DNA of 64,000 bases from assembly GCA_021772435.1 (NCBI GenBank), contig JAJFLZ010000018.1, positions 199 to 64,198 on the forward strand, in the 5' to 3' direction. Of the stretch, positions 1 to 64,000 are shown piece after piece (the stretch's first letter is position 1; each line of letters starts with the position of its first letter). The position numbers were made by a program, and so were the translations under genes. The notes under the pieces were generated by a model. That model was given only the letters and a program-made list of their open reading frames with translations, was not told the DNA's origin and did no database searches. The stretch comes from Chlamydiota bacterium (lineage in GTDB: Bacteria > Chlamydiota > Chlamydiia > Chlamydiales > JACKPQ01).

Positions 1-1320
1 TAAAATCCCGTTCTGCGCTTTTTTCGGCAAAATGCGAGCTCTCATCGCGCCAGCTATATCATTTATCTGCTTATTATTAACGGTAGAAGGATTTATTCCA
101 CCAGCCTCACCTATAATACCAGCGGTACTACGCATCTTCTCATTGACGCTTAATGTTAAGAGCCTCTTTGTTTCTTCTGATACATTTAATTTCTCAATGC
201 AGTTAAGTAAATACTTGGTTTTTAGATCAAGGAAGCTAGCTCCTGCAGCAAACATATCTGATGCTCTAGAATTCACAGATTTCTCGCGTTTAATAAATGG
301 ATACCAAACTTCGGGCGGAATAAATCCAGGGCTTCCTGAAGGGCCTGACAGCGTTTCTTCTTTTATCGGCATTGGATCAATGAGTATAGCTCGACCTGCT
401 TTGCTAATTAACACGTTATCAGGTTTAAGATCTCTATGGACAACGTCATGGTCATGGTAAAAATTTAACCCACTTGCAATATCGCTAACAAATTGAAGCA
501 ATTGCTCACTAGACTTAGCTGCAATATGGCAAGCATCTCCCAAGCTTAGCTCAGTCACTGTAAATTCACGATGGTCATTTAACCAACCGTAGGCTAATGG
601 GGAACCTTCGACATTAGAATGCTTAGCATCTTTAAATAGCTCTTGAAACGTTTTAATATCACTAGCATAAGACATCTCTTCAACGGGTTGCTCGCGCTTT
701 AAAGTGCGGTGCATACAAACTTCTTTAACCGCAAATGAATCATCATTCAGCGGTTTAATCAAGATTCCTTTTCTGACTCTACTAAAAGAACTTTTGCTAC
801 CAATCTTCTCACCGTGAATAAGATATTCAAAAATTACGTTTTTATCGTTAGGTATAGGTGTAACAGAAAAGGGCAAGGGGGAATTATTTTTACGTAGCCG
901 CTGATCCTGAATCGTCTCTTTACCATTTAGTTTCTTTCCATAAGTTAGATTAAAATATTCAGAAACTATATCCAAGTCCAGGATTTCTAATTTGTTTTCT
1001 GTTAATTTATTAACTCTCTCTGCAAAAGATTTACCAGATGGTTTTTTAGCGCTATCTGTTAGATCAACAAATGTACTTTTTGCAACCTCATCTACTTTCG
1101 CAGCAGATGCTTGAACAGGTGTTTTTTTAGCGCTATCTGTTAGATCAGTAAATGTATGTGTGCTTAGATAATGAATAAAAAATACAGATCCGATAATCGT
1201 TAAAGACAATAAGCCTAGCGCCACAAGCGCAACTAAGCTTCCTTTTTTTAGTGGTTCTTCAGAGTTAGAATAAGACCCTCTACTTTTCGCATAAGTTAAT
1301 TCCGGATGTAATAACGCCAT
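1..1320 (-). CDS. Membrane-anchored eukaryotic-like Ser/Thr protein kinase domain protein, partial (3' end runs off the window; absent from supplied ORF track)
   Basis: Hand translation of the minus strand from ATG 1320-1318 stays open for all 440 codons down to nt 1 (MALLHPELTYAKSRGS...). It has one TM helix (LVALVALGLLSLTIIGSVFFI), a subdomain-II Lys (FAVKEV), the catalytic loop HRDLKPDN (nt 415-438), and GFIPPE in place of APE. A 27-aa internal repeat TFxDLTDSAKK lies at nt 1041-1075 and 1121-1156. Confidence 0.8.
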   Translation of the reverse strand, partial: MALLHPELTYAKSRGSYSNSEEPLKKGSLVALVALGLLSLTIIGSVFFIHYLSTHTFTDLTDSAKKTPVQASAAKVDEVAKSTFVDLTDSAKKPSGKSFAERVNKLTENKLEILDLDIVSEYFNLTYGKKLNGKETIQDQRLRKNNSPLPFSVTPIPNDKNVIFEYLIHGEKIGSKSSFSRVRKGILIKPLNDDSFAVKEVCMHRTLKREQPVEEMSYASDIKTFQELFKDAKHSNVEGSPLAYGWLNDHREFTVTELSLGDACHIAAKSSEQLLQFVSDIASGLNFYHDHDVVHRDLKPDNVLISKAGRAILIDPMPIKEETLSGPSGSPGFIPPEVWYPFIKREKSVNSRASDMFAAGASFLDLKTKYLLNCIEKLNVSEETKRLLTLSVNEKMRSTAGIIGEAGGINPSTVNNKQINDIAGAMRARILPKKAQNGIL

Positions 1321-1488
1321 ATATATTCCTATTATTTTTTACTAATTATAATATATATTATAACACATTTTATAAAGAATGTAAATAATTATTTAATCAC
1401 TAGTTTTAAGTAACTTACAGGCTCATTTCGATCAGGGCTGGACGTTTAAAATATCCTCTTGTACTCTACGTGAAAAAGGAGCGCTCAG

Positions 1489-3012
1489 ATGGAGCAGACA
1501 CATCCCCTTGACGAGGGTGGAGATAGAAACGTAGACCCTTGTGCCTTAGTGATTTTTGGTGCAACCGGCGATTTGACTGCTCGTAAACTCATGCCCGCCC
1601 TCTACAACTTAGCCAGGGAAGGCCAACTACCCACGAATTTTGCTTGTGTGGGTTTTGCTAGACGTGAGAAAACTGATGAAGCTTTTCGAGAAGAGATGCA
1701 AGGTGCTGTATCTGAGCATTCTAGAGTCAAACCTCTTGACGAATCGGTCTGGAGCGGCTTTAAAGAGCAAATCCACTACCATCAGTCAGACTTTGATAAG
1801 CCTGAAGGCTATGCCGCTTTAAAAACCAAACTCGAAGAGCTAGACCAAAAATGCGGCACCAAGGGCAACCGCGTCTACTATCTCGCCACGCAGCCCGCGC
1901 ACTTTACCCTCATTATCGAGCAACTCAAAGCTCAAGGTCTTATCTACGACGGCAACGATTCGAGCAAATTTTCACGCGTGATCATCGAAAAGCCATTTGG
2001 TCATGATTTGGATTCCGCGCACGCGCTGCAAAAAGACCTTACCCAGCACCTATCTGAGCAGCAAATTTACCGTATCGATCACTATCTCGGCAAAGAAACC
2101 ACGCAAAACATCTTGGTGTTTCGCTTTGCCAACTCGATTTTCGAATCGCTTTGGAACAATCGCTACATCGACCACGTACAAATCACTGTTGCTGAAGACA
2201 TCGGCATCGGTACCCGCGGACACCTGTTTGAAAACCAGGGTCTGATGCGCGATATCGTGCAAAACCACATGATGCAGCTTCTAACGCTCATGGCGATGGA
2301 ACCGCCGGTAGACCTATCTGCAAATGCCATTCGCGATGAAAAAGTCAAAGTGCTAGAAGCCATCCGCCCTTTCCAGCCTGAGGATTTTAAGCGCTCAGTT
2401 GCCCGCGGCCAGTACGGCCCAGGCATTGCTGAGGGCGAAAAAGCCTGCGGTTACCGCGAAGAAAAGGATGTTGATCCAAATTCTCAAGTCGAAACGTATG
2501 CAGCATTGCGCCTTTTCATCGACAACTGGCGCTGGGATGGCGTTCCGTTTTACATTAGAGGTGCCAAACGCATGCCAAAAAAAGTGACTGAAATCGCAGT
2601 CCAATTCAAAGATGCTCCTGGTCACCTCTTTTCAGAGCATCAAGCGATCGATAACAACGTTTTAGCCCTGCGCATTCAACCGAATGAAGGCATTTCGCTA
2701 AAAATCAACTCCAAAGTGCCCGGAACAGCAAGCCCTATCCAGCCTGTCAAAATGGATTTTCTCTACGGCTCATTTTTTGGAATGACACCGCCTGATGCAT
2801 ATGAGCGCTTAATTTGCGATTGCATGGCAGGTGATGCGGCTCTATTTGCCAGAGAGGACGAAGTTTTCCAATCGTGGAAACTCATCACCCCCATTCTCAA
2901 ATACTGGGAACAGGAAAAAATGGAGTTTCCCAACTACGCCGCTGGCAGCTGGGGACCGGCTATTGCTGATCAGATGCTCGCCCAAGATGGCAGGCGTTGG
3001 AGAATCATTTAA
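1489..3012 (+). CDS. zwf: Glucose-6-phosphate 1-dehydrogenase
   Basis: 507-aa ORF with N-terminal dinucleotide motif GATGDLTARKL, signatures EKPFG and RIDHYLGKE, and SD aaaggag upstream of the ATG. Confidence 0.95.
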   Translation: MEQTHPLDEGGDRNVDPCALVIFGATGDLTARKLMPALYNLAREGQLPTNFACVGFARREKTDEAFREEMQGAVSEHSRVKPLDESVWSGFKEQIHYHQSDFDKPEGYAALKTKLEELDQKCGTKGNRVYYLATQPAHFTLIIEQLKAQGLIYDGNDSSKFSRVIIEKPFGHDLDSAHALQKDLTQHLSEQQIYRIDHYLGKETTQNILVFRFANSIFESLWNNRYIDHVQITVAEDIGIGTRGHLFENQGLMRDIVQNHMMQLLTLMAMEPPVDLSANAIRDEKVKVLEAIRPFQPEDFKRSVARGQYGPGIAEGEKACGYREEKDVDPNSQVETYAALRLFIDNWRWDGVPFYIRGAKRMPKKVTEIAVQFKDAPGHLFSEHQAIDNNVLALRIQPNEGISLKINSKVPGTASPIQPVKMDFLYGSFFGMTPPDAYERLICDCMAGDAALFAREDEVFQSWKLITPILKYWEQEKMEFPNYAAGSWGPAIADQMLAQDGRRWRII

Positions 3013-4067
3013 TGGATCCAAAAACGGTTGCTCCAAAAGATATCGAAAAAGAGCTCAAGGCCTTGTGGGAATCCTTAGAAGGCCAGGGCAAGATGCGTTC
3101 TTGTCTCTACAACCTTATTGTCTATACAAAGGCAAGCCCCAGAGTTCCCTATTTGCGCGAAATCGTGCAAAAGACGATCGATAAATTCCCTTCCCGCATC
3201 CTTTTTGTTACTGTTGGCAATACAAACCAAATAGCGTCACAAATTTCTGTTCTTACATCAGAGAAAATCGCCTGTGATCTAATCGATATACAGCTCGATG
3301 AAGCCTCGATTGAGGCTATCCCCTTTTTGGTGCTGCCCCATTTGGTTCCCGATCTGCCGATTTACCTTTTATGGGCAGACGATCCCTGCCAAAAAGACCC
3401 CATCGGTTTAAAATTAGAAGAGCTGACCACTCGCATCATTTTCGATTCTGAATCGAGTGAAAATCTCTCCTGTTTTGCAAAAGCAGCGCTTGAGCACAGA
3501 ACATCCGAAATTGGGGATCTCAACTGGGCTAGAATCGAAGGGTGGCGCGTTTTACTCTCTAGCATTTTTCACTCTCCTAGCAAATTAGAAGAGCTCAAAA
3601 ACACAAAACGCATTCACATTACCTACAACGCTCACAACACTCCCTACTTTGTGCACACGCGCATTCAAGCTCTCTATCTTTTAAGCTGGCTTGCAACACG
3701 TCTTGGCTGGCAATTTACAGACAAACAAATTTCAGATCGCGGCATGACGCTCATCTTCGGCGATATCAACATCACGATTGAGCCTGTCGACTTTGAACAA
3801 ATCGCCCCCGGACGCATTGTAACCATCGAAATGGAAGCAGCAAACGGCGAACACACCCTGCTCCAACGCAGCCCTGAAACTCCGCATCAAATCATCATCC
3901 AGCACTCAACAAAAGAGCTCTGCTCTCTTCCCACCTACTTTATGTTTGCCAAATACGAATCTGGCCAATCACTCGTTAACGAAATCTGCCACCACGGCAG
4001 CAGCTCGCACTACATCGAAGTTTTGCAATTACTTGCCTCCATCAACCACTCAGGACTACCGACATGA
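2997..4067 (+). CDS. opcA: OpcA-like glucose-6-phosphate dehydrogenase assembly protein
   Basis: 356-aa ORF overlapping zwf by 16 nt and pgl by 4 nt. IEKELKALW...CLYNLIVY...FPSRILFV and DLPIYLLWADDP resemble the OpcA family. It sits between zwf and pgl. Confidence 0.65.
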   Translation: MENHLMDPKTVAPKDIEKELKALWESLEGQGKMRSCLYNLIVYTKASPRVPYLREIVQKTIDKFPSRILFVTVGNTNQIASQISVLTSEKIACDLIDIQLDEASIEAIPFLVLPHLVPDLPIYLLWADDPCQKDPIGLKLEELTTRIIFDSESSENLSCFAKAALEHRTSEIGDLNWARIEGWRVLLSSIFHSPSKLEELKNTKRIHITYNAHNTPYFVHTRIQALYLLSWLATRLGWQFTDKQISDRGMTLIFGDINITIEPVDFEQIAPGRIVTIEMEAANGEHTLLQRSPETPHQIIIQHSTKELCSLPTYFMFAKYESGQSLVNEICHHGSSSHYIEVLQLLASINHSGLPT

Positions 4068-4741
4068 AAACAATCATTCCCGGTGACTATCAAGAGACGC
4101 TCAAGTACGCCACAGAGCACTTTGTGCAGCTTGCAAACGCAGCGATTGAAAAACATGGCGCTTTTCACGTTGCGCTATCAGGAGGATCCACACCCAAAGC
4201 CATCTTTAAAATGCTGTCTGGCCCGCCGTATGCTAAACAAGTCGACTGGCAAAAAGTTTGGCTCTACTGGAGCGATGAGCGGTGCGTGCCCCACGACGAT
4301 CCTGAAAGTAACTACAAAATGGCGATGGATGCCGGCCTAAAATCTTTGCCAATTCCAGAAAACCAAATCTTTCGCATGGAAGGCGAGCTAGATCCGGACG
4401 AGGCTGCTACCCGCTACGAATCCATTCTGCCAAAAAAATTTGACCTCATCATGCTCGGCATGGGCGATGATGGACACACGGCCTCGCTCTTTCCAGACAC
4501 GGAAGCCCTAAACGAAAAAAATCGCCTTGTCGCTCCCAACTTTGTACCTCAAAAAGATTCTTGGCGCATCACCTTCACCTTCAAATGCCTTGCCGAAAAC
4601 GACCCCGTGATCTTCTACGTTCTTGGAGCCGGTAAAGCCGAGATCGTCAAAAAAGTTCTTACCGCCAAGGACTATCCTGCCAGCCACGTTCAAAATGCCC
4701 AGTGGATTTTGGATGCCGAAGCTGGTAAACTTATTGAATGA
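4064..4741 (+). CDS. pgl: 6-phosphogluconolactonase
   Basis: 225-aa ORF with motifs ALSGGSTP, WSDERCV and GMGDDGHTASLFP. It is coupled to opcA and tsaD by 4-nt overlaps. Confidence 0.93.
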   Translation: MKTIIPGDYQETLKYATEHFVQLANAAIEKHGAFHVALSGGSTPKAIFKMLSGPPYAKQVDWQKVWLYWSDERCVPHDDPESNYKMAMDAGLKSLPIPENQIFRMEGELDPDEAATRYESILPKKFDLIMLGMGDDGHTASLFPDTEALNEKNRLVAPNFVPQKDSWRITFTFKCLAENDPVIFYVLGAGKAEIVKKVLTAKDYPASHVQNAQWILDAEAGKLIE

Positions 4742-5697
4742 ATGTCCTTGGAATTGAAACAACCTGCGATGAAACAGCGATTGCTATTGTCAAAGATGGC
4801 AAGAAAATTTTATCAAATAAAATTGCCTCGCAAGCGGACCTGCACGCCATCTACGGCGGCGTCTTCCCAGAGCTTGCCTGCCGCCGCCACATTGACGTCA
4901 TCCTGCCCCTCATCGACGATGCCCTCCAAGAAGCCAACCTAACCTCTAACGAGATCGATCTCATCGCCGTGGCCCATGGCCCCGGCCTCATGGGAGCCCT
5001 CCTCATTGGCCTAACCACTGCCAAGACCCTCTCCATGGCCTGGAACAAACCCCTCATCGGCGTCAATCACATCGAAGCTCACCTTTACGCTTCCATGATG
5101 GATCACGATCCCATCCTGCCTGCCATTGGCCTTGTCCTCTCTGGCGGCCACACCACCCTCCTCGAAATCGAGGCTCTTGGCAAATACAAAAAACTCGGCG
5201 CCACAGTCGACGATGCGATCGGCGAGTGCTTTGACAAAGTCGCCCGCATGCTATCACTTCCCTATCCTGGTGGGCCTGAAATTGAAAAACTTGCTCTCTC
5301 TGGCAATCCACACGCCTACAGCCTAAAAGCTGGCCAAGTCAAAGGGCGCCCGCTCGACTTTTCCTTCAGCGGCCTCAAAACCAAAGTCCTCTACACTCTT
5401 AAAGAAGACAACATCAATCATGCTGACCTAGCTGCCAGCTTCCAGCATGCAGCGTTTTCTGACATCGTCAAAAAAACCAAACTAGCAGCAAAGCCAGGTC
5501 AAGCCATTTACCTGGGTGGCGGCGTCACTGCCAGCCGCTACTTACGCAAATTATTTGAAAAAGAAAATGTATACTTTCCAGGTCCAGATCTCTCGACAGA
5601 CAACGCCGCCATGATCGCAGGTCTTGGCTACCACGTTTTTAAGGCCAAAGGCCCCGACCGCTTGGACCTCGAAGCCCTGCCTAGAATTCCTTTCTAA
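4738..5697 (+). CDS. tsaD: tRNA N6-adenosine threonylcarbamoyltransferase
   Basis: 319-aa ORF with GIETTCDETA at the N-terminus, GVNHIEAHLY, and C-terminal STDNAAMIA, typical of the Kae1/TsaD family. Confidence 0.93.
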   Translation: MNVLGIETTCDETAIAIVKDGKKILSNKIASQADLHAIYGGVFPELACRRHIDVILPLIDDALQEANLTSNEIDLIAVAHGPGLMGALLIGLTTAKTLSMAWNKPLIGVNHIEAHLYASMMDHDPILPAIGLVLSGGHTTLLEIEALGKYKKLGATVDDAIGECFDKVARMLSLPYPGGPEIEKLALSGNPHAYSLKAGQVKGRPLDFSFSGLKTKVLYTLKEDNINHADLAASFQHAAFSDIVKKTKLAAKPGQAIYLGGGVTASRYLRKLFEKENVYFPGPDLSTDNAAMIAGLGYHVFKAKGPDRLDLEALPRIPF

Positions 5698-5754
5698 AAG
5701 TATTGAAATATATTCATTAATTGACTAAAATTTTTCTATAAAAGGAGAAATATT

Positions 5755-6528
5755 ATGTCATCTATTTCAAAAATCGCAAGCGCACTGCCTTCAGCAGCAC
5801 CAACTCAAAGCACTATCAACAAAATTGTTGAACTTGCGCGAAATAACATCTTTTTAACGGCTGTGATCACCTTAGGTGCAGGCTGTGCAATAGGTTATGC
5901 AGTGCATAAATATGTAATAACGCAAGAAAAACCAATACACTCATTAGAAAATAGCCCAGACATTCTAAAGCTGATCAAAACTCCAAATTTCAAATTCAAA
6001 GACTTTGCTGAAACCTGTAGGCTCGATGTGTATGAAATATTCCGATGTGTTTCCGAAGAAAAAGACACATTCAATAAAAATATTGATGACGCAGATTTCA
6101 AAAAACTACGAACCGATCCGAAAAGTGTTTTGCGCCAAAGCGCTAACATCGCCTACTTCCTCTTGGCCGATACAGATAATGAGCGATCAAACCGATTAGG
6201 CATAGTTAAAACAAATTTAGGATCTACAAGAGAAGCCATTAATCGACTTGTTAAACATAGCTACTTAGAGGACAAAAAGCATCCGATTTACAAATGGTGC
6301 ATCAATCATATCAAAACATCTATTCAAAAAGACGACATCCCATCTGCAGTTCAAACACTAAAAGCTCTAAAAAACTACCATTCTAATTGTAAATTCTGGT
6401 CTAAAATGTATGCTAGTACCCACGGGCATGAGCCTACATCCAATCTCCCACCCAGTATTTCAGAAATTATGGCTGATCTTTCTGATGATGAAAAAAGCAA
6501 ACTACCTAAGCCACTACCAGTTGATTAG
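5755..6528 (+). CDS. Hypothetical single-pass membrane protein (cassette 1 between tsaD tails)
   Basis: 257-aa ORF, AT-rich, with a strong SD aaggag 7 nt upstream of the ATG. It has one hydrophobic helix (IFLTAVITLGAGCAIGYAV). No motif recognised. Confidence 0.7.
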   Translation: MSSISKIASALPSAAPTQSTINKIVELARNNIFLTAVITLGAGCAIGYAVHKYVITQEKPIHSLENSPDILKLIKTPNFKFKDFAETCRLDVYEIFRCVSEEKDTFNKNIDDADFKKLRTDPKSVLRQSANIAYFLLADTDNERSNRLGIVKTNLGSTREAINRLVKHSYLEDKKHPIYKWCINHIKTSIQKDDIPSAVQTLKALKNYHSNCKFWSKMYASTHGHEPTSNLPPSISEIMADLSDDEKSKLPKPLPVD

Positions 6529-6542
6529 TAAAAACGTCCCTG

Positions 6543-6651
6543 TCTCTCGACAGACAACGCCGCCATGATCGCAGGTCTTGGCTACCACGTTTTTAAGGCC
6601 AAAGGCCCCGACCGCTTGGACCTCGAAGCCCTGCCTAAAATCCCTTTTTGA
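6543..6651 (+). repeat. Direct repeat: second copy of the tsaD 3' tail (copy 1 = 5589-5697)
   Basis: Read by eye, 105 of 109 nt are identical to 5589-5697. The four differences lie in the last 21 nt and keep the peptide EALP(R>K)IPF plus a stop codon (taa>tga). Confidence 0.95.
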
Positions 6652-6695
6652 CTGTATCTAAAACTTTTAGTAAACTTCTGTTAGGAGTTATTTAA

Positions 6696-8288
6696 ATGCC
6701 TAAAAAATTACCTATCGGTGTCCAGTCCATCGAGAAGCTTTTATCCGAAGACTTTATCTATGTTGATAAAACAGACAAAATTAAACAGCTAATTGACAGC
6801 GGAAGCCACTATTTCATAGCGCGTCCAAGGCGATTTGGAAAATCTTTATTTGTAAGCACACTAGAAGCTATTTTAAAAGGGAACAAAGACCTGTTTGCAG
6901 ATTGCAAAATCGCTAAAACAGACTATGACTGGGTAGAGCACCCAGTGATTCACTTCGACTTTGCCCAAATTCCAAATAAATCTACTGATGATCTAGAAAA
7001 TAGTATTAAGCGAAAACTAGAACACGTTGCTAAAGAACACAATATTTCCATCGAAATCCCTACCTTGCAAGAGGGGCTGATCAATCTAGTCAAAAAACTT
7101 GCAGAAAAAAACCAAGTAGCCATTCTGGTCGACGAGTACGACAAACCCAAGGTGGATCATCTAAATAATATCGAGATAGCAGATAGTAACCGCGATTTTT
7201 TACGTCGATTTTTTGGTACACTTAAAGGGTTAGATCAGCATCTAAAATTTGTTTTTTTTACAGGTGTTAGCAAATTCGCTCAGGTTTCTCTTTTCTCCGG
7301 CTTAAATAACTTAGAAGACCTGACAATGGACCCAAGTAGCTCTGAGCTGATGGGGTACACAAAAGACGAGCTCAAGGAAAATTTTAAAGAACACATTGCA
7401 GAATTAACAAAGAAAACAAATTGTGCCCCTGAACAGATTTTGAAGATGGTAAAAGAGTGGTACAATGGCTACTGTTTTTCTCAAAATTGTGTTCCTGTCT
7501 ACAATCCTTTTTCAACGCTTTCCTATTTTAAGCGAGGCATCTTTCACGGATACTGGTTTAGCACTGGCACTCCTGCATTCTTAATCGAACAAATCCGTAA
7601 AATGCCCATGCTGTCTACGCAACTCAGCGGCGCTTTATCTACAAGCTCGGAGCTACTAGATATTCTTTCCATGACAGATGTCGACCTAAACGCTTTGATG
7701 TGGCAAACCGGCTACCTAACCATTACAGCTTACGACCCCCAAACAGATCTATATACCCTTGATTTTCCGAACAAAGAAGTGCGAGGAGCCTTTTTTAATT
7801 CCTTGATTAGAGAATTTGCTAAACTCAATTTATCAGGTGTTACAGGCAATGCAAAAGCAATCTGCTCTCATTTAGCCAAATTAGATTTTGAAACTTTTTT
7901 TAAAACCATCAATGCGTACTACGCCAAAATCCCCTACCACCTGTTCACGCAAGCAAAAGAGGGATTTTATCACGCAGTATTTTTGTGCTTGATGGAAGGA
8001 ATAGGTTTACAAGTGAGGGCTGAAGATCCTACGAATATGGGCCGCCTGGATTTAGTCATCGAAACCGACCAAACCGTCTATATTTTTGAGCTCAAAGTCG
8101 ACAAAAGTGCAACTGTTGCTCTAGACCAAGCTGAACTTAATCGCTATTGTGAAAAGTATTCACACCAAAACCGCAATATTGCCATGATCGGCGTTAACTT
8201 TGCCACAGCGACTCGCAACATCTCCGATTGGGCAGTTAATCTTTATGCTCCGGATGCTAACTTAATCCAAAAATATGCGTTGCTTTAG
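6696..8288 (+). CDS. AAA-ATPase-like / PD-(D/E)XK nuclease family protein (cassette 2)
   Basis: 530-aa ORF. The N-terminus LPIGVQSIEKLLSEDFIYVDKTDKIKQLIDSGSHYFIARPRRFGKSLFVSTLE matches the predicted AAA-ATPase (PF09820-type) family that carries a C-terminal PDDEXK_9 domain (RLDLVIE...IFELKVD). SD aggag lies upstream. Confidence 0.8.
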   Translation: MPKKLPIGVQSIEKLLSEDFIYVDKTDKIKQLIDSGSHYFIARPRRFGKSLFVSTLEAILKGNKDLFADCKIAKTDYDWVEHPVIHFDFAQIPNKSTDDLENSIKRKLEHVAKEHNISIEIPTLQEGLINLVKKLAEKNQVAILVDEYDKPKVDHLNNIEIADSNRDFLRRFFGTLKGLDQHLKFVFFTGVSKFAQVSLFSGLNNLEDLTMDPSSSELMGYTKDELKENFKEHIAELTKKTNCAPEQILKMVKEWYNGYCFSQNCVPVYNPFSTLSYFKRGIFHGYWFSTGTPAFLIEQIRKMPMLSTQLSGALSTSSELLDILSMTDVDLNALMWQTGYLTITAYDPQTDLYTLDFPNKEVRGAFFNSLIREFAKLNLSGVTGNAKAICSHLAKLDFETFFKTINAYYAKIPYHLFTQAKEGFYHAVFLCLMEGIGLQVRAEDPTNMGRLDLVIETDQTVYIFELKVDKSATVALDQAELNRYCEKYSHQNRNIAMIGVNFATATRNISDWAVNLYAPDANLIQKYALL

Positions 8289-8289
8289 C

Positions 8290-8331
8290 AGCCACCTCAG
8301 CCTCGAAGCGCTCCCTAGAATTCCTTTTTGA
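8290..8331 (+). repeat. Direct repeat: third, shorter and more diverged copy of the tsaD 3' tail
   Basis: gaa gcg ctc cct aga att cct ttt tga versus tsaD gaa gcc ctg cct aga att cct ttc taa. All differences are synonymous, and weaker similarity extends about 12 nt further upstream. Confidence 0.8.
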
Positions 8332-9277
8332 GTATAGCAATCTGTTCTTTGATACCTTCTAAGCCTGAATCTGGATACAGATTGACATCGTATGGTTTTT
8401 TCCACTGCTTTTTATTGTTGATATGCTCAAGACGAAGCTCTTTGAGCCTATCAATATCGCCATCCCAAGCTTTTGAGATGCGGTGCGAAGGAGCATCTAA
8501 GCGAAAGAATTTCACATACTCGCCATTGTGTTTCTGAGCGGTTTCTTGATCTTTAAAATGAGTAGAATCTGCTCTAAACTTTTTGCAAGCAAAATAGAAT
8601 TCTTCTTTGAGTTTATCTTCAGCGATTTCAAAGTCATGCATCATCACAACATCAAGCTCACCAAATTTAGCGAAATGCTGAGGTAAACCTGCCTTGATTT
8701 GACCAGCTCTTAGCATCATGTATTCAGGCTTTTCTGTTTTTGAAAAATCGATAACAACCCGCGCTCCACCAATTGTTAAATAACCCTGATCAGTATCGAT
8801 TTGGCAAATGTTTTTATCCCCAAGATCCATTTTTAAACCATCAAGATCAGCGACCCCACTTTTCTCTACTGCTAAGTGGCTAAGAGCTGCCAAGGCGATG
8901 CGGTGAGCAAGTAGTTCTGTGCTTTCAATATTTTCGCCATCGCGGGACTGATCCATGATGCTTAGGGCACCAATATTGAGCAGCTTTTGCCCTGTTTGAA
9001 CCTTAAACAGGATCATACGACCCTTATCGTCCTTTCCAGGACCATCGATAATGGGGTTAATCAGCAAGCTGGTGCCCTCGCAAGGAGGTAATTTCAGCTG
9101 TTTGTCAAAAGTGACTGTGCCTAAGTTTCCTAAGATAACATTGGCTTCATTCAAAGCCTTGGCAACTAGACCACCACATACCTTCTCAAGGCTCATGGCG
9201 TGATCCTGAGCAAATATACGCACCTCCTCAATGGAGGCTGGCACTTTCGGCAAATGAGCTGGTACATCGTAAATCAT
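8315..9277 (-). CDS. Hypothetical protein, no recognisable domain
   Basis: 320-aa ORF with no TM or signal peptide. Its last five codons are antisense to tsaD tail copy 3. It is preceded by a consensus promoter (next feature). Confidence 0.7.
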   Translation of the reverse strand: MIYDVPAHLPKVPASIEEVRIFAQDHAMSLEKVCGGLVAKALNEANVILGNLGTVTFDKQLKLPPCEGTSLLINPIIDGPGKDDKGRMILFKVQTGQKLLNIGALSIMDQSRDGENIESTELLAHRIALAALSHLAVEKSGVADLDGLKMDLGDKNICQIDTDQGYLTIGGARVVIDFSKTEKPEYMMLRAGQIKAGLPQHFAKFGELDVVMMHDFEIAEDKLKEEFYFACKKFRADSTHFKDQETAQKHNGEYVKFFRLDAPSHRISKAWDGDIDRLKELRLEHINNKKQWKKPYDVNLYPDSGLEGIKEQIAILKKEF

Positions 9278-9283
9278 GCCGGT

Positions 9284-9312
9284 ATTATACCAAAAAAGCC
9301 GTATTTCGTCAA
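9284..9312 (-). promoter_or_regulatory. Sigma70-type promoter TTGACG-17-TATAAT predicting a leaderless mRNA for the 320-aa gene
   Basis: The minus strand reads aacTTGACGaaatacggcttttttggTATAATaccggcATG. The spacer is exactly 17 nt, and the ATG (9277) lies 6 nt after the -10 hexamer, where +1 is expected. No SD is present. Confidence 0.6.
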
Positions 9313-9453
9313 GTTAGATTTTGAGCTGAAAATAAATGCTTTCTATAAATTTAGCTAAGCTTGGCTCCTCAAATTTTTCGGCAAAAGCGAGGGGCATTAT
9401 CCATGAGAAACGACGCCGCTAAAAACCGGTATTTTGAATTTACTTCGGTATAC

Positions 9454-10356
9454 CTATTTTGTAGATGATAATAGATGTTTATTTGCATGACTCCAATCTT
9501 TACCAAATTGTATTGCCATCCATCGATTTAAAACTGAAATGATACTTTCTATCGATTCGGGAAGACTCATCAGGTTTTTTTGTGTCCTATTCTTTCTTAA
9601 ATAACTATTCCAATTTTTCTGAAGAGCTTCAAACTCATCATTATTAAATATGACTGGTAATTTACTAAGAAGGGTTTTTCTATGACGAAACACCAACTCA
9701 ACAGCTTTTTTCGCAAGTGGGCCATCTAAAGCAGATAACTGGATAAGTGAATAAATATCATGAAAATCTTTCATTCTCGTATTGCTACTTCCTCGGAACA
9801 CAACTGTTTCTAATTTCTCGGCAAAAATGAACTCTTTAGGATAACACTGCAACGTAATCCTGCTCTCAAAAAGTGGCCCTTTCGATGTTGCTGTTAAATC
9901 TATTGGGTGTTCAACCGATTCTACGCAATCACCAAATCCTAAATCCATGCGCATGGTCGTTCTTGTAGCTCCAAATAGAGCTCTAAGTGTAATTTCGGCC
10001 CCTGTATAAGCTAGTTGGGAATGGTCTAGGATTTTGATTTTAACCAATTCAAAAGCAAAGCTATCTTCCACGCTGATCTCGCAAATGGCTTGTAAAACGA
10101 TCTTCAGAGACTGCTGTGCGTTGGACAATTTACGCACAAAAAAATCAAGATCCATGGTTTCTCTGCCAATATAGATATATTTTGCTAAAAGAGTACCACC
10201 TTTAAGTATAAATTTTTCTTTATACGGAGATTGAGCTAAGCGAATTAAAAATCTCTCGAGAATTAAATTCCTCCAAAGCTCAGCAAAAGTGGTCTCTCTC
10301 TGCTTGGCCAAAGCTTTGATTTTCTCTTTGATTGATTGTTCAATGGCATTTTTCAT
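9454..10356 (-). CDS. abiEii: AbiEii/AbiGii-family nucleotidyltransferase toxin (type IV TA)
   Basis: 300-aa ORF. The N-terminal ERFLIRLAQSPYKEKFILKGGTLLAKYIYIGRETMDLDFF matches the DUF1814/AbiEii NTase signature (KGG...R.T.DLDF). An ATGA overlap couples it to the upstream antitoxin gene. Confidence 0.85.
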   Translation of the reverse strand: MKNAIEQSIKEKIKALAKQRETTFAELWRNLILERFLIRLAQSPYKEKFILKGGTLLAKYIYIGRETMDLDFFVRKLSNAQQSLKIVLQAICEISVEDSFAFELVKIKILDHSQLAYTGAEITLRALFGATRTTMRMDLGFGDCVESVEHPIDLTATSKGPLFESRITLQCYPKEFIFAEKLETVVFRGSSNTRMKDFHDIYSLIQLSALDGPLAKKAVELVFRHRKTLLSKLPVIFNNDEFEALQKNWNSYLRKNRTQKNLMSLPESIESIISVLNRWMAIQFGKDWSHANKHLLSSTK

Positions 10357-10949
10357 AACATGAAGGCCGAAATGTAAGAGGTTATGTCAACTCTAAGCTT
10401 TTTTGAATATCTTAAGAGCTTTTCGATGTCTGGCTTTTTATTTTTGCATTCTTTCAAATAAATTTGTAGTGCTTTTAACGCTGTTTCTTTGTCCAAATAG
10501 CGAAAGGCATCTACTATCGTGCGCTCGCGATCGAAAATTTTGAGTTTTCTATTATCGATTTTAACAGTTGTTTGGCCAAGAGTTATATTTCGCATCCGAA
10601 TGACACGAGTATTTTCCCTAACTGGAGCTGAAGTCGTATGTGCAACAGCAATCCAAAACTGTCGCATGATTTCATCAGTCAAATCGTAATAGCATAAAGC
10701 CGAAACTAGACAGATGACCCCATTGGGAATACTTAACGCAGTAACAGCAAGGTCTTCCCATTCAAATCCTTCGTGAAAATCGAAATTGTTAATTTTATAC
10801 ATCCCTCGGCTAATCCGTTCGATTTGCCCTTTTTCACAAAAATAAGCGAGCATTCTAGAAGGGATTCCTGCTTTTCGTCCTTCTGCGGAAGAGAACACCG
10901 CTTTTTTTGACAGAGCTTTTAGCGCTACTGCATACTTTGATTTTGCCAT
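10353..10949 (-). CDS. abiEi: AbiEi-family antitoxin / transcriptional regulator (type IV TA)
   Basis: 198-aa ORF. The N-terminal wHTH-like segment (AGIPSRMLAYFCEKGQIERISRGMYKI) is typical of AbiEi_4. It lies immediately 5' of abiEii with a 4-nt overlap. Confidence 0.8.
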   Translation of the reverse strand: MAKSKYAVALKALSKKAVFSSAEGRKAGIPSRMLAYFCEKGQIERISRGMYKINNFDFHEGFEWEDLAVTALSIPNGVICLVSALCYYDLTDEIMRQFWIAVAHTTSAPVRENTRVIRMRNITLGQTTVKIDNRKLKIFDRERTIVDAFRYLDKETALKALQIYLKECKNKKPDIEKLLRYSKKLRVDITSYISAFML

Positions 10950-10972
10950 ATTTAATATGTAACACAGAAACC

Positions 10973-11044
10973 CATTTATTACAATTGGGTGCTGCTATTA
11001 CATTTATTGCAAGGCATTTAGTTGTTATACACTTATTGTAAGGG
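10973..11044. promoter_or_regulatory. Three direct repeats CAYTTATTRYAAGG at 28-29 bp spacing upstream of abiEi (candidate operators)
   Basis: catttattacaattggg (10973), catttattgcaaggc (11001) and cacttattgtaaggg (11030) lie 24-95 nt upstream of the abiEi start codon (10949, minus strand). Confidence 0.4.
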
Positions 11045-11162
11045 TCTTATAATATTTAAGCCGTTTCAGTATCGCCATATTTAACGCTTTTGATGTTGAA
11101 AAATTTGAAGTGTACAGGATTATAGGGGTCTGCTATACTGGTCTAAAAATTGGAGTTGTCAC

Positions 11163-11324
11163 ATGGCTAAGAAGAAAACCCGTGAAGCAGTTAAACTTAA
11201 AAGCTCAGAGAGCGATCACATGTATTGGACGCGCAAGAATAAGAAGAAATGCCCAGAGCGCATGGAACGCAATAAGTATGATCCAACTCTTAGACGCCAC
11301 GTGCTTTACAAAGAATCTAAATAA
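11163..11324 (+). CDS. rpmG: 50S ribosomal protein L33 (below the ORF-track length cutoff)
   Basis: Hand translation gives MAKKKTREAVKLKSSESDHMYWTRKNKKKCPERMERNKYDPTLRRHVLYKESK (53 aa), which fits the L33 pattern (Y.T.KNK....R.E..KYDP..R.HV..KE.K). SD ggag lies upstream. Its TAA is followed directly by the lolC ATG. Confidence 0.85.
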   Translation: MAKKKTREAVKLKSSESDHMYWTRKNKKKCPERMERNKYDPTLRRHVLYKESK

Positions 11325-12776
11325 ATGAAATTTGAGCTTGGGCTCGCTAAAAAATATCTTTTGCCCAAACGCAGGCAATTAAGTGTCTCTTTAATTTGCT
11401 TGCTATCTGTTTTTGTCATCACACTTGTGGTGTGGCTACTTTTGACGTTTTTGTCTGTGATGAGCGGCATCGAAAAGGGCTGGCTCGCCAAATTAACATC
11501 ACTCAATGCCCCCTTACGCATTAATCCTACTGAAAAGTATTTTAACTCATATTACTACAAAATCGATTCAGTGTCTGGCGCCTCCCATTATTCTGTAAAG
11601 ACAATTGGTGAAAAGCTGCGCTCAGAATGGGTCGATCCATACGACACAGAAAGCGATATGGAAATCCCCCTCGATTGGCAGCTGCCCGAGAAAAATACTG
11701 AGGGAGAGTCGCTTGATCTGGTTAAGGAAGCTTTTGCAGCAGTCGACAAGGTGTCTCATACGGCAGCTCAAGAGTATGATATGAGCGGCGCCATGCTCAG
11801 GTTAAAACTGGTGCGTGGTGATTTCCACAGTTTTGTTACGCAAGCTGCCTATTTGACAACGTTTGCTGATCAAAGCCCTACAGTAAAAAAACTTCTTTCT
11901 GAGCCGATGGATGAAATTTTACCCAATGATCGGGGCGAACCAGGGATTTTGATCCCGAAAAGCTTTGAAGGTAATGGCGTGAGGCAAGGCGATCGCGGCT
12001 TTTTGTCGTACGGCAGCGGCTCTACAGGACAGGAGCAAAGATTAGGTGTGTACGTAGCCGGTTTTTACGACCCAGGCATTATGTCAATTGGCCCCAAATG
12101 CTTGCTCGTGCCCAAGTCTATCGCTGAGAATTTGCACACAGCCGGTGAAGCCTATACCCTCGATCGCACGCAAGCAACCGGTATTCAGGTTTGGTTTGAC
12201 GATTTGAAAGAGGCCCAGGCGATTAAGGCGAAGCTTCAAGACGAGTTTGAACAAAGGGGCATCGCACCGTATTTTACGATTACAACTTATCACGATTATG
12301 ATTTTGCTAAGGATCTGCTCCAGCAGTTTGAAAGCGATAAGATGCTGTTTACATTGATTGGCGTGATTATTTTGGTCGTGGCTGCTAGCAATATTATTTC
12401 ATCGCTGATTTTGCTTGTGAATAACAAGAAAAAAGAGATCGGTATTTTGCAGTCGATGGGAGCTAGCCGAGCTAGCATCACGATGGTGTTTGCCATTTGC
12501 GGGATCACAATTGGCCTTGTGAGCTCACTCGTTGGCGGCTTAGCTGCCTATTTGACATTGCATAACATTGATCATGTCGTGCAGTTTTTGAGCTGGATGC
12601 AGGGTCACGATATGTTTAATGCGCTCTTTTACGGCGCCAGCCTTCCAAACACTTTAAGCGCTGATAGTGTGAAATTCATTTTGATTGCAACACCGCTGAT
12701 CTCTCTTTTGGCAGGCCTTGTGCCGGCGATTAAAGCCTCCCGCATGCAACCGAGCGATATTTTGAGGTCGTCATGA
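11325..12776 (+). CDS. lolC: LolC/E-family lipoprotein-releasing system permease (FtsX-like)
   Basis: 483-aa ORF with an N-terminal TM, a large periplasmic loop, then the C-terminal FtsX domain (KKKEIGILQSMGASRASI and 3 TM). It lies upstream of lolD with a 4-nt overlap. Confidence 0.8.
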   Translation: MKFELGLAKKYLLPKRRQLSVSLICLLSVFVITLVVWLLLTFLSVMSGIEKGWLAKLTSLNAPLRINPTEKYFNSYYYKIDSVSGASHYSVKTIGEKLRSEWVDPYDTESDMEIPLDWQLPEKNTEGESLDLVKEAFAAVDKVSHTAAQEYDMSGAMLRLKLVRGDFHSFVTQAAYLTTFADQSPTVKKLLSEPMDEILPNDRGEPGILIPKSFEGNGVRQGDRGFLSYGSGSTGQEQRLGVYVAGFYDPGIMSIGPKCLLVPKSIAENLHTAGEAYTLDRTQATGIQVWFDDLKEAQAIKAKLQDEFEQRGIAPYFTITTYHDYDFAKDLLQQFESDKMLFTLIGVIILVVAASNIISSLILLVNNKKKEIGILQSMGASRASITMVFAICGITIGLVSSLVGGLAAYLTLHNIDHVVQFLSWMQGHDMFNALFYGASLPNTLSADSVKFILIATPLISLLAGLVPAIKASRMQPSDILRSS

Positions 12777-13405
12777 GCGTTTTAAAATGTAAAAATTTGA
12801 AAAAAGCTTATCCAGGGCTAGAGCTGCTCAAGGGCATTGATCTAGATATCCATAACGGACAGAGCCTCGCGATCATGGGTCCATCCGGCGTGGGTAAAAG
12901 TACGCTTTTGCATTTGCTCGGCCTTTTGGATGCGCCCGATGCTGGCACGATCGAAATTTTGGGCCAGCCGGTAAAAAAACGAGACTATCCCTTATTTCGC
13001 AATCGCCATATTGGCTTTGTGTTTCAGGCGTTTCATCTGCTTGAAGATGAGTCGGTGCTTACAAATGTTTTGATGCCAGCAAAAATTGGTCGGCTTGATC
13101 GTAAATCCAGAGCCTTAGAGCTGATCGAACGCGTTGGACTCAAGGGACGCGAAAAACAACTCGCTAAGCACCTATCTGGCGGGGAAAAACAACGCGTTGC
13201 AATTGCAAGGGCGCTTTGTAATGACCCTGATTTGATCTTTGCCGATGAGCCTACCGGTAACCTCGATGAGGGCTGCTCAAAAGAGATCCAAGATCTGCTA
13301 TTTCAAACCGCATGGAATAAAGCTCTTGTCATCGTCACACACGATACAAATTTAGCTAGTGCATGCGATAAAACCCTCACATTGAATCACGGCTTGCTAA
13401 AATAA
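12773..13405 (+). CDS. lolD: Lipoprotein-releasing system ATP-binding protein
   Basis: 210-aa ORF with Walker [13 protein letters not shown] signature [15 protein letters not shown], and Walker [13 protein letters not shown]. Confidence 0.88.
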
Positions 13406-13423
13406 TTTTTTCTTGGCATACCA

Positions 13424-15709
13424 ATGTTAATGAAAAAATTAGCCATTCTGTCTCTAGGCACGCTCTCATTATCAGCTGCCATATCGACACCGTCACAATT
13501 TGTTCTCAAACATCGTGAGCATAACGGCATTGGTTACAATACCGGCTACACGACCGCAGAAGCTTTTTTAGCCAGCAGATGGAAAAACGGATTTATGCCA
13601 TATGCCGATTTACGTGGCCATGCGCTCGATGATGGTAGATTTGCAGCAAATGCTGGCCTTGGATTGCGCTACAATTGGGCTGGATATACCGTAGGCGGCA
13701 ATTTTTACTATGACTACCGCGACGCTAAAAACCTTCAACCTCAACAACTCGGCGGTGGCCTAGAGTTTTTAACAAACAGCTACGACATTCGCATCAATGG
13801 CTACGGTCCCATTGCCGATACGACAGTGGAAAAGGCTCCCAAATTTGTTAAATTTCAAGGTAACGGAGCCATTTTTAGACGTCGATTTAAAGCAGCATTG
13901 CCTATGATCGAAGGTGAATATGGAATGCCGTTTGGATTGCGTTGTGGTTTGGCAAATTTTTACGGCGCTATCGGCCCTTACTATCTGTTTGAGAAAAAAA
14001 TCAGCGGCAATAGATTGGGCGATGCAGTTGGCGGACAGGCAAGAGTTATGCTCGATGTCATTCAACGCTTTGGATTTCAGTTTAATTTTTCGTATGACAA
14101 GATTTACAAGTGGGTTTTACAAGGCACAGCAGGGATTTCAATTCCGCTTGGCAATAGAGAGACCATTTTTAAAAGCAAAAGCTTCTTGTGTGAGGCTCGC
14201 AATCAACTCCCCGTACGCAAAGAAATTATTCCAATCGATTGCAAAAGCAAAAGAGCACTGAGCTCATCGCGCATTATTTTTGTCGATAACACCTCTAGCT
14301 CAGATGGAACGTTTGAGAGCCCTTATCCGACAACTGCCTTAGCCATGGCAAATTCAAACTCAGGCGATATTATCTATATCTTCCCAGGCGATGGCACAAC
14401 GACTGGGTACAGTACAGCGATTACAATGCTACCCAATCAAACCATTCAAGGATCTGGCGTCAAGCTAGATTTAGGAGGTGGGCTCGTTGTCCCAGCACAA
14501 ACAAATCTGTTTCCAAAATTAACAAGCCCTGGAAACACGATCACACTCACGCAAAACAACACAGTGAAGGGATTAAATATCACCTCAGCTGGCGCAGCAG
14601 GCGTTATCCAAGGACCAACAATTAGCGGGACAAACCGTATTGAACAAAATTTTATTCACAATTGTCTTAACGGGATCAATGTGGGTTCTAGCACGACTTC
14701 TACAAATTATGTCATTATAAAGAATACGATTCGACAGTGCACACAAGATGGCATCTTACTAAATCTAACTGGAGTTTCAAGCAATCAGGTCAACGCTGTA
14801 ATTGCTCAAAATACGGCATCTGGCATTGGTGCCAATGCTGTTTCCATCGATGCCACTGGAGGAGCCACAGCTGGAGTCGCTGTTATCGATAACCAAATTG
14901 GAACATCAACCAATGGCCTTGTTTTTGACACAACATCTGTAGCCCAGGCCAATGTTTTAGCTAAATATAATCAAGCATCGGGGGCGATGACTAATGGCAT
15001 GCTACTTGCTTCGTCAGACACCTCAACTGGCACCTACACGCTCACTGGCAATATTGTAAACGGCGGGACAAACGCTGTCCAAATTAATACAGCGCTTTCT
15101 GGAACTCTATCAGCAAATTTGGTCCGAAATAGATTAATAGATGGTGGATCTAACTCCGATGGGATTTTAAATATAGTTTCTGGAGGCACGACAACATTAG
15201 CTGTCGATTTAACTGAAAATATCATCACCGGTTTAGGTGTTGGAACATTAATAGATGGAATTACAGCTACAAACTTTTCTCTAACCGCTACAAATAATTT
15301 ATACTACAACACGTCAAATGGTGGTATTTTCAATACCGGAATCATCACTGTAACAGGTGATTATTCGTATCATTTAACAGGCAACCGATTTATAAATATT
15401 ACGACAAGACCTATTCGCCTTGCCTCGCAGTCGGCAACGTTGATGCAAGCTGATCTATTTAATAACGTCTTGCAAGGCACCATCCAAGATGCAACTTTAC
15501 TCGTTGCAGATGGTGGTAACATCTGCGCTACAATTATTGGAAACAGCGCTCCAGGTTTTAATTTAGAACTGAATCAATCGAATCCTGCGATACTGCAAAT
15601 TGAATCTCCCTCACCCGTTTCCTCAGCAAGTGTGCTCGCAATGAATGGTTTTGACGCTATTTCGGAGACAGGAACAATTACATACGTTCCCTTCGGCACT
15701 TGTCCGTAA
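13424..15709 (+). CDS. Outer-membrane protein with N-terminal inverse-autotransporter-like beta-barrel and C-terminal right-handed beta-helix passenger
   Basis: 761-aa ORF with a signal peptide (MLMKKLAILSLGTLSLSAA). Residues ~25-245 carry GLGLRYNWAGYTVGGNFYYDYRDAK...GGGLEFLTNSYDIRINGYGPI, like the intimin/invasin beta-domain. Residues ~285-761 start with a beta-helix cap (IIFVDNTSSSDGTFESPYPT...GDIIYIFPGDG) followed by many ~22-aa N/G/T-rich PbH1-type repeats. Confidence 0.65.
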   Translation: MLMKKLAILSLGTLSLSAAISTPSQFVLKHREHNGIGYNTGYTTAEAFLASRWKNGFMPYADLRGHALDDGRFAANAGLGLRYNWAGYTVGGNFYYDYRDAKNLQPQQLGGGLEFLTNSYDIRINGYGPIADTTVEKAPKFVKFQGNGAIFRRRFKAALPMIEGEYGMPFGLRCGLANFYGAIGPYYLFEKKISGNRLGDAVGGQARVMLDVIQRFGFQFNFSYDKIYKWVLQGTAGISIPLGNRETIFKSKSFLCEARNQLPVRKEIIPIDCKSKRALSSSRIIFVDNTSSSDGTFESPYPTTALAMANSNSGDIIYIFPGDGTTTGYSTAITMLPNQTIQGSGVKLDLGGGLVVPAQTNLFPKLTSPGNTITLTQNNTVKGLNITSAGAAGVIQGPTISGTNRIEQNFIHNCLNGINVGSSTTSTNYVIIKNTIRQCTQDGILLNLTGVSSNQVNAVIAQNTASGIGANAVSIDATGGATAGVAVIDNQIGTSTNGLVFDTTSVAQANVLAKYNQASGAMTNGMLLASSDTSTGTYTLTGNIVNGGTNAVQINTALSGTLSANLVRNRLIDGGSNSDGILNIVSGGTTTLAVDLTENIITGLGVGTLIDGITATNFSLTATNNLYYNTSNGGIFNTGIITVTGDYSYHLTGNRFINITTRPIRLASQSATLMQADLFNNVLQGTIQDATLLVADGGNICATIIGNSAPGFNLELNQSNPAILQIESPSPVSSASVLAMNGFDAISETGTITYVPFGTCP

Positions 15710-15735
15710 AGCCCAAACTCTGGCATACTAACCAC

Positions 15736-17043
15736 ATGAAGATTCTTATTGTTGGAACCGGCTATGTCGGTTTAGTCTCAGGAGCTTGCTTTGCAGAAAT
15801 GGGGCACCATGTCATCTGCTTAGACATCGATCAAAAAAAAATTGACAGGCTGAAAGTAGGAGAAATTCCTATCTATGAGCCAGGATTAGAGGAGCTTGTC
15901 AAGCGCAGCTGCAAAGCTGGTAGGCTAGAGTTCACAAGCAGCTACTCAGATGGAGTTAAAAACTCTAATGTTTGTTTTATTTGTGTTCCTACGCCGCCAG
16001 ATGAGGATGGCTCAGCTGACTTGAGTTATGTTCTAGCAGCCGCTAGATCCATTGCTGAAAATATGGATGGCTACCAACTGATTGTGGACAAGTCGACGGT
16101 GCCAGTCGGCACAGCGGCTGCTGTAAAAGAAGCTATTCAAAAACATACAGATCATCCCTTCGATGTCGTCTCCAATCCCGAATTTTTGAAAGAAGGCTCA
16201 GCCATTTCCGACTGCATGAAGCCAGACCGTGTTGTGATTGGCTGTGATAGTGAAAAAGCAACCCAGCTCATGAAAGAGATTTATGCGCCGTTTATGGTTA
16301 GCCACGATCGTTTAATCGTGATGGATGTGGTCTCAGCTGAGATGACTAAATACGCAGCTAATGCAATGCTAGCAACCCGCATCTCTTTTATGAATGAGCT
16401 CTCACGTATCTGCGAAAAGGTCGGCGCCAATGTGAATAACGTACGCATCGGCATCGGGTCAGATGCCCGCATCGGCTACCACTTTTTATACCCAGGCGTG
16501 GGTTACGGCGGCTCTTGCTTCCCAAAAGATATCCAGGCCCTTCGGGCAACTGCTGAAGAGCTAAATGTAAAAACTCCCCTTCTCGATGCTGTCGATGAGG
16601 TCAATGACACGCAAAAAGAGATCTTACCTCAAAAAATTAAAAAGTATTTTGGAAATGTCAAAGATAAGCAGATCGCGATTTGGGGTCTTGCTTTTAAGCC
16701 CGATACCGATGACATCCGTCAAGCTCCTGCACTCAAATTAATCGAAAAGCTTCAAGCTGCTGGCGCTAAATTGCGACTCTATGACCCTGTTGCAATGGAC
16801 AATGTCAAAAACCATCTTGGGTCTTGCGATAATATTCAGTTTTGCGCATCCGAATATGATTGCGCCAAGGGCGCTGATGCGATTGCTCTTTTGACTGAAT
16901 GGAAGCAATTTCGACTGCTCGATTTTGACAAGGTTCAAAAAGAGATGAAGGGCAAGGCTTTTTTTGATGGTCGCAACCAATACAAGCCATGTGAAATGCG
17001 CAAAAAAGGGTTTGACTACCATGCCATTGGCATCCCAGATTGA
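15736..17043 (+). CDS. ugd: UDP-glucose 6-dehydrogenase
   Basis: The ORF track starts at 15700, but the family-typical N-terminus MKILIVGTGYVGLVSG begins at ATG 15736. GGSCFPKD is the catalytic Cys motif. Confidence 0.9.
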   Translation: MKILIVGTGYVGLVSGACFAEMGHHVICLDIDQKKIDRLKVGEIPIYEPGLEELVKRSCKAGRLEFTSSYSDGVKNSNVCFICVPTPPDEDGSADLSYVLAAARSIAENMDGYQLIVDKSTVPVGTAAAVKEAIQKHTDHPFDVVSNPEFLKEGSAISDCMKPDRVVIGCDSEKATQLMKEIYAPFMVSHDRLIVMDVVSAEMTKYAANAMLATRISFMNELSRICEKVGANVNNVRIGIGSDARIGYHFLYPGVGYGGSCFPKDIQALRATAEELNVKTPLLDAVDEVNDTQKEILPQKIKKYFGNVKDKQIAIWGLAFKPDTDDIRQAPALKLIEKLQAAGAKLRLYDPVAMDNVKNHLGSCDNIQFCASEYDCAKGADAIALLTEWKQFRLLDFDKVQKEMKGKAFFDGRNQYKPCEMRKKGFDYHAIGIPD

Positions 17044-17743
17044 CATTGAGCCTTATCTAGACTCGTGTATTCCAAAATCGGATGAGCTACCATTTAAATT
17101 GGCCCGTTATGCTCTTTTTTCAGGGGGCAAGCGCTTTAGGCCAAAACTTGTGCTTTCTATCTGTAATGAGAAGGGTTTAGCTGCTGCCGCTAGTATCGAA
17201 TGTTTGCATACCTACTCTCTTATTCACGACGATCTACCTTGCATGGATGATGACGACCTTAGGCGTGGCAAACCAACGCTTCACAAAGCCTTTGATGAAG
17301 GACAAGCACTGCTTGCTGGCGACTATCTGCAAACACTTAGCTTTCAACTTTTAGCTAAAAGCCACTACACGCCTGATCAAAAGATCGAGCTGATCCAAAT
17401 TTTAAGCGAAGCTTCCACAGATATGGTCATAGGGCAAGCCCGTGATTTATCAGAGCCGCCTCAAAATTTTGATGAGCTCAAAGCGATGCATGCAGGTAAA
17501 ACTGGCGCTTTGATGCGCGCTAGTCTACTCTTTGGAGCCTGTTTAATCGACCGTGACAGAGAAAAGCTTGCCAAGTGCGGCGCTGCCCTAGGGCTTGCTT
17601 TTCAATTGTTTGATGACGTTGCCGATGGCGATTTCTTTTTGCCAGAAAATGAAATGCTAAGGCTTGCAAACCAATACAAACAAGAATCACTTGATCTAGC
17701 AGCAAATTATCCCCAGTTGCAAGATCTCATTCGTATGCTATGA
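17021..17743 (+). CDS. ispA: Short-chain polyprenyl (farnesyl/geranylgeranyl) diphosphate synthase
   Basis: It has the first aspartate-rich motif LIHDDLPCMDDDDLRRGKPT and the second FQLFDDVAD. The start at ATG 17021 (MPLASQ...) is preferred over the track start 16964, which overlaps ugd by 80 nt. Confidence 0.8.
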   Translation: MPLASQIDIEPYLDSCIPKSDELPFKLARYALFSGGKRFRPKLVLSICNEKGLAAAASIECLHTYSLIHDDLPCMDDDDLRRGKPTLHKAFDEGQALLAGDYLQTLSFQLLAKSHYTPDQKIELIQILSEASTDMVIGQARDLSEPPQNFDELKAMHAGKTGALMRASLLFGACLIDRDREKLAKCGAALGLAFQLFDDVADGDFFLPENEMLRLANQYKQESLDLAANYPQLQDLIRML

Positions 17744-17750
17744 TTAGCAC

Positions 17751-18272
17751 ATGGTCCCAAAGTTAACTGTCGTCTTCTTGCTCTCCTTATTTTGCGCGCT
17801 CGTGGGACCTGTCGTTTTGCCATCGATGCGCCTTCTAGCCTTTGCCCCTTTCTTGGTAATATTGTACACGCGATTACCGCACATTCACTGTCTGTGGTGC
17901 GCCTTTGGGTGTGGTCTTTTGATCGATTTGCTCTCGTCTAATTTACAACTCGGCGCGCATGCACTCAACTACGTGTTGGTTACACTTATTTTATTTCGCA
18001 TTCGCAAATTTTTCTTTGCACATAAACCCGTTGCCCTAGCGCTCTTTACAGCGCTTTTCTCCATTTTATCATGTAGCTTGCAACTGATCATCATGGCCAT
18101 CTACGGCCAGCATATCCCATTTGGACTAGCCAGCTTTTTATCAGACTTTATTCTCATGCCGCTTTGCGACGGCCTCTATGCATTTTTAGGTTACACCTGC
18201 CCCATCTACGCTTACCGGGGCTTGCGCAAATCAATCAAAAAGATCAAAATGGTCTCATATGCCACAAAATAA
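17751..18272 (+). CDS. Polytopic membrane protein, tentatively MreD-like
   Basis: 173-aa ORF with about 5 hydrophobic helices. The central FGCGLLIDLLSSNLQLGAHALNYVLV resembles the MreD G..D....LG..AL pattern. The name is tentative. Confidence 0.35.
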   Translation: MVPKLTVVFLLSLFCALVGPVVLPSMRLLAFAPFLVILYTRLPHIHCLWCAFGCGLLIDLLSSNLQLGAHALNYVLVTLILFRIRKFFFAHKPVALALFTALFSILSCSLQLIIMAIYGQHIPFGLASFLSDFILMPLCDGLYAFLGYTCPIYAYRGLRKSIKKIKMVSYATK

Positions 18273-19110
18273 AAAAATCATCGATGGGAGGGCCGTTGCC
18301 AGCGAAATACGCCTCAAACTCAAAGACAAAATTGCTCAGCTTTCGGGTAGGAGGCCTGGCCTTGCTTTTATTCTCATTGGCAATGATGAAGCCTCCAAAG
18401 CTTACGTACGTATGAAAAAGAAAGGATGCGAGGAAGTTGGCATCACATCGCATGTATTGCACCTATCTGAAAAAATCTCCGAGCGCGAACTTTTAGCGGA
18501 AATCGACCACCTAAATTCAAGTGAAAATATCGACGGTATTTTGGTCCAGCAACCATTGCCAAAGCAAATTCACACAGATAAAATCGTCGAGGCAATCGAT
18601 CCCAAAAAGGATGTCGATGGTTTTCATCCACTCAACATTGGCAAACTCCTACTAGGCCATACCGACGGCCTCGTTCCCTGTACACCGCTTGGCATCATCA
18701 AACTTTTACGCGCCTACAAAATTCAAACAGACGGCAAGGAAGTTGTCATTGTCGGACGCAGTAATATTGTTGGCAAGCCGCTTGCAGCTCTTTTGTGCCA
18801 AAAACAACCCTGGGCAAATAGCACAGTCACACTAGCTCATAGTCATACCGAAAACCTAGCTGAGGTGACAAAAAGAGCCGATATTTTGATCACAGCTCTG
18901 GGCAGCCCAGGTTCTATTACAGCAGGCATGGTCAAAGACGGGGCTGTTGTGATTGATGTCGGCATCAACCGTACCATGAATACGTTAATTGGAGATGTTG
19001 CCTTTGCCGAGGTTATAGAAAAAGCTAGCCTAATTACGCCCGTACCAGGAGGCGTTGGCCCCATGACAATTGCGATGCTGCTATCTAACACACTCAAGGC
19101 CTTTTCATGA
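18259..19110 (+). CDS. folD: Bifunctional methylenetetrahydrofolate dehydrogenase/cyclohydrolase
   Basis: 283-aa ORF with GRSNIVGKPLAALL and TPVPGGVGPMTIAMLL signatures. Confidence 0.93.
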   Translation: MPQNKKIIDGRAVASEIRLKLKDKIAQLSGRRPGLAFILIGNDEASKAYVRMKKKGCEEVGITSHVLHLSEKISERELLAEIDHLNSSENIDGILVQQPLPKQIHTDKIVEAIDPKKDVDGFHPLNIGKLLLGHTDGLVPCTPLGIIKLLRAYKIQTDGKEVVIVGRSNIVGKPLAALLCQKQPWANSTVTLAHSHTENLAEVTKRADILITALGSPGSITAGMVKDGAVVIDVGINRTMNTLIGDVAFAEVIEKASLITPVPGGVGPMTIAMLLSNTLKAFS

Positions 19111-19976
19111 AATGGTTAGCTGCGCTGCTTTTGCTATGCGCCTGCGATAAATCTACACCTCTGAATCATTTTTCAGGTCAGGCGTTCAACATTCCTTATC
19201 ATATCCAAATTGGCCACAAACTTTTAGATTCCGATAAAGAGCAAATTTGCCAAATCATCCAAAACGTCTTTACCCAGATTGACACGCGCTTCAATCACTG
19301 GAACCTCACCTCTGAAATCTCAAAATTTAACCAATGCCAAGCAAATACGCCGTTTAAGGCATCAAGCGAACTCCTACTTTTGCTTGATCTGTCCAAAACA
19401 GTAAGCACGCTTACGCAAAATCGCTTTGACCCAACCTTGGGAACACTTACAACCGCTCTTAAAACTGAAAATCCCCTAACAGGCCCCGCAGGCATTCAAC
19501 ATCTGCACATCGAAGGAAACCTTTTGACTAAAACAGCTGACATTAAGCTCGATTTAGATGGAATCTCAAAAGGATACGCTATCGATTTACTCATTGAAAA
19601 AATCAGCGCATTAAAGCACAAAAATATTTATGTCGAATGGGGAGGTGAAATCCGAGCCACAGGCCTGCATCCGACCAAAAGACCTTGGCGCGCGCTCCTA
19701 TGTGGACAGGAAAAAGTGCAAATTGAGCTGGATGCTTGCGCCATTGCAACAAGCGGAGATGGGGTTCAACACTTTGGCACATACACACACATCATCGATG
19801 CAAAAACGCAAAAACCCCTTCCCATTTTAAATCGCAGCATCACTGTCAAAGCAAAAACAGCAAGCTTAGCAGATGCGCTAGCAACAGCACTCATGCAATG
19901 CACAAATGAAGAAATAAAAGAGCTAAAAAAATCACTACCATGTATAGAGGTATGGAATGAAGACGGTATTCTTTGA
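19107..19976 (+). CDS. apbE: FAD:protein FMN transferase (ApbE family lipoprotein)
   Basis: 289-aa ORF with a lipobox-like LLLLCAC, then FDPTLG and DLDGISKGYAID motifs of the ApbE family. Confidence 0.85.
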   Translation: MKWLAALLLLCACDKSTPLNHFSGQAFNIPYHIQIGHKLLDSDKEQICQIIQNVFTQIDTRFNHWNLTSEISKFNQCQANTPFKASSELLLLLDLSKTVSTLTQNRFDPTLGTLTTALKTENPLTGPAGIQHLHIEGNLLTKTADIKLDLDGISKGYAIDLLIEKISALKHKNIYVEWGGEIRATGLHPTKRPWRALLCGQEKVQIELDACAIATSGDGVQHFGTYTHIIDAKTQKPLPILNRSITVKAKTASLADALATALMQCTNEEIKELKKSLPCIEVWNEDGIL

Positions 19977-20559
19977 CCTGGGCGGGGTCCTCATTGACTT
20001 TAGTCACGACAAAATGTGCGAGCAACTAGCGCGCGTTACTGGACTATCAGCACAAGAGCTCAAAAAATTCTTTTTTGAGACCAATATTAACGAGCTATAC
20101 GAAACGGGGCAAATCGACAGTCAGTATCTACACTTCAAGCTCTCACAAGTAGCCAAAAAACCACTCGAATTTACCGATGTGATGCTAGCGGCATCTAAAA
20201 TTTTCAAACCTATTCCAAAAACGATTGAACTTCTCGACAGCCTAAAAATAAAAGGCATACGCCTAGTCCTTCTCTCAAATACATGCGAGGCGCACTTTGA
20301 CTACGCAAAAAAAACCTATCCATTTTTGCGTAAATTCGATGCCTATCTTCTCTCGTACAAAGTCGCTTTGCGCAAGCCCGATCCCAAAATCTTTTCAATG
20401 GCCCTATCCATGACCAAATCTCGAGCAGACGAATGCCTCTACGTCGACGATGTTGAAAACCACACCATCGCAGCTGAAAAAGTCGGACTTCCCTCTCACC
20501 ACTACACCGGCACCGAAGCACTTACAAAAGAATTAAAGACTAGACAGTTTTTGCAATAG
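19957..20559 (+). CDS. HAD-superfamily hydrolase
   Basis: 200-aa ORF with motif I FFDLGGVL, motif II LLSNT, and motif IV YVDDVENH. Confidence 0.8.
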   Translation: MKTVFFDLGGVLIDFSHDKMCEQLARVTGLSAQELKKFFFETNINELYETGQIDSQYLHFKLSQVAKKPLEFTDVMLAASKIFKPIPKTIELLDSLKIKGIRLVLLSNTCEAHFDYAKKTYPFLRKFDAYLLSYKVALRKPDPKIFSMALSMTKSRADECLYVDDVENHTIAAEKVGLPSHHYTGTEALTKELKTRQFLQ

Positions 20560-21168
20560 TTAAAATCCAGACCCCGGTTTTTGCAAAAAGGCTATTTCCT
20601 CATCTGTAGACGTGCGACCTAAAATGGCATTGCGATGCGGGTACCGTCCAAATCGATCGATGATAACCTTGTGCTGCGCCGCATAAGTATAAAAGCCTTT
20701 TAACGACGGATTCTCGTCGCTCAGGGCTCTGAAAAGATTCACAGAGTGATTTTGTAAGCCCCTATCCTCAGCATGCTCAAGCGGCATGTAGTAAAAAGCC
20801 CTTTGAACGGGCGTAAGTTTTAGATCGCAGCGATTACCTAGCCCCTTGAGCACAATTTGCTGCGCTAGCCGATCATAGGCAAATGCTTTGGGCAAATTGC
20901 GATGAATGTTACGTGAAAATTGATCTAGCAAAATAACAAGTGCCAGCTGCTCTTGTGGATCTTCTGGAATGGACATCTCTGAGGTGTCATCAAAAGATTC
21001 TAGCTGCTCACAAAATAAAGACTTGATTTGCTGATCAAAAGCTTGATTCGACATAAACCATTTTGATCGGACATCTTCCCCCTTAAACCAAAAGTCTAAA
21101 ATTTTGCCACTGTCGATAGCGGAAAACAGGCTAGAAACCCCAAAAACCATTAGTAAAAAATTTAACAT
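20560..21168 (-). CDS. DUF924 family protein
   Basis: 202-aa ORF with LDQFSRNIHR and DRFGRYPHRNAILGR signatures. It is convergent with the HAD gene with zero spacing. Confidence 0.8.
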   Translation of the reverse strand: MLNFLLMVFGVSSLFSAIDSGKILDFWFKGEDVRSKWFMSNQAFDQQIKSLFCEQLESFDDTSEMSIPEDPQEQLALVILLDQFSRNIHRNLPKAFAYDRLAQQIVLKGLGNRCDLKLTPVQRAFYYMPLEHAEDRGLQNHSVNLFRALSDENPSLKGFYTYAAQHKVIIDRFGRYPHRNAILGRTSTDEEIAFLQKPGSGF

Positions 21169-21234
21169 CGCTTTTCTCCACGTTTAAAGCTTTAAGTCTA
21201 GCGGATAGAGTACGCTATCTGCTACAATGATGTT

Positions 21235-23100
21235 ATGAAAATTCTTGGTATCATTCATACCCATCCCAGAGGTTTTGGCTTTGTTACACCTGATGATCCA
21301 GACGAATGTTCTGGTACTGTGTTCGTACCGGCTCAATTTACTGCTGGCGCGGTACAGGGCGATCATGTTGAGGTGGAACTAGCTGACAAGCCCATGAAAC
21401 CCGAGCGCGGCCCCGAAGGTAAAGTGTTGCGTGTTTTAAAGCGCGGTAGAGAACAAATCACTGGCGTGATCGTCGATCAGGCAGGGCGTGATCAATTTAT
21501 CGTCTACTCTCCCATGCTCGGACCTGAAAAAGACATCATTGTCACCGGTACAAACCTTGCCATTGGCCAGCGCGTCACCGTCAAAATCAGCAGCTGGGAA
21601 GACCTAAATGGCAAAGTCATTAAAATATTAGGTACAATGGACGATCCCAAGATCGACGTTTCTTGCGCCATATTAGAATTTGAGCTTGATCCTTCCTTCC
21701 CCAAAAAAGCTATCGAAGAGGCCAAATCCTACGGGACAACTGTCAACGACATCTCAGACCGCCGGGATTTCACATCGTGGGAAATTGTCACCATCGATCC
21801 TGAAACCGCGCGCGATTTCGACGATGCCCTTTCATTAACAATCGATAAAAAAGGCCACTACCACCTCGGCGTGCATATCGCCGATGTATCCACGTACGTG
21901 CGCCCCGGTATGATGCTTGATACCATCGCCTCAAAACGGTGCAATTCCACCTACTTTCCAGGCACATGCCTGCCGATGATCCCCGAAGAGCTCTCCAACG
22001 AGCTCTGCTCGCTTAAAGAAGGTGTCTTGCGACTTACATCGAGCGTACTAATGGAATTTCAGCCTGATGGCAAGCTTGTTAACTACGAAATTGTCAAGGG
22101 AGCGATCAAAAGCCAGAAACGCTTTACCTACGAAGAAGCTAAACGCGTGATCGATGGCCAAGCAAAAAGCAAGCACAAACTCCTTCTTGAAGACATGGTC
22201 AAGCTTTGCTTGCTACTCAAATCAAAAAGACGGGAGCGCGGAAGTGTAGATTTGGCTCTTCCTGAAACGGTTATGCACGTTGATAAAACCGGCAAACCAA
22301 CTGGATTTAAAGTTGTAGAATACGATATCACGCACCAACTCGTTGAAGAATTTATGCTCAAGGCCAATGAGATGGTCGCAACGCACCTATCTAAAACTGT
22401 ACCAGCATCTGTTTACCGCGTGCACCAAGCGCCCACATTAGAAGACCAACAAAGCTTTTTTGACTTAGCCAGATTGCTTGGCTTCAAGCTCCCCAAAGAG
22501 CCCACGACCCAAGAGATCCAAGAGCTTTTTAACAAAGCTAAAAAAACGCCGCACGCCCAGCAGCTATCCATCAGCTTTATCAAAACCATGAAACTTGCCA
22601 TGTACTCGCCTAATAACGTCGGCCACTACGGCCTAAGTTTAGAGCACTACACCCACTTCACAAGCCCCATCCGCAGATACCCAGACCTCATCATCCACCG
22701 CTTGCTGTTTGAGGAGCCAGGCAAACATACATCTCTTGAAAAAATCTGCTTAACCTGCTCAGATGCCGAGCGAGCAAGCTCCAAAGCTGAAAATCGCGTT
22801 CTTACCCTCAAAAAATTACGTTACCTGCTCGACCTAGAAGAATCTGCAAAAGAAGAGCCCACCTATGAGGCCACCGTCACCACAATCTTGCATTTTGGAT
22901 TCACATTTGATTTGACCGATTTTGGCATGGAGGGCTTAATTCGGCTCGCCGAACTACCTCACTACTACAATTACGATGCCAAGCGCCAGCTCTTGCAAAC
23001 AGACTCTGGTCACAAACGCATCCGCTTGGGCGATAAAATCGTGGTCAAAGTCGAAGGCATTAACTTGCCAGCAGCAGAAGTTTTCTGGAAATTAGTCTAA
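21235..23100 (+). CDS. rnr: Ribonuclease R (RNB family 3'-5' exoribonuclease)
   Basis: 621-aa ORF with TIDPETARDFDDALS and HYGLSLEHYTHFTSPIRRYPDLIIHR (RNB domain), plus a C-terminal S1-like segment. Confidence 0.92.
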   Translation: MKILGIIHTHPRGFGFVTPDDPDECSGTVFVPAQFTAGAVQGDHVEVELADKPMKPERGPEGKVLRVLKRGREQITGVIVDQAGRDQFIVYSPMLGPEKDIIVTGTNLAIGQRVTVKISSWEDLNGKVIKILGTMDDPKIDVSCAILEFELDPSFPKKAIEEAKSYGTTVNDISDRRDFTSWEIVTIDPETARDFDDALSLTIDKKGHYHLGVHIADVSTYVRPGMMLDTIASKRCNSTYFPGTCLPMIPEELSNELCSLKEGVLRLTSSVLMEFQPDGKLVNYEIVKGAIKSQKRFTYEEAKRVIDGQAKSKHKLLLEDMVKLCLLLKSKRRERGSVDLALPETVMHVDKTGKPTGFKVVEYDITHQLVEEFMLKANEMVATHLSKTVPASVYRVHQAPTLEDQQSFFDLARLLGFKLPKEPTTQEIQELFNKAKKTPHAQQLSISFIKTMKLAMYSPNNVGHYGLSLEHYTHFTSPIRRYPDLIIHRLLFEEPGKHTSLEKICLTCSDAERASSKAENRVLTLKKLRYLLDLEESAKEEPTYEATVTTILHFGFTFDLTDFGMEGLIRLAELPHYYNYDAKRQLLQTDSGHKRIRLGDKIVVKVEGINLPAAEVFWKLV

Positions 23101-23173
23101 CGTATCCCATCAATGCTATGATTTCTGTGAATCGCGACTGGACAACACATCACAAATCCAGTACTCTAGGGAG

Positions 23174-23821
23174 ATGAAAAAGTACTTTATTACAGGTCTT
23201 GTCATTCTCTTGCCGCTCGTTTTGACAGTGGCAATCTTTGCCTTTGTCGTGAATCTATTGACAAAGCCATTTGTGCACGCTGTAGAAGTTTTTTTGAGCA
23301 GGTTTCAGATCATCAACAAAGGCTTTTTGTTTTTAAGCCCTGAACAAGTGTTGCACTATGGCGCGCAGCTACTTATTTTGATCGGCATATTTTTTGCCTT
23401 AGTGCTTATCGGCATGCTCGCCAGATGGTTCTTTTTAAAATCAGTAATTAACCTCAGCGATAAAATCTTACACAAAATTCCTATCATCAACAAGGTTTAC
23501 AAAACAACACAGGAAATTATCAAAACACTGTTTGCCTCGGACAAAAACTCGTTTCGTCAAGTTGTCATGGTGCCCTTTCCTCATTCGAACTCGTGGGCCA
23601 TTGGCTTGGTATCGAAAGAATCGCCTAAAGTGTGCTCAGATGGCGTAGGTGAAGAAATGAGTTCTGTGCTCATACCCACAACACCCAACCCCACGACCGG
23701 TTTTTTGCTGATGTATCGCAAATCTGACTTAATTTTACTCGATATGAAAGTGGAAGATGCAGTCAAATATGTCGTCTCCTGTGGCGTAATCACACCTGAG
23801 CACGAGGAGGTTAAAAAGTGA
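23174..23821 (+). CDS. DUF502 family membrane protein (paralogue 1)
   Basis: 215-aa ORF. N-terminal MKKYFITGLVILLPLVLT, two TM helices, and IPTTPNPTTGFL are typical of DUF502/COG2928. Confidence 0.8.
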   Translation: MKKYFITGLVILLPLVLTVAIFAFVVNLLTKPFVHAVEVFLSRFQIINKGFLFLSPEQVLHYGAQLLILIGIFFALVLIGMLARWFFLKSVINLSDKILHKIPIINKVYKTTQEIIKTLFASDKNSFRQVVMVPFPHSNSWAIGLVSKESPKVCSDGVGEEMSSVLIPTTPNPTTGFLLMYRKSDLILLDMKVEDAVKYVVSCGVITPEHEEVKK

Positions 23822-24495
23822 AAAAATACTTTTTTACAGGTCTAGTCCTCATTTTACCTTTGACTGTAACCATCATTATTTTAGTTTTTGTGCTCGACTT
23901 ATTAACCGAGCCGTTTGTCGGTTTTGTCAAAGATTTATTTTTGGCATTTAGCGACCAGCTGGGCCCTCTGACTAAACACCCCAAATTGCTGCTATTTATA
24001 GGACGTGTGACAGTCTTACTATTGATGCTCCTTACGATCTTTATTTTGGGCTTTTTAGGCAGGCGTTTTTTCTTCAAATACCTGCATGAGAAGATGAGTA
24101 GCATTTTAGAGCGCATCCCGATCGTTAGAAGGGTCTATCGCATCACACGTGAGATCACAAAGTCTGTGCTATCTGGCGAAAAAAAACCGTTTAGCAACCC
24201 TGTCTACATCCCCTTTCCCCACTCTCGTTCGGTTGCAATCGGCTTCGAGACAGGCCCTGTACCAAAAAAAGCTGAAATTGAAGGCATCGACTTGCAATCA
24301 GTTTTTGTGCCGACAGCACCTCACCCAATTTCCGGTTTTGTTTTACTCACGCGGAAAGACGATATCAATCCGCTTGATATCCGCGCTGAAGAGATTTTAA
24401 AATTCTTGGTCTCCTGTGGGACCTATCACTTTGAGGAAAAAAATGCCGAGGGTCATGTTGATTCAAGTGCAGACAGATCCCCAAAAGCTGACTAA
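23818..24495 (+). CDS. DUF502 family membrane protein (paralogue 2)
   Basis: 225-aa ORF with a GTG start overlapping the upstream stop (GTGA). MKKYFFTGLVLILPLTVT and VPTAPHPISGFV parallel paralogue 1. Confidence 0.8.
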   Translation: MKKYFFTGLVLILPLTVTIIILVFVLDLLTEPFVGFVKDLFLAFSDQLGPLTKHPKLLLFIGRVTVLLLMLLTIFILGFLGRRFFFKYLHEKMSSILERIPIVRRVYRITREITKSVLSGEKKPFSNPVYIPFPHSRSVAIGFETGPVPKKAEIEGIDLQSVFVPTAPHPISGFVLLTRKDDINPLDIRAEEILKFLVSCGTYHFEEKNAEGHVDSSADRSPKAD

Positions 24496-24826
24496 AATTG
24501 TCACCTTAGCAACCGAGCACTTTAAACGGGGTGAGAGTCTGCAAATTTTAGTCGAAAACGATCTATCACGTGAATATATCGACAAATTGCTCTGGACCCA
24601 TCCCCCTGACAGCTTTTTGCCTCACGGCGGTGAACTCATCTCTATCGGACAAAAGCTTGACCCTGATGCAACTCATTATTTTAACTTAACAGCAGATGCC
24701 CTCATCCAGATAGACGCAGGTGCCATTTACGAATTCGATGACCAAAGCTCACCACACAAGCAAGAAGCCTTCAAGCGCCGCTACCACGCCTACAAACGCT
24801 CAGGTTTTGCCATCATCTCACTTTAA
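24443..24826 (+). CDS. holC: DNA polymerase III chi-subunit-like protein (tentative)
   Basis: From ATG 24443 it reads MPRVMLIQVQTDPQKLTKIVTLATEHFKRGESLQILVENDLSREYIDKLLWTHPPDSFLPHG. The LW....SFLPH pattern and the ~130-aa size fit HolC. It overlaps the 3' end of the DUF502 gene. Confidence 0.45.
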   Translation: MPRVMLIQVQTDPQKLTKIVTLATEHFKRGESLQILVENDLSREYIDKLLWTHPPDSFLPHGGELISIGQKLDPDATHYFNLTADALIQIDAGAIYEFDDQSSPHKQEAFKRRYHAYKRSGFAIISL

Positions 24827-24846
24827 CCTTCTGCCATAGATAGTCA

Positions 24847-24856
24847 CCCCCCCCCC
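24847..24856. repeat. Homopolymeric C10 tract in an intergenic region
   Basis: tagtca + cccccccccc + gttt, counted directly. It lies 20 nt after the holC-like stop and 143 nt before the small-ORF pair. Confidence 0.95.
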
Positions 24857-24998
24857 GTTTAAAATAAATTTTTGACTCACATCGATGCATCTTTTGACTC
24901 CAGCTATCATAAGAAGGAAGAATAGTAGCACGCATCTAATTTTTTTTGCGTTTTTATCACCAAGATGCTATATTGACACTTTAAAAAGAGGTTTAGTT

Positions 24999-25172
24999 AT
25001 GACCAGAATGAGTAAGCAGGGCGAGCGCCGCAACAAAAGCCCACGCAAAAGTAAGTTCCCTAGCCCTAAAACTGGTGCTAAAAAAGACAATTTACCCAAG
25101 GGCTACAGAGAGCATACAAATGCTTTGACAAGTCAAAATAGTTTTATCAGCAAGGAAATTTCGAATGTCTAG
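24999..25172 (+). CDS. Small lysine/arginine-rich hypothetical protein
   Basis: 57 aa from ATG 24999 (MTRMSKQGERRNKSPRKSKFPSPKTGAKKDNLPKGY...), with SD agagg 9 nt upstream. The track ORF starting at 24885 is probably over-extended. Its stop overlaps the next start (ATGTCTAG). Confidence 0.45.
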   Translation: MTRMSKQGERRNKSPRKSKFPSPKTGAKKDNLPKGYREHTNALTSQNSFISKEISNV

Positions 25173-25326
25173 ACATCCAAGTTACGGAAAATCAAGTAAA
25201 GGTGGCAAAAAGCGCAACGTTCTAAAGCGTTTTGAGCGTATTGATGTGCTGCGCGAGCTAGGCCGCTGGGTAGATGGCGAAAACAAACGCGTTACCAACT
25301 TGCCTAAAACCCCTGTGCAAAAATAG
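25165..25326 (+). CDS. Small basic protein family member (below ORF-track cutoff)
   Basis: Hand translation gives MSRHPSYGKSSKGGKKRNVLKRFERIDVLRELGRWVDGENKRVTNLPKTPVQK (53 aa). It matches my recollection of the 'small basic protein' family of Planctomycetes, Chlamydiae and Leptospira (KRNVLKRFERI...LPKT). Confidence 0.55.
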   Translation: MSRHPSYGKSSKGGKKRNVLKRFERIDVLRELGRWVDGENKRVTNLPKTPVQK

Positions 25327-25412
25327 TTTCGATTTATAATGATCAAAGCGATTTAGCTCTCAATGAGTCTCAAGTTGAGGCTATAGTAGAAGCTGTCTTA
25401 GAACCCTACGAG

Positions 25413-25766
25413 GTGCGTGATGTCGTCTTGCATTTTGTTACCGAAGCTAAAATCTGCGAGCTCCACGGTGAGCATTTTGATGATCCAAGTTTAACCGACT
25501 GCATCACCTTCCCAATAGATCTACCAGGACCCGATTGCGACGTCCTGGGCGAAGTCTTTGTTTGTCCCACCGCAGCTCTTCTTTACGCTAAAGAAAACAA
25601 TTCTCAACCCTACCGCGAATGCACCCTTTACATCGTACACGGTCTCTTGCATCTGCTTGGATACGATGACATCGATGAGATCGATCAAAAAAAGATGCGT
25701 GCTATGGAAGACAAATGCATGGCCTATCTAGAGCAGCGCAGCTTGATCTTAACTCCTCCTAAGTGA
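25413..25766 (+). CDS. ybeY: rRNA maturation endoribonuclease YbeY (start uncertain; homology extends upstream to about 25326)
   Basis: It has the zinc motif HGLLHLLGYDD. The track ORF starts at GTG 25413 (117 aa), but the in-frame upstream sequence IVSIYNDQSDLALNESQVEAIVEAVLEPYE looks like the normal YbeY N-terminus and has no ATG, GTG or TTG. Confidence 0.8.
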   Translation: MRDVVLHFVTEAKICELHGEHFDDPSLTDCITFPIDLPGPDCDVLGEVFVCPTAALLYAKENNSQPYRECTLYIVHGLLHLLGYDDIDEIDQKKMRAMEDKCMAYLEQRSLILTPPK

Positions 25767-25779
25767 TAAAATAATAAAT

Positions 25780-27105
25780 ATGAACCTCTACGCTTTTGTG
25801 ATTCCCCTTGTCCTTCTTCTTGCTACTGGCTTGCTCACGATGGTTCTAGCAGCCCTTCGAAAACTTGGCCCTATTCGATCCAAACGTATGTTCAGAACCT
25901 TTCCAAAAACCTTCTTTCTCTACAGACTGCTCCGTAAAATCCACCGCAAATTTGACTGGAACGAGCTGTTTTTCGTCCTCAATTTTGCAAAAAACACCCT
26001 GCTTTTAGCTTTTGCGATTACTGGCTGTTTCTTCTTTCTAACCGAAGTATTTGGCGCTGACACCCTATCTGAAACACCGCTTGCTCTTCTGATTTTATCT
26101 GCTGGCATCACCATGCTAATAGCTCTAATCGTGGATGCACTGACAAGACTTATCAGCGTCGTCTGGCCTGGTGCGGCATTACAAACCGCTTTTTTTCCCT
26201 CCAGCCTCATCAATCTCATCTTGCTTCCCATCACAAGCATATTACTTGTTCTTTTAAAATCGATCTTTCCATCTCAAGAGCCCAAAGAAGGCATCAGCGC
26301 ACCGCGCCTTGCTCAAGATAAAATCATGGAACTTATTCACGACCATGATCTCAGCAGCTATCTAGAACCTATGCAGCGAAAGCTACTAACTAGTATCGCA
26401 ACATTTCAAGAACGCATTGCACGCGAGATCATGGTTCCAAGAATTGATGTGGCCACTCTCGATATCAAAGCCACTATCAAAGAGGCTTCTGATCTCTTTC
26501 AACAAGAGCAATACTCACGCATTCCTGTCTACCAAGACAATGTCGACCAAATTTGCGGCGTTTTGCGCTACAAAGACATCATCGAGCTCTACATGAATAA
26601 CGCTGAAAAAAACGGCGACTTTCTAAACACTCCTATCGAGTCACTCATCAAGCCCTGTCTCTATGCGCCTGAAACAAAAAAAATCTCCAAACTCCTCCAA
26701 GAATTTAGAAAAGAGCAAAATCACATGGCGGTGATCGTCGATGAATACGGCGGCACAGAAGGCATTGTGACCATTGAAGACATTTTAGAAGAGCTTGTTG
26801 GCGAGATTGAAGATGAATACGACACAGAAGATGAGACGCTATTTAAGCCGCACGAGAGCGGCGAGTGGATCGTTGATGCCAAGATGTCAATTAACGATAT
26901 TGAAAAAGAGCTAGGCGTTAACATTCCTCACAGCCCCGAATATGACACCATCGGCGGCTACATCTTCCACCGCGCTGGCACCATCCCAGCCAAAGGCTGG
27001 CGCATCCACCACGAGAATTTTGAACTTGAGATCCTATCTTCGACAGAGCGCACCATCGACAAAATCCGCATCATTCCCCTCAGCGCACCAAAGCCTGTAG
27101 AATAA
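25780..27105 (+). CDS. CNNM/DUF21-CBS-CorC_HlyC family protein (TlyC/CorC-like)
   Basis: 441-aa ORF with N-terminal TM helices, a CBS pair, and EYGGTEGIVTIEDILEELVGEIEDEYD followed by the CorC_HlyC C-terminal domain. Confidence 0.85.
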   Translation: MNLYAFVIPLVLLLATGLLTMVLAALRKLGPIRSKRMFRTFPKTFFLYRLLRKIHRKFDWNELFFVLNFAKNTLLLAFAITGCFFFLTEVFGADTLSETPLALLILSAGITMLIALIVDALTRLISVVWPGAALQTAFFPSSLINLILLPITSILLVLLKSIFPSQEPKEGISAPRLAQDKIMELIHDHDLSSYLEPMQRKLLTSIATFQERIAREIMVPRIDVATLDIKATIKEASDLFQQEQYSRIPVYQDNVDQICGVLRYKDIIELYMNNAEKNGDFLNTPIESLIKPCLYAPETKKISKLLQEFRKEQNHMAVIVDEYGGTEGIVTIEDILEELVGEIEDEYDTEDETLFKPHESGEWIVDAKMSINDIEKELGVNIPHSPEYDTIGGYIFHRAGTIPAKGWRIHHENFELEILSSTERTIDKIRIIPLSAPKPVE

Positions 27106-27187
27106 ATTCACTGAAGCCAAATTTATCTAGACATTTTTCACTTATATACCCTAATCTCCCTTCAAAATCTTAACCAATGGATATATT

Positions 27188-28165
27188 ATGACAACAATAT
27201 CAAATGATCTAACCACCCCGCCAATCACTCAGGACACTTCACCCCAAACACTTTCAGACAAATTGGACAGCCTCATGGGTCTTGTAAAAAAGCAAAATGA
27301 GACAATGGCTACTATGCAGACTCAGATACAGTTTCTAGTAGAAAAACAAACAGAAGACTATGCTGTTAAGCAAAAATGCTTAAAAATTATACAGACTCTA
27401 TGCCCAGAAGCAAAAATTGAAAACATCTCTGATGGCATTGTTCTATTCGCTGGAGATTTTAAGCAGCTACTTGAATTTTCTGGAAAAGTCACCCGAAATA
27501 ATAATCTTGGAAACATGGCATTGCAAGAAGATAATTACGAAAAAGCTAAAAGCCATTTCGAAATAGCTAAAATGGGTCTAGAACAGATACTCCCCAAAGC
27601 CAATTCAAACGTTCCCTTTTCACCGCTAGCTTCTTTTGATCCTATCTTAATATCTACGTATGAATCCTTAATGCAAAACCTGACAAAATGCGACACAAAA
27701 CTTTTATTAAAAAATAAAATCCAAGCTCAAGATGCTATAGCTAATATTAAAAAACTTCAAGTTTTCTATGAAGAACAAATGATCAGCGGAAAAATTGTCA
27801 TTGATGTAAAAAAACACAAGGCCTTAGATCATACGTTAGGCCTATACCTTTTTTTAAATAAAGATTACACAGCAGCTCTAACCATCCTTGAAGATGATCA
27901 TAAAATAAATCCTGACAATCTTTACACTCTTTATTGCATAGGGAATTGCCAAGATCAGCTAGGAAACACTGAAGTAGCAAAAGAAAACTACGAGAAACTA
28001 AACGAAAAGATCGATGCTGTTGAAACATACAAATTCTTTTCTGAATACTGCTTGGAATTTGAATTTGAACTCTTGATTGCTAAGCCTGTTGATTCTGCGG
28101 ACCAGAACAAAAAAGCAATGCAAGATAAAGTGAATACCCACTTAGAAAATCTGAATCTAGAGTAA
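27188..28165 (+). CDS. AT-rich hypothetical protein with TPR-like repeats
   Basis: 325-aa ORF with TPR-like segments (LGNMALQEDNYEKAKSHFEIA; LGLYLFLNKDYTAALTILE; LYCIGNCQDQLGNTEVAKENYEKL). There is no signal peptide. Confidence 0.6.
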   Translation: MTTISNDLTTPPITQDTSPQTLSDKLDSLMGLVKKQNETMATMQTQIQFLVEKQTEDYAVKQKCLKIIQTLCPEAKIENISDGIVLFAGDFKQLLEFSGKVTRNNNLGNMALQEDNYEKAKSHFEIAKMGLEQILPKANSNVPFSPLASFDPILISTYESLMQNLTKCDTKLLLKNKIQAQDAIANIKKLQVFYEEQMISGKIVIDVKKHKALDHTLGLYLFLNKDYTAALTILEDDHKINPDNLYTLYCIGNCQDQLGNTEVAKENYEKLNEKIDAVETYKFFSEYCLEFEFELLIAKPVDSADQNKKAMQDKVNTHLENLNLE

Positions 28166-28175
28166 TTAAATCAAC

Positions 28176-28273
28176 GGCACAACCTGTGACCTAATCTGTT
28201 CCGAATCTAAAACGTCAAAACGGTTACTAACGGCTGCATTTGCTATGGATTTTTATATCTAGATTAGGTCACA
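28176..28273. repeat. Inverted repeat pair (13-bp perfect arms tgtgacctaatct / agattaggtcaca, 63-nt spacer); member of a dispersed repeat family
   Basis: The arms lie at 28185-28197 and 28261-28273. The reverse complement of 28176-28213 matches 54254-54290 at about 33 of 38 positions. Confidence 0.7.
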
Positions 28274-28373
28274 ACTTGGGTTCAATTTACTTCGGCATAC
28301 ACAATGAAAAAATCCTCACTGGTATTTTAGTTTTAGATGTGATAGGATAGGTTATCAATTTACGTAAAATGGG

Positions 28374-30287
28374 ATGTCAAAGATGCGCAGATCAATCGCT
28401 TATATTGAACCAGCTAGCGCCACCGCCGGAGAGCGTGGCACGTGGAAATTTATCTATACGACAGCTTCGAATCTACCTAAGGGCACCAAGTGTAAATTTG
28501 ACTTGATGACTAAAGGGCGCGATATCGAATGGGAAGTGCCCGAGACTAGCCTGAAAAAGAAATCCAATGTGATCTGGATGGAGCTTCCTAATGGTAAGAG
28601 CGTGACTGCTGAGGCGATGACACCTAAGGACGCCTACACACCTTATTTTGAATTTACTCTGCCAGCAGAAGTTAAAGGCGGCGAGAGTATCGCTATTTTT
28701 ATGGGCAGCCCTGGCGGTGATCCTGTCAAAAATGGTTCCTTAGCTCAGCAATATGTCTATAGACGTAGGCCTTTTAACCTATACATCGATCCGAAGGGCA
28801 AGGGCAATTACAAAGAGCCCGAAGTTTTTGCAATGGATGTTAAAGGTGGCCCTTTGCATTCATTAAGAGTTATCGCCCCATCTATGGTTTCTAAAAATCA
28901 GCGTTTTGACATTATTGTGCGTTTTGAAGATTGCTACGGCAACCTCACATCCAACGCTCCTGAAGGCACGCTGATTGAACTAAGCTATAATAATCTACGT
29001 GAAAATTTGAATTGGAAGCTGTTTGTTCCAGAGACAGGTTTTATCGCCCTTCCGAATTTATACTTTAATGAATCTGGCCTATATCGCTTAAAGCTTGTAA
29101 ACATGATGGATAAGCAAGAGTTTCTCTCCGCGCCAATTAAGTGTTTTGATGAGGATGTTCCAGGTTTGTTCTGGGGCACGTTCCACGGTGAGTCCACACG
29201 CGTAGATTCAGCTGAAAATATCGAAACTGCTCTGCGCCATTTCCGCGATGACCAAGCAATGCAATTTTACGGCACGTCTTGCTTTGATACTGATCAAGAA
29301 ACACCGAATGAGATCTGGAAACTTATTTCTGTTCACGTGGCTGAATTTAACGAAGAAGACAGGTTCGCCACTTATCCAGGCTTTCAGTGGCAGGGGTCAC
29401 CTGGAACAGAAGGGATCCGCCAAATCATCCATCTCAAAGACAACAAGCCCTTGCTTCGAAGCAAAGATGTGAAAAGCAATCAGTTAAAGAAAATATACAA
29501 GTCATATTCTCCGAAGGATTTGCTCTCAATCCCTTCTTTTACAATGGCAAAAGGATACCACTACAACTTTAAAGAGCATGACACTGAAAGAGAACCCGTC
29601 GTAGAAATTTATAACAGCTGGGGCTGCTCTGAATGCACAGCCAAGGAAGGGAATCCCCGTCCGATTAAATCGCTTGGAAAAAAAGGTCTCTCTGAAGTTT
29701 CTGACGGCTCAATCAGAGCAGCATTGAATAGCGGCTGTCGATTTGGTTTTGTTGCTGGTGGCTTAGATGACCGCGGCATTTACACAGATTTATTTAAGAG
29801 CGATCAGGTTCAGTACAGCCCCGGATTAACAGCTGTGATGGCCGGATCACACGCACGCGATAGCTTAGCCGCCGCACTAAACCGCAAAGCTTGCTACGCA
29901 ACTACAGGGGCCCGCATGATCTTAGTCTCTAAAATTGCTGGTAAGGGCGTTGGCAGTGAACTATCCACTGAGATAAAACCCGGACTTTTGTACAACAGGC
30001 ATATCACAGGCCATGTCGCTGGTACAGCCCCGATTCAAGAGATTATGATTGTGCGTAACGGTGAGGTCTTCCACACCTACCATCCACATGAGATGGCGTT
30101 TGATTTTGAACTTGATGATAACGAACCTCTGGAAAATGTTGCCGTCTCAGCACCCGATGGTCGCCCCTCGTTTGTCTACTACTACATGCGTGTGATTCAA
30201 GAAGATGGCCATGTGGGTTGGGCCTCGCCTATTTGGGTCGATTTAGTCCCCCCAGCACCTTCAGCTAAAAAATCGAAGAAAAAATGA
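28374..30287 (+). CDS. Large hypothetical protein, tentatively DUF3604/PHP-like metallohydrolase fold with a degenerate metal motif
   Basis: 637-aa ORF. LFWGTFHGESTRVDS sits where related families have WGDLHxHS. ACYATTGARMIL and the C-terminal YYYMRVIQEDGHVGWASPIWV resemble DUF3604 ends. The family name is tentative. Confidence 0.4.
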   Translation: MSKMRRSIAYIEPASATAGERGTWKFIYTTASNLPKGTKCKFDLMTKGRDIEWEVPETSLKKKSNVIWMELPNGKSVTAEAMTPKDAYTPYFEFTLPAEVKGGESIAIFMGSPGGDPVKNGSLAQQYVYRRRPFNLYIDPKGKGNYKEPEVFAMDVKGGPLHSLRVIAPSMVSKNQRFDIIVRFEDCYGNLTSNAPEGTLIELSYNNLRENLNWKLFVPETGFIALPNLYFNESGLYRLKLVNMMDKQEFLSAPIKCFDEDVPGLFWGTFHGESTRVDSAENIETALRHFRDDQAMQFYGTSCFDTDQETPNEIWKLISVHVAEFNEEDRFATYPGFQWQGSPGTEGIRQIIHLKDNKPLLRSKDVKSNQLKKIYKSYSPKDLLSIPSFTMAKGYHYNFKEHDTEREPVVEIYNSWGCSECTAKEGNPRPIKSLGKKGLSEVSDGSIRAALNSGCRFGFVAGGLDDRGIYTDLFKSDQVQYSPGLTAVMAGSHARDSLAAALNRKACYATTGARMILVSKIAGKGVGSELSTEIKPGLLYNRHITGHVAGTAPIQEIMIVRNGEVFHTYHPHEMAFDFELDDNEPLENVAVSAPDGRPSFVYYYMRVIQEDGHVGWASPIWVDLVPPAPSAKKSKKK

Positions 30288-30433
30288 CGTTTTTGATTGC
30301 CTTTGGGCTAATTGCGCTGTGCGTAGTTGGCCTATCGATTGGCAAGCTGATCACAGGTAAGTCCAAATTCCATTGCAAACGCTGCTCAAAGCCAGATGAA
30401 GATTGCCCCAGATGCGGCAAGAAAAAAGATTAA
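30284..30433 (+). CDS. Single-TM Cys4 mini-protein, NqrM (DUF539)-like (below ORF-track cutoff)
   Basis: Hand translation gives MTFLIAFGLIALCVVGLSIGKLITGKSKFHCKRCSKPDEDCPRCGKKKD (49 aa). An ATGA overlap couples it to the upstream gene. It has an N-terminal TM followed by CxxC...CxxC. Confidence 0.45.
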   Translation: MTFLIAFGLIALCVVGLSIGKLITGKSKFHCKRCSKPDEDCPRCGKKKD

Positions 30434-31171
30434 CTATTTTGAATATGTCTGCAGGAATTGCTCTATCGTGAAGTGTCGTTCGTTTTCTGGTAACATCGTG
30501 GCTTTATGCACATCAAAACTGCGTTTTTTAAACTCTTTGCAATCGCTTGGATTATCAATTTTAATTTTGAGGATTTGTAGCAGCATTTGAGGGGTTTGGC
30601 CTTTTTGGACTAATTCTTCTTTTTGGGCATAGGCTTTAGCGTAATCAGCTGCCCGCACCATCAAGGCAGCGTCTTGTTTAACTTGCTCAAATGTCTTGCT
30701 AGAATTGACATCTAGCCATTGCTTAAAGTCTTCCGATTTGATTTCTTTTACTACCTCATCGTATTGCGCTTTTGTCTCTGTATGATCTCGGTACAGTTGC
30801 GCCACTGTTTTTAAGCTGCTAAATCGATTTGCTTTTTTCTTTTGTCCCTTAAAATTTATTACTTCTCTTTTTGCCACCGCCACATAATCGATTTTCTTTT
30901 TTTGACAACAGCAAAAGATGCGTTTAAGGCATAGACAAATTGATCGAAAGCACCCGCTGATGCAGTTGCAGATTTTTGTGCAACACGAGGGTCCTTTTTT
31001 TGGCTTTGGTTTTGGCTTTGGTTTAGAGATTGTGTCTTTGATCGGAATTTCAGTTGGACCTGTGGGCTTATTACATGGTGTATTTAGGATTGACGCTGTT
31101 AAATCTTGCTTGGGCGGTACTACCCGAAATTTGGCCCTAGGCGTGTACGGCGTTTGTGTGATTCTGGCCAT
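30434..31171 (-). CDS. Hypothetical protein with (KP)n repeat and a 10-cysteine hydrophobic cluster
   Basis: 245-aa ORF. It has KPKPKPKPKK (nt 30995-31024) followed by SCCTKICNCISGCFRSICLCLKRIFCCCQ (nt 30902-30988), then a helical C-terminal half. No motif recognised. Confidence 0.65.
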   Translation of the reverse strand: MARITQTPYTPRAKFRVVPPKQDLTASILNTPCNKPTGPTEIPIKDTISKPKPKPKPKKGPSCCTKICNCISGCFRSICLCLKRIFCCCQKKKIDYVAVAKREVINFKGQKKKANRFSSLKTVAQLYRDHTETKAQYDEVVKEIKSEDFKQWLDVNSSKTFEQVKQDAALMVRAADYAKAYAQKEELVQKGQTPQMLLQILKIKIDNPSDCKEFKKRSFDVHKATMLPENERHFTIEQFLQTYSK

Positions 31172-31232
31172 GATTTACCTATTTTTAACAAGGTTATACT
31201 ATTTTACGTCTTAAAACCCAAGCACAGAAAAG

Positions 31233-31850
31233 GTGGCATACGCTAAAATACGGAATATGCTGATATTAGGTTCAAGCTCGCCCAGACGCAGAGAAATTTT
31301 AAGCCACTATAACATCCCTTTTTCGGTTGCAACGCCTCCTTATGATGAGAAGAGTTTTGTCTTTGATGGAGAACCGAAAAATTATGTGCAAAAACTAGCT
31401 CGCGAAAAAAGCTTGTCCATCGCCGGGGAGTTTGAATCAGAGGATGCCCTACTTACAGCTGACACTGTCGTTGTTAAAGATGGCCAAATTTTTTCAAAGC
31501 CTGAGACACTAGAAGAAGCATTCGAAATGCTTTTGGATTTGGCTGGAAAAACCCATGTTGTCCATAGCGGTGTCTGTATCAGGTGTGGTGTGCAGGAATT
31601 TTGCGCTGTGGAATCAACAGAGGTCACTTTTTGCCCGCTCACAGAGCATCAAATCCGCAAATTTCACTCAGCTGTCAACCCACTTGACAAGGCCGGCGCT
31701 TATGCCATACAGGGTAGCGGCGGGCTCTTGATCGAGAAAATTGTGGGCAACTACGACAACGTCATGGGCCTCCCCATGCAAACTGTCTCTAAACTTTTAA
31801 GCAAAGTGGATATTCATTTATGGGATTACGTCTCACCCTCTTCACTTTAG
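31233..31850 (+). CDS. maf: Maf-like nucleoside triphosphate pyrophosphatase
   Basis: 205-aa ORF with LILGSSSPRRREIL, DTVV and DKAGAYAIQG motifs. The start is GTG 31233 or ATG 31257. Confidence 0.88.
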   Translation: MAYAKIRNMLILGSSSPRRREILSHYNIPFSVATPPYDEKSFVFDGEPKNYVQKLAREKSLSIAGEFESEDALLTADTVVVKDGQIFSKPETLEEAFEMLLDLAGKTHVVHSGVCIRCGVQEFCAVESTEVTFCPLTEHQIRKFHSAVNPLDKAGAYAIQGSGGLLIEKIVGNYDNVMGLPMQTVSKLLSKVDIHLWDYVSPSSL

Positions 31851-33478
31851 CATCTCTTTCTCTATTTGCCTCTGAGCAGATGCTGTACCTCGTGCAATCT
31901 GGCGATGTGCAAAAAGGGATCGACATGTATTTGGACGGGAAAAAAAAGGATGAGCATCACGATTTTGAAATTTTGCAGCAAATGGGCCATATTTTGCTTG
32001 AGCAAGGAGCAAATTCTAGCGATCCTGAAATCCAATTGCTCAGTATCTACGGCTGCGGCATCGCAGGCAAATCAGATACTCTCTCGATTTTTGAAAAAGC
32101 CATCACAAGCCCCAATCCCCTATCGCAAATGGCTGCTATCCAATTTTTGGGATCTCTTGATGACGATCGCAGTAGCCAAATATTGACTTTAGCTTTTAAT
32201 AGCCAGTATTTAGGCGTTAGATTAGAAGCTGCTTATCGCTTAGCGCAAAGAAAAAATCCACTTGCCACCCAGCAGTTAGAAGCCCTGATGCTTAAGTTGC
32301 CGCCACCGCTGCGTGTTTATTTCCCCGAGTTTTATGCCTTGATCGGATCGCCTAAGGCGATTAGTTTGCTCAAAAGTTTGATGAACGATCAAGAGTTGAA
32401 TGTGCGCAGTGCAGCCCTATTGTCTGCTGCTGATTACGGTAGAGATGATCTTTTGGGCTATATGCGCGCTGCAGCTACGCATAAAAATCCAGCTGAGCTA
32501 GAGGTTAGCGCGGTCGCTCTGGGTAGACTTGGCGATACGCATTCGCGTGATACGATCAAAAAGATGCTCAAATCGCCTTATGATAGTGTTAAACTAGCTG
32601 CTTTACGCAGCTTAAGCATGCTTGGAGAAACAACATGTGCAAGCGCAATCGAAGAGCTAGCAAAAAAGGGCGATCTGTTTGCTATCTTGGCATTAGGTGC
32701 ATTTCCCGAGAGCATTGAGGTGCTCAAGTTATTTCTACATTCAGATAATCAAGACCAAAAACTCAATGCCTGCTTAGCTCTTTTGCAGCTCAAAGACCCC
32801 GACTGCACGCTTCCTGTTGCTGAGCTCTTGACAGCACGCCCACTCGAATGCGCGTGCCAACCCATTTTTTCGACGGGAAGAGCGCAATCGGCTTGGCGCT
32901 TTGCCCCAGCATCGGAGCGCTACGCAAAACTCACGCAAACCGATGTGATCTCCATTACACTCGATCTCAAAGAGCGCATGTTAATCGGAGCTCTTGAACT
33001 TCCAGAGGAAAACTTCTTAGATATTGCGGACCTCATTTTGCACCATCGCGTGATTCCACTCATTCCAACACTTGCCCACTTGCTTGAAAATAAAAAAACA
33101 GAAGGCGCCATCGCTCTTTTAAAAAAACACACGAATGCAATCGGATCTCCACTGGTGCGTGGCTATTGCAACCTAGCCCTCTTTCGCCTAGGAGAAGAAG
33201 GGCCGTACGAAACAGCTGTCATTACAGAGACAATGCGCTTAAAAGATTCTGAAATCATTCGCTTTCGCCCGGCAGCTCCCAAGCAAGAAAAAGGAATGAG
33301 TTTTTCTCCATTTGCACTAACTCCAGAAGAAACATCGCGCTTGCTTATCGATTCATATCAAACGCTAGCAGAGCGTCACGACACCAAAAGTATCGATATT
33401 TTACTGCGCTCGATCGGCGATGGTCATCCAAAAAATCGCTATGCGTTAGCTGGACTCTTGCTCAAGGCCCTCCAGTAG
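31820..33478 (+). CDS. Secreted HEAT/PBS-lyase-type repeat protein
   Basis: 552-aa ORF with a signal peptide (LTLFTLASLSLFASE). It has repeated helical units with V/IR..AA..L spacing (GVRLEAAYRLAQ, NVRSAALLSAADYG, SVKLAALRSLSMLG). Confidence 0.6.
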   Translation: MGLRLTLFTLASLSLFASEQMLYLVQSGDVQKGIDMYLDGKKKDEHHDFEILQQMGHILLEQGANSSDPEIQLLSIYGCGIAGKSDTLSIFEKAITSPNPLSQMAAIQFLGSLDDDRSSQILTLAFNSQYLGVRLEAAYRLAQRKNPLATQQLEALMLKLPPPLRVYFPEFYALIGSPKAISLLKSLMNDQELNVRSAALLSAADYGRDDLLGYMRAAATHKNPAELEVSAVALGRLGDTHSRDTIKKMLKSPYDSVKLAALRSLSMLGETTCASAIEELAKKGDLFAILALGAFPESIEVLKLFLHSDNQDQKLNACLALLQLKDPDCTLPVAELLTARPLECACQPIFSTGRAQSAWRFAPASERYAKLTQTDVISITLDLKERMLIGALELPEENFLDIADLILHHRVIPLIPTLAHLLENKKTEGAIALLKKHTNAIGSPLVRGYCNLALFRLGEEGPYETAVITETMRLKDSEIIRFRPAAPKQEKGMSFSPFALTPEETSRLLIDSYQTLAERHDTKSIDILLRSIGDGHPKNRYALAGLLLKALQ

Positions 33479-33494
33479 TGTTATATTAGATGGC

Positions 33495-35555
33495 ATGCGC
33501 GTATTTGCCCTTCTAGCTCTTTGCTCCTCTGTTTTTGCAAAAGAAGCAACCGTTGATCTTTTAAACCCCGTTTATCAAGACGGTGTCATGACAACAGAAA
33601 GCGGAGGCGTCATCTCTGGGAAAAACCTGAGAATTCAAGCTAAGCACATTCACTACGACACTCTAAAACGCTCAATTTTAGCAGAAGGTGATTTACTCGT
33701 TGAGCACGAAAACCACTTTTTTGTAGGGAAAAAATTCACATACAATTTTTTGACGAAATCAGGAACTGTTTACGATGGAACAACGTTTGAAGATTTGTGG
33801 TTTTTAGGTGGCAAAAAAATCACCCTAATGCCCGATGGCAGCTACCGCATTCAAGGAGCATTTATCACCACCAGCGACAATAAAGATCGCACTTGGGATA
33901 TTTATTCTCACAGCACAAGTGTAACACCTGACTCTTATCTGGTTGCTCAAACTCCTAAATTTCGCGTCCTTGGCGCGCCCGTTCTTATCCTGCCATCGCT
34001 TAAAAGCGATCTAAAATGGCAGCCCAAAAGTCCTGTGAGCTACCAAGCGGGCTGGATAAAAGGGCAAGGACCGCGCATTTCTGCTGAATACCGCGTCTAC
34101 TCATGGGAAGACGTTAACATCTTCTCTAGGCTTGAGGTGCGACCCGATTTTCAAAAACTGGGCATTACAGGCGCCCTAGAAACATCCTATCTACCCAAAA
34201 ATAGCCAAACGCGTTTTGTATCAAAAAACTTCATCCAAAAAGACACCTTTTTTAATGACAACGATCCAGGCAAAGAAAGCTTTAGATTTCGCGCTCAAGG
34301 CTTAATCAATTCCGAAAACAAAGAAAAAACAAATACTTTTCACACGAGTTGGGACTGGTACGACGACAAAAACCTGCCGCTCACGTTTCAAGGCGATAAT
34401 TTTGCTCATAATAAAGCGCAAGAAACTGAAATGCTCATTCGGCGTATTGGTGATAAAACAATCTCAGGCTTTTATTTCAGGCCAAGAATTAACAGCTTTC
34501 AGGGCTTTAACCAGCAGCTTCCGGCGCTAAATCTTTCCTTGCACCCGATCGAAATTGGGAAATCTGGCGTGATCATGGAAAACAACACGCGCGCTGCTTA
34601 CCTCAATTACGTCTACTCTGATGATGTCGATGGCCTTATCCCTGATTTTCGCTCCGGGCGCCTAGAGATGGAACACAACCTCTACCGAGCCTTTAGAACA
34701 AAAGCCTTCACCTTCACCCCGCTTGCAGGCTTTTCGGGTATTTTTTACACAAATAGCCCCAACAAAGGAGAAGCCTCCCAAGCTATCTTTCACTACGAGG
34801 GGATGTTAGATACAAAGCTCTACCGCACCTACTCGCGCTACAAACACCAACTAGAGCCCTATTTGCACTACTACGGACTCACCTTCCCCACCATCCGCGT
34901 CGATGACTACTTCATCTACAGCATTGCCGATGGCTATAACCGGCTCAATACGCTCAAGCCTGGCATCAAAAATGCGCTCTACCTGCCAGGTGAGCTCATG
35001 CCAACGCTGTCTGCAGATCTATATTCTTACGCATTTTTTGGAGACCAAACCTACAAGCTGCTCATGCCCAAAACCTATCTCGATCTTTTATGGAATATTT
35101 CTAACGTCACATTTGGCGCTCATGGAGCCTGGAACTTTGAAGAATCTGTACTTGATACGGGCAATCTTTCGCTTCTCTGGACACTAAACGCAAACTTTGC
35201 GACCTATTTTGAATTTCGACACCGCAGCCGTTTTGATTGGCGCAAAGACCAGCGCTACAACTTCGTGCTCGATGTCACCCGCTCCATCGATGAGCTGTTA
35301 GATTCGCCCATTTCAGATGGTCGAAATACACTGCTGGCCAGATTTCAAATTAAGCTCCACCCTGAATGGATCCTTCGCGTTAGAACACACATGGGTTGGG
35401 GCCGCAGTGACGAACCATCCTACAGCGAAGGTACAATCGATTTACTCCATATGGTCACATCGTCATGGAAGCTGCGCACATCTTTAAGTTGGCTCGTTCC
35501 CACCAAAGGATTCACCGCCTTTAACGGTGCTCTCAACCTAACCAATCATTTCTAA
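33495..35555 (+). CDS. lptD: LptD/OstA-like outer-membrane LPS-assembly protein (tentative)
   Basis: 686-aa ORF with a signal peptide and an OstA-like N-terminal beta-jellyroll segment (GGVISGKNLRIQAKHIHYD...AEGDLLVEH). A long Tyr/aromatic-rich beta-strand region ends in an aromatic C-terminus (LNLTNHF). Confidence 0.55.
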   Translation: MRVFALLALCSSVFAKEATVDLLNPVYQDGVMTTESGGVISGKNLRIQAKHIHYDTLKRSILAEGDLLVEHENHFFVGKKFTYNFLTKSGTVYDGTTFEDLWFLGGKKITLMPDGSYRIQGAFITTSDNKDRTWDIYSHSTSVTPDSYLVAQTPKFRVLGAPVLILPSLKSDLKWQPKSPVSYQAGWIKGQGPRISAEYRVYSWEDVNIFSRLEVRPDFQKLGITGALETSYLPKNSQTRFVSKNFIQKDTFFNDNDPGKESFRFRAQGLINSENKEKTNTFHTSWDWYDDKNLPLTFQGDNFAHNKAQETEMLIRRIGDKTISGFYFRPRINSFQGFNQQLPALNLSLHPIEIGKSGVIMENNTRAAYLNYVYSDDVDGLIPDFRSGRLEMEHNLYRAFRTKAFTFTPLAGFSGIFYTNSPNKGEASQAIFHYEGMLDTKLYRTYSRYKHQLEPYLHYYGLTFPTIRVDDYFIYSIADGYNRLNTLKPGIKNALYLPGELMPTLSADLYSYAFFGDQTYKLLMPKTYLDLLWNISNVTFGAHGAWNFEESVLDTGNLSLLWTLNANFATYFEFRHRSRFDWRKDQRYNFVLDVTRSIDELLDSPISDGRNTLLARFQIKLHPEWILRVRTHMGWGRSDEPSYSEGTIDLLHMVTSSWKLRTSLSWLVPTKGFTAFNGALNLTNHF

Positions 35556-35646
35556 CCTATTTTTTATAAGTAGCTTGTGATAATTGCGACCTAAGGTTGC
35601 AAATATCCTTGTTTTTTGCTATGCTAGGTAGCAGATAGGAGAATAT

Positions 35647-36804
35647 ATGCATAAGCGATTTTTTGAACCTCCCGAAGGCAGCTATTTTTTATTCGGTCCC
35701 AGAGGCACAGGTAAATCTACTTGGCTCAAACGTCAATATCCAAAAGCCCTTTGGATCGATTTACTCGACCCGGAAACACTGCGCTTTTATGCAGCAGGCC
35801 CTGAAAGACTGCGCAGTATAATCGAAGAAAATCCAGCCACAAAGACAATCGTTATCGACGAAGTCCAAAAAGCACCCGATATTCTCAACGTCGTCCACAG
35901 TCTCATCGAAGAAAAACGTGGGTTCCAATTTGTTTTGACAGGATCTAGCTCTAGAAAACTGAAAAAACATGGTGTCAATCTGCTCGGTGGACGTGCTCTT
36001 TTACGTCACATGCCCACATTCTATGCAGCAGAACTAGGCGCGGATTTTGCGCTAGCAAAGAATTTAAAAATCGGGATGCTCCCTATTGTCAACGATTCGC
36101 CCCACCCTGCTGATGTTCTCAAAGCATATGCCGGCATCTATTTAAAAGAAGAAATTCAAGCTGAAGGGATTGTGCGCAATGTAGGCGACTTTGCTAGATT
36201 TTTAGAAACGATGAGTTTTTCTCATGCCAACCTTCTCAACGTTTCCAATATTTCTCGTGAATGCCATATCTCACGCAACACCGTGAACAGCTATCTACTC
36301 ATTTTGGAAGATCTACTCCTTTCTTTTCAGCTTTCTGTCTTTACCCGTAAAGCAAAAAGAGAACTTACACATCAGACCAAATTTTATTTTTTTGACTCTG
36401 GCGTTTATTACTCTATTCGTCCAAAAAATATTTACGATGTCGAAACTGAGCAAGAAGGTTTAGCCTTAGAAGGACTAGTAGCTCAGCATCTCAAAGCCTG
36501 GACCGATAGCCAACTAGAAAAACATCAATTGCATTTTTGGCGCACCAAAACACAAGTGGAAGTAGATTTTATCGTTTCAGGTCCTAGTTGTTTTCTGGCC
36601 ATTGAAGTTAAAAACAGTAAAACTGTGCACCCACAAGACACTCGCTCTTTGCAAATCTTCCTCGAGGACTATCCCCAAGCAACGCCCGTTTTACTCTATC
36701 GCGGTAATAAGCGGTACAAAGAAAAAAACGTTTTATGCTGCCCTGTGGATGATTTTTTAAAGTCCATTCATCCGGATAAAGCTATTGGCGGTGTTTTTTC
36801 TTGA
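35647..36804 (+). CDS. Orphan AAA+ ATPase (AAA_14 + DUF4143 type)
   Basis: 385-aa ORF with Walker A GPRGTGKST, Walker B VIDEVQ, and a C-terminal EVDFIV...IEVK nuclease-like motif. SD aggag lies upstream. Its 3' end overlaps convergent def by 23 nt. Confidence 0.8.
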   Translation: MHKRFFEPPEGSYFLFGPRGTGKSTWLKRQYPKALWIDLLDPETLRFYAAGPERLRSIIEENPATKTIVIDEVQKAPDILNVVHSLIEEKRGFQFVLTGSSSRKLKKHGVNLLGGRALLRHMPTFYAAELGADFALAKNLKIGMLPIVNDSPHPADVLKAYAGIYLKEEIQAEGIVRNVGDFARFLETMSFSHANLLNVSNISRECHISRNTVNSYLLILEDLLLSFQLSVFTRKAKRELTHQTKFYFFDSGVYYSIRPKNIYDVETEQEGLALEGLVAQHLKAWTDSQLEKHQLHFWRTKTQVEVDFIVSGPSCFLAIEVKNSKTVHPQDTRSLQIFLEDYPQATPVLLYRGNKRYKEKNVLCCPVDDFLKSIHPDKAIGGVFS

Positions 36805-37312
36805 TGCGCTTAAGAGCCGGATCAAGCTCTTTGCGCTCGCGTTTAGAGATTCTGTCGATATGTAAAACGCCGTTGAGGTGGTCATTTTCGTGCAACAGAG
36901 GTCTTGCCATCCAGCCCTCATGCTCCTCGACAAAGGTTTTGCCATCGATATCTTGCGCTTCAATGCGAATCTTCCATGGACGCTCAACCTCTGGATAGAC
37001 GCCTGGGACAGAAAGGCAGCCCTCGCTGTGCAACCATAGCTTATCATCTAAAACAGTGATCTTTGGATTGATATAAACTTTTGGATTCGCTGTCCCATTT
37101 GGGTAACCATCATCACTAATCGAGTCATAGGTAACGACAAATACGCGCAGTGGCACGCCAACTTGCGGCGCTGCAATGCCATAACTCGAATGTGTATTGG
37201 TGACATCGATAAGATCTTGCACAAGCTGCTTTAATTCGCCGCCAAAATCTGTAACCTCTTTGCACCGAGTGCGCAAAATCGGGTTACCGTAATAGCAAAG
37301 CTCTTTACTCAT
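36782..37312 (-). CDS. def: Peptide deformylase
   Basis: 176-aa ORF with the three canonical motifs GIAAPQVG, EGCLSVPG and HENDHLNG. Confidence 0.95.
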   Translation of the reverse strand: MSKELCYYGNPILRTRCKEVTDFGGELKQLVQDLIDVTNTHSSYGIAAPQVGVPLRVFVVTYDSISDDGYPNGTANPKVYINPKITVLDDKLWLHSEGCLSVPGVYPEVERPWKIRIEAQDIDGKTFVEEHEGWMARPLLHENDHLNGVLHIDRISKRERKELDPALKRIKKKHRQ

Positions 37313-37610
37313 GGCCGATTGGCTGGGCTTCTTCTACAGTCGGTGTTGGAATCACGATGTTGCGCTTGCGCTGGACAGCAGATGTCCAAAGTGATAATAC
37401 AACGCACAAAATCATGAATGTGGCCGCTAAAACGCTTGTAATTTTTTTAAGCACGTCTGCTGTCGAGGTACCAAATAGCGACTCGCCACTATCTCCTCCA
37501 AACGAAGCTCCTAAGCCCATGCTTTTGCTCTCTTGGACCAAAATCACCATGCATAAGACCACAGCAACTAAAATAAAAACAATCAGAGAAAACCCAAATA
37601 AAAATCCCAT
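37305..37610 (-). CDS. secG: Preprotein translocase subunit SecG
   Basis: 101-aa ORF with two TM helices flanking LVQESKSMGLGASFGGDSGESLFG, the typical SecG glycine-rich loop. Confidence 0.8.
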   Translation of the reverse strand: MGFLFGFSLIVFILVAVVLCMVILVQESKSMGLGASFGGDSGESLFGTSTADVLKKITSVLAATFMILCVVLSLWTSAVQRKRNIVIPTPTVEEAQPIGHE

Positions 37611-37613
37611 TCT

Positions 37614-38327
37614 TCAACCTTCAATAATTTGATAAAAACTTTTTACATCCAATGACGCACCTCCAACTAAGGCACCGTCGATACGATCCATCGCCATCAG
37701 CTCTTTAATTGTCGTTGGCTTAACCGATCCCCCGTACAAAATCAGTGGATCGATTCTCATCGCCTCCAGCTGATTTCGAATCACGCTATGAGTCTCATCG
37801 GCAAGCTGTGGCGTTGCGCTCTTGCCTGTTCCAATCGCCCATACAGGCTCATAGGCCACAACCAATGCTTCTAGCTCTTTTGGCTCAAAACCATTTAATC
37901 CTTCAGCAATTTGCGTTTTCAAAACAGCGGCTGTATCGCCTTGTTCCCGCTCAGCTAGCGTCTCACCAATGCACATCACAGGTGTTAAACCGCACTTGAT
38001 GGCCCGCTCTACTTTAGCCCTAACGCTGCCATTTGTTTCGCCGTAGTACTGGCGCCTCTCCGAATGCCCAATAAGCGTAAATGTCGCGCCGCTCTCAAAA
38101 ATCATCTTACCAGAGATCTCGCCTGTATATGCGCCTTCACCATGCTCGCTTAAATTTTGAGCGCCCACACTAATGCCCGTGCCTTTAGCTGCATCAGCAG
38201 CTGTCACAAGCGCTGTGTACGGCACAGCCAGATACGCCTTTTTATCCCCCAGCAAAGGAGCCAATTCCTCAATGAAAGCCTTGGCCTCCATCGGGGTTTT
38301 GTACATTTTCCAATTTCCGATAATCAC
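37614..38327 (-). CDS. tpiA: Triosephosphate isomerase
   Basis: 237-aa ORF with IIGNWKM, GHSERR and AYEPVWAIGTG motifs. Confidence 0.95.
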   Translation of the reverse strand: MIIGNWKMYKTPMEAKAFIEELAPLLGDKKAYLAVPYTALVTAADAAKGTGISVGAQNLSEHGEGAYTGEISGKMIFESGATFTLIGHSERRQYYGETNGSVRAKVERAIKCGLTPVMCIGETLAEREQGDTAAVLKTQIAEGLNGFEPKELEALVVAYEPVWAIGTGKSATPQLADETHSVIRNQLEAMRIDPLILYGGSVKPTTIKELMAMDRIDGALVGGASLDVKSFYQIIEG

Positions 38328-38575
38328 AATCTGAACTCTGGGTTAAAATTGCTAATATTTAAAAAGGATTCGATTTCAAAATGAGTCATTAGCCCAAATG
38401 CCTATTTTTGAACTCTAAGGATCTCATTATGGAGCCTTAGACTCCTAAAGATGAGTGAAATGAACTCAGAGCTCGGGTTAACAAGAATTTATTCTAACAA
38501 ATGCAGGTCAAAACAACAAGCCGAAAGAAAAATTGAGATTGACAGAGGCGTTGAATTACTATAAATTTTTCGATT

Positions 38576-39832
38576 ATGACGCAAAGCATTTTAACGGTAT
38601 CTCAGCTGACTCAATCAATCAAATCGCAGCTTGAGCAAAAGTTTTCTTACGTCCAGGTCAAGGGCGAGATCTCGAATTTGAAGATGCAAGCTTCCGGGCA
38701 TATTTACTTTACATTGAAGGATGCCGGCTCGCAAGTGTCCAGTGTGCTATTTCGAGGCAACGCGTCAAGGCTGTCCAGAGCACCACGCGATGGCGATGAG
38801 GTCATTTGCAAGGGTGAGGTCAGCGTTTATCTGCCACGCGGCCAGTACCAGATGATCGTACGTGAGATGAAATACAGCGGCGTCGGCGATCTGCTTGTTA
38901 AATTCCATGAATTAAAAGAAAAACTAGTTAGAGAAGGCCTTTTTGAAATCAAGCGTCCCCTACCAGCTTTTCCCAAGGTGATCGGAGTGATCACAAGTCC
39001 AACTGGCGCTGTGATCCAAGATATTTTGAATGTTTTAAAACGTCGCAGCCCCAATTTTCAGCTGATTTTAAATCCTGTGAAGGTGCAAGGGGCTGGAGCA
39101 GCTGAAGAGATTGCTAGCGCCATTGATTTTTTCAACCAGCATAAGCTTGCTGATCTGCTCATCGTAGGCAGAGGTGGCGGCAGCTTAGAGGATTTGTGGC
39201 CATTTAACGAAGAATGCGTACCAAGGGCTGTTGCTAGAAGCCAAATTCCCATTATTTCGGCTGTCGGACATGAGACCGATGTGTCCCTCTGCGATTTTGC
39301 AGCAGATGTTAGAGCGCCCACACCATCTGCTGCAGCTGAAATCGCAGTGCAAGAGCAAGGCACCCTCATACAAAACCTAACCGCTGCAAAACAAATGCTA
39401 ACGCGCCACTTGAGCACCTGCATCCAGCACCACAGATTGAGGCTGCAAACGATCACGCGCCAGCCAGCTATTTGCGACCCGTATGCTTTAATCGGGCAGC
39501 TTATGCAGCGCATGGATGAATTAGGCCCTCGTCTAGATGAATCACTCCAAAATAAACTCACGCGCAGCGCCCAAACCCTGCAAATGACAAGCAAACAATT
39601 GGCAGCAAAACTGACCTCAAAGATGGAAGTACGGCAAAGGCAAGAAAAACTCAAAGGCCTCGTCTCTCACCTTAAAGCTATCGACCCCAAAAATTTACTT
39701 CAAAAAGGCTACGCCATTGTCTTTAGCGAAAAAGACAATTCCGTTATGATGTCCTCTAAAGGGCTTAACCCCACAACCAAGGTCCGTTTGCAATTTGCCG
39801 ATGGATCGCGAAAAGCAACCGTTTATGAATAA
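38576..39832 (+). CDS. xseA: Exodeoxyribonuclease VII large subunit
   Basis: 418-aa ORF with an N-terminal OB fold (VSQLTQSIKSQLE...VQVKGEISN), VITSPTGAVIQDIL, GRGGGSLEDLWPFN and SAVGHETD. Confidence 0.92.
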   Translation: MTQSILTVSQLTQSIKSQLEQKFSYVQVKGEISNLKMQASGHIYFTLKDAGSQVSSVLFRGNASRLSRAPRDGDEVICKGEVSVYLPRGQYQMIVREMKYSGVGDLLVKFHELKEKLVREGLFEIKRPLPAFPKVIGVITSPTGAVIQDILNVLKRRSPNFQLILNPVKVQGAGAAEEIASAIDFFNQHKLADLLIVGRGGGSLEDLWPFNEECVPRAVARSQIPIISAVGHETDVSLCDFAADVRAPTPSAAAEIAVQEQGTLIQNLTAAKQMLTRHLSTCIQHHRLRLQTITRQPAICDPYALIGQLMQRMDELGPRLDESLQNKLTRSAQTLQMTSKQLAAKLTSKMEVRQRQEKLKGLVSHLKAIDPKNLLQKGYAIVFSEKDNSVMMSSKGLNPTTKVRLQFADGSRKATVYE

Positions 39833-40070
39833 AGAATTATCTTTTGAGCAGGCATACGCTAGGCTAGAAAAAATTTTAGGCCAGCTCAACTCAGGAGAAG
39901 TTTCACTTGAAGACTCTCTGAAATACTACGAAGAAGCAGATAAACTTATCCAGCAGTGCAATAGCCTGCTTGTATCAGCCGAGCAAAAAGTGCAAATGCT
40001 CATCAAAAATCGAGAAGGCAATGTGCAACTAAGCCCAGATGGCGTGCCACAACTCGAGCCCTTTGGATGA
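39825..40070 (+). CDS. xseB: Exodeoxyribonuclease VII small subunit
   Basis: MNKELSFEQAYARLEKILGQLNSGEVSLEDSLKYYEEADKLIQQC is the typical XseB N-terminus. The start at ATG 39825 is preferred over the track start 39795 and overlaps the xseA stop. Confidence 0.88.
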   Translation: MNKELSFEQAYARLEKILGQLNSGEVSLEDSLKYYEEADKLIQQCNSLLVSAEQKVQMLIKNREGNVQLSPDGVPQLEPFG

Positions 40071-41890
40071 TTGAACTTGCAAAGCAGATTCGCAAACGCA
40101 TCATCGATGTGATGGCCAAAAATGGTGGCCATCTAGCGTCCAACTTAGGTGTAGTGGAACTCACCATTGCCCTGCACGAAGTTTTTGACTCGCCCAAAGA
40201 CAAACTCATTTTCGATACGAGTCACCAAACGTACGCACATAAGCTGCTCACAGGAAGATCCGATCGTTTTGATAAAATCCGTAAAGCAGGTGGCCTGTAT
40301 GGTTTTGCAGCACCGCACGAATCGCCTCACGACCATTTTTATGCTGGCCACGGAGCTACATCACTCTCGCTTGCTCTTGGGTGCGCCAAAGCCAGGGACT
40401 TAACAGAGGGTGACGAATACGTCGTACCCATCATTGGCGATGCCATGTTAACATGTGGGCTTGCCTACGAGGCTCTTGATAATATTCCCAAAGACCTAAA
40501 ACGCTTTATCATCATCTTAAATGACAACGAAATGTCTATTTCCAATAACGTGGGCGCTATTTCTGAGGTTTTAAGCCAACTACTCAACCGGCCACAATCG
40601 AACAAGTTTTACCATGAGGCAGCAAACTTTTTGCGCAAAATCCCCACAGTCGGCGACAAGCTCGCACTTAAAGGAAAAAAACTCAAAGAATCACTCAAGA
40701 CACTTTCTGGATCAGACGCGCCGTTTTTTGAGCACTTTAACTTAGCCTATGTTGGGCCAATCGATGGGCATGATATCGAAGAGATGATCAAAGTCTTCAC
40801 TGCTGTTAAAGATCTCGATAAACCCGTCATCATCCATGTCAAAACCATCAAAGGCTGCGGTTTAGCAAAAGCTGAAAACGAGCCCATCACCTACCACGGA
40901 GCAAAACCTTTTGATCCGGACACAGGTGAATTCATCCCAGCCAAAAGCCAGCTTACTTTTCCAAAAGCGTTTGGCAAATACTTGCTTCAAATGGGTGAGA
41001 AGCATAAAAACATCGTAGCTATCTCCCCTGCAACACCTGTTGGAACAGCGCTTGTTCCATTCATGGAAAAATACCCTGAGCGTTCTCTCGATGTGGGAAT
41101 TGCCGAAGGCCACGCTGTCACCTATGCTGGAGGACTGGCCTACCAAAACAAAACCAAGCCCATTCTCTCTGTCTACTCAACATTTTTGCAGCGCGGTTTT
41201 GATAACATCTTCCACGACGTCTGCATTCAAGATCTCCCCGTCATTTTTGCAATCGATAGAGCAGGCATTTCCAGCGGCGATGGGATCACGCACCACGGCA
41301 TCTACGACATCAGCTTCCTCTCTAGCTTGCCTAACATGGTTATTTGTCAACCGCGCGATGGCCACGTGCTAAAAGAGCTCATGGAAAGCGCCCTAGATTT
41401 TAAGCATCCCACAGCGATTCGCTACCCCAATCTGCCAACGACAGATACAACTGGAATGATCAAAAAACGGCTTCTTGGCAAAGGAGAAGTTCTCGCTGAA
41501 GGAAAAGACATCGCCATCATCGCCCTTGGTCACATGTGCACTACTGCCTTGACAGTGCGCGATATTTTAAGTGAGCATGCTCTTAACATCACCGTTGTCG
41601 ATCCCATCTTTGTCAAACCGCTTGATACCGACCTCATTGACCACCTACTCCTTTCGCATTCCATGCTCATCACCCTAGAAGAACACGTTTTAACAGGCGG
41701 CCTCGGCAGCCTCATTAACACATACGTCATGAAAAACGGCTGCACTAAAACTGCTGTTTTCAACCTTGCCCTTCCAGAAACACCTATCCACCCTGGCAGC
41801 TACAGCTCCATCATGGAAAACCTCGGCTTAGATGCTGACACTATCGCCAAAACCATCCTAGAAAACACCTCTCTCGAGGTCACAGTATGA
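40067..41890 (+). CDS. dxs: 1-deoxy-D-xylulose-5-phosphate synthase
   Basis: 607-aa ORF with GGHLASNLGVVELTIALH, the TPP motif IGDAMLTCGLAYEALDN...LNDNEMSIS, and a transketolase-like C-terminus. Confidence 0.93.
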   Translation: MIELAKQIRKRIIDVMAKNGGHLASNLGVVELTIALHEVFDSPKDKLIFDTSHQTYAHKLLTGRSDRFDKIRKAGGLYGFAAPHESPHDHFYAGHGATSLSLALGCAKARDLTEGDEYVVPIIGDAMLTCGLAYEALDNIPKDLKRFIIILNDNEMSISNNVGAISEVLSQLLNRPQSNKFYHEAANFLRKIPTVGDKLALKGKKLKESLKTLSGSDAPFFEHFNLAYVGPIDGHDIEEMIKVFTAVKDLDKPVIIHVKTIKGCGLAKAENEPITYHGAKPFDPDTGEFIPAKSQLTFPKAFGKYLLQMGEKHKNIVAISPATPVGTALVPFMEKYPERSLDVGIAEGHAVTYAGGLAYQNKTKPILSVYSTFLQRGFDNIFHDVCIQDLPVIFAIDRAGISSGDGITHHGIYDISFLSSLPNMVICQPRDGHVLKELMESALDFKHPTAIRYPNLPTTDTTGMIKKRLLGKGEVLAEGKDIAIIALGHMCTTALTVRDILSEHALNITVVDPIFVKPLDTDLIDHLLLSHSMLITLEEHVLTGGLGSLINTYVMKNGCTKTAVFNLALPETPIHPGSYSSIMENLGLDADTIAKTILENTSLEVTV

Positions 41891-42726
41891 TCGTCGCCAT
41901 CTTTCCCAACACCGCCAAATCCCAATCCAAAAAGCTCGCCCTTGGCATCGTCGACTTCTTCCAATCCAAAAAAATCACCGTTGTCTCAGATGATAAAGAT
42001 GCAAAACTCATCGGTGCGGATCCCATCTCCAAAGTCAAAACAAGCAAAATCGATTTCATCATCTCGATGGGCGGCGACGGCACCATTTTGCGCCTAGCTC
42101 ACCGCTTCTCCGATGCGCAGATTCCTATCCTCGGCATCAATCTCGGCCACCTAGGCTTCATGGCAGACATTCCTCTCGACGATGTCTATCCCAGTTTGCA
42201 AGATCTCATCGACAAAGCCTACACTCTAGAAAAAAGAGTCATCATCGAGGGCGAATCGCTAGACGGCGACAAAGCCATTGCCGTTAACGATTTTGTCATT
42301 CACCGTGCGCGCAATCCGAGCCTTGTCGAAATTGCAATCCATATTAACGGCACCTACCTGAATACATTTGAAGCTGACGGCGTCATCTTAGCCACCCCAT
42401 CTGGCTCTACAGCCTACTCCCTAGCCGCTGGCGGACCTATCTTGCATCCCGCACTCCCAGCATTTGTCCTTACCCCTATCAGCCCGCACACCATCTCCAA
42501 TCGCCCCCTCGTCCTGCCCACCGACATCGAACTCCAAATCCAATACCTCTCTGATTACGGCCCGGTCGAAGTCATCGCCGACGGCCTAGAAACATTCAAA
42601 CTCAAAACAGGCGGCGGCTTCCGCTTGCGCAAATCCAACAAAACCTTCAACTTAATCAATCTCCACCGCCGCGACTACTTCACAACCCTACGCACCAAAC
42701 TCGGCTGGTCCGGCAAACTCAGATAG
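41887..42726 (+). CDS. nadK: NAD kinase
   Basis: 279-aa ORF with GGDGT, NLGHLGF and ATPSGSTAYSLAAGGPI motifs. Confidence 0.93.
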   Translation: MIVAIFPNTAKSQSKKLALGIVDFFQSKKITVVSDDKDAKLIGADPISKVKTSKIDFIISMGGDGTILRLAHRFSDAQIPILGINLGHLGFMADIPLDDVYPSLQDLIDKAYTLEKRVIIEGESLDGDKAIAVNDFVIHRARNPSLVEIAIHINGTYLNTFEADGVILATPSGSTAYSLAAGGPILHPALPAFVLTPISPHTISNRPLVLPTDIELQIQYLSDYGPVEVIADGLETFKLKTGGGFRLRKSNKTFNLINLHRRDYFTTLRTKLGWSGKLR

Positions 42727-42727
42727 C

Positions 42728-43447
42728 ATGGATTTTTCCAAGCTAGAGAAAAAGAAACAACTTACCGCACTGAAATCACTACCTCCTTCACTTGCAAAAT
42801 GGTTTGATATCGAACTTACCTATACCAGCAATGCCATTGAAGGAAATTCCTTATCGAGAGAAGAAACTCGCCTCATCGTGGAAGAAGGTGCCATCATCGA
42901 AGGCAAATCTCTAGTTGAACACTTAGAAGCGACGAATCACACGAGGGCTTTAGATTTCATCAAAGGTTTAGTCAATCTCAAACCTCTTGAAATTACCGAA
43001 AACCACATCCTAGGAATTCATCATTCGATTTTACGTGGCATTGACGATGATAATGCGGGGAGATATCGACAAGTCATTGTTCGCATCTCAGGTTCTACAG
43101 TTGTTTTCCCCAACCCGATTAAAGTACCAGATCTCATTAGTGACTTCATGCAATGGCTTCACTCTTGCAAAGACCATCCCCTCCTACTAGCCGCCATGGC
43201 ACACTACAAATTGGTTACAATTCATCCCTTCATTGATGGAAACGGTCGCACAGCCCGCTTACTGATGAATTTGCTGGCTATGTCTGCGGGTTATCCCCCT
43301 GCTATCATCTCGCCAGAAAACCGCCTAGAGTACATCAACGCTTTAGAAAAAGCTCAACTTGGTGGATCGCTTGATGATTTCCTGCAGATCGTCTACACAG
43401 CCATTGACCGGTCCCTCGATATCTACTTAGAAGCAGCAGAAAACTAA
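42728..43447 (+). CDS. fic: Fic-domain protein (class II type with N-terminal inhibitory motif)
   Basis: 239-aa ORF with the canonical Fic motif HPFIDGNGRTARLLMN and an N-terminal TSNAIEGN, which fits the (S/T)xxxE(G/N) auto-inhibition motif. The ATG lies 1 nt after the nadK stop. It is visibly lower in GC than nadK. Confidence 0.9.
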   Translation: MDFSKLEKKKQLTALKSLPPSLAKWFDIELTYTSNAIEGNSLSREETRLIVEEGAIIEGKSLVEHLEATNHTRALDFIKGLVNLKPLEITENHILGIHHSILRGIDDDNAGRYRQVIVRISGSTVVFPNPIKVPDLISDFMQWLHSCKDHPLLLAAMAHYKLVTIHPFIDGNGRTARLLMNLLAMSAGYPPAIISPENRLEYINALEKAQLGGSLDDFLQIVYTAIDRSLDIYLEAAEN

Positions 43448-43476
43448 TAACTAATATTCAGCATCTTACAAAAATA

Positions 43477-43560
43477 ATGCGTTGACAACGCCGTGTTTTA
43501 CTCTAAACCATGCGCTACCAACGCATGAAAACAGCCCAAACCATGCGTTGACAACGCATG
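43477..43560. promoter_or_regulatory. Three palindromic sites phased at exactly 33 bp (candidate operator array)
   Basis: atgcgttgacaacgc (43477-43491) is a partial palindrome. catgcgctaccaacgcatg (43509-43527) has 6-bp arms. catgcgttgacaacgcatg (43542-43560) is a perfect 9+1+9 palindrome. Copies 2 and 3 share the prefix aaacc. Confidence 0.7.
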
Positions 43561-43576
43561 ATTTTCATGGTATTAT
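43548..43576 (+). promoter_or_regulatory. Sigma70-type promoter TTGACA-17-TATTAT embedded in the perfect palindrome
   Basis: TTGACA (43548-43553) forms the centre of palindrome 3. After a 17-nt spacer, tattat lies at 43571-43576. The ATG at 43594 follows, with aagg 6 nt upstream. Confidence 0.55.
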
Positions 43577-43593
43577 TTGAAAAAAGGCCAAAG

Positions 43594-44850
43594 ATGGATA
43601 AAGAACTATTAAAACAAGTCATTGCAGATCAAAGAGAGTACAGTCCTCCACGCACGTTTTTTGATCGAACTCAAGCACATGCAATCAGAAGTTATATCCA
43701 TGACCCTAATATTCTGATTATCACCGGAATCAGGCGTTCAGGAAAATCGACGATCCAACGGAAATTGCAGCGGGAGATGCCTGAATCGGACTATTACTTC
43801 AATTTCGACGATGATCGCTTAGTCCGGTTTACAATTGAAGACTTCCAACTCCTCTTTGAAACATTTATTGAGCTGTATGGCAAACAAGCCACTTTTTATT
43901 TCGACGAAATACAAAACATTGAGGGCTGGGAGCGGTTCATTCGCAGGCTTTATGAACAAGGCTACAAAATCTTTATCACGGGTTCAAATGCCAAGTTGCT
44001 TAGCAAGGAGCTAGGCACTCACCTAACAGGCCGATGTATTCAAATCGAGATCTACCCTCTTTCATTCAAAGAGATCGTTTTGCACGAATATCCCACAGCG
44101 TTAAATAAACAAGCCATCTCCTCTACGGATAAAGGCATGCTTTTGCGCCTTTTTAACGATTACCTTCAGCATGGAGGCATTCCAGAATATTACAAGTTTC
44201 GCAAACCTGAATATTTGAAAGAACTCTACGAAGGAATTATTTACCGCGATATTGTAGCTAGATATAATATTGCAAACGAAAAGCCCCTTCGAGAACTCGC
44301 CTATTACTTTGCTAGCAATATTGGGAAAGAATTTAGTTATGCAAAGCTTACAAAAACTGTTGGTCTTAGTAGCCCTCACACAATTTCAAACTACTGCGAC
44401 TACTTAGAAAAATGCTATCTCTGTTTTTTTGTTAACCGCTATAGCCATTCTCTGAAAAAGCAAATCAAAAATAACAAAAAATGTTACATGATTGATCCTG
44501 CTCTTATCCGCACAGTAGGATTTCGAGTCAGCGAAGATAAAGGTCGATTGCTTGAAAACATCGTTTTTTTGCATTTAAAAATGCAGGGGTCTGAAATCTA
44601 TTTTCACAAAGGCCAAAGAGAATGTGACTTTGTCATCAGACAAGATAATCGCATTACTCAAGCTATCCAAGTCGCTACAAATCTTTCTAACGAAGATACA
44701 AGAGATCGTGAAATCAGCGGTCTGCTTGAAGCTATGGAAACTTACAACCTACAAAAAGGCCTGATCATCACCGAGAATGAGCCAGATAGCCTTAAAATAG
44801 GCAAGTCTCAAATCGAAATGATCCCCATCTGGAAATGGCTGCTGAATTAA
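43594..44850 (+). CDS. Orphan AAA+ ATPase (AAA_14 + DUF4143 type)
   Basis: It has Walker A GIRRSGKST, Walker B YFDEIQ, and a C-terminal ECDFVI nuclease-like motif. The start at ATG 43594 (MDKELLKQV) is preferred over the track start 43558, which lies inside the palindrome and promoter. Its stop overlaps the convergent cydB stop (4 nt). Confidence 0.8.
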   Translation: MDKELLKQVIADQREYSPPRTFFDRTQAHAIRSYIHDPNILIITGIRRSGKSTIQRKLQREMPESDYYFNFDDDRLVRFTIEDFQLLFETFIELYGKQATFYFDEIQNIEGWERFIRRLYEQGYKIFITGSNAKLLSKELGTHLTGRCIQIEIYPLSFKEIVLHEYPTALNKQAISSTDKGMLLRLFNDYLQHGGIPEYYKFRKPEYLKELYEGIIYRDIVARYNIANEKPLRELAYYFASNIGKEFSYAKLTKTVGLSSPHTISNYCDYLEKCYLCFFVNRYSHSLKKQIKNNKKCYMIDPALIRTVGFRVSEDKGRLLENIVFLHLKMQGSEIYFHKGQRECDFVIRQDNRITQAIQVATNLSNEDTRDREISGLLEAMETYNLQKGLIITENEPDSLKIGKSQIEMIPIWKWLLN

Positions 44851-45866
44851 TAGCTAGTCTCATCTAGGCGGACCTTGCCGCGGAAAATACGATAGACGTA
44901 GGTGCCGTAAGCTAAAACGAGCGGCACGCCGATGGCAACAATGATCGCTAAAACTCGCAGAGTTAGCTCAGAGGAATGTGAATTAAAAACTGTGAGGTTG
45001 CGATTTAGCGGATCGATGGTCGAGCGCACCATGATCGGATAGGTCCCAATGCCAAAGAGCAAAAAGAGCATCATGATGGCAACGCACGACGAGATAAAGG
45101 CCGAGCCATCAAAGCCTTTGCGGATGAAAAACGGTACGGCTAGAATCGCTGCGATGGTCAAGACGGGAACGACAAACAGAACTGGGTAATTCAGCATGGT
45201 GTCTAGCATGTAGGGAAATTTGTAAAGCGTATGGATTGTGAGCATGAAATAGAAACAAATAAAGACGCCGATTGTCCATTTTACCCACGAGCGCATATGG
45301 TCGTGGAGGCTGCCTTCTGTTTTCATCAAAAGATAAACATTGCCGTGCATGGCAAAAAGCGCACAGGCAGTCATGCCAACTAAAATGGTAAAGGGCGAGA
45401 CAAAGTCGCTAAATGTTCCGGTAAAATTGCCATCTGGATCAAGCGGGATGCCTTGCACAAGTGAGCCTAAAATCCCTCCAACAATAAACGCAATGGTGAG
45501 CGATGAGATAGCAAAAATCCAGTCCCATATGTGACGCCAGCTCGTGGATTCGACTTTTGAGCGAAATTCAATGGCTACAGCGCGCAAGATAAGGCCTGCT
45601 AGCAGCGCCATCAAGGGCGTGTAGTAAGCAGAAAACACCGTTGCATAAACATCTGTAAACCCAGCAAAAAGAGCGCCGCCCACAATCACAAGCCACACCT
45701 CATTCCCATCCCACACAGGACCAATCGCATTCAAGAAAATCCGCCGCTCAGTATCATCCCTGGCAAAGGGATGTAACATCCCGACACCCAAATCAAACCC
45801 ATCGAGCACGGCGTAAAAAACAAGGGCAATGCCCACAATCAAAAACCAAAAGTTTGGTAAAATCAT
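44847..45866 (-). CDS. cydB: Cytochrome bd ubiquinol oxidase subunit II
   Basis: 339-aa polytopic ORF with N-terminal FWFLIVGIALVFYAVLDGFDLGVGML, typical of CydB. It has a 4-nt overlap with cydA. Confidence 0.92.
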   Translation of the reverse strand: MILPNFWFLIVGIALVFYAVLDGFDLGVGMLHPFARDDTERRIFLNAIGPVWDGNEVWLVIVGGALFAGFTDVYATVFSAYYTPLMALLAGLILRAVAIEFRSKVESTSWRHIWDWIFAISSLTIAFIVGGILGSLVQGIPLDPDGNFTGTFSDFVSPFTILVGMTACALFAMHGNVYLLMKTEGSLHDHMRSWVKWTIGVFICFYFMLTIHTLYKFPYMLDTMLNYPVLFVVPVLTIAAILAVPFFIRKGFDGSAFISSCVAIMMLFLLFGIGTYPIMVRSTIDPLNRNLTVFNSHSSELTLRVLAIIVAIGVPLVLAYGTYVYRIFRGKVRLDETSY

Positions 45867-47245
45867 GCTTTTTCCCCTTTGTTTAATGCGTACGGATCGC
45901 GGTAAATGGCATCGCTAGGTTGCGTCTCATCAGGTCCATGTTTGATTTTGCGAGTGAGCAAAAATAAAAATAGCGCTAAAAGTAGTGTATACAAGCATGT
46001 GAACATCGTCAGAGAGCCGATCACCTGGTGTGCTACAATCGATTTAGAAACGCCATCAGCTGTTCTGAGCAAATGGTAGACCACCCACGGCTGGCGGCCC
46101 ATCTCAGCTGTAAACCACCCGGTCATGTTAGCAACCATGGGAAATGCAACGCTTGCAACAAGGAGCCTGAGTGTCCACTTCGCTGTGTCAATAGTTCCCC
46201 TTATCCAAAAAATCCAGGCCATGAGAGCTGCAGCTGCCATGGCAAACCACATGTAGATCATGATGTGATACGTTTGAAAAACAACGGCGGTATTGGGCCA
46301 ATCTGTTTTCGGAAATTGTTTAAGCCCTGTCACCGGCTTTTTAAAATTATGAAAACACAAGAAGCTAAGCAATCCCGGCACCTTAATCCCCTTCACCTGT
46401 TCTGTCTTGGTATCGACATAACCAACAAGTGTCATGGGAGTGTATTCTTCAGTAGCGTAAACCCCTTCAATTGCAGCGAGTTTTTCTGGCTGGTGCTGCG
46501 CCACACCTCTTGCTGTGCTATCTGCTGAAACAAGCTGCAAGATAAGTGCTGCTCCTGCTATCCACAAGCCGATTTTCAGCGTTTTTTTTGCAAACCAAGT
46601 ATGACGCTGTTTGAGTAAATAATAAGCCGCGACACTGAGCACTAAAAATGTACCCGTGAGCCAACAGCCAATCAGCACATGCGAGAGCCTTTGCATGGCG
46701 CTCGGATTAAAAATCATGGCCCAAAAGTCCGTGACAACAGCTTTTGCCTGCGCGCCCTCGCCAACAATTTTATACCCTTGAGGTGTTTGCATCCACGAAT
46801 TGGCAATCACAATCCACACCGCGCTAAAATGCGCGCCAGCCGCCACACAAATCGTGGAGAAATAGTGCACCTTCGGTTTGACACGCTCCCAGCCAAACAG
46901 CATCAGCCCGATAAATCCCGCTTCCAAAAAAAAGGCAAAGATCCCCTCTGCACCCAGCGCGCTACCAAAAACATCACCGACAAACCGCGAGTACCTAGCC
47001 CAATTATTACCAAACGCAAACAGCTGCACCAGTCCCGTAGCAACACCCAACGCAAATGTCAGCGCGAAGATCTTGGTCCAAAATTGAGCTATGCGCTTGT
47101 ATTCCAAATTTTTGGTTTTGATGTAGATACCCTCTGTGATGACAAGCATCAGTCCAATCCCAATACTTAATGGGGGATAGAGATAGTGAAAGGCACTATT
47201 TAAGCCAAACTGAATACGCGACAGCGTGAGAACATCCATAGACAC
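45863..47245 (-). CDS. cydA: Cytochrome bd ubiquinol oxidase subunit I
   Basis: 460-aa polytopic ORF with [22 protein letters not shown] and the [14 protein letters not shown] signature. Confidence 0.93.
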
Positions 47246-47289
47246 TCCTAAAATGAATTATCTAGATCCTACAGTAAAATTGAATTTTG

Positions 47290-48135
47290 TCAATCTAGCT
47301 TTGCCCCAAGAGCGTACTGCGTCATGTACAAATTTTTATTTTTAGCAAGTGTACGATCCCCTTTTTTCGCCCCTTTATAAATTGCGATAAAATAAGCAGT
47401 AGAATCGCATCCCCTATCGATTGCATATTGCAATGCGGTTTTAGAATTGTGCTCTTTCAGCATGGGATAATTGGCTTTTGCAAGCCACTTGATCACTCTG
47501 ACATCGTCTTGCTTAGCCGCGTAGTGCAATGGGCATTGATACGTCCATTCTGCAAAGAAGTTTTCCCACATTTGTTCTGTGATTTGAATATTGTGATTAA
47601 AAAGGTTTGGCAAGGCTCCGATGTCATAATCGGAAAGGACGTGAAACGGGCTTTTGCCATCAGGCAACTTTTGAGCCTTGCAAGCTTCCCAATCAGTAAA
47701 CGATTGAACAGCTAACTTTAAGAACGCCTCTTGCATCTCAGCGCGTTTAGGATGCACGATAAGGTAAAAAAGCGGTGTTACTCCATATCGGTCTTTTTGC
47801 ATCAGCCATTTTTTGCAATCTGATGACTTACATATTACCTCAAGTTGCTCTACATCATTTGCCAGAATGGCTTTATGAAGAGGATAAGCACCATAGTTGT
47901 CAACTTTTAGTACGTCATGTGGGGCAGTATGAATTTTTTTTAGCAATGCATCATGGTCAGAAAAGGCGGGCTTATTCGCGATTACCAATTTTGGCGCTTC
48001 GGACCGGCAAAGGCAAAACAGCCCAAGCAGTGCTACCAAACCAAAGACTGCCAAAGCAATCATGAGTGTACGATCTCTGGGTTTGGCTATCTTTTGCTGA
48101 ACTGATTGGGCAATACGCGAAATGGGCTTTGGCAT
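47290..48135 (-). CDS. N-terminally membrane-anchored ankyrin-like repeat protein (paralogue A)
   Basis: 281-aa ORF with a TM helix (LMIALAVFGLVALLGLFCLC) and ANK-like units (YGAYPLHKAILANDVEQLEVI; YGVTPLFYLI; DGKSPFHVLS; CPLHYAAKQDDVRVIKWLAKA..KTALQYAIDRG). Confidence 0.7.
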   Translation of the reverse strand: MPKPISRIAQSVQQKIAKPRDRTLMIALAVFGLVALLGLFCLCRSEAPKLVIANKPAFSDHDALLKKIHTAPHDVLKVDNYGAYPLHKAILANDVEQLEVICKSSDCKKWLMQKDRYGVTPLFYLIVHPKRAEMQEAFLKLAVQSFTDWEACKAQKLPDGKSPFHVLSDYDIGALPNLFNHNIQITEQMWENFFAEWTYQCPLHYAAKQDDVRVIKWLAKANYPMLKEHNSKTALQYAIDRGCDSTAYFIAIYKGAKKGDRTLAKNKNLYMTQYALGAKLD

Positions 48136-49049
48136 TAAAAATGTTTAAGAGCGTCGATTATAGCCTGGTTATTCCCAGCAAAAGCTAATGCTGATTTCCC
48201 GTCAGACGTTACAGATGATGGGCATCCCATTTTCCTGAGCCACTTAATGACATCTATTCTCTCTTTTTTGATTGCATAGTGTAGTGGATGTGGATGATTT
48301 GGCCAGCGCGCGCGCATCGCCTGCCATTGTAAGCGTTCGTATTCCTCGTCATCTCTCATGAAAAATTGTGACATATCAGGCAGCTCGACACCTTCTAAAT
48401 CAGAAACAAAATGAAGTGGGCTACGTCCATCTGAAAGGCGTTGCGCTAAAAGGCACTCTGTCCAAGTGAGTGTGTTTTGACATATTTCGATAAATGCACC
48501 ATCTGTTGTTTTACGGTGAGGACTTGCCATGTGATAAAATAGAGGGGGCGTACCAAAACGATCAGCATGTTGCATAAGCGCAATCAAGAGATTTTTCTCA
48601 CAGCTTTCTTGGAACTTGAGAAGCTGAGTTAAAGCATTGCTATTCCCTGCTAAAACAGCACAGTGTAAAATTGTTAGGCCGTAGTTTGGACTGACCTTCG
48701 TGATCTCATCGAGATCATTTAGCTCAAAAGATTTTCCTTCAATAATGGCTTTGTGGATGGGCAGACTAGAAAAATCTTCTGAATCAAGAATAAATTGAGG
48801 GTCTTTTTGCAGTTTCACTAGATAGTCGTCGAACTCAACAGGAGCAGTCTGGATAGCTGTGATTGGACTTGGGTTTTGCATACGCCAATAACAAATCCCT
48901 GCAGCGACAAGCGCAGCAAAAACTAAAAGAGCAAGAACATAAACGCGCCGACTTGAGTCTTGAGACTCCGTGAATGGCTTTATCTGAGCAGTCTGTATTT
49001 TCGTAACCATATGGTGCACTAAGATAATACAATCTTTTGATGATAGCAA
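48135..49049 (-). CDS. N-terminally membrane-anchored ankyrin-like repeat protein (paralogue B)
   Basis: 304-aa ORF with the same architecture (TM VYVLALLVFAALVAAGICYW; SLPIHKAIIEG; GLTILHCAVLAGNSNALTQLL; DGRSPLHFVS; HPLHYAIKKERIDVIKWLRKMG..KSALAFA). The stop overlaps the paralogue A start (TAATG). An alternative start is ATG 49010. Confidence 0.7.
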   Translation of the reverse strand: MLSSKDCIILVHHMVTKIQTAQIKPFTESQDSSRRVYVLALLVFAALVAAGICYWRMQNPSPITAIQTAPVEFDDYLVKLQKDPQFILDSEDFSSLPIHKAIIEGKSFELNDLDEITKVSPNYGLTILHCAVLAGNSNALTQLLKFQESCEKNLLIALMQHADRFGTPPLFYHMASPHRKTTDGAFIEICQNTLTWTECLLAQRLSDGRSPLHFVSDLEGVELPDMSQFFMRDDEEYERLQWQAMRARWPNHPHPLHYAIKKERIDVIKWLRKMGCPSSVTSDGKSALAFAGNNQAIIDALKHF

Positions 49050-49130
49050 TAGATGAAATTATCCAAAACAGGTAGGCAAAAATTGACTATTGCTTTCGGC
49101 GTTTAGGAAGAGTACAATGCCTACTAGGGA

Positions 49131-49937
49131 GTGCCACACGTGGATTTTTTGTCTTACTTCATACCTGTGTTTGAGCTGATCATCATTACCGTGATGATTA
49201 ATTACCTCCTGTCTTTTTTCTGGAATACGCGTTCGATGGATCTGGTGCTGGGTGTTTTTGCCTTTTTGCTCATTTTCGCAGCCTCTGGATGGCTTCATTT
49301 ACCTGTGTTGCACAAATTGATGCTAAGTATCTCAAATGTCGCCGTGATTGCCGTTTTGATTATCTTTCAGCCAGAGCTCCGAGTGGCTCTTTCTAGGTTA
49401 AGCCTTAAGGGTAAGCGGTATAAAGAGATTACCGAATTCGATAAGTTTTTGGATCAGCTTGCTAATTCTGTCTACAAGATGGCAGATAAGCGCACAGGAG
49501 CCTTAATCGTACTCGAAAACGAAGATATCCTCGATGAGTACTCGCGCAAGGGCATTGCATTAGGTGCTAATTTTTCGTCGGAGCTCCTAGAGTCGATTTT
49601 TACAATAACGACACCGCTACACGATGGAGCTGTGATCATTCGTGATTTGACGATTGTAGCAGCCGTTGTGATTTTGCCACTTGCAGAGGATGTCTCTCAG
49701 CTGACAAAAGCGATGGGAACGCGCCATAGGGCTGGTCTTGGTGTCAGCCAAATGACCGATAGCTTGGTGATTGTGGTGTCTGAGGAGACGGGCAAGGTCT
49801 CCATTGCAAGAGATGGAATCATGACAAGAGGCGTTAAAATCGATCGCTTTAAAGGTGTGCTTCGAAGTATTTTTAATCCTCCAACTAAAAAACAATTTCC
49901 GACTAAATTTAATCTTATGGAGTGGATCAAACGATGA
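49131..49937 (+). CDS. dacA: Diadenylate cyclase (membrane CdaA/DacA type)
   Basis: 268-aa ORF with three N-terminal TM helices and the DAC domain motifs PLHDGAVII and GTRHRAGLGVS. Confidence 0.92.
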   Translation: MPHVDFLSYFIPVFELIIITVMINYLLSFFWNTRSMDLVLGVFAFLLIFAASGWLHLPVLHKLMLSISNVAVIAVLIIFQPELRVALSRLSLKGKRYKEITEFDKFLDQLANSVYKMADKRTGALIVLENEDILDEYSRKGIALGANFSSELLESIFTITTPLHDGAVIIRDLTIVAAVVILPLAEDVSQLTKAMGTRHRAGLGVSQMTDSLVIVVSEETGKVSIARDGIMTRGVKIDRFKGVLRSIFNPPTKKQFPTKFNLMEWIKR

Positions 49938-51193
49938 AAACACTACTCCACCGCATTTTTGTCGAAAATTGGCCCCGTAAGGCCATTGCAATCGTTTTGG
50001 CTATCATTGTGTGGATTGCCTTGGCCCAATCGCTAACTGCTACAAAGGTGATAGGCAATGTCAGCGTTCGCGTTGTCAATATTCCCAAAGGCATGACCGT
50101 TGAAGGGATGCAAAGTAATGGTCTACTGTCGAAAAAAATCACGCTGACAGTGACTGGAAATAAAAATACACTGGACAAACTCACGTCGCATGATTTTGAG
50201 ATAGTGGTCAGCGCTGAAGGTCAACAGGGCGAATGGGTCGCTTCGATTAGCAGAGCAAATCTTGCCAGTCTCAACTCCGAAATCAATATCTCTCAAGGCA
50301 TTAGTCGTATTCAAACCAAAAATTTTATCATTAGGCTCACTCAACTTGTATCGGAACAAATCCCGATCATTGTTGCAAAACCCATCGGAGAGGCTCCCAA
50401 AGGATACCTTTACCTCGACACCTGGCCCTACAGGCTCTATACGACTATTGAAGGCCCTAAAAACACTGTAGCCAAGCTTAAAAAACAGGGCCTGAAACTC
50501 ACTTTTAATTTAAACGACATCTCAAAAGCGGACTTAAATTCTCTGGAAGGCTCTTCTAAAGTGGGTAACAGTGATGTGGTATCCTATTTTGTACCAAATC
50601 ACTGGAAAGAAGTAAGCATTCCCGAGCTCTCTAACACTCCGGTTCCAATCAACGACCCCAATATCAAGTATTTACGAATCGACTTTGTTCGCATTGACAT
50701 GCTCTCCATCTCAACGCCCTTGCCTGTCGATTTGTTTTTCTTACCGAAAACCTCCAGCGTGCTCAATCCAGGCAAAGCAAAGCTTGCCACAAACGACACT
50801 GTTAAACTACAAAACGGTATCAAGGTCTTTGCAAAACCAATCTATGCTAAGGGTGTCAGTAAACTCTTTTTGGATATTGTTCAGGATTATATGCAGATTG
50901 AAATTATCGCAACACCTGTGCAAGAAGGGCAATCGATGCAGTGGAGCGTTCAATTTGTCAATCCGAGTAATTTAGAAAATCGTTACGTTGATATTTTGAT
51001 GGCCGATGTATCCAATCAAGAACTCTCCGACTTAAATCCCCAAGTGCGTGAAGAGTATTTGCGTAACCGTTTTAGAAGCTACATGAATCGCTTTGCCCTT
51101 TATGATGAAAATAACCGACCGCTCAAACTTTTTATCACTAAAAAAGGCAGCCAAATCACCGTTATTGAAGAACATGAAAATAGCACTCCTTAA
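49922..51193 (+). CDS. ybbR: YbbR-domain protein (CdaR-like cyclase partner)
   Basis: 423-aa ORF with an N-terminal TM (AIAIVLAIIVWIAL) followed by repeated beta-rich YbbR-like units. It overlaps dacA by 16 nt. Confidence 0.7.
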   Translation: MDQTMKTLLHRIFVENWPRKAIAIVLAIIVWIALAQSLTATKVIGNVSVRVVNIPKGMTVEGMQSNGLLSKKITLTVTGNKNTLDKLTSHDFEIVVSAEGQQGEWVASISRANLASLNSEINISQGISRIQTKNFIIRLTQLVSEQIPIIVAKPIGEAPKGYLYLDTWPYRLYTTIEGPKNTVAKLKKQGLKLTFNLNDISKADLNSLEGSSKVGNSDVVSYFVPNHWKEVSIPELSNTPVPINDPNIKYLRIDFVRIDMLSISTPLPVDLFFLPKTSSVLNPGKAKLATNDTVKLQNGIKVFAKPIYAKGVSKLFLDIVQDYMQIEIIATPVQEGQSMQWSVQFVNPSNLENRYVDILMADVSNQELSDLNPQVREEYLRNRFRSYMNRFALYDENNRPLKLFITKKGSQITVIEEHENSTP

Positions 51194-52172
51194 GCGTCAA
51201 TTACGCGGCATTGGGGGGCTTGAAAAGCAAACGCATAGGCTCGCAAAAGCGTTTGCAGATCGCGGTTGCTCTGTCACATTGATTTCTCAAGATGAGCCGC
51301 AAAACTACGATTACAGGCCGTTATCTAGCTTTGATAAAAAAAGCATCAAGAGCTTTGATGTTGTTTTGGGGATGGATCGCTTGCCGCATCAAACGCATAT
51401 CCGCGCTGGCAATGGCGTGCACGCTGCTTATCTCAAAACAAAAGGGTGGGCATCACAATTTTTACCGAAACATCAAAGAGAACTAGCATTAGAAAAACAA
51501 GCTTTGTCTGAACCTACTCTGCGCCATATTATCACTAATTCCAATATGGTCAGAGAGCAATATATCGATTTTTACGGCATAGATGAAAATAAAGTGACCG
51601 CAATTCACAACGGCGTTGAATGGAAATCTCTTGAAAAAGCCTATCAAGACCACCTTCAAAAGCCAGATGGCCCCTACCATTTTCTATTTGTCGGCAACGA
51701 TCTAAAACGCAAAGGGCTGTTGCCTCTAATGCATATGCTATCTCAACTTAAGTCTCCCGACTGGAAACTCACGGTCGTCGGAGCGGATAAACGTCTCAAT
51801 GCTTTTATAACTTTAAGCAAGGGTTTAGGAATTGCAAACCAAGTGCATTTTGCAGGAAAACAAGCTGATCCAATTCCCTATTATGTCAATGCCGACTGCC
51901 TTGTTTTGCCAAGTAGATACGATCCATTTGCCAACGTCACCATCGAGGCGCTCGCCATTGGCCTGCGTGTGATAACAACACATACCAACGGAGGATCAGA
52001 AATCCTTTTAGATGAGGTTGGTCAGATCATCTCAAATACAAATGAACTATTGCTTGCTCTAGAGCAAGAGATGATACAACCTAAAAACCCCGACATTTGC
52101 AGAGCCTCTGTGCAACATTTAGATTTTGATATTCAACTCAACAAATTTGTCGATTTATGCTTATCAACCTGA
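51174..52172 (+). CDS. Glycosyltransferase family 4 (GT-B) protein
   Basis: The family-typical N-terminus MKIALLKRQLRGIGGLEKQ starts at ATG 51174 (track start 51093). It also has the C-terminal E-x7-E region PSRYDPFANVTIEALAIGLRVITT. Confidence 0.8.
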   Translation: MKIALLKRQLRGIGGLEKQTHRLAKAFADRGCSVTLISQDEPQNYDYRPLSSFDKKSIKSFDVVLGMDRLPHQTHIRAGNGVHAAYLKTKGWASQFLPKHQRELALEKQALSEPTLRHIITNSNMVREQYIDFYGIDENKVTAIHNGVEWKSLEKAYQDHLQKPDGPYHFLFVGNDLKRKGLLPLMHMLSQLKSPDWKLTVVGADKRLNAFITLSKGLGIANQVHFAGKQADPIPYYVNADCLVLPSRYDPFANVTIEALAIGLRVITTHTNGGSEILLDEVGQIISNTNELLLALEQEMIQPKNPDICRASVQHLDFDIQLNKFVDLCLST

Positions 52173-53374
52173 TCACCTGGCCAATCAAGTTTTTGTCTTA
52201 TAGTGCATTGCACGCATTGGGACACGTTTTAGGGCCCATTTTGTACTACATCATCCCCCACTTTCGCAAACGTACGCTTTCCAACTTAGCGCTCGCGCTG
52301 AAACTTCCCAATCCAGAGCTCAGGTGTTTAGCTAAAGCCTCTTTTTCTAATCTAGCTATCACCTGCTTAGAATACCTAAAGCTGTCCCACGAAACCGATA
52401 TGAAAAATGTCGCATCTTGCAAAAATCCCGAAAAAGCCAAGGAGCTCATCGATGCTGGGCAAGGAGTCGTCTTTTTCGTTGCCCACCAAGCCAACTGGGA
52501 AATATTATTTATGGAAGCTGGGCGCAGGATGCCTGGAATCGCCATTGGCCGGCCGATCAAAAACAAATGGCTCTATCGCTGGCTAATCTCCGTGCGTGAG
52601 CGATTTGGCGGCCGCATCGTGGAGCCTAAAAACGCGATCAAAGAAGGTTTAAGAGCCCTGCGTGCTGGAAAATTCGTCGGCATCGTCGGCGATCAGGGCA
52701 TGCCTGAGAGCTCTTTTTCATTTCCGTTTTTTGGAGTGAGGGCTTGGACCACACCAGTCCCTGCCATTTTAGCTCACCGCACAGGTTGTCCCATGATTGT
52801 CGCCACCTGCAAGCGCCTGCCCTCTGCTCGCTACGAGATCCATTATTCCGATCCCATCTGGCCCGATCAAACTAGGTCCATGGAACACGAAATCAACCGT
52901 ATGATGGGAGAAGGACTCAAAATTTTAGAAGAAAGTATCGCCGAAAATCCCGACCAGTGGCTTTGGCAACACAACCGCTGGAAGCAGGAAACCCCTAAAA
53001 ACGTCTACTATCGCTTTCGAAAAGATCCGATTTTAGTCATCATCGATAATGAAGAGCAGCTCAAGCACCTGCAAACATTTCGCGAAATCTATCCCAGAGT
53101 TTTGTTAACACTTTTAGCTCCCAAACACCTAGCAAAACAAATCGATTTAAAAGACGCAGAAATCATTACCTACCGCAATCCTAAAGAGACACTGCTTGCT
53201 GACTACCGCTTCAAGCTCGTTTACGATTTGACAGACTCCTCTGCCATTGACAGGCACTATAATAAGTTTGCAGCTTTTGAAGTGCTAAACATTCCTAAAC
53301 TTAAAAAACTTGCTGGAGAGCCGACACGCGATCTATCTGAACTCCTCAAAAAGGCGGTGTGCCGTGCCCCATGA
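52157..53374 (+). CDS. lpxL: Lipid A biosynthesis late acyltransferase (LpxL/HtrB family) with ~120-aa C-terminal extension
   Basis: 405-aa ORF with the acyltransferase HX4(D/E) motif FVAHQANWE and a family-typical end PDQWLWQHNRWK near aa 266-276. About 120 extra residues follow. Confidence 0.75.
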   Translation: MLINLITWPIKFLSYSALHALGHVLGPILYYIIPHFRKRTLSNLALALKLPNPELRCLAKASFSNLAITCLEYLKLSHETDMKNVASCKNPEKAKELIDAGQGVVFFVAHQANWEILFMEAGRRMPGIAIGRPIKNKWLYRWLISVRERFGGRIVEPKNAIKEGLRALRAGKFVGIVGDQGMPESSFSFPFFGVRAWTTPVPAILAHRTGCPMIVATCKRLPSARYEIHYSDPIWPDQTRSMEHEINRMMGEGLKILEESIAENPDQWLWQHNRWKQETPKNVYYRFRKDPILVIIDNEEQLKHLQTFREIYPRVLLTLLAPKHLAKQIDLKDAEIITYRNPKETLLADYRFKLVYDLTDSSAIDRHYNKFAAFEVLNIPKLKKLAGEPTRDLSELLKKAVCRAP

Positions 53375-54023
53375 CCGCTTTTACCATCCAGGCCCCCTCA
53401 AAGGGTCCATCGTACTTGAGGGAGATGAGCAGCATCATCTTTTCAAAGTCATGCGTGCCCACGCCGGCACCCAAATCGAGCTCATCGATGGCAAAGGCAT
53501 GCTTGCGCAAGCAACTGTTGTGAAAATCGATCGCAAAACAGCCGAGCTCAGTATCACGCATTCAGAATTCTGTGAGCCAACCTTGCAGCGAGTGCTGGGC
53601 ATGAGCTTGATTAAGCAACCCAAGCTAGAACTTGTGATTGAAAAATGCACAGAGCTTGGTATCACCGACTTCCACCTCTTCCCAGCGGCTCATTCAGAGC
53701 GCGATCACCTCTCTCTTAACCACCAAAACCGCCTGCACGCCATCACCATTTCAGCTAGCAAACAATGCGGCCGGCTTTATCTCCCGACCATTCACCTGCA
53801 CACTGAAATCCATATCCCGGAATCTAGCGCCTATGCCACTTTGGCTGGCAATCCAACCCAGTTAAGAGACACGAAAACAAAAAGTATTTTGATCGGACCT
53901 GAAAAGGGATGGTCTCAAGCAGAAGAAGCCTTATTGATAGCCAAGGCAAAGCCTGTATCGCTACACGACAACATCTTGCGCGCTGAAACAGCTGCCATTG
54001 TCGCAGCAGCCATTCTTTCATGA
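53364..54023 (+). CDS. rsmE: 16S rRNA (uracil1498-N3)-methyltransferase
   Basis: From GTG 53364 it reads VPHDRFYHPGPL...LEGDEQHHLFKVMRAHAGTQIELIDGKG, the typical RsmE N-terminus. GPEKGWS is the C-terminal SPOUT motif. The track start 53310 is probably over-extended. Confidence 0.88.
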   Translation: MPHDRFYHPGPLKGSIVLEGDEQHHLFKVMRAHAGTQIELIDGKGMLAQATVVKIDRKTAELSITHSEFCEPTLQRVLGMSLIKQPKLELVIEKCTELGITDFHLFPAAHSERDHLSLNHQNRLHAITISASKQCGRLYLPTIHLHTEIHIPESSAYATLAGNPTQLRDTKTKSILIGPEKGWSQAEEALLIAKAKPVSLHDNILRAETAAIVAAAILS

Positions 54024-54253
54024 GCTAGCGTTATTTAACGCGAGCCTTGGATCAACTTAAGAGCTGACGTTACGCGAAAGAGGTGGGTTCAGATGCGCTG
54101 GCGAAGGTGCCAAGATACAAAGATGACGACGAAGCAAACTCCAAAGAGTTTGGTGAGGAGGAAGATGCCGTAGATTGGTGCCTGCTAGCTCTGCAGATGA
54201 ATTCAGATATGTGCGCAGGCGTCAGTAATAACCTGAACTCTTTCGTTTTGATT

Positions 54254-54290
54254 GTTTAGATTCAGAGCAGATTAGGTGACAGATTGTGCC
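54254..54290. repeat. Dispersed repeat copy (gtttagattcagagcagattaggtgacagattgtgcc)
   Basis: It matches the reverse complement of 28176-28213 at about 33 of 38 positions. It lies within a 400-bp ORF-free stretch (54024-54425). Confidence 0.65.
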
Positions 54291-54425
54291 ATTTTTTGCG
54301 ATTTGATAGCCAAGGCGCTATAGATGAGCACAAAAAGGGTGCAAGATGGCGACTAAGATGCTCTGAAGATGAATGATATAAACCCGAAATTTTGACGGAT
54401 ATTGGAGATTTTAAGACAGCAGTAC

Positions 54426-55949
54426 TCAAGAAATCGCCTTAAACAAATCGTCTAATGTAGCATCACTTGCAATTATTTCTTCTGAATACATGGTTGGTTT
54501 CAGCCCGAATGCTGTGATCATAGAAAGCAGTATATTCTTTTTTGTTCTGGTCTGGCTGCGGAAAATCTCAACTTTTTTCATCAAAGATTTAGCATAGGAC
54601 TTATCAATGGCAAACTCAGTATTGTGACATTTAATCTCACAAATTGTGACGGTGTTATCGAATCTGTCAAATAGCAAATCTATTTGTATGCCTTCATCTG
54701 CCTTAGTTCTTGGAGCATACCGGTAAGTACCTACATCAGCTCCAGGATCTATTGATAAAGCCTGCCTTATTTGGTCAATATGCTTATAACAAACTGTCTC
54801 GAAAGCATAACCGCTCCAAATTTTCCAAGCGGGCTGGCTTGATTTTGATAGCCAAAAACCTTTTCCGATTGTTTTTTTCCTTATCGTTCTCATATTGGGT
54901 TCAATCCAAGTAAGGTAAAATAGGCTGTATTCATCGTCGATTAAGTAATATAGTCCTTTTTCTTTATGCCCGTAAGGAACTAGGCTCAAGATAAATCCAG
55001 CGTCTTCAAGTTGCCGAAGCTTTTTTATTGTTGAGCCACCACTTGGAAGTTTTGCTTCTTTGATTAAAGCAGATTGCCCTATGCCAGAGTGATGCTTTGC
55101 AATCACTCTTATTAGGTCTTTATAAGGTTCAGGGTCTTCAAATAAAGATGCAAATAGCCTATCAAATTCTGTACATAATGGGCTATCACCTTGAAAGCAC
55201 AGCTTTTCGATACACTGACTTGAAGATAGTCCTTTTGCCAAGTAAGTCCAATACAGAGGAACACCCCCTAAAACCGTATAGAGTTCTAATATCTGCCTAT
55301 TATTGAAGCTAAGTTGGGCTTTTTTGAGAAACTTCTTGGTCTCCAAAAGAGTAAATGGTTGCAATTTTATAGTTCTAGTGACTCTATTATGAAGCCCTCC
55401 CCTATTGTTGATAATATTATCTATGATCCAGGATGTTGCGGAACCGCATATTATCAACTTGATTCTGGGATCGAATGACCAATACCTATTCCAATATAAC
55501 TCTAATGACATTAACAATTTTGATCTCGGAGTAGCCATCCAAGGAAGTTCGTCGAAAAACAATATAATTTTGGCATTTTCTGGGAGCTTCTCAAGCGCTT
55601 GATGTAAATCGTTAAAAGCATCTTTCCAGTTCTTTCTTGCAATGACCGGAGCTCCTTTATAAAAAGCGTGCCCGAGTTGCAAGGCAAACTCTTTCAGTTG
55701 ATCATTTGTGGTGCCCTTTTGAATACCCGTGACATGAAAGAATACGTTTGACATCCTACTTACAAAAGTTTTTACAAGGTATGTTTTCCCAACTCTTCGT
55801 CTGCCATAAATTGCTATAAACTCAGCCTTATCTGAATCGACTAGATCCCTTAAGGTTTCTTTTTCATTCTCTCGACCTATTAAGCTATTTCTAGGCATTC
55901 TAGTTTTCTTGTAGGATTTTACCATTTTTAGACCTTTATATTTAAACAC
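54426..55949 (-). CDS. Orphan ATPase (archaeal-ATPase/PF01637-like with DUF234-like C-terminus)
   Basis: 507-aa AT-rich ORF. GRENEKETLRDLVDSDKAEFIAIYGRRRVGKTYLV is the Walker A region and ILFFDELPW is Walker B. A likelier start is ATG 55925 (MVKSYKK), preceded by aaagg. Confidence 0.8.
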   Translation of the reverse strand: MFKYKGLKMVKSYKKTRMPRNSLIGRENEKETLRDLVDSDKAEFIAIYGRRRVGKTYLVKTFVSRMSNVFFHVTGIQKGTTNDQLKEFALQLGHAFYKGAPVIARKNWKDAFNDLHQALEKLPENAKIILFFDELPWMATPRSKLLMSLELYWNRYWSFDPRIKLIICGSATSWIIDNIINNRGGLHNRVTRTIKLQPFTLLETKKFLKKAQLSFNNRQILELYTVLGGVPLYWTYLAKGLSSSQCIEKLCFQGDSPLCTEFDRLFASLFEDPEPYKDLIRVIAKHHSGIGQSALIKEAKLPSGGSTIKKLRQLEDAGFILSLVPYGHKEKGLYYLIDDEYSLFYLTWIEPNMRTIRKKTIGKGFWLSKSSQPAWKIWSGYAFETVCYKHIDQIRQALSIDPGADVGTYRYAPRTKADEGIQIDLLFDRFDNTVTICEIKCHNTEFAIDKSYAKSLMKKVEIFRSQTRTKKNILLSMITAFGLKPTMYSEEIIASDATLDDLFKAIS

Positions 55950-55961
55950 TTATGACGTTTT

Positions 55962-56063
55962 GTGCTAACGCGCTGGTTTTGCAGTTTCGAAAGTCGGCGC
56001 GTTAAACAAATACTCTGTGTTAACACGCTGGTTTAAAGAGTAACAAAGCCAGCGCGTTAACAC
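55962..56063. promoter_or_regulatory. Four alternating-orientation copies of a TTAACGCGCTGG-like site upstream of the ATPase gene
   Basis: gtgctaacgcgctggtttt (55962-55980, forward); gtcggcgcgttaaaca (55993-56008, reverse); gtgttaacacgctggttta (56017-56035, forward); aaagccagcgcgttaacac (56045-56063, reverse). The third and fourth form a 15-bp inverted repeat with 1 mismatch. Confidence 0.6.
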
Positions 56064-56189
56064 AAGGATTTTAAATGACGATTTAAAACTTTTTGTATTT
56101 TAGGGGTATTTGCACAATACGTGTAAAATCATGCCACTTTGGCAATAATATAACGCAAGTTGCGGATCAACTCTGAAGCAACCAGGTTA

Positions 56190-57980
56190 TTAACTTTTTG
56201 GACAGACAAGGCCGATGATTTCTTCTTCAGACGGAATGCGTCCCCTGAAAACCAAACCACGGTGCGGATCCAGCGTAACCTCTGGCTCATCGGTAAGAAG
56301 ACTCATTGCACCATCCGCCCGCGTGATGAACGGAATGTGCCGCTCTTTGGCAAATTCGCGCACCCGTTTTTCCGACTCAGTGTCATCGTGGTTGTTTTGT
56401 AAAATAATACCCGCTGCGTCTTTTAAACGGCTTAAGGTTTCATCGTCCCAACGTGTTGTCACAACGATGTGATCCTTTGGATCAATTGAATTCGATAACA
56501 ACAACACAGCCTTTGCAAATACTTGATGGCCCTCACCTGGCTTGCCGCGCACGATCACATCGCCAATATGGCGCACGATCATGGTGTTGGTTGTTCCTGA
56601 AATACCAAACGAAGATCCAGCTGTGACAACGACTAGATCGCCATATTTGGCAATTTTATGGGAAATTGCAAAACAGCTAGCGTTCACAAACGCTTCTTTA
56701 ACATCTTTTGCTTCTTTAGTAAGCGCTGGCACAACACCCCAGCTGATCGCGAGCTGTTGATAAGTTTTGCTGCTCGATGTGAGGGCTACGATCGGAATTT
56801 GTGGGCGAAACCTAGCCATCACCCGAGCTGTAAAGCCTGTGCTTGTAAAAGTAAATAGCGCTTTAGCTTGAGCGCTATACGATGTCTTGACACCTGCTAG
56901 CGCCACTGAAGACGAAATATCGTTATATTGGTGCTCTAAATCGCGATTGAAAAAGGCGCGATAATCAAAATCTGCCTCGGCCTCTTCAATCACACCGCGC
57001 ATCAGCTTGCAGCATTCGATTGGGTATTTGCCAACAGCTGTCTCACCAGATAGCATGACAGCTGATGTGCTGTCGTAGATGGCGTTAGCCACATCGGAAA
57101 CCTCAGCCCTTGTAGGACGGGGATTATGGATCATCGACTCGAGCATTTGGGTAGCTGTGACACAAATTTTTGCTGAGGAGTAACATTTTTTGATCATCAT
57201 CTTCTGGAGCTTTGGCACAGTAGAAAGCGGCACCTCAACACCCAAATCCCCTCTTGCAACCATGATGCCATCTGCAACTTGCAAAATGGTGTCAAAATTA
57301 TTTACACCTAAGGCGTTTTCAATTTTAGCGATCACAAGCGTATTGGCGCAGTTACTTTCCAGTAAAAGACGCTTTATCTCCAAGATATCATCGGCTGATC
57401 GAATAAAAGAAGCAGCAATGATATCGACTTCATTTTTGCACCCAAAGCGAATATCCTCGATGTCTTTTTCTGTGAGAGACGGCAAGCTCAAATCCGCACC
57501 CGGAATATTGATTCCCTTCTGGCTAGAAATGCGTCCGTCATTTTTAATCTCAATGAGTACGCCATCTGCTGTTTTCTCTACAACTGTCGACTCGATGTAG
57601 CCATCATCGATCAGCACTTCCTGTCCCGGGAGCAGCTCATCGACAATATGCATCGGAGTCACTGAAAACTTTTTGCTATCTCCTACACAGGGCTTTTTGC
57701 AAATCAGGACTAGATCACCTGTTTGAACGGTGACGCCCCCTTCCGGCATTTGACCTACGCGAACTTCTGGCCCCTTATTATCGAGCATAATAGCCAAAGG
57801 AACATTCTTGATCTCACGTGCTTTTTTTAAATTATCAATACTTTTTTGATGATCTGCGTGGGTGCCATGGCTAAAATTGATCCTAGCAACATTCATGCCA
57901 GCATCAATCAGTGCTAACATTTTTTCTAAGGTTGCAACCGCCGGACCAATCGTGCAAATAATTTTTGTACGTACTCTCAT
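56190..57980 (-). CDS. pyk: Pyruvate kinase with C-terminal PEP-utiliser (mobile) domain
   Basis: MRVRTKIICTIGPA is the canonical PK N-terminus, starting at ATG 57980. It also has NFSHG and MVARGDLGVE, and about 110 extra C-terminal residues resembling the swivelling phosphohistidine domain of Bacillus-type PK. The track ORF extends 80 spurious codons further. Confidence 0.92.
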   Translation of the reverse strand: MRVRTKIICTIGPAVATLEKMLALIDAGMNVARINFSHGTHADHQKSIDNLKKAREIKNVPLAIMLDNKGPEVRVGQMPEGGVTVQTGDLVLICKKPCVGDSKKFSVTPMHIVDELLPGQEVLIDDGYIESTVVEKTADGVLIEIKNDGRISSQKGINIPGADLSLPSLTEKDIEDIRFGCKNEVDIIAASFIRSADDILEIKRLLLESNCANTLVIAKIENALGVNNFDTILQVADGIMVARGDLGVEVPLSTVPKLQKMMIKKCYSSAKICVTATQMLESMIHNPRPTRAEVSDVANAIYDSTSAVMLSGETAVGKYPIECCKLMRGVIEEAEADFDYRAFFNRDLEHQYNDISSSVALAGVKTSYSAQAKALFTFTSTGFTARVMARFRPQIPIVALTSSSKTYQQLAISWGVVPALTKEAKDVKEAFVNASCFAISHKIAKYGDLVVVTAGSSFGISGTTNTMIVRHIGDVIVRGKPGEGHQVFAKAVLLLSNSIDPKDHIVVTTRWDDETLSRLKDAAGIILQNNHDDTESEKRVREFAKERHIPFITRADGAMSLLTDEPEVTLDPHRGLVFRGRIPSEEEIIGLVCPKS

Positions 57981-58046
57981 ATCTTTTACAATACTGAGTA
58001 AAAGAGTTATTTGCCAGCTAACCTGCGATCTGTTAAAATCGGCGTT

Positions 58047-59057
58047 ATGGAAAAGAATACTCCCCTCACTATTTGTAATACTCAAATTCATCCTGGCGAG
58101 CGCATTACAATCGCTGTACCAACACCTGAAATCTACACATGCGCGCCCATGCATATGCCGATACATATCATCCACGGCAAGTATGCCGGACCCAAATTGC
58201 TCATTTGCGCAGCGATTCACGGTGATGAAATTAACGGCATCTCAATTATTGAACGCTTGTTAAATCTGCGCCTTTTAAAAAAATTAAGAGGCACATTGAT
58301 CGCTGTTCCCGTCATCAATATTTTTGGCTTGATCAACCAATCCCGTTTATTGCCCGATATGTACGATTTAACAACGAGTTTTGGCAAAAATGAGCATGGC
58401 TCTTTTGTCGGAAGACTAGCCCACCTGCTAGAGACAGAAATTTTAAACCAAGCCACTCATTGTGTTGACTTACATACAGGCGAGCCGCATAGGCACAGTC
58501 TACCACAGATTCAAACAAACCTTGACCATCCAGAATGTCAAACCATGGCCGAATGTTTTGGTGCTCCGCTAGCTATCCACACCGAATCGAAAAGAGGTTT
58601 ACTCTGGCAGCTTTATCAAGACTCCCCCATACCTACTGTCATTTACGAAGGAGGAGAGGCCTTAAGGCTTGATGAGCTCACGATCCGTACAGGTGTCAAG
58701 GGAATCACACGTATGATGCGCCATCTTGGCATGCTAAAAGAGACTGTAGCATCAGAGGTCAAACCGTTAACAGTAAGAGGAACATCTTCTTGCTGGGCAC
58801 CCACCAGTGGCCTTTGCAAACTTAAACAGCGCGTCGGAGCTTATGTTAAAAAAGGGACCGTTATAGCAGATATCTCCGATCCGTTTGGCTCAGTTCAAAC
58901 AACGCAAATCACATCTCCAACTGACGGCTTAATCATCTCCCATAACAACCTACCCCTTGTCAACGAAGGTGAAGCCGTATTTGAAATCGCTGAATACCAC
59001 ACAAGTGAAAAAATGATCGAACACATGGAAAGTTGGCAACACCAAGAGCACTCATGA
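58047..59057 (+). CDS. Succinylglutamate desuccinylase/aspartoacylase (AstE-AspA, M14-like) family protein
   Basis: It has the zinc motif AAIHGDEINGI and the later DLHTGE. The start at ATG 58047 (MEKNTPLTI) is preferred over the TTG at 58011. Confidence 0.75.
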   Translation: MEKNTPLTICNTQIHPGERITIAVPTPEIYTCAPMHMPIHIIHGKYAGPKLLICAAIHGDEINGISIIERLLNLRLLKKLRGTLIAVPVINIFGLINQSRLLPDMYDLTTSFGKNEHGSFVGRLAHLLETEILNQATHCVDLHTGEPHRHSLPQIQTNLDHPECQTMAECFGAPLAIHTESKRGLLWQLYQDSPIPTVIYEGGEALRLDELTIRTGVKGITRMMRHLGMLKETVASEVKPLTVRGTSSCWAPTSGLCKLKQRVGAYVKKGTVIADISDPFGSVQTTQITSPTDGLIISHNNLPLVNEGEAVFEIAEYHTSEKMIEHMESWQHQEHS

Positions 59058-60301
59058 AGAAACTAGGCCTTTTCATGTGGTTTCTAGCGGTTCTCTTCTT
59101 CTTCTACGAGTATTTTTTGCGCGCCTTTGTTGGAACCCTAGCAACCCAAATCATTCCCGATCTTAGCATTTCACCAGAGCAGCTTGCATGGATTGGTTCA
59201 GGCTACTACATCGCCTACGCCATTATGCAATTGCCAGTTGGCATTTTAGTCGATCGATTCGGCAGTCGTCTACTGCTTACTCTCGCATGCTTTATTTGTG
59301 CAGTTGCTGCATTTTGGTTTGGTTTTGTGCAAGGCTTCCTCGGCGCTTTTGCCTCCAGATTTTTAATGGGACTTGGCTCAGCCTTTGGTTTTATCGGTCT
59401 TTTGGCCATTGCGCTCAACTGGTTTCCAAAAAAACACTTCGCCTTTATGACGGGATTATCCCAATTTTTAGGTGTCATCGGCCCGATGTGTGCAGGAGCA
59501 CCTCTTGTCTTACTCATGCAAATTTATGACAATAACTGGCGACTGTTGCTGATGGGAACGGGAGTCATTGGGCTTGTCATTGCTGTATTGCTTGGTATTT
59601 TTTTACGCAACAAGCCCAAACGCACAAGACGCTCTGTTATTTACGTTGAAAACCCGCAACCTCTAAAACAAAAGCTACGCCTACTCATCAAAACGCCACA
59701 AGCTTGGGCTACCATGTTGTTTGCCTCCACAAACTACGCTTCCGTGCCTTTGCTTGGCGCTTTTTGGGGAACCTCCTACATGCAAGAGCGCGGCTACACT
59801 CAATCTGAAGCGGCTCTTATCGCCTCCATGGTCTGGCTTGGTTTAGCAATTGGGTGCCCCATGGCTGGGCGCATCTCAGACAGAATCAAGCGGCGAAAAA
59901 CCTGCTTATGTGTCCTATCCGCAATAGGTTTATTTGCAAGTATTGCCGTCATCTACCTTCCAATCGACTCTAAGACTCTTTTGTGCGCTTTATTTTTTCT
60001 AATCGGCTTAGCTGGCGCAGGACAAAGTGTATCCTTTGCCACCATCTCAGAGCAAGTTTCCTCCAAACTAAAAGTCACAGTGTTGGGATTTAACAATCTG
60101 GGAATTATTACCTTTGCTGCCGTTATCCCGCCAATTGTCAGTACCTTCATCCATTCTGGCGGTCAAAAATCAATCCAAAGCTTCCAAACTGGCTTAAGCA
60201 TCATCCCTATTCTCTTTTTGATCTCCTTTATCATTGGCAACTTTATTGTGCGTGAAACCTTCTGCCGCCATCAAAAAGAACCCTTTCACGTCTCACTATG
60301 A
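59054..60301 (+). CDS. Major facilitator superfamily transporter
   Basis: About 415 aa with 12 predicted hydrophobic segments and the MFS loop motif GILVDRFGSR. ATGA overlaps occur at both ends. Confidence 0.85.
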   Translation: MKKLGLFMWFLAVLFFFYEYFLRAFVGTLATQIIPDLSISPEQLAWIGSGYYIAYAIMQLPVGILVDRFGSRLLLTLACFICAVAAFWFGFVQGFLGAFASRFLMGLGSAFGFIGLLAIALNWFPKKHFAFMTGLSQFLGVIGPMCAGAPLVLLMQIYDNNWRLLLMGTGVIGLVIAVLLGIFLRNKPKRTRRSVIYVENPQPLKQKLRLLIKTPQAWATMLFASTNYASVPLLGAFWGTSYMQERGYTQSEAALIASMVWLGLAIGCPMAGRISDRIKRRKTCLCVLSAIGLFASIAVIYLPIDSKTLLCALFFLIGLAGAGQSVSFATISEQVSSKLKVTVLGFNNLGIITFAAVIPPIVSTFIHSGGQKSIQSFQTGLSIIPILFLISFIIGNFIVRETFCRHQKEPFHVSL

Positions 60302-63300
60302 AACAAGATAAAATTGTACTCAAAAATGTACGAGTCCACAACCTCAAGGGTGTGGATTTAGTACTGGAGCCGCATCAGCTGATTGTCTTTACTGGCGTGT
60401 CGGGATCTGGCAAATCATCGCTAGCTTTCGATACGATCTATGTAGAAGGACAGAGGCGTTATGTCGAATCGCTATCCACGCAGGCGAGAAGATCGCTTGG
60501 CGATCAGCTGGGAAAACCTGACGCGGAGGTCATCACAGGCATATCCCCAACAATTGCCATCGAGCAGAAAACCGTTGGCCACAATCCCAGATCGACTGTC
60601 GGCACAATGACTGGTATCCACGATTTTATGCGCGTGCTCTTTGCAAGAGCTGGCGTGGCTCATTGCCCAGAGAGTGGCGAACGTGTCACGCCGCAGAGCA
60701 CTCAGCAAATTCTCTCTGTCATTGAAGGATTCAAAAAGGGCAGCAAAATCATTTTCTTAGCTCCTCATACGCGGGGGAAAAAAGGGGAATTCAAGGAGAC
60801 CTTCGATGAGCTATTGCGCAAAGGATTTATGCGCATTCGCCTTGATGGCAAGATTGTGGATCTAAACGAAGAGATCGCTGTGGATTCAAAGACAGCTCAT
60901 GATATCGACCTCGTGATTGACCGCATCGTTTTTGACGATATGGACAGAGTCCGCGATGCCACCTCGCAGGCCTTGGAACTCGGCCAGGGTGTGATGAGTG
61001 TGGTAGTTAACGGCGAAGAGACACTCTTTTCTCAGCACGCCTATTCAAAAAAGTCGGGCATATCTTATCCGGCGCTTGAGCCGCACGATTTTTCTTTCAA
61101 TCACCCTAGCGGCATGTGCCTAACGTGTCAGGGACTGGGACGCACGCTTGACTTTGATTTGGACAAAGTCATCGATGAAGATAAAACCATCGCTGAAGAT
61201 TGCTGCAGCCTCGCTGGCTCTTACCAAACAGTGCGCTGGGGCAACATCTACGACAATTTAGCCAAACTCTACAACTTTGATGTGCATACAAAGTGGAAAA
61301 AGCTCTCAAATAGTGCTCAGAAAGTCTTTTTGCACGGCGTTAGAAAAAAATGGCTACGGATGCAATTTGTGCATCCTGACACCGGCAAAACCTGGACTGA
61401 CTACATCTCGTGGAAAGGCGTATTTCACGAAGCTAAAAAACGGTACCAAGAAGCAAAATCAGACAAATATCGCGCTAAAATGCAAGAGCTGATGACCGAC
61501 AGCCTGTGCCCAGATTGTGCTGGCGTGCGAATCCGCCCCTACCCGGCTGCGACCAAACTTGGAAACAAACGGATTTTTGAGCTATCGGCGATGCCAATTT
61601 GCGATGTTTTGTCCTACATCGAAAAACTGCCACAAACAGCGATTAGCAAAGATCTAATCCAGGAAATCGAGCGCCGCCTGCGCTATCTCGTCAACGTAGG
61701 CCTTGGCTATCTCAGCTTAGAGCGCACAGCACCGACGCTATCTGGCGGCGAAGGACAACGCGTGCGCCTCGCCTCGCAAATTGGCTCAGGCCTTGTAGGA
61801 GCAACGTACGTGCTTGATGAGCCCTCCATTGGCCTGCATCCCTCAGATCACCAAAAGCTGCTCAAAACCTTATGTGATCTGCGCGATAGAGGCAACACCG
61901 TCATCGTCGTCGAGCACGACGAAGATACCATTCGCGCAGCAGATACCATCGTCGATGTCGGTCCTGGCGCTGGCTCGATGGGCGGTGAAATTATTGCGAC
62001 CGGCACATTGAGCGCCATCATCAAAGCCAAACGCTCTTTAACTGGCCAGTACCTCTCCAGATCCAAATCCATTCCCATTCCCAAAAAACGCAAAATCAAA
62101 AAAACAAACATCACGATTAAAGGCGCTAGCCACAACAATTTGCAAAATATCGATCTCAGCATACCCCTCGAGTGTTTTATCGCTGTCACAGGCGTCTCAG
62201 GTGCTGGAAAATCATCTCTAATCACCGATACGCTATACCCAGCGCTCTCAAACAAGCTGATGCGCTCAGAGCTCAAAGTGGGCAAACACACATCCATCAC
62301 CGGAATCGAAAGCGTCGACAAAATCATCGCTATCGACCAAACACCGATCGGTCGCACACCCAGATCCAACGCCGGCACCTACATCAAATTATTTGACGAC
62401 ATCCGCGATTTATTTGCCAAATTGCCCGAAAGTAAAGCTCAAGGATTTACAGCCGGCAGATTTAGCTTCAACGTCAAAGAAGGCTCATGCCCCTACTGCA
62501 AGGGCATCGGTATGATCAAAATCGACATGGATTTCATGGAAGACATCTGGAAAAAATGCGAAACCTGCGATGGGCAGCGCTTTGATCACGAAACGCTATC
62601 TGTCACCTATAAGAGCAAAAACATCTTTCAGGTGCTTGAGATGACAGTTGAAGATGCCCAAAGTTTTTTTGAATCTATTCCCAATATCCACCACAAGCTC
62701 ACGATGCTGCGCCGGGTCGGTCTCGATTACCTAACTCTTGGCCAGCCCTCAACAACACTATCTGGCGGCGAAGCTCAGCGCATCAAGCTAGCAAAAGAGC
62801 TGGTGCGGCCGGCTACTGGCAAAACATTTTACATCCTAGATGAACCCACAACAGGCCTGCACTTTGAAGACTGCCGCAGGCTAATTGAGGTGCTTCATAC
62901 ACTAGTCGATCAAGGCAACACCGTACTCGTCATCGAGCACAACATGGAACTTGTTAAAACAGCTGACTGGGTACTCGACATCAGCGGTGGAAAACTCATC
63001 GAATCTGGCCCACCTGAAAAACTCAAAAACTCTCTCACGGCAACCGCTCTCAAAAGTGCCTTTAATCCCAAACCCATCAAAACCCAAAAAGTAAAAAGCA
63101 CAGCAAAACCCATCACAGAAATTTCTGTTGAGGGCGCGTCCATGCACAACCTCAAATACATCACCACCACATTTCCCAGAGGTCAAATCTCTGTTTGTAC
63201 AGGGCCATCCGGCTCTGGTAAAACATCACTTGTTTTCGATACGATCTACGCAGAAGGCCAGCGCCGCTACGTCGACAGCCTCTCCCCCTACGCGCGCACA

Positions 63301-64000
63301 TTTGTCAAGCAAATGCCCAAGCCCAAAGTGGAACACATCGAAGGTCTCTCTCCTGCTATTGCCATCGAACAAAAACACCATGCCGGCAATCCCAGATCGA
63401 CTGTCGGTACCATGACAGAAATTTACGACTACCTGCGCGTTCTCTACACCTACCTTGGCATTGCCTACTGTCCAGAGACTGGCGATGAGATCAAATCCAT
63501 CAGCAAAGACTTTGTGGTAGACAAACTTCTAAAACTTCCCGAAAACACCAAACTCCAAATACTAGCTCCCCTTGAGCTAAAGGCCAGCACAGACTTTACT
63601 GTCCTTTGCGAAAAACTCCAAAAGCAAGGTTTTTTGCGCATCCGCTTTAATGGGACATTTTACGAGCTTGGCGACCAAGTCCCCTTCGAATCTGGCCGCA
63701 AAAACTCTCTAGAACTCGTCATCGATCGCCTAATTATCAAACCCTCGATCAAAAACCGCCTTTTTGAAGCTGTATCAACAGCAACTGCCATCAGCGGCGG
63801 GCAGCTACTTGCTGCTGAAGACAAAAAAGACCACTTCTTCAACCTGGCCTTTGCCGTCCTGAAAACCGGTCGCTCCTACCCGCCAATCACCCCGCACACG
63901 TTTTCCTTCAATACAGAAACAGGTGCTTGCCCCGACTGCACAGGTCTCGGTTTTCAGTGGGGAGCAAATCTGGAGGACTATCCTCAGCTACTTGAGCTAA
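60298..64000 (+). CDS. uvrA: Excinuclease ABC subunit A, tandem-duplicated (fused double UvrA); 3' end beyond window; absent from ORF track
   Basis: Hand translation from ATG 60298 is open to the window end (1234 codons). Module 1 has [49 protein letters not shown], the zinc modules CPDCAG / CPYCKG..CETCDG, and LSGGE twice. After a short linker, a second UvrA N-terminus starts at ~63121 ([42 protein letters not shown]). Confidence 0.9.
   Translation, partial: [1234 protein letters not shown]

Follow-up and report, generated by a model that had tools for sequence, protein, structure and literature searches.

The 146-bp intergenic region upstream of an AAA_14/DUF4143 ATPase gene in this chlamydial DNA contains three palindromes phased at 33 bp, which raises the question of what they are for and which protein binds them. 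The original prediction, made from the letters alone, had seen in them a cooperative repressor operator overlapping its promoter and had left the choice of binder between a Fic protein, the ATPase and a factor acting in trans. Our answer, to which we assign a probability of roughly 65%, is that the three palindromes constitute the operator array of a self-contained, autoregulated cassette with the ATPase as the binder. There are no binding, footprinting, TSS or expression data; the ATPase as binder, repression rather than activation and cooperative binding are all inferred. "The window" denotes the whole 64-kb stretch of DNA that was analyzed.

The palindrome array and its promoter

The relevant features upstream of the ATPase gene are the following:

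43476 to 43494, no strand assigned: site 1, putative distal operator, AATGCGTTGACAACGCCGT; centre at about −99 from the predicted TSS; extended dyad 43471–43499
43509 to 43527, no strand assigned: site 2, putative middle operator, CATGCGCTACCAACGCATG; centre at about −66 from the predicted TSS
43542 to 43560, no strand assigned: site 3, putative promoter-proximal operator, CATGCGTTGACAACGCATG; centre at about −33 from the predicted TSS
43548 to 43553, + strand: −35 hexamer TTGACA, the exact centre of site 3 (promoter scan)
43568 to 43576, + strand: extended −10 element TGgTATTAT, 17 nt after the −35 hexamer (promoter scan)

A repeat search of the window returned a direct-repeat family of three copies at 43472, 43505 and 43538, with steps of 33 and 33 bp; therefore the ATGCG cores begin at 43477, 43510 and 43543, the positions and the period that had been predicted for three related dyads. 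Site 3 is indeed a perfect 9+1+9 palindrome of 19 bp with TTGACA at its centre. Its extended dyad covers 43538–43564 with 13-nt arms of 92% complementarity (repeat search), and it is the counterpart of the 29-bp consensus aAAACCgTGCATTGACAAtGCACGGTTTt of the chlamydial clade. Sites 1 and 2 each pair 7 of 9 arm positions; TTGACA recurs in site 1, as had been claimed, and the centre of site 2 differs from it.

The promoter scan recovered the predicted TTGACA-17-TATTAT promoter with 11 of 12 consensus positions; the TG of the extended −10 element is at 43568–43569, TATTAT at 43571–43576 and the ATG of the ATPase gene at 43594. This ATG, rather than one further upstream at 43558, is considered the true start, because the homologues all begin with MD(K/R)E.LK. 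The TSS was inferred from standard sigma70 spacing to lie at ~43583 and is unmapped, and a Shine-Dalgarno-like AAGG motif was found at 43584–43587. Hence, the locus has what defines a sigma70-type promoter (−35 and −10 hexamers spaced by 16–18 bp, 5′ of a gene), a dyad site overlapping core promoter elements (site 3, centred on the −35 hexamer) and extra sites at integral helical turns (33 and 33 bp), from which cooperativity itself can only be inferred. The expectation that no obvious HTH repressor gene is adjacent held both in the window and in the loci of relatives, where no such ORF is conserved.

To what extent is the site found elsewhere? With up to three mismatches, the 19-mer yielded 4 strand-matches in the window compared with 0.05 expected, a number reached by 0 of 100 shuffles, and a looser pattern detected over the 64 kb the three array sites plus two weak chance matches and nothing else. 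The many unlinked copies that characterize a dispersed REP- or MITE-like repeat are thus missing from the window. In the genome collection, all 12 site matches labeled Chlamydiae are located 35–90 bp upstream of an ATPase homologue, and no second match occurs on the 2.03-Mb contig that carries one of them. The remaining 35 matches, some of them in coding regions, are within chance expectation (~69). Because every exact chlamydial match adjoins the ATPase gene, the site is neither a dispersed repeat, the outcome that would have refuted the original prediction, nor part of a visible regulon; the wider regulon that a genome search had been proposed to define did not appear, as the exact pattern matched outside the ATPase loci of the collection only at chance level. 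One Nitrosospira match was inspected and falls in an ispH-like coding region.

Conservation of the array with the ATPase gene

Homologues with 46–89% identity to the ATPase, from several phyla and with unrelated neighbours, without exception have two to three promoter palindromes at 33-bp spacing. Among the relatives with 70–89% identity, whose genomic contexts differ, the dyad and the −10 element directly upstream of the ATPase gene are kept, e.g., in L003 and L004 next to different neighbours. The 89% identical relative L002 shares the synteny of the window but lacks the Fic gene, and it retains the three sites: the position of site 1 is conserved, and in site 2 both arms are altered symmetrically, from CATGCG..CGCATG to TGTGCG..TGCACA. 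On promoters of this gene family, the architecture occurs in 84 loci after dereplication and in six further loci, which were picked blind, from the protein sequence alone, and show the array pattern in six of six cases. The only genes shared among the 84 loci belong to the ATPase cluster, the next largest cluster being present in 10 loci. The array is thus an attribute of the gene for the AAA_14/DUF4143 ATPase, not of Fic.

In 64 dereplicated homologous upstream regions we counted 106 palindromes, compared with 33.3 ± 5.5 after shuffling; 15 pairs of palindromes were spaced by exactly 33 bp, where 0.11 would be expected, and the autocorrelation of direct repeats peaked only at offsets of 33 (22 of 64 loci) and 66. 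The upstream region of L137 allowed no clear reading of sites. The cassette was found in Chlamydiota, Bacteroidota-like gut contigs, Elusimicrobiota, Legionellales, Gammaproteobacteria and others. Viral contigs contained only 2 distant homologues of the ATPase, and carriage by phages is therefore unsupported.

The position of the sites relative to the promoter follows the lineage. Of the 39 loci in the chlamydial clade, 37 possess a sigma70-like promoter with 9 or more of the 12 consensus positions; the dyad is centred on the −35 element in 28 of these 37 promoters, an arrangement present in other lineages as well, and a further copy is found 33 bp upstream in 24 loci. In other sigma70 lineages the second copy is placed 33 bp downstream, over the −10/+1 region, and in loci of the Bacteroidota-like type a TAnnTTTG box directly adjoins the last site. 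The overlap of array and promoter is conserved even across differing promoter types. The arms vary by protein lineage (CGTGCATTG, CCTCCATTG, CTTCTATTA, TTCATATTG, TTTCAATTG and TACTCATTA), yet they stay palindromic, do not differ between the sites of a given locus, and enclose an inner core, ATTG-N-CAAT, that is kept across lineages. For 29 species-level loci of the chlamydial clade, arm sequence conservation reached up to ~1.8 bits over 29 bp, compared with ~0 bits in the flanks.

The ATPase as candidate DNA-binding protein

Three further features belong to the downstream gene:

43594 to 44850, + strand: gene for the AAA_14/DUF4143 ATPase-nuclease, 418 aa, PADLOC PDC-S01 (Pfam and PADLOC HMM)
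44275 to 44493, + strand: predicted winged helix-turn-helix, residues 228–300, the proposed DNA-reading head (AlphaFold2 model)
44539 to 44826, + strand: PD-(D/E)XK (Mrr-like) nuclease-fold domain, residues 316–411 (Pfam, alignment, AlphaFold2 model)

Both Pfam domains matched above their gathering thresholds (AAA_14: 9e-36, 123 bits, threshold 27; DUF4143: 6.6e-25, 88 bits, threshold 28.1), Mrr_cat matched weakly, and the PADLOC HMM for PDC-S01 (PDLC04787) matched with 3e-119. By these profile matches, the gene is a clear member of PDC-S01, which PADLOC lists as a phage-defense candidate and which is also catalogued as COG1373. DUF4143 is a PD-(D/E)XK family of unknown function (PMC3424549), and PDC-S01 was described as a very abundant, unvalidated fusion of an ATPase with a PD-(D/E)XK domain, the AAA_14/DUF4143 family being the fourth commonest defense candidate in prokaryotes (PMC12988326). 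One PDC-S01 representative failed to protect E. coli from T4, T5 or T7; only its coding sequence had been cloned, under an IPTG-inducible promoter of the vector, and the native promoter-operator region was not included (bioRxiv 2024.09.26.614923). Nothing on regulation or DNA binding of the PDC-S01 family was found in the searchable literature.

A first structure prediction based on 30 close homologues left residues 200–314 at a pLDDT of ~35, and a confident AlphaFold2 model (pLDDT 91.3, pTM 0.90) required an alignment of 143 sequences from a second homologue search. This model places a canonical winged helix-turn-helix (topology H-b-H-H-b-wing-b) between the AAA+ and nuclease domains, with residues 261–273 as recognition helix H3 and a basic wing, SLKKQ..KK. 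The homologue alignment identified T263, K288, Q290, K295 and K296 as conserved residues of the winged helix, and E321, D345 and Q359 of the nuclease-fold domain as invariant. In the Pfam sequence search, DUF4143 was the sole match to the winged-helix region, and the full-length family profile found no sequence relative in the PDB. Structural neighbours detected by Foldseek comprise STAND proteins (Avs4/Avs5), ORC/Cdc6, RFC, MuB and TnsC, with TM-scores of only 0.2–0.38. Winged helices of STAND and AAA+ modules are frequently structural elements and do not read DNA.

Co-variation between protein and operator was assessed by a window scan using partial correlation and Mantel-type permutations, by which phylogenetic inertia is only partly removed. 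Across 51 loci, winged-helix windows tracked operator divergence beyond the whole protein, with a difference of 0.123 that was reached in 0 of 1000 permutations. For the 27 non-chlamydial loci the difference was 0.173 (reached by 1 of 1000 permutations), and the best window there, residues 258–268, coincides with the start of the recognition helix. The signal was absent within the chlamydial clade, where operators barely vary. Column-wise mutual information between protein and operator was uninformative, being dominated by phylogeny and a few mis-called sites. Inside Chlamydiae, H or N at residue 262 pairs with GTGC arms and G or S with GTTC; a single-residue recognition code at this position fails, as H262 in L139 is accompanied by TTCTC arms.

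Of the three candidates named in the original prediction, Fic was rejected both as binder and as partner, given that L002 keeps the sites without it and that Fic-like ORFs occur in 5 of the 84 loci. The evidence points to the ATPase rather than to Fic or a trans factor, because the sites persist in L002 in the absence of Fic, no neighbouring gene is conserved, a winged helix is confidently predicted and its divergence tracks that of the operator; binding itself is unproven.

In the mechanism that we propose, the protein would be a minimal ORC/STAND-like AAA+ ATPase that combines a winged helix with a PD-(D/E)XK domain at the C terminus, and it would bind the dyad sites as dimers via the winged helix. 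Since the −35 hexamer TTGACA forms the centre of the promoter-proximal site, occupancy of this site would compete directly with the sigma factor and so repress a promoter that is otherwise near consensus. The two other sites, 33 and 66 bp farther upstream, are spaced by three helical turns and hence lie on roughly the same face; they may add cooperative binding through oligomerization of the AAA+ domain. The outcome would be a tight negative feedback loop by which the level of a potentially toxic nuclease is held down. The preference for repression over activation is an inference from site position alone. Since a half-site of 13–14 bp is long for contact by a single winged helix, a second protomer or a further region of the protein may contribute. 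Thus, the phased layout over the promoter that was predicted for a cooperative repressor operator is supported by the same architecture in the 84 and the six further loci, and binding and repression remain unproven.

Competing explanations and related systems

The array might also be bound by the ATPase and serve primarily as an ORB-like assembly or loading site, i.e., for nucleation of an oligomer or as a mark of self-DNA for the nuclease, the promoter overlap being secondary. The AAA+/lid/winged-helix order, the Foldseek neighbours ORC/Cdc6, STAND, MuB and TnsC, the long dyads (27–29 bp) and their rigid 33-bp spacing would suit such a function, and two dyads provide four half-sites, which would fit the Avs proteins, reportedly tetramers. 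We nevertheless consider it unlikely, since one of the sites invariably contains or adjoins core promoter elements despite differing promoter types and auxiliary-site positions, as predicted by selection for transcriptional control, and since no second array was detected elsewhere in the window or in the homologous loci.

Regulation of the ATPase gene in trans, by a separate host transcription factor that is encoded elsewhere and binds the array, appears quite unlikely to us. It would account for the lack of an adjacent classical small HTH gene, DNA binding by the winged helix of the ATPase is unproven, and trans regulators of defense islands such as RptR offer a precedent (PMC12255303). However, the 33-bp architecture is kept across phyla, the arms follow the lineage of the ATPase and not that of any common neighbour, and the exact site is confined to the ATPase gene in chlamydial genomes, so that a trans factor would have had to move and co-diversify with a gene to which it is not linked.

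That the palindromes act as RNA or DNA hairpins, i.e., as bidirectional intrinsic terminators or insulators blocking read-through from the Fic and NAD kinase genes into the ATPase gene, is very improbable. A scan for terminator patterns did list sites 1 and 3 on both strands, the chlamydial consensus is flanked by A- and T-runs (AAAACC...GGTTTT), and sites 2 and 3 fold better than shuffles (z-scores −4 to −6). But the + strand stems are weak (−6.5 to −9.8 kcal/mol) with T-runs of only 4 nt, where an intrinsic terminator would have a stable, GC-rich stem-loop and a U-tract of ~5 or more, and the AT-only dyads of other lineages would give no stable stems at all. Conservation extends to the primary sequence of the arms instead of pairing alone, one sequence is common to all sites of a locus, and neither the exact 33-bp phasing nor a −35 element at the hairpin centre has a rationale in termination. 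Moreover, one site is situated inside the gene's own leader in other lineages, and Rfam returned no match beyond two sub-threshold ones (20.5 vs 65.6 bits and 17.9 vs 90 bits). Finally, a chance pattern or a dispersed REP/MITE-like repeat without a link to the promoter can be practically ruled out: a single perfect 9+1+9 palindrome in 64 kb has an expectation of ~0.2 by our own simple counting, but the window holds no other copies, none of the shuffles attains its number of matches, gene and array are conserved together in ~90 loci, and in chlamydial genomes the site was matched nowhere but at the ATPase gene.

The autoregulated operator array has counterparts among known systems. The C-protein/C-box circuits of restriction-modification systems, such as those of the C.PvuII and C.AhdI type, likewise have tandem palindromic operators on the promoter of a mobile nuclease unit, self-contained feedback and operator sequences that differ between systems. 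They rely on a small, adjacent and co-transcribed HTH gene for the C-protein, whereas no such ORF is conserved beside the cassette and the proposed binder is a 418-aa AAA+/winged-helix/nuclease protein; their OL/OR boxes are closely spaced, in contrast to the 27–29 bp dyads with a rigid 33-bp period. Multiple phased sites upstream of the protein's own AAA+ gene are shared with the DnaA boxes at the dnaA promoter and with archaeal Orc1/Cdc6 and its ORB elements. Here, however, evidence for an origin is lacking, the sites are strict dyads embedding the −35 element, the protein has a C-terminal PD-(D/E)XK domain, and there is no relation at the sequence level (no PDB sequence match; Foldseek TM-scores of 0.2–0.38). 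WYL regulators of the BrxR/CapW type, which control defense systems, follow the same logic of a defense-type gene tightly repressed via a dyad operator at its promoter. RptR belongs to this group, too (PMC12255303). Whereas these are dedicated regulator genes upstream of multi-gene systems, the array locus has no regulator gene, and the effector ATPase itself appears to carry the predicted DNA-reading domain. Altogether, the layout is of a known regulatory kind in a new variant, and the operator array is a new observation for the PDC-S01 family.

For this environmental chlamydia, the 146-bp intergenic region is now annotated as the region that controls a mobile cassette of a single gene. For the PDC-S01 family, the array is the first concrete handle: each member thereby has a predicted specific DNA ligand, a DNA-reading domain is predicted as well, and the pairs of protein and operator form a natural data set from which recognition can be worked out. 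It also offers a possible explanation for the failed heterologous test, in which the native promoter-operator region had been left out of the construct. More tentatively, and with the odds against it, PDC-S01 proteins could be sequence-specific DNA-binding AAA+ nucleases, in which each lineage has its own 27–29 bp dyad "address", repeated every 33 bp on the gene's promoter, that serves as both feedback operator and template for assembly of the AAA+ oligomer, and in which the diversified arms insulate co-resident or incoming copies from each other. If true, these genes would represent a new class of horizontally mobile modules that consist of one gene and regulate themselves, and their recognition code would be readable from thousands of genome-encoded protein-operator pairs.

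Sites and promoter upstream of the ATPase gene

A repeat search of the window found a 20–24 nt unit in three copies, spaced 33 + 33 bp. From their start positions it follows that the ATGCG cores begin at 43477, 43510 and 43543, the starts originally predicted for palindromes phased at 33 bp. The features are as follows.

43472, 43505 and 43538: starts of the three repeat copies (sites 1, 2 and 3)
43542-43560: site 3, CATGCGTTGACAACGCATG, a perfect 9+1+9 palindrome
43548-43576: predicted promoter, TTGACA, 17 nt, TATTAT
43594-44850, + strand: gene for a 418-aa AAA_14 + DUF4143 protein (the ATPase), in which the Mrr_cat signal is weak

The dyad of site 3 extends to 13-nt arms (43538-43564, 92% complementary), and sites 1 and 2 keep 7/9 arm pairs each. 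The promoter scan matched 11/12 positions, with a TG preceding TATTAT; both the perfect 19-bp palindrome around TTGACA and the promoter proposed from it were thus recovered. Within the window, copies of the 19-mer at ≤3 mismatches occur in the array only (4 strand-matches vs 0.05 expected). The real start codon of the ATPase gene is 43594, every homologue starting with MD(K/R)E.LK; the ATG at 43558 of the ORF listing, which falls within site 3 and is not conserved, was rejected. Additionally, 43526-43540 and 43578-43592, 52 bp apart, form a direct repeat of 15 nt (TGAAAACAGCCCAAA / TGAAAAAAGGCCAAA), its second copy spanning the predicted leader and ribosome-binding region; it may be due to chance.

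A probable phased operator across the ATPase family

Environmental Chlamydiota are rich in ATPase homologues of 67–89% identity. Scanning metagenomes brought in another 80 loci with identity down to 46%, including human-gut Bacteroidota-like contigs, and a later protein search found relatives labelled Legionellales, Elusimicrobiota, Gammaproteobacteria and Bacteroidales. Nearly every lineage has two to three palindromes in the 200 nt 5′ of the gene. Counting 9+1+9 palindromes with at least 7/9 pairs, we found 106 in 64 dereplicated upstream regions vs 33.3 ± 5.5 in shuffles, and 23 in the control stretch from −600 to −400 (51 sequences). Site pairs exactly 33 bp apart numbered 15 in these regions, with 0.11 expected. 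A direct-repeat autocorrelation that makes no use of palindromicity, taking the best 17-nt self-match per offset, had its main peak at offset 33 only (mean 12.7 vs ~8.3 elsewhere; at least 14/17 in 22 of the 64 loci) and a lesser one at 66. Six more homologues, fetched later and chosen by protein sequence alone, all carried phased dyads of this kind; one of them, L140, has three copies of TTCATATTG(T/A)CAATATGAA (at −97, −64 and −31).

The proximal site of the chlamydial clade has the 29-bp consensus aAAACCgTGCATTGACAAtGCACGGTTTt, whose positions are highly informative, with adjacent intergenic DNA near zero bits. The inner core ATTG-N-CAAT persists family-wide, while the outer five positions use three or four Watson-Crick pair types with the arms still complementary; as sites selected for palindromicity were used, this comparison describes the pattern and is no test of it. 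Arms are identical among all sites of a locus, and between the window and its closest relative (L002, 89% identity) site 2 is altered symmetrically in both arms. The optimal core with a central A gives TTGACA, so that the operator intrinsically mimics the −35 hexamer.

A sigma70-type promoter with ≥9/12 matching positions, often 12/12, is present at 37 of 39 loci of the chlamydial clade, with the −35 at the site centre. At 24 of these loci a further copy is found 33 bp upstream, and no locus has one downstream. Other sigma70-type lineages have their second copy 33 bp downstream instead, over the −10/+1 region. Bacteroidota-like loci carry three sites at 33-bp spacing that stop just short of a box with the consensus TAnnTTTG. 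Overlap with the core promoter is constant, and the position of the auxiliary sites is variable, a pattern expected of transcriptional control by occlusion. This family-wide overlap supports the original reading of a repressor operator laid over its promoter, and we put the probability that the array is a protein-binding operator controlling the ATPase promoter at roughly 0.85.

A genome-wide search, proposed to define a regulon, consisted of one scan of CRTGCRTTGACAAYGCAYG against 185,579 species genomes, limited to exact matches of this pattern. It matched 51 stretches. In 16 of them an ATPase homologue starts 35–90 bp downstream, among them every one of the 12 Chlamydi* records, one being a 2.03-Mb contig with its single match at the homologue; the other 35 belong to unrelated phyla and are fewer than the ~69 expected by chance. 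The one of these 35 that was looked at more closely comes from L127, one of four Nitrosospira genomes (L091, L098, L101, L127) with the 19-mer CGTGCGTTGACAATGCATG in common; it lies at about 1741-1759 inside an ispH-like ORF (…IVERALTMHGAP…), and is thus a chance hit kept because the protein is conserved. As for RNA alternatives, plus-strand hairpins are modest (−6.5 to −9.8 kcal/mol) with T-runs of 4 nt, and Rfam gave no match above threshold. Conserved arm sequence, identical arms per locus, strict phasing and the AT-only dyads of other lineages speak against a terminator.

The ATPase as candidate binder

Residues 200–314 were unresolved in an initial AF2 model built on 30 close homologues. 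With a 143-sequence alignment (pLDDT 91.3, pTM 0.90), the predicted order was AAA+ core, lid helices, a canonical winged helix (228–300) and a PD-(D/E)XK-type domain. The winged helix is modelled as H1 230–241, b1, H2 249–256, H3 261–273, b2 277–282, wing and b3 295–299; H3 begins at T263 in the family alignment, where SLKKQ..KK in the wing is nearly invariant. Pfam recognised DUF4143 alone over this region, and no solved structure of any sequence relative was found. Foldseek neighbours were STAND proteins, RFC, Avs4/Avs5, RuvB, ORC/Cdc6, MuB and TnsC, all with low TM-scores, and therefore indicate fold-class resemblance only.

Protein divergence was compared with operator divergence in an unbiased scan of 11-residue windows, whole-protein divergence being partialled out. 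The top windows were residues 272–306 for all 51 loci and 258–268, the start of the recognition helix, for the 27 non-chlamydial loci. Winged-helix windows stood above the rest by 0.123 (0/1000 permutations) and 0.173 (1/1000), respectively, but these permutations correct only partly for common descent. No signal was present within the chlamydial clade, whose operators show little variation. A one-residue recognition code at position 262 failed to hold. We consider it fairly probable that the ATPase binds the array and acts as the repressor.

A proposed self-contained cassette

The ATPase is the sole ORF common to all 84 dereplicated loci in six-frame ORF clustering, the next-largest cluster reaching 10/84. 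L002 keeps the synteny xseA-xseB-dxs-NAD kinase-ATPase-cydBA and, despite missing Fic, all three sites at 33-bp spacing; Fic is thus a recent gain or loss in the stretch from NAD kinase to the array. In L003 and L004, further relatives, the neighbours are unrelated, and dyad and −10 again lie directly 5′ of the ATPase gene.

The window Fic gene (42728-43447) begins 1 nt past the NAD kinase stop, matches PADLOC SoFic and PDC-S04, and has HPFIDGNGRTAR and, near the N terminus, SNAIEG, a motif resembling an inhibitory helix. At the 3′ end the ATPase gene shares 4 bp (44847-44850) with convergent cydB, likewise in L002, leaving no terminator between them. L003 (7582-11415), with an AbiEii-family gene after the ATPase gene and two ORFs clustering with the window Fic, looks like a defence-island context. 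In locus L141 (1-2078) the cassette sits between the archease and RtcB genes, two genes that normally form an RNA-repair pair. Of the loci examined, L077 alone has a tandem pair: a second, divergent AAA_14/DUF4143 paralogue (6083-7150, ~32% identity) lies ~850 bp downstream of the first. Among 2.9 million IMG/VR viral contigs only two distant homologues were found (L137 and L138, 32–39% identity), so the clade is essentially absent from known viruses.

DUF4143/COG1373 is listed among PD-(D/E)XK families without a known function (PMC3424549). PADLOC names the window ATPase PDC-S01, one of 145 untested candidates (bioRxiv 2024.01.29.577857). A further paper ranks PDC-S01 fourth in frequency among prokaryotic defence types and describes it as a fusion of an ATPase with a PD-(D/E)XK domain (PMC12988326). 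A representative, its coding sequence in an IPTG-inducible vector, did not block T4, T5 or T7 (bioRxiv 2024.09.26.614923). Full-text searches of the literature on DUF4143, COG1373, PDC-S01 and AAA_14 + winged helix yielded no report of regulation or DNA binding.

The array is likely the promoter and operator of an ATPase-nuclease cassette that is self-contained, with the ATPase itself the likely repressor. Autoregulation through phased dyad operators is known in kind; new in this variant are the proposed class of binder, a rigid period of 33 bp that spans phyla, and arms specific to each lineage.
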